A DNA stretch of 13,863 nt from positions 1 to 13,863 of the forward strand of contig NW_021826008.1 of NCBI RefSeq assembly GCF_006345805.1. The letters run 5' to 3'. The notes beneath the pieces were generated by a model, which saw nothing but the letters and a program-made list of their open reading frames with translations, made no database searches and had not been told where the DNA came from. The DNA comes from Octopus sinensis. Taxonomy: Eukaryota. Made by a program: the position numbers and the translations under genes. Shown one piece after another: positions 1-13,863 of this stretch; the stretch's first letter is position 1, and the number at the start of each line of letters is the position of its first letter.

Positions 1-681
1 GACGATAGCTACAAAAGAACATTCGAACGTCGATTTCAAATAAAAACATTGGAAGCTCACTAAGACGTATTTAATGACAAGATTAATCGGATTTTTGGCA
101 TTTTGTATAATTGATAATTTGGAAGAAACTCTTTGCACTTTTATCAGTTCAGTTTCTTAAACTCCGTAGTGGACTTTGGGACTCACAACAATGCGAGTAA
201 GTCAGATTGCAAATTCAAATCTCTTTATGATCATTTAACTTTGAACAATTACAAAAGAGAATTAAGCTGACAAAAACAGTTTGAAAAATGCGAAAATGTA
301 AATCGGTTATTGATCATATGTGCCGTGATTTTGGAAAATCGTGTTTAGAAATAAACTTTTTTTGTATTTAACCAATCAAACAAACTTTAGCGATCAAAAT
401 ATGCTTCCCTTCCTTGCCTTTGCGACCAGTGGTATCATTAATAAGCGTGAACATGCGCTCCTATCAAAACAAGAATCTCTTCCAAGACCTTTGACCCCCG
501 CAAGACGAGCTGGTTATTCCACAAGCTCGTTTGCTGTCTTGCCGGGCAATTGTAAGTCAAACCTTTCGGCAGCAATCTCCTAATTAAATTTGACATTTGA
601 TTTGTATCTTTCGCCGTAAAATAACACAAAAAATTTAGGACGATTTGAATGGATTTTCTTCCAATAATCGTATTTTATTCA

Positions 682-731
682 TCTTAATAATAAAATGGTA
701 TGGTGTGTGTCTGTCTGTCTGTCTGTGTGTG
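682..731 (+). mobile_element. Helitron-like 5' terminus followed by a (TGTC)n/(TG)n microsatellite
   Basis: A|TCTTAATAATAAAATG followed by TGTGTGTCTGTCTGTCTGTCTGTGTGTG. This resembles the 5' ends of non-autonomous Helitrons. No clean hairpin+CTAG 3' end was found; CGGTCAGCTTA at 2300-2310 is a weak candidate. Confidence 0.35.
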
Positions 732-758
732 CACACCAACTGTCAAATTGGCAATACG

Positions 759-1735
759 ATGTCCCTCGACTTACATGATATGTCCTTAAAACCTTCCCCC
801 CCAAAAAAATTAAAAAAAATTTTCTGCATTTTGGTTAAAATGAACAACTACAATGTCCTCGACTTACATGATGAAGTCCTTAAAACCTTCCCCCCAAAAA
901 AATTAAAAAAAAATTTCTGCATTTTGGTTAAAATGAACAACTACAATGTCCTCGACTTACATGATGAAGTCCTTAAAACTTCCCCCCCAAAAAAATTAAA
1001 AAAAAATTTCTGCATTTTGGTTAAAATGAACAACTACAATGTCCTCGACTTACATGATGAAGTCCTTAAAACCTTCCCCCCCAAAAAAATTAAAAAAAAA
1101 TTTTCTGCATTTTGGTTAAAATGAACAACTACAATGTCCTCGACTTACATGATGAAGTCCTTAAAACCTTCCCCCCAAAAAAATTAAAAAAAATTTCTGC
1201 ATTTTGGTTAAAATGAACAACTACAATGTCCTCGACTTACATGATGAGTCCTTAAACCTTCCCCCCCAAAAAAATTAAAAAAAAATTTCTGCATTTTGGT
1301 TAAAATGAACAACTACAATGTCCTCGACTTACATGATGAAGTCCTTAAAACCTTCCCCCCCAAAAAAATTAAAAAAAAATTTTCTGCATTTTGGTTAAAA
1401 TGAAAACTACAATGTCCTCGACTTACATGATGAAGTCCTTAAAACCTTCCCCCCAAAAAAAATTAAAAAAAAATTTTCTGCATTTTGGTTAAAATGAACA
1501 ACTACAATGTCCTCAACTTACATGATGAGTCCTTAAAACCTTCCCCCCCAAAAAAAATTAAAAAAAAATTTCTGCATTTGGTTAAAATGAACAACTACAA
1601 TGTCCTCGACTTACATGAAAAGTCCTTAAAACCTTCCCCCCAAAAAATCAAAAATTATTTTCTGCATTTTGATTAAAATGACAACGCGAATGTCCTCGAC
1701 ATTCATGATGAGGTCCATTAAAACCTTCAGGCAAA
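759..1735. repeat. Tandem array (minisatellite), ~93-bp unit, ~10.5 copies
   Basis: Unit ATGTCCTCGACTTACATGATGAAGTCCTTAAAACCTTC(n)A(n)TTA(n)TTTCTGCATTTTGGTTAAAATGAACAACTACA recurs about every 91-95 nt. Copies differ mainly in homopolymer length, and the edge copies are more diverged. Confidence 0.97.
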
Positions 1736-1933
1736 AATCTCACGTATTAGAATATCCTTGATGAAAACGACAGCGAGAATATTACAATGATGAACTCCCA
1801 ATTATTCGCGATAAAGAAATTCAATTCATCCTATGTTTTTCTCTTTAAAATTAAATGCATATATCATTATCGACCATGAATCAAAATTAAAGCTATTATC
1901 ATATTTGACTTTGACAGAATGCAATCACAGATT

Positions 1934-2136
1934 GCACGACTTGAATAGAGTGTGCAAGTAACAGATTTAGAAAAACCACTTGATAGTTGAAACCACATTA
2001 GCAACAATCATTAACACAATTTACCACCAATTGACGCACGATCTTGAATAGAGTGTGCAATTAACAGATTTTGAAAAACACTTTGATAGTTGAAACCACA
2101 TTAACACAACCATTAACACATTTACCACCAATTGAC
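1934..2136. repeat. Imperfect tandem duplication, ~102-bp unit, 2 copies
   Basis: GCACGA(T)CTTGAATAGAGTGTGCAA...TTTACCACCAATTGAC at 1934-2035 and 2036-2136. Confidence 0.9.
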
Positions 2137-2319
2137 AGCGCAATCAGAAGAATTTGCGTAAAATATTAACTATTTACTTGAGTTTTTCGTAAAGATAGAA
2201 TTTATTTTCGGTATGCCTCTTTTCCTAAACTTTTTTATTATTCAAAAATAATTTTTTTAAATAGATAACCGAAGGAGGAAAACGAAGCTGAAGAAAAAAC
2301 GGTCAGCTTAATAAGGTAA

Positions 2320-3000
2320 TTAATTAAATCTTTTTTGTGTGTCGCTTTCTTGCCTGCCGCATTTCCGCCTGCCGTATCTCCCGTATTCTAAGTTATTGCC
2401 CCGCATATACAAATCTGTAATGTCATCTAAATTTTTTGGATAATTGGATTTGGAAAATTCCCAGATTGCTGAATTAATCCCATTTAAAATTTCCTTCTTT
2501 AGTAACTGATAAGGCACTTTTCTTGTTGGCTTTCGTAAATCACGTGGGATTGATTTTACTTTCTCAATTTGGGAACAAAATTCCTCATAACATTTTCTAA
2601 AATTGGAGACTTCAGTTTTTGGGTCATTTGCATCAGATAATTTGTCCATGGAAATTTTAGCCTTTTTTCCGTTGACTTTCAATAACATCTTTATGTTAGA
2701 AACTGACTTGGTAGAAGAGAACTTTTCATTGAAAGCTTTTGTTATAAGAGGCCATCCTCCATACGGTATTCGATCGAATTTTGATTTAATAGCTTGAACT
2801 GCTTCATGGATCCATTCCAGTTTGTCATCCGTTTGTACTTGATCCATAATTGCTCGTAAAGATAGTAGTCTTGTTCGAAAAACAGGTTCTATAACACAGG
2901 GATGAGGTTCGATGTCGATTTCTTGAGCTTCATGCTGCCCCCTGACCACTTTCTCTACGTTAGTAGTGTTTTCTCTATCAATATTCTTAGCGATAATGCC
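2320..3000 (-). pseudogene. Probable N-terminal (Myb-like) region of an R4/NeSL-type non-LTR retrotransposon ORF, truncated before RT
   Basis: Long open frame with WPLITKAFNEKFSSTKSVSNIK (Myb/SANT-like W..I...FN..F pattern) and RKPTRKVP...IN...PKNLDDITDLY. No RT motifs follow. Assignment is by recalled resemblance only. Confidence 0.4.
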
Positions 3001-3099
3001 ATTTCTCTCACTAGTAGGGTACCATCCCTCGAACCCGTAGGTAAGCACTGGGTCGAAGCACGTTTTATAAACAAATAAAAACGTTTCCGGACTAAAGTG
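3001..3099 (-). mobile_element. Short LINE ORF2 post-RT (thumb) fragment
   Basis: Translates HFSPETFLFVYKTCFDPVLTYGFEGWY, matching the YK.xI.PxLxYG.ExW motif downstream of non-LTR RT domain 7. Confidence 0.6.
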
Positions 3100-3208
3100 G
3101 AAGTGAATTATGAATTTGATATTTTATGACTGTGTCAGAGAAAAACCCACCCCTGGCATTCGAGATCTGGAATATTAAGTTGTATTTAATCATTATTTAG
3201 CAAATTAA

Positions 3209-3415
3209 CTCCAAGATGACATTGAAAAGACTGCATCACAATTAACAGAGCTTGGTTCACTCTCTTTGGTTCGTACAGATCTTTTGTCATACTATATTGG
3301 TTTAAGTAAGTTCCACAGTCATCTGCCACCAATTTACTAAATAATTAAGATTAATTTATTCAAGTTTAATGCAACTTGGGTCACTCGTCTTCTGAAAAAG
3401 TTAAATTTGTTGACT
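3209..3415 (+). pseudogene. Possible CENP-B/Tc5-type HTH remnant of a pogo-like transposase
   Basis: One frame with a single TAA ending in FKFNATWVTRLLKKLNL, similar to the FKxSxxWxxRFxKRxxL motif. Confidence 0.25.
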
Positions 3416-3923
3416 TAAATAGCAATATCAAAAAAATGACAAATTGGGAAATTAATTTTCTTTAAAAATAAAATGAATAACAACGTCATTAAGAAATGCC
3501 AAATGGCATAAAAAAGCTCATTCGAAACGTAAAGAAAAAAAGTAAATTTACAAAAAATAACACTCATAGATGAATTAAAACACAAAACTGATTACCAACC
3601 CGTAATAGCGACCACTCCAATGCAGTTAACCATTATTGAACTCCAAAAACAAACCCGTAAACAGATGACCGTACAGGAGAAACTCCTGCAAGTGACAGTT
3701 TTGACGTTCTGTCCCAATCAGAGGCCAACTACTTAGTCCTAAACCAGAAATTACTTGACAGAGCTAAATAATCGAAAATCCACCAACATATGCCCCTTCA
3801 GAACACAGCCTTAGTCTTGAATCTATCAAAGCTCTAATTCAAAGAAAGCCTTACAAACCTTGTGTTAAACCACATTCAACAAGCGCGTTTGTACTTTCCT
3901 CAATTATATTTAGTATAATTTGT

Positions 3924-4306
3924 ATGTTTATATTTTAGCTGTAATCGCACTTTTGGTTCACCATAACGCATTCAGACCACAAATGAACGACATTAAGCCC
4001 ATTGAACAGATTTGTGAAAAAATGTCTCTACATATATTGATCACAAATAACCAAGTGAATGTCACATATATGAAGGCTCTGAATGCTGGATGGTTGGAAT
4101 ATGAGAATTCAGATGTCAACGAACTTAGATATTTTATTGGTTCGAATATAAAAAATGTCGGAATATTTGGACCTGGATATTATCTTGTGAATAGAAATGA
4201 TAAAGAAGGAACAAAATACATAATGCATAGATTTATTGGAAAATATGAATATCCGATGGGATTTGTGGAAATAGTTTGCAACAAATATTTGTTGCCTTTT
4301 AAGTAA
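3924..4306 (+). CDS. Small putative secreted protein (~128 aa), function unknown
   Basis: Open frame 3920-4306. ATG at 3924 joins it if one T is added to the T-run at 3933-3936, giving the hydrophobic leader MFIFLAVIALLV. AATAAA lies at 4325-4330 just after the stop. Confidence 0.5.
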
Positions 4307-4656
4307 ATTACTTTTTGATGTACAAATAAATTTATCTGAAAAAATTATCTTTTATAAATACAGATAAGCTGTTTTTAATCTAAATATTCTTTTTGTAGTG
4401 ATTAGGCAGAATATAAAAAGGAATGTCGCTGAACTAATTATTAATATCTGTAAGCACTTTACTAAACTGCCGGTGGTTGAGGGGATGCCCTCTGACCATA
4501 TTCAAAGAGAATTTGTAGTAGTTTTATAAAGATATCTTTACTTGTATCAGTTCGAGAAATTCTTCATAAATATTAAAATTTGAATTACAGGCTCTAACAA
4601 ATATTGCTAATTGTGCAATTTGCGCATTGGAGCTTCTTGGTTAATAAGCAACTTAA

Positions 4657-6165
4657 TACACTTTTTATCAAAAAATACAGATTTTAACTTATAAAAATCA
4701 AAATGAAGATGTTTCATGTCAGTATTTGGCTGATAGATTTTCCCATTTGTTTAAAAAGAAGATTTCCAGAAAAACAATTAATAATATTATTTTGAAAAAA
4801 GATTTTTTCTCAAAGAGTGTAAAAAACAAAATCTATCTTCAAAAAATGCGCATAGACTCAAGTTCCCACAGCTTGATGCTATGTTAGTTGAATGGATGGA
4901 TTCGATTGAGTCTAAAGGTAATTTGTACTAATTTATGATTAAGGTGGCTTTCTTAATGATGCTTTAATTTCAAATAAGGCTAATTTATTCGCAGCTGAAT
5001 TAAAACTGGATAATTTTAAAAACTCAAATGGATACCTTCATAAATTCAAAAAGAGGCATGGTTTTCGAATGACCAAGTTACATGGAGAAATGAGAACTAA
5101 TGATCCAGTAGATGTCGACTTATTTATCGAAAAATTCATAGAAATATCAAAGAGTTATAATGCCGATCAAATTTATAACTTGGACGAAACGGGATTGTAC
5201 TACAAGCTGATTCCTTCGAAGAGTATTTGTAGAAACAGATTTCAAGGATATAAAAATTTCAAAGATCGTGTTTCTATTATGCTATGTTCAAATATGAGTG
5301 GAAATCATAAATTGAAACCTGTGATGATCTCGAAACCTAAAATGCCAAGATGCTTTAAATCTTATGACTATAAATGTTTCATTGATTATTATAGCTCAAA
5401 ACGAGCTTGGATGACAGGAACAATTTTTACTAACTGGCTATTAAACTTTGATTACCATCTCAAAAATGAAAAAAAGCAAATTTTACTTCTCATGGACAAT
5501 TGTCCTTCACATTGTGTTCCATCAAATTTGGATAACATAAAAATATTGTTTTTTCCTCCAAATAGTACTGGTCTTATTCAACCTATAGATTTGGGTATAA
5601 TAAAAACATTTAAAACACATTTTACTTGACACAAGTTAATGTATTTGACTGATTTGTTGGAACAGCAAAATATTTCAGTATACAGTTCCTACAAAAAGTT
5701 AACTCTAAAGGATACTGTAATTTTCGTAAAAATGGCTTGGGAAGATGTGTCTGAAAAAACGATTGCAAATTGTTTCGGAATTTTAAGCAACCCATTCAAA
5801 AAGAATCATGTAGTTGAAGTTCAAGATATTGCAGTAGAAAAAACTGACATTTTTGATCCCTTAGAAGTCGAAAAATTTCTTAATTTTGAATATTCTGAAA
5901 ATGATACATTTCAAGACGTTGAGGATATTGAAAATATAAAAAATGAAGAAGAAGTAGAAGCTGAAGTAGAATCCAATGATTCAATTGACAAAGAAGACAT
6001 TGTGGTTAAGTTAACTAAAATTGAAAACGAGCTCCTAAAAACATTGAGAACGAACATGAAGTTCAATTGATTACATCCATAAGGCGCTATAAGGAAAATG
6101 TCATTAAAACTCAAAAAAAGCAGATGGGCATCCAATTCTACTTTAAGAACATTAATAATGCTTAA
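4657..6165 (+). pseudogene. pogo-type DD30D transposase (N-terminal HTH, CENP-B HTH, DDE_1 domain, acidic tail, PIP box)
   Basis: KFPQLDAMLVEW, FKNSNGYLHKFKKRHG, YNLDETGLYY, LLMDNCPSH and QPIDLGII, with 30 residues between the 2nd and 3rd Asp; C-terminal QMGIQFYF. Disrupted by frameshifts at ~4805 and ~6040 and by a TGA at 5627-5629. No start codon is visible. Confidence 0.93.
4918..4943 (+). other. 26-nt spliceosomal intron in the pogo transposase
   Basis: GTAATTTGTACTAATTTATGATTAAG has a GT donor, a TACTAAT branch-like motif and an AG acceptor. Removal joins ...EWMDSIESK-G-GFLNDALIS... in frame within the CENP-B HTH. Confidence 0.75.
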
Positions 6166-6359
6166 TTACTTAAAATTTTCTGGATAAAAGTTGTTCTTAT
6201 TCAAAATTTAATTTACACAAAAGATTGATTTTATTTCTCAAATTGGCCATTTCTCGAATTGACCACAAAAACACGTGGAACCAAAAATGGCCAATTTCAG
6301 AGGAGTCACTGTACCTTCGAAATAATTGTATGATTAGATTGATAATGCCTTTTAGGTTG

Positions 6360-6510
6360 TATTCTTTCTTGAAACATTCCAGTCCGCTGGTTATCACTTC
6401 ACAAAGTTGTTAAAAGATTTCATTTTTGAGATCGGATTTAATTTAGTTTCTCTTAAATGAGAAATTATTATAAATGCGGGCCTCGAAACGAAATGAGTTT
6501 GACACCCCTG
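6360..6510 (+). mobile_element. hAT (Charlie/Buster-type) remnant: RW-motif fragment plus right TIR
   Basis: YSFLKH/VRWLSLHKVVKRF (6360-6420, one frameshift) matches the hAT HxxVRWLSxxxVLxRF motif. GAGTTTGACACCCCTG (6495-6510) is the reverse complement of CAGGGGTGTCAAACTC and is followed by CTCTAGAT, fitting the NTCTAGAN target preference. Confidence 0.75.
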
Positions 6511-7204
6511 CTCTAGATAGCTGAAATAAGGATAAAAAGAAGTGCAATCAAAAAAAGGACAATACAACCGGCTACACAATCAAAATTGGAAAGCCTGACA
6601 ATATTCTTTTCTGCTTGTTTTTCATAACTCACTGCACATATTGACTTATTATAGGGTTGACTATCAAATTGGTATCTGGCCGTTTCATCATCATCGGTCA
6701 CCTACTACGTTCGTTTCTAATCCAAAATTTAATTTGTATAAAGAGGTAGATTTTCTCAGCCCACAGTTGAAAGATGATTCAAAATTGGGTGGGAAATAGA
6801 GTGTTGAAGACAAAAAAAACTTTGGAAACTGAAGCCTCTAGTATTTTTGATTGGCTTAACTCTGAAAATCACTAAGAAACTGAGGGCATCCCAAGAAAAG
6901 ATGGGAAAAACATCAAAACGCTTGAAAAGGAAAAAAGTTCTGCCCAACGCATGTGAAACAGTCCCTCAAAAGTCAGACCCGCCGCCACTATTGTACAGAC
7001 TTCGAACAGAAAGTTCAAACCTGAATTGAGTAAACTCATGAAATTCTACGCCGGAATCAGCCAAAAATCATCTAAAGATAAACTCATATATATATAAACA
7101 ATAAACCAAAAAAATCAACTCACGCATTTATACCTGCCAAAAGACCTTAACAACCAGAAGCACATCACCCCGATTCAATTCCTCACAAAAACTGCTCCCC
7201 GCCC

Positions 7205-8426
7205 GTTCTGCCAAATCTATGTAGATTCTTGATATGACAATTCCCAGACCCAATTACGGAGAGTCTGTCCTTCTGGAGCTTCATACACAACAAGACCAAA
7301 TGTGAAAGAATAAGACTCATGGCCAGGATCGCATGTAGCCCAGTTTTTGGCAGAAACACCATAAACAGCTTCCCGAGTCTAATTGAGAAGCCTTCTTTAC
7401 TCAATTTATCCTCCTCTACAAACACATTGCTGAAGGGGCTGATTAATAATAGAATGAAAGAGACATACACATTAACAACGAAGCTGTAAAGGATATTCTC
7501 ACAGTACATTTTGAAAACAAAAGTGACTTTTTTGACCACATGAGTTAAATATTGTTGGGCATTAACGAACGAGTGCGGAAAATCAGAAGAAAGCAATGGA
7601 CATATAACCTTGCTTGTAAAACAGGAGTACAACAGGTGGTCTATGACCGGCTCTGGACAACACGCGTATATTGGGAGTGAAACGTCAGAGCACACTTCTT
7701 TATATAAAAGCGCTGAAAAGTCAACATCTTTTTCTATATTGAATCCAGCACTTCGTTTAAGCCGTGCAATAAACTGGTTCATCAGGAAGAATTCAAATCT
7801 TACTTCCAGGGGCTCACTGATGGCATCAGCCTGTCATTCTTTTATAACACCATATTCAGGAAATACGAGAGAAAAGACTTGTATTACGCACACCGTATTG
7901 CAAGTGAATATTTGATGAACATAATGGATATGAAGACATTAAAACCATTGAACATTTTATACAATTCAGAGAACTTCGTCAAATACGTTCTTACAATAGC
8001 AAGCTTCAGGGGAGGAAGCAATCCCCCTTCTAGTAAATGCCTATCACAAACATTGAACAATGCACTTCAACACTTATACACGATGAAGCGAATGGACAAG
8101 GTACACCGAAGTGTACTATCACGGAAAATTATTATTTTAGAGACCCTATAATTTTAGGGGTGTTGCTGGTTGGCATGCATGTAGCAATCAATTACTTTGG
8201 TGGGGGAGAGATTGAAAAACTGGGAAAAGATTATATACAAGGTGTGATAGCAGAAATAATAAGGAATCAAACGATGGATACATTTTATGAAATGCAGACT
8301 CGAACTTTTGGAAAAAGAGTGATTGATTATGCACTTTGTGAGAGTGAAGTGAGACATGCATTGCGATCGATCGGAAAATTAACTGATATTCATCCACACT
8401 CTGACACATATAAATACAACGAGTAG
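7205..8426 (+). pseudogene. L: Endogenous viral element: fragmented rhabdovirus-like (Mononegavirales) L protein, capping/PRNTase and connector domains
   Basis: RFLI*QFPDPITESLSFWSFIH (7223-7288), AYIGSETSEHTS...ALRLSRAINWFI (7664-7783), YFQGLTDG (7801-7824), SNPPSSKCL and ALCESEVRHA (8331-8360). These match, in order, vesiculovirus L motifs as recalled: [34 protein letters not shown]...ATRLRDAISWFV, FLKGLLDG, SYPTSNRDM and LLCPEEIRHA. Confidence 0.9.
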
Positions 8427-8779
8427 AGTTAAAAAATGTTAAGTTTTTTAAATTTTTAGCAATTATCTTGAGTCAGTAATTAGTGTCAAACTAGGTGGGT
8501 CAACTATGTGTTTTAGGTGGTTTTGCTCGAAAGATATTGCTATGTCAAACAAGTATATGATGTGGACAATATTCACAACAATTTCTTTAACTGAAATGTA
8601 AAGAATTTTGTCTCTGTTCTTCATTTATTTGAAAAAAACATGCTTGACTTACTTTTTGAATTTGTGATGAACTGAAGCCGAACAAAGACGGCTTATTATT
8701 ACTACGCAATATTTGTAGTACATTTAATAATTATAAAGGAAAATTACAATTCGACGATTTAATCAGCGTCTTTATATTC

Positions 8780-9395
8780 TGGGAGAGAAAGGGAATACTT
8801 CTCCGCCAAGCACGGAGGGAGGAACCTTTCCGCCAAAATGTGGAACCTCCCGTAAAAACTAAGGGCACAAAGTTTAGGAGCAGTGAGTGAAATAAGCATG
8901 TCCGGTTGGAGTGACTGAGTGTTGTTATTCCCGTCCACCCGAGAGGAATATTCACACTCGCTACTTGTATTCCGGCTGTTGAAGAGTTACTGTCTGCATG
9001 TCAAAAAAAGAGCAAAAGCCATCGCAGCTCTCTGCCTCTTAGGAAGCATGCATCTGGACCCAAGAAGTTTTTTCTTCGTGTTCCACGCAACCATCCTATC
9101 AAGCTTGGTGTACGAGATGGAAGCGTGGTACTACTCGAAAGATCTTGAGAAAATTAACAAGAAATGCATAAAGATCCGGCGCTATGCTCTAAAGCTAGCT
9201 TACAGGCTTGACTCGCAAGGCCCGGTCCCAAGTTTGGCGGAGACCAAGTCCCCGGAGATACGGCAGGTCATTGAGAAATCTATCCGGTCTTTCTGGACAA
9301 GATCTCAACCTATTTCATTCTCTTCTTTGCAAACTTTCGGAACTGGCTTTCTACAAGGTGACCAATCATAGGAAAAAATTCCTGACAGCTCGGTA
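8780..9395 (+). mobile_element. LINE (non-LTR retrotransposon) ORF2 fragment, post-RT thumb region
   Basis: HVKKRAKAIAAL...FVFHATILSSLVYEMEAWY...RRYALKLAY...LAET is typical of the region after RT domain 7. The upstream REYFS...AKMWNL resembles the endonuclease-RT linker. The RT core is absent. Confidence 0.7.
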
Positions 9396-9399
9396 ATTT

Positions 9400-9760
9400 A
9401 ACTCGCGGATTTACGCCAAAGGCCACCTTGAGCGCTAATCACCTCGTTTTTTCCAGTAGTTTAATAATTCTTGCCTTAAAAGGGGACAAGATTTACCCTT
9501 CCAGCCTATACATCAGCACAGGAAGAATAGCTACTCGGAAAATGAATAGCACCGTCTCAGGGGGTAGGCGAAATTTAATAAGGCACATGATCATATGTGT
9601 GCACCGTTTTTCGTTACATTTTTCATTTTCAGGAAATTGGACTCCCAGGTATAAAAACGATTGGATCTTCCGAATATAGTCAATCGTGTATGGTAAGGTT
9701 TTTGCACTTCTTCCTGCTGATAATCGAGTGAGGGTGCACTTCTCAATTGACAGTCAAGTT
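9400..9760 (-). mobile_element. LINE ORF2 fragment, RT domains 6-7 plus thumb (missed by the ORF track)
   Basis: Minus-strand translation LTVN/EKCTL...IQSFLYLGVQF...RLPPETVLFIFRVAILPVLMYRLEG*...TR*LALKVAFGV. Confidence 0.75.
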
Positions 9761-10313
9761 ATTTACTCTAAATAGATTTTTATTGCGATATGAATTAAGA
9801 TATTGGTAATTTGTTGTATTTTATGCAGAAAAAGTTTCACTAAAACCATGCTGCAATGCGTAACAATAATTTTTTTATTAGAAATAATATTATCCATTAA
9901 CTTAAAATAATTCGATCGTCATTTATTTTATAAAAAGTACATTTTTATTTTAATACAAAGTAGTCGGTCCATTCAACTGCGTGGTTCATTTAATAGACGG
10001 TGAAATTAAATGTTATTTATTCTAATTTTTAAATGTTCTTGATTTATTGAATAAAATACAATAAATTAATTACATCAAGTCCACGTTATATTATTTTCTT
10101 GTGTTGTGTGCTTATGCTGTTAATTTTTTTAATTTTACTTTGCTATCATGTTTTATTTTAAAATTTTTCGTTTTTTTATTTGTTTGAAGATTAATTAAAC
10201 TGATTACTGGTAAAATATCTTTATAAAGTTTATTTTGCAAGTGTATTTATATTCATTTTTTCAATTATTTAATCTTCATTCATTTAGATTTTAAATTATT
10301 ATTATTTTTGGTA

Positions 10314-10768
10314 CATTCCTCCGACCCTGACGGGAAGTTTTGCTTGAGTTCAACCGATTTTGTCAAAGGAAATGTTCAGAACTGCTTCCGTGCAGGATTT
10401 CAATGATTTTTCCAAGGAAGACAGAATGTCTGAATGCGAGTATAGCAGGCACGGGAGCGTGTACAGAAGTTTCGGCATATGTATACTGCTTTTCATGAGG
10501 AAAAAAGCGATGTGCGAGTCTATCTCTAAGAGTCTGCTTGTGAGGTTACAGAATTACATGTCTTTCTTCGCCAGATGGGCCTTTAGGCCAGATGGGCTTA
10601 GAGGGCATCCAAGAAAGGTTGCTTCTAATGGCTGGGTTATTTGTGCACCAGTGATGAAACCTTGGATTATCATATTGACATTCGGAAAATCCGCCTCAAG
10701 GTAGTTGAGGTTTAGGAGTTCCGATTTATCCACGTTAACTTCTAGGCCAAGGTTGCGCAAAGCAGGGA
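10314..10768 (-). mobile_element. CRE-clade non-LTR retrotransposon, RT domains 6-7 and downstream region
   Basis: PALRNLGLEVNVDKSELL...FLGCPL...DSHIAFFLMK...PKLLYTL...G*TQAKLPVRVGG, with two in-frame stops. Confidence 0.85.
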
Positions 10769-11099
10769 ACCGAATAATGGAGGTATGGGTCGAGAGGGCT
10801 TCGGAGATTTCCCAGCCTGTCTTCCTCACGTACGGGAAAGAAACTTCACTTATCTTTGGGGATAAAGTCATCCGTACCCGAACAGGAGTCCAACAAGGCG
10901 ACCCTCTTGGACCATTACAGAATCAACACCAATATTCATGTGGAAAGAAAAATATATTCCTGAGAATAAATTTATATTCGCCTTAGCAATCGACGAGGCT
11001 GTACGATCAATCCTCTCACCATTCAATTTATGGTGCCTGGACGACGCGACCATTGGCGGCTCTGTGGAATCCATCACCGAGGACCTAGCCCGCCTAATC
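10769..11099 (+). mobile_element. CRE-clade RT domains 3-5, inverted relative to the adjacent piece
   Basis: LTYGKETSLIFGDKVIRTRTGVQQGDPLGPL, then an insert at ~10918-10973, then IFALAID...SPFNLWCLDDATIGG...EDLARLI. The YLDD catalytic motif reads CLDD here. Confidence 0.88.
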
Positions 11100-11270
11100 T
11101 CTTCACAAAATTATATGGAAAATCATGCATTTTGCCTTTATTTCATTATTTGAGGCAATGAATTTTCTATTTCGCGAACTACGCTTTTTATTCATTCTTT
11201 TAAAATAAGATGAATTCCTGTTTGCAAGACTAAAATTAAAGATTTTTTTATTCGTTTTTAAAAATAAATG

Positions 11271-11293
11271 CAGTCAAACCCCGTTTACTCGCC
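11271..11293 (+). mobile_element. Solo degenerate Tc1/pogo-like terminus
   Basis: CAGTCAAACCCCGTTTACTCGCC resembles pogo/mariner MITE ends. It is preceded by TG rather than TA, and no partner end was found. Confidence 0.25.
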
Positions 11294-12096
11294 AAATTTA
11301 GTAGGTAAATAAAACTCTATCTTTAAGTGTGAAATTTTTGTATGATTCATGAATGCCATATTCGCATTCAATTTTCTGAAGAACTTCATTAAATTTGAAT
11401 TCATCGAATTTAGTTATAAAGGAACGCATTATTATTTTATCCATAGACTGCAATATTGTTGAGGTGTTGACTGGGAGAAAAAAAATTCAATAAATTTTAA
11501 TTTGAATAATTTTTTTCAGAAGTTAATACATCATTGAGAACAAACAGCACCATATGAACATTTATGTTTAGAACACAAATGAAGACACAGTTCTCTGCTA
11601 AATAGTAGAACAAATAATGTCACTAAATGAGACTAAATATGAAACAAAGGACAATGAATAAAAAACGCAATTAGTTATTCTGATAATATGAGGGACCCCA
11701 ATCATATTTGCGGTAGTATTGAGTCGGATACATGAAATAATGAACAGAAGTATATAAACGTTTCGGATACTTTATTACCGTTGGATGTGACAATGATTGC
11801 ATTTGTGTCTTCTTATATTAGTTTGATGGCTAATCGTTTGTTTTGTGTGAGCAATTCCACTATTTTGTGAGGAACATGAAATGGTATCCAATAATTTTCT
11901 CTTCTTCAGTGTGTGTTATGTGCTTGAAATACATTTAAAGTAATACAATGAAAATTTGTTTATTTTACTAGTTAGGAAGACAGGAAAAACTAGCCTAAAA
12001 ATTAAGATATCAACAATATTCTTTTTATCAACAATATTCAATTATGTTGGTTAGCTAATAAATAATTATTTGACAGCAAAAACTTTATAGATCATC

Positions 12097-12137
12097 ATAT
12101 TTTTTCGATTTTAACGTGCAGTCGAATATAACACGCA
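12097..12137 (+). mobile_element. Degenerate pogo/Tc2-like terminus with tandem binding-site motif
   Basis: CATATTTTTTCGATTTTAACGTGCA-GTCGAATATAACACGCA contains two copies of TCGAwTwTAACryGCA, like CCGTATTT-type ends. No partner end was found. Confidence 0.3.
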
Positions 12138-12549
12138 GGCAACTTTAGGGCCAAAATATCTGGAAAAATGAAGTAATCAAATATAGTAAGCATCTAAAAT
12201 TTTGCGCTGACAAAAATCAGAAATTTCACTTTGATGACTTTTTTGAACGTTGCGGTATAACTTACTCGCCATGTTGCTTGTACAATGTCTAAAACTGAAC
12301 TGAGGGAGAGTGAACTGAGACGAGTACAAGGCTAAAGAGGAAACAGTGGTTGTTCGGCTTCCCGATCGGTTTTACGAAATAAAGTAAAATCGAGAATTTA
12401 TAATCGTACCAGCAAAAATTGGTAATTTATTTTAGTTATTGATTATTTACAAAAATAATTAGTAAAAAATTAATTATAAAATGCACCCCATTTATTGGAA
12501 TTAATTATATAACAAAAAAAGACAACTATCATGAGGAAAAAAAATTATA

Positions 12550-13793
12550 CAGTCCCGTCCAAATGTTAGAGGCACCCTATTTTTTCCCTAAAAAGGCACT
12601 TATTTATTATTTTTCGAAAGATTTCAAAGAATAATTTAAGTTTTTAAAGGAAATTAAACATTTCCAAAGTTTTTATAAATATTCGACCGATAGTATTCTC
12701 AAACTTGAAAACAAAAAATAATTGGTCGCTCATATGTTAGAGGCACCTATGTAAAAAGCAATAATTCTATAATTTATTATTATTAATTCTAATAAAAAAT
12801 TCAAATGCCTCGTGTATCAGTTTATAACAGGTTTCTCGTCATCGAAAAATTAAAATTTGGCGAATCTTAGGTGAAAATATCCAAAGATTTGGGAATCGGA
12901 CGCATTGCAGTGAAAAAACCAAAATTGACTGCATCTCAGGTTGAAAAAGGTATACATGGTGTCTTACTAAAATTCCGTGGAATCAAGACGACTGGAATTT
13001 AGTGATATTTTCTGATGAATGCCGGATTCAGTTAAATCAAATGTCTAGGCAATACATAAGAAGACCCCCTGGATCAAAATTACAGAAAGAATATTCAATT
13101 TAAACTGTGAAATTCCCTTTATCAATTACGATATGGGGAGCAATTAAAAGCAATGGGCAAAGATCAATTGTCCTTTGCCGAAAAACAGTTGACTCCGCCG
13201 AATATCAACGCGTTATAAAAGAAGGATTTGAAAATTTTTATGAAGAAAATTATTTTCTTCAACAAGATGGAGCAACATGTCATACATCAAAATCCACTAG
13301 AGCGTTTATGGCCGAAAACAACATAAAACTCATGGAAAAATGGCCAAGTCAATCTCCTGACTTAAATATAATTGAAAATCTATGGGCAATTTTAAAAAAG
13401 AAGTTAAAAATTGTGGAGCATCAACGATTCAAAAATTATGGAATGAAACAAAGAAGGCCTGGGAAAACATTGATACAGGTGTGGTTATTAAGCTTTTTGA
13501 GTCAATTCCAAGAAGAATATCTTCGGTAGTCATAAATAATGGAGGAATGACTAAATATTAAATTTTTGGATAATTTTGTCTTTCGTTATTGAAATGTGCC
13601 TCTAACATATGAACGATGTATTATTTTGAGTTTCTTAGTAAATACACATTATAAACTAAATGTGCTCAAAAATTTTAGGTTAAGATTTTTTATTCAATAG
13701 TTTGTTATTAACAAAAAACTTTTTTCAAAAAATGACAAATAAGTGCCTTTTTTAGGAAAAAAATAGGGTGCCTCTAACATTTGTACGGGACTG
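12550..13793 (+). mobile_element. Tc1-like transposon with IR/DR ends, 1244 bp, internally deleted
   Basis: TA at 12548-12549 and 13794-13795. ~56-bp TIRs CAGTCCCGT(C/A)CAAATGTTAGAGGCACCCTATTTTTT...GGCACTTATTT. Core ATGTTAGAGGCAC at 12563-12575 and 12734-12746, and inverted at 13596-13608 and 13768-13780. Confidence 0.97.
12805..13561 (+). pseudogene. Tc1-family DD35E transposase pseudogene
   Basis: MPRVS...HTH start, KKP, WNLVIFSDE, IWGAI, FLQQDGATCH, WPSQSPDLNIIENLW and terminal GGMTKY*. Stops at 12868 and 13101, frameshifts at ~12948 and ~13399, and a deletion at ~12900. Confidence 0.95.
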
Positions 13794-13863
13794 TATAACA
13801 AAAGTCTGTATGTTATAATCAACACTATTTATTAAAAGAAACAAAATTTAACTTAAGCTAGCT

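Follow-up and report, generated by a model that had tools for sequence, protein, structure and literature searches.

An endogenous rhabdovirus L fragment in an octopus assembly and its probable host, a co-sequenced dicyemid parasite

Endogenous rhabdovirus elements (EVEs) have been described from Aedes and other arthropods, where the relevant sections of the report on these NIRVS (PMC5497376) depict L and G fragments that are duplicated, rearranged and embedded in transposon-rich DNA, as is also the case for the locus studied here. The same sections mention an association with LTR/gypsy elements and no P or M integrations, whereas a sister insert of our locus, on contig C9340, has P-like, M-like, G and L genes with their junctions and is bordered by non-LTR tails. 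Among viruses, the closest counterpart is Betaplatrhavirus, which passages of PMC12451637 describe as a genus of cestode and trematode viruses and whose hosts, according to that source and to passages of PMC9241645, are parasitic spiralian worms. Triaenorhabdovirus 2 and Beihai dimarhabdovirus 1 of this group were observed to be the best or near-best matches to our long L pieces (42-54% identity, polymerase core), and Psilorhabdovirus 1 and 2, Himastelon rhabdovirus 1 and Eptesicus fuscus rhabdovirus were also near-best. The EVE clade differs in being long-branched and known only as DNA fossils, while the part of PMC9241645 on this point reports flatworm rhabdoviruses to be absent from available flatworm genomes. 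It also differs in its host, since the genus is tied to cestodes, trematodes or worm-infested animals and the host evidence here points to a dicyemid. The only significant matches in the structure database were the L proteins of VSV and rabies virus (PDB 5a22 and 6ueb), with which the fragment shares the GxxT motif and the domain order, whereas identity in the matched blocks is only about 35-45% and the window is without the GDN core and the HR motif.

The window is the entire 13.9-kb contig C2479 (13,863 nucleotides) of a 2.72-Gb Octopus sinensis assembly, and positions 7212-8425 of its plus strand hold, almost certainly, a non-functional, frameshifted endogenous rhabdovirus L fragment in mRNA sense. 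An initial annotation, made from the letters alone, had placed the element at 7205-8426; the locus was found to be right and its ends were corrected by alignment to a paralogue on contigs C12603 and C8999. Five motif blocks in L order had also been claimed. The order is indeed colinear with L and three of the blocks are significant alone, but the series is interrupted by two internal deletions, with about 100 residues gone at ~7544 and about 200 at ~7800, and ~710 L residues are represented by 1.2 kb. The VSV L equivalents of the window are 891-~1000, 1121-1197 and 1393-~1600, and a profile of 120 L proteins places it at VSV 891-976, 1121-1197 and 1393-1541.

Block 1 (7214-7465, +, VSV L 891-976) scored 64.9 bits against this profile and contains FPDPITESLSFW at 7241-7276, while block 3 (7545-7804, +, VSV L 1121-1197) belongs to the capping domain, scored 54.2 bits and carries GSET at 7673-7684. 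Both motifs lie where the annotation had put them, in plus-strand frame 2. Block 4 (7780-8148, +, VSV L ~1393-1510) falls in the connector-domain region and scored 16.2 bits, with no Pfam or PDB match to this block alone. As the highest score among 100 codon shuffles, our null, was 1.4 bits, blocks 1, 3 and 4 are each significant on their own. Block 2 (7466-7544, +, ~L 977-1000) is short, lies in a different frame and terminates at the first internal deletion, and block 5 (8149-8425, +, to ~L 1600) scored -0.8 bits, is not significant alone and has weak tupavirus matches. Their backing comes from DNA identity to the C12603 paralogue, whose L match extends to both sides: it is 91% identical through 7544 and continues to L 1056, and it is 95% identical over block 5 and runs on into L 1627-1698. 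Pieces were assigned to the capping domain, the connector and the linker after the connector by what we take to be the VSV L domain limits.

Profile searches agree with the annotation in calling the element rhabdovirus-like. The Mononegavirales capping domain, proposed there as a check, was matched above cut-off by 7544-7912 (PF14318 positions 43-127, E 5.1e-10), which also corresponds to rabies L 1133-1211. Positions 7238-7486 correspond to PF00946 902-967 below the cut-off (E 2.6e-4) and to VSV L 900-966 at E 5.7e-9. At E<0.01 the first block matched 116 of 124 L proteins and the GSET block 107 of 124. The PF00946 and PF14318 domains occur in Mononegavirales L order, and the top matches in the PDB and homologue searches were rhabdoviruses only.

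The fragment encodes no working enzyme, because it is broken by frameshifts and stops and the HR motif is absent. The fragment begins downstream of the GDN core, and the HR motif (VSV 1227) went with the second deletion, region VSV 1198-1392 being absent. Neither the HR motif nor the open frame of an active PRNTase was found in the window, and the capping block contains no HR.

The EVE is integrated in cellular DNA with host flanks, as had been proposed. Window positions 2383-13863 (~11.5 kb) were found to be colinear with the 1.03-Mb contig C8702 at 93-99.7% identity, except for four insertions in C8702. One of these, inside the EVE, is a 1.76-kb hAT element with a dimerisation match (PF05699, E 1.4e-4), terminal inverted repeats and a flanking 8-bp target duplication; the site is single, and hence empty, in the window (7484-7491, +). 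In addition, a short-read contig is identical to 7494-8332 (839 nt) at single-copy depth (55.8 versus 51.5 at a unique flank). The short-read run is probably from the same sample as the assembly, and all EVE data come from one sample; the sequencing runs listed include one DNA run with the EVE and no RNA run, and two other runs of this sample contain next to no EVE sequence. The outer EVE ends fall in repeats with a depth of >4,000, and no short-read contig bridges either outer junction, as might be the case if the assembly were chimeric or contaminated by RNA. We assign this explanation a negligible probability, since the locus is present with shared flanks on four contigs, one copy has taken up a DNA transposon, and the deletions and stops recur in a second library.

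Contigs C12603 and C8999 (99% alike) carry a duplicate of the EVE with its flanks, 91-97% identical to the window, which retains L 775-1056 and ~1590-1698. The 4 synonymous and 11 non-synonymous differences between window and duplicate over 106 codons are small counts that fit neutral decay, and two haplotypes together with a diverged duplicate imply many generations, albeit within a single sample. Both ends of the EVE in the window are secondary, contrary to the idea that they are the original integration junctions, and therefore they cannot test the integration mechanism. On the left, repeat matches and the paralogue alignment show that a multi-copy host repeat (6867-7206, +) was joined to the EVE by a later deletion with 5 nt of filler, and on the right a high-copy host repeat (8421-8502, strand unassigned) inserted later and truncates it. 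Deletion junctions at C12603:122700 and at window 7207-7211 carry short filler or a 19-nt local duplication, which we take to be like microhomology-type end joining. Elsewhere in the window, a tandem array of about ten ~94-nt units (755-1730) has a 91% match on C8702 at a different position relative to the EVE. At 12545-13798 a Tc1-like element has terminal inverted repeats, and its DDE_3 transposase is frameshifted. Non-LTR retrotransposon fragments were observed at 10314-11150, 8919-9371 and 2320-3123, the first of which has been rearranged and belongs to the type that forms the tails at the junctions of sister EVEs.

The annotation had suspected a tiny-intron lineage as host. This part holds, and the host is apparently not the main organism of the assembly: marker sequences make it very probable that it is a dicyemid, a kidney parasite sequenced along with the octopus. 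Excision of a predicted 26-nt GT-AG intron (4918-4943, +), our host marker in the window, joins the two halves of a pogo-like transposase (4657-6070) in frame; the transposase also has one in-frame stop at 5627-5629. On C8702, a proteasome alpha gene is interrupted by five introns (24, 26, 24, 26 and 25 nt) whose excision opens 185 codons, and inspection by eye gave four more introns of 22-32 nt in two genes located across the EVE from it. Published values for Dicyema, from the portions of each source on these points, are an intron length of 26.2 ± 1.9 nt (PMC2222250), a median of 27 nt (PMC6543705) and a genome with 36.7% GC of which half is repeats (PMC6736024); the GC content of C8702 is 37.2%. 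A genome-wide scan of GT..AG distances gave no short-intron peak in any set, which counts against the host assignment; the hand-found introns have degenerate 5' ends of a kind that the scan excluded. Four of five tiny introns at L062:5993-6528 begin with GTCT, GTTC, GTTG and GTTT, which suggests weak sequence constraint beyond GT..AG and length. A hAT-like gene on contig C1618 also seems to contain an intron of ~30 nt.

Two 18S types were found in the assembly, a GC-rich one of 2.6 kb on chromosome-scale contigs and one of 1,667 nt on C1618. With the dicyemid primers R2 and F3 given in the supplement of PMC6778094, the 1,667-nt type matches R2 exactly and F3 with 2 mismatches, and the chromosomal type has no R2 match within 3 mismatches. 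No third type occurs among 16 matches (12 scored candidates) and 40 matches listed. A myxozoan host was dropped on the 18S result. A different small-intron animal parasite, such as a flatworm larva bearing ordinary platrhavirus fossils, would agree with the closest viruses coming from cestodes, trematodes and probable monogeneans; the dicyemid primer sites, the introns of 22-32 nt and the presence of just two 18S types make it quite improbable.

The dicyemid-type 18S lies on C1618 and other unplaced contigs and not on C8702, and its tie to C8702 is one of shared repeats and gene style, not physical. Repeats flanking the EVE also occur on contigs with the short 18S (C12762, C8598, C7755, C7757 and C1794). 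On the chromosome-scale contigs C1-C30 they were found in 0 of 43 and 0 of 40 matches listed, the latter for the right-hand repeat. We noticed many degenerate 18S copies scattered over the parasite contigs. On C1618 (L050:3360-3680) the dicyemid-type 18S is followed not by 5.8S but by a histone H3-like fragment and a hAT element, and a 78% 18S fragment on C12603 was indistinguishable from host-type copies and so was left unused.

That the EVE belongs to the octopus itself is largely refuted and must be regarded as very improbable. Octopus chromosomes do carry rhabdovirus fossils (on C23 and C9), and one source labels as octopus an innexin encoded on C8702, a gene-dense contig where 25 of the 145 ORFs scanned, the longest of 243, match host families. 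No other sequence among the best 120 of 617 matches, many of them unnamed, exceeds 46% identity to this innexin, and among these no name of another cephalopod and none of Dicyema was found. Against an octopus origin, proteasome exons are kilobases apart on the chromosomes and nearly contiguous on the unplaced contigs, and microsatellites make up 6.2% of 60 kb of C23 versus at most 0.09% of the EVE contigs; the repeat counts on C1-C30 point the same way. As separate observations, the unplaced contigs (e.g. C8702, C12603, C8694, C12459 and C1618) look like a dicyemid-like genome inside the octopus assembly, with contigs up to ~1 Mb, and at least one protein of this genome carries an octopus label in public databases.

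The window EVE was observed to be one among many integrations and not a lone event. PF00946 gave at least 33 matches, which are spread over 16 contigs and of which 29 lie outside the chromosomes, and a glycoprotein query gave 19 matches on 15 contigs, none chromosomal. The loci fall in lineage A (the window group, C8694, C8318 and C4577/C9340, with 77-95% amino-acid identity), lineage B (C10696, C10880, C12459, C4523 and others) and lineage C (C9480/C12600). Comparison of the loci gave saturated synonymous sites (pS 0.64-1.1) and a pN of 0.045-0.13, which indicates that they diverged as viruses under selection and were integrated separately. By this comparison of sequences we count at least nine independent L integrations of three lineages in the putative dicyemid genome. 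The count (4 + 4 + 1) includes only mutually overlapping, saturated pairs, of which one rests on 20 codons. A common origin of the window and the C9340/C4577 insert in a single integration that was split was weakly rejected, at pS 0.9 over only 20 codons. Identical open L pieces of 294 codons lie 17 kb apart on C12459, at 192 kb and 209 kb (L032, L033), and represent either a recent segmental duplication or an assembly duplicate. PF14314 had no match in the genome, and its controls were likewise without a match.

Two fossils were noticed on octopus chromosomes. The first, at 23.140 Mb of C23 (L085:8-1659) in microsatellite-rich DNA, is an L fossil spanning VSV ~92-712 that groups inside Alpharhabdovirinae near an unclassified Rhabdoviridae sp., apart from the parasite's clade. 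The second is a decayed nucleocapsid match with nine stops (C9:72705869-72706150, L132). This was the single match to PF00945 (N), which gave none on the parasite contigs, where divergence may hide N.

In trees of 383 polymerase-core columns (IQ-TREE), the EVEs formed one clade with support of 99/98 (LG+G4, 28 rows) and 97/96 (mixture model, 23 rows), in line with the divergent, possibly undescribed rhabdovirus that the annotation had anticipated. The rows came from a set of 55, from which near-duplicates, a short EVE, two long branches and the plant outgroups were removed. In a FastTree run, the piece from the window itself falls with C8694 inside the EVE clade. Sister to this clade, with support of 94/89 and 92/90, are Triaenorhabdovirus 2, Beihai dimarhabdovirus 1 and an unnamed sequence, and the clade nests among platrhaviruses and Alpharhabdovirinae, with rhabdoviruses as the only outgroups. 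AU tests reject none of three other placements, with p values of 0.23 when the genus excludes the EVEs, 0.23 when the EVEs are joined to Alpharhabdovirinae and 0.083 when they are joined to the trematode group. Therefore, the clade was not filed in Betaplatrhavirus, a genus that was itself not recovered as a single clade in our trees. The clade may lie inside or beside Betaplatrhavirus, the sister group named above being one of several placements that fit. Among 1.84 billion representatives searched with a lineage-B piece, none was above 40% identity. The virus represents an undescribed clade near Betaplatrhavirus that appears new in the literature searched.

A sister insert, on C9340 (L095:1640-8160, ~6.5 kb, lineage A), crosses several rhabdovirus genes. 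It was observed to contain, in this order, the end of a first ORF (129 aa), a 427-aa ORF, a 260-aa ORF, a frameshifted G and, with one deletion, the initial third of L, so that five ORFs occupy the places expected under an N-P-M-G-L order. The G gene (PF00974, E 1.2e-11; PF24833, E 2.8e-7) lies upstream of L in this sister insert, and its fragment had no usable match in the ESM Atlas. None of the first three ORFs has a Pfam match, so the names P-like and M-like go by position; the 427-aa and 260-aa ORFs are open. Three matches to TGA7...AACA, which we take to be the rhabdovirus stop/start gene-junction consensus, each fall between ORFs, and a fourth A7 run is without AACA; the pattern occurs in 5 of 140 loci, two of which overlap this insert. 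As the insert crosses gene borders, its template was presumably a genome-length RNA and not a single mRNA.

Each end of the C9340 insert is joined to the 5'-truncated 3' part of a non-LTR element, with both tails outward. One further direct LINE-tail junction was found on C9497, and for the G piece on C8694 a LINE tail is ~80 nt away. The element has an RVT_1 domain and is presumably a restriction-like-endonuclease (CRE/R2-type) LINE. The enzymes of such LINEs tend to jump between RNA templates. A rhabdovirus of the undescribed clade would have replicated in dicyemid cells, where a host non-LTR retrotransposon may have reverse-transcribed its RNA. To judge from the sister loci, this would most likely have happened by template jumping during integration: the enzyme would prime at the insertion site, copy the LINE tail and then jump onto viral RNA. 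Comparison of the copies shows that the insert at the window's locus covered at least L 775-1698 and was duplicated with its flanks as C12603/C8999, after which different parts were lost and transposons gained in each copy.

We favour this capture by LINE template jumping slightly. No target duplication was seen, and the jump model stays a proposal, with a little better than an even chance. Direct LINE abutments make up 3 of about 48 EVE ends (24 distinct viral stretches, hand count), and the window's own ends have no LINE tail. Somewhat short of an even chance is that cDNA made by any reverse transcriptase was patched into a DNA break and that the LINE tails come from later insertion or deletion: for about 44 of the 48 ends the nearest 100 nt contain no LINE tail, transposons are dense in this genome, and mosquito EVEs associate with LTR elements in the sections of PMC5497376 on that subject. 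This has to account for three direct abutments with all tails outward, for which the probability of at least three is 5e-4 at a background of 16 fragments per 240 kb and 0.04 at five times that background (46 ends assumed, threshold post hoc); moreover, most EVE ends are visibly secondary. Taken together, we have considerable confidence in the full account of a dead EVE in a dicyemid nuclear genome, from an undescribed clade near Betaplatrhavirus and captured by a non-LTR element. A present role as a source of antiviral small RNA is a doubtful candidate.

It is likely that the virus infected dicyemids. Dicyemids live in the urine of their host, and an octopus or prey virus whose RNA was taken up by the parasite could have left the same EVE. 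Rhabdoviruses have reportedly been found in cephalopod transcriptomes, in a set ascribed to Rey-Campos in 2023 that may already include relatives under a cephalopod host label. Flatworm rhabdoviruses can also pass to the parasitised host, according to passages of PMC9241645. We consider such uptake unlikely, as at least nine integrations of three lineages lie in a small genome, the clade was not found on octopus chromosomes, where the C23 L fossil is of another clade, and the nearest relatives are viruses of parasitic worms.

Rhabdovirus EVEs are already a known kind, and the host phylum and the virus clade appear to be new in the literature searched. That literature yielded no paper that treats a dicyemid virus or these EVEs, most subscription journals being outside its scope, and neither 'Octopus' nor 'Dicyem' occurs in two supplements of PMC12548735. 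More tentatively, dicyemids might be hosts to a rhabdovirus lineage of genus rank that is old and diverse and lies near the base of the group with lyssaviruses and vesiculoviruses. LINE template jumps, some of them made from both ends and onto RNA of genome and of antigenome sense, might bring this lineage into their germline time and again and leave a fossil density far above that of the octopus, and some cephalopod-ascribed rhabdoviruses might then be dicyemid viruses.

If the account given here is true, the fossils extend the host range of Rhabdoviridae by a phylum (Dicyemida). The part of PMC9241645 on the origin of flatworm rhabdoviruses argues that these gave rise to vertebrate-infecting ones, and because the EVE clade sits on the flatworm-rhabdovirus branch, this 'parasite origin' idea could be tested on another parasite group that is unrelated to flatworms. 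Octopus data can include viral and host genes that stem from the kidney parasite, and the octopus assembly would provide a dicyemid genome in contigs of up to 1 Mb. In addition, the virus-LINE junctions offer clean material on how RNA viruses become endogenous.
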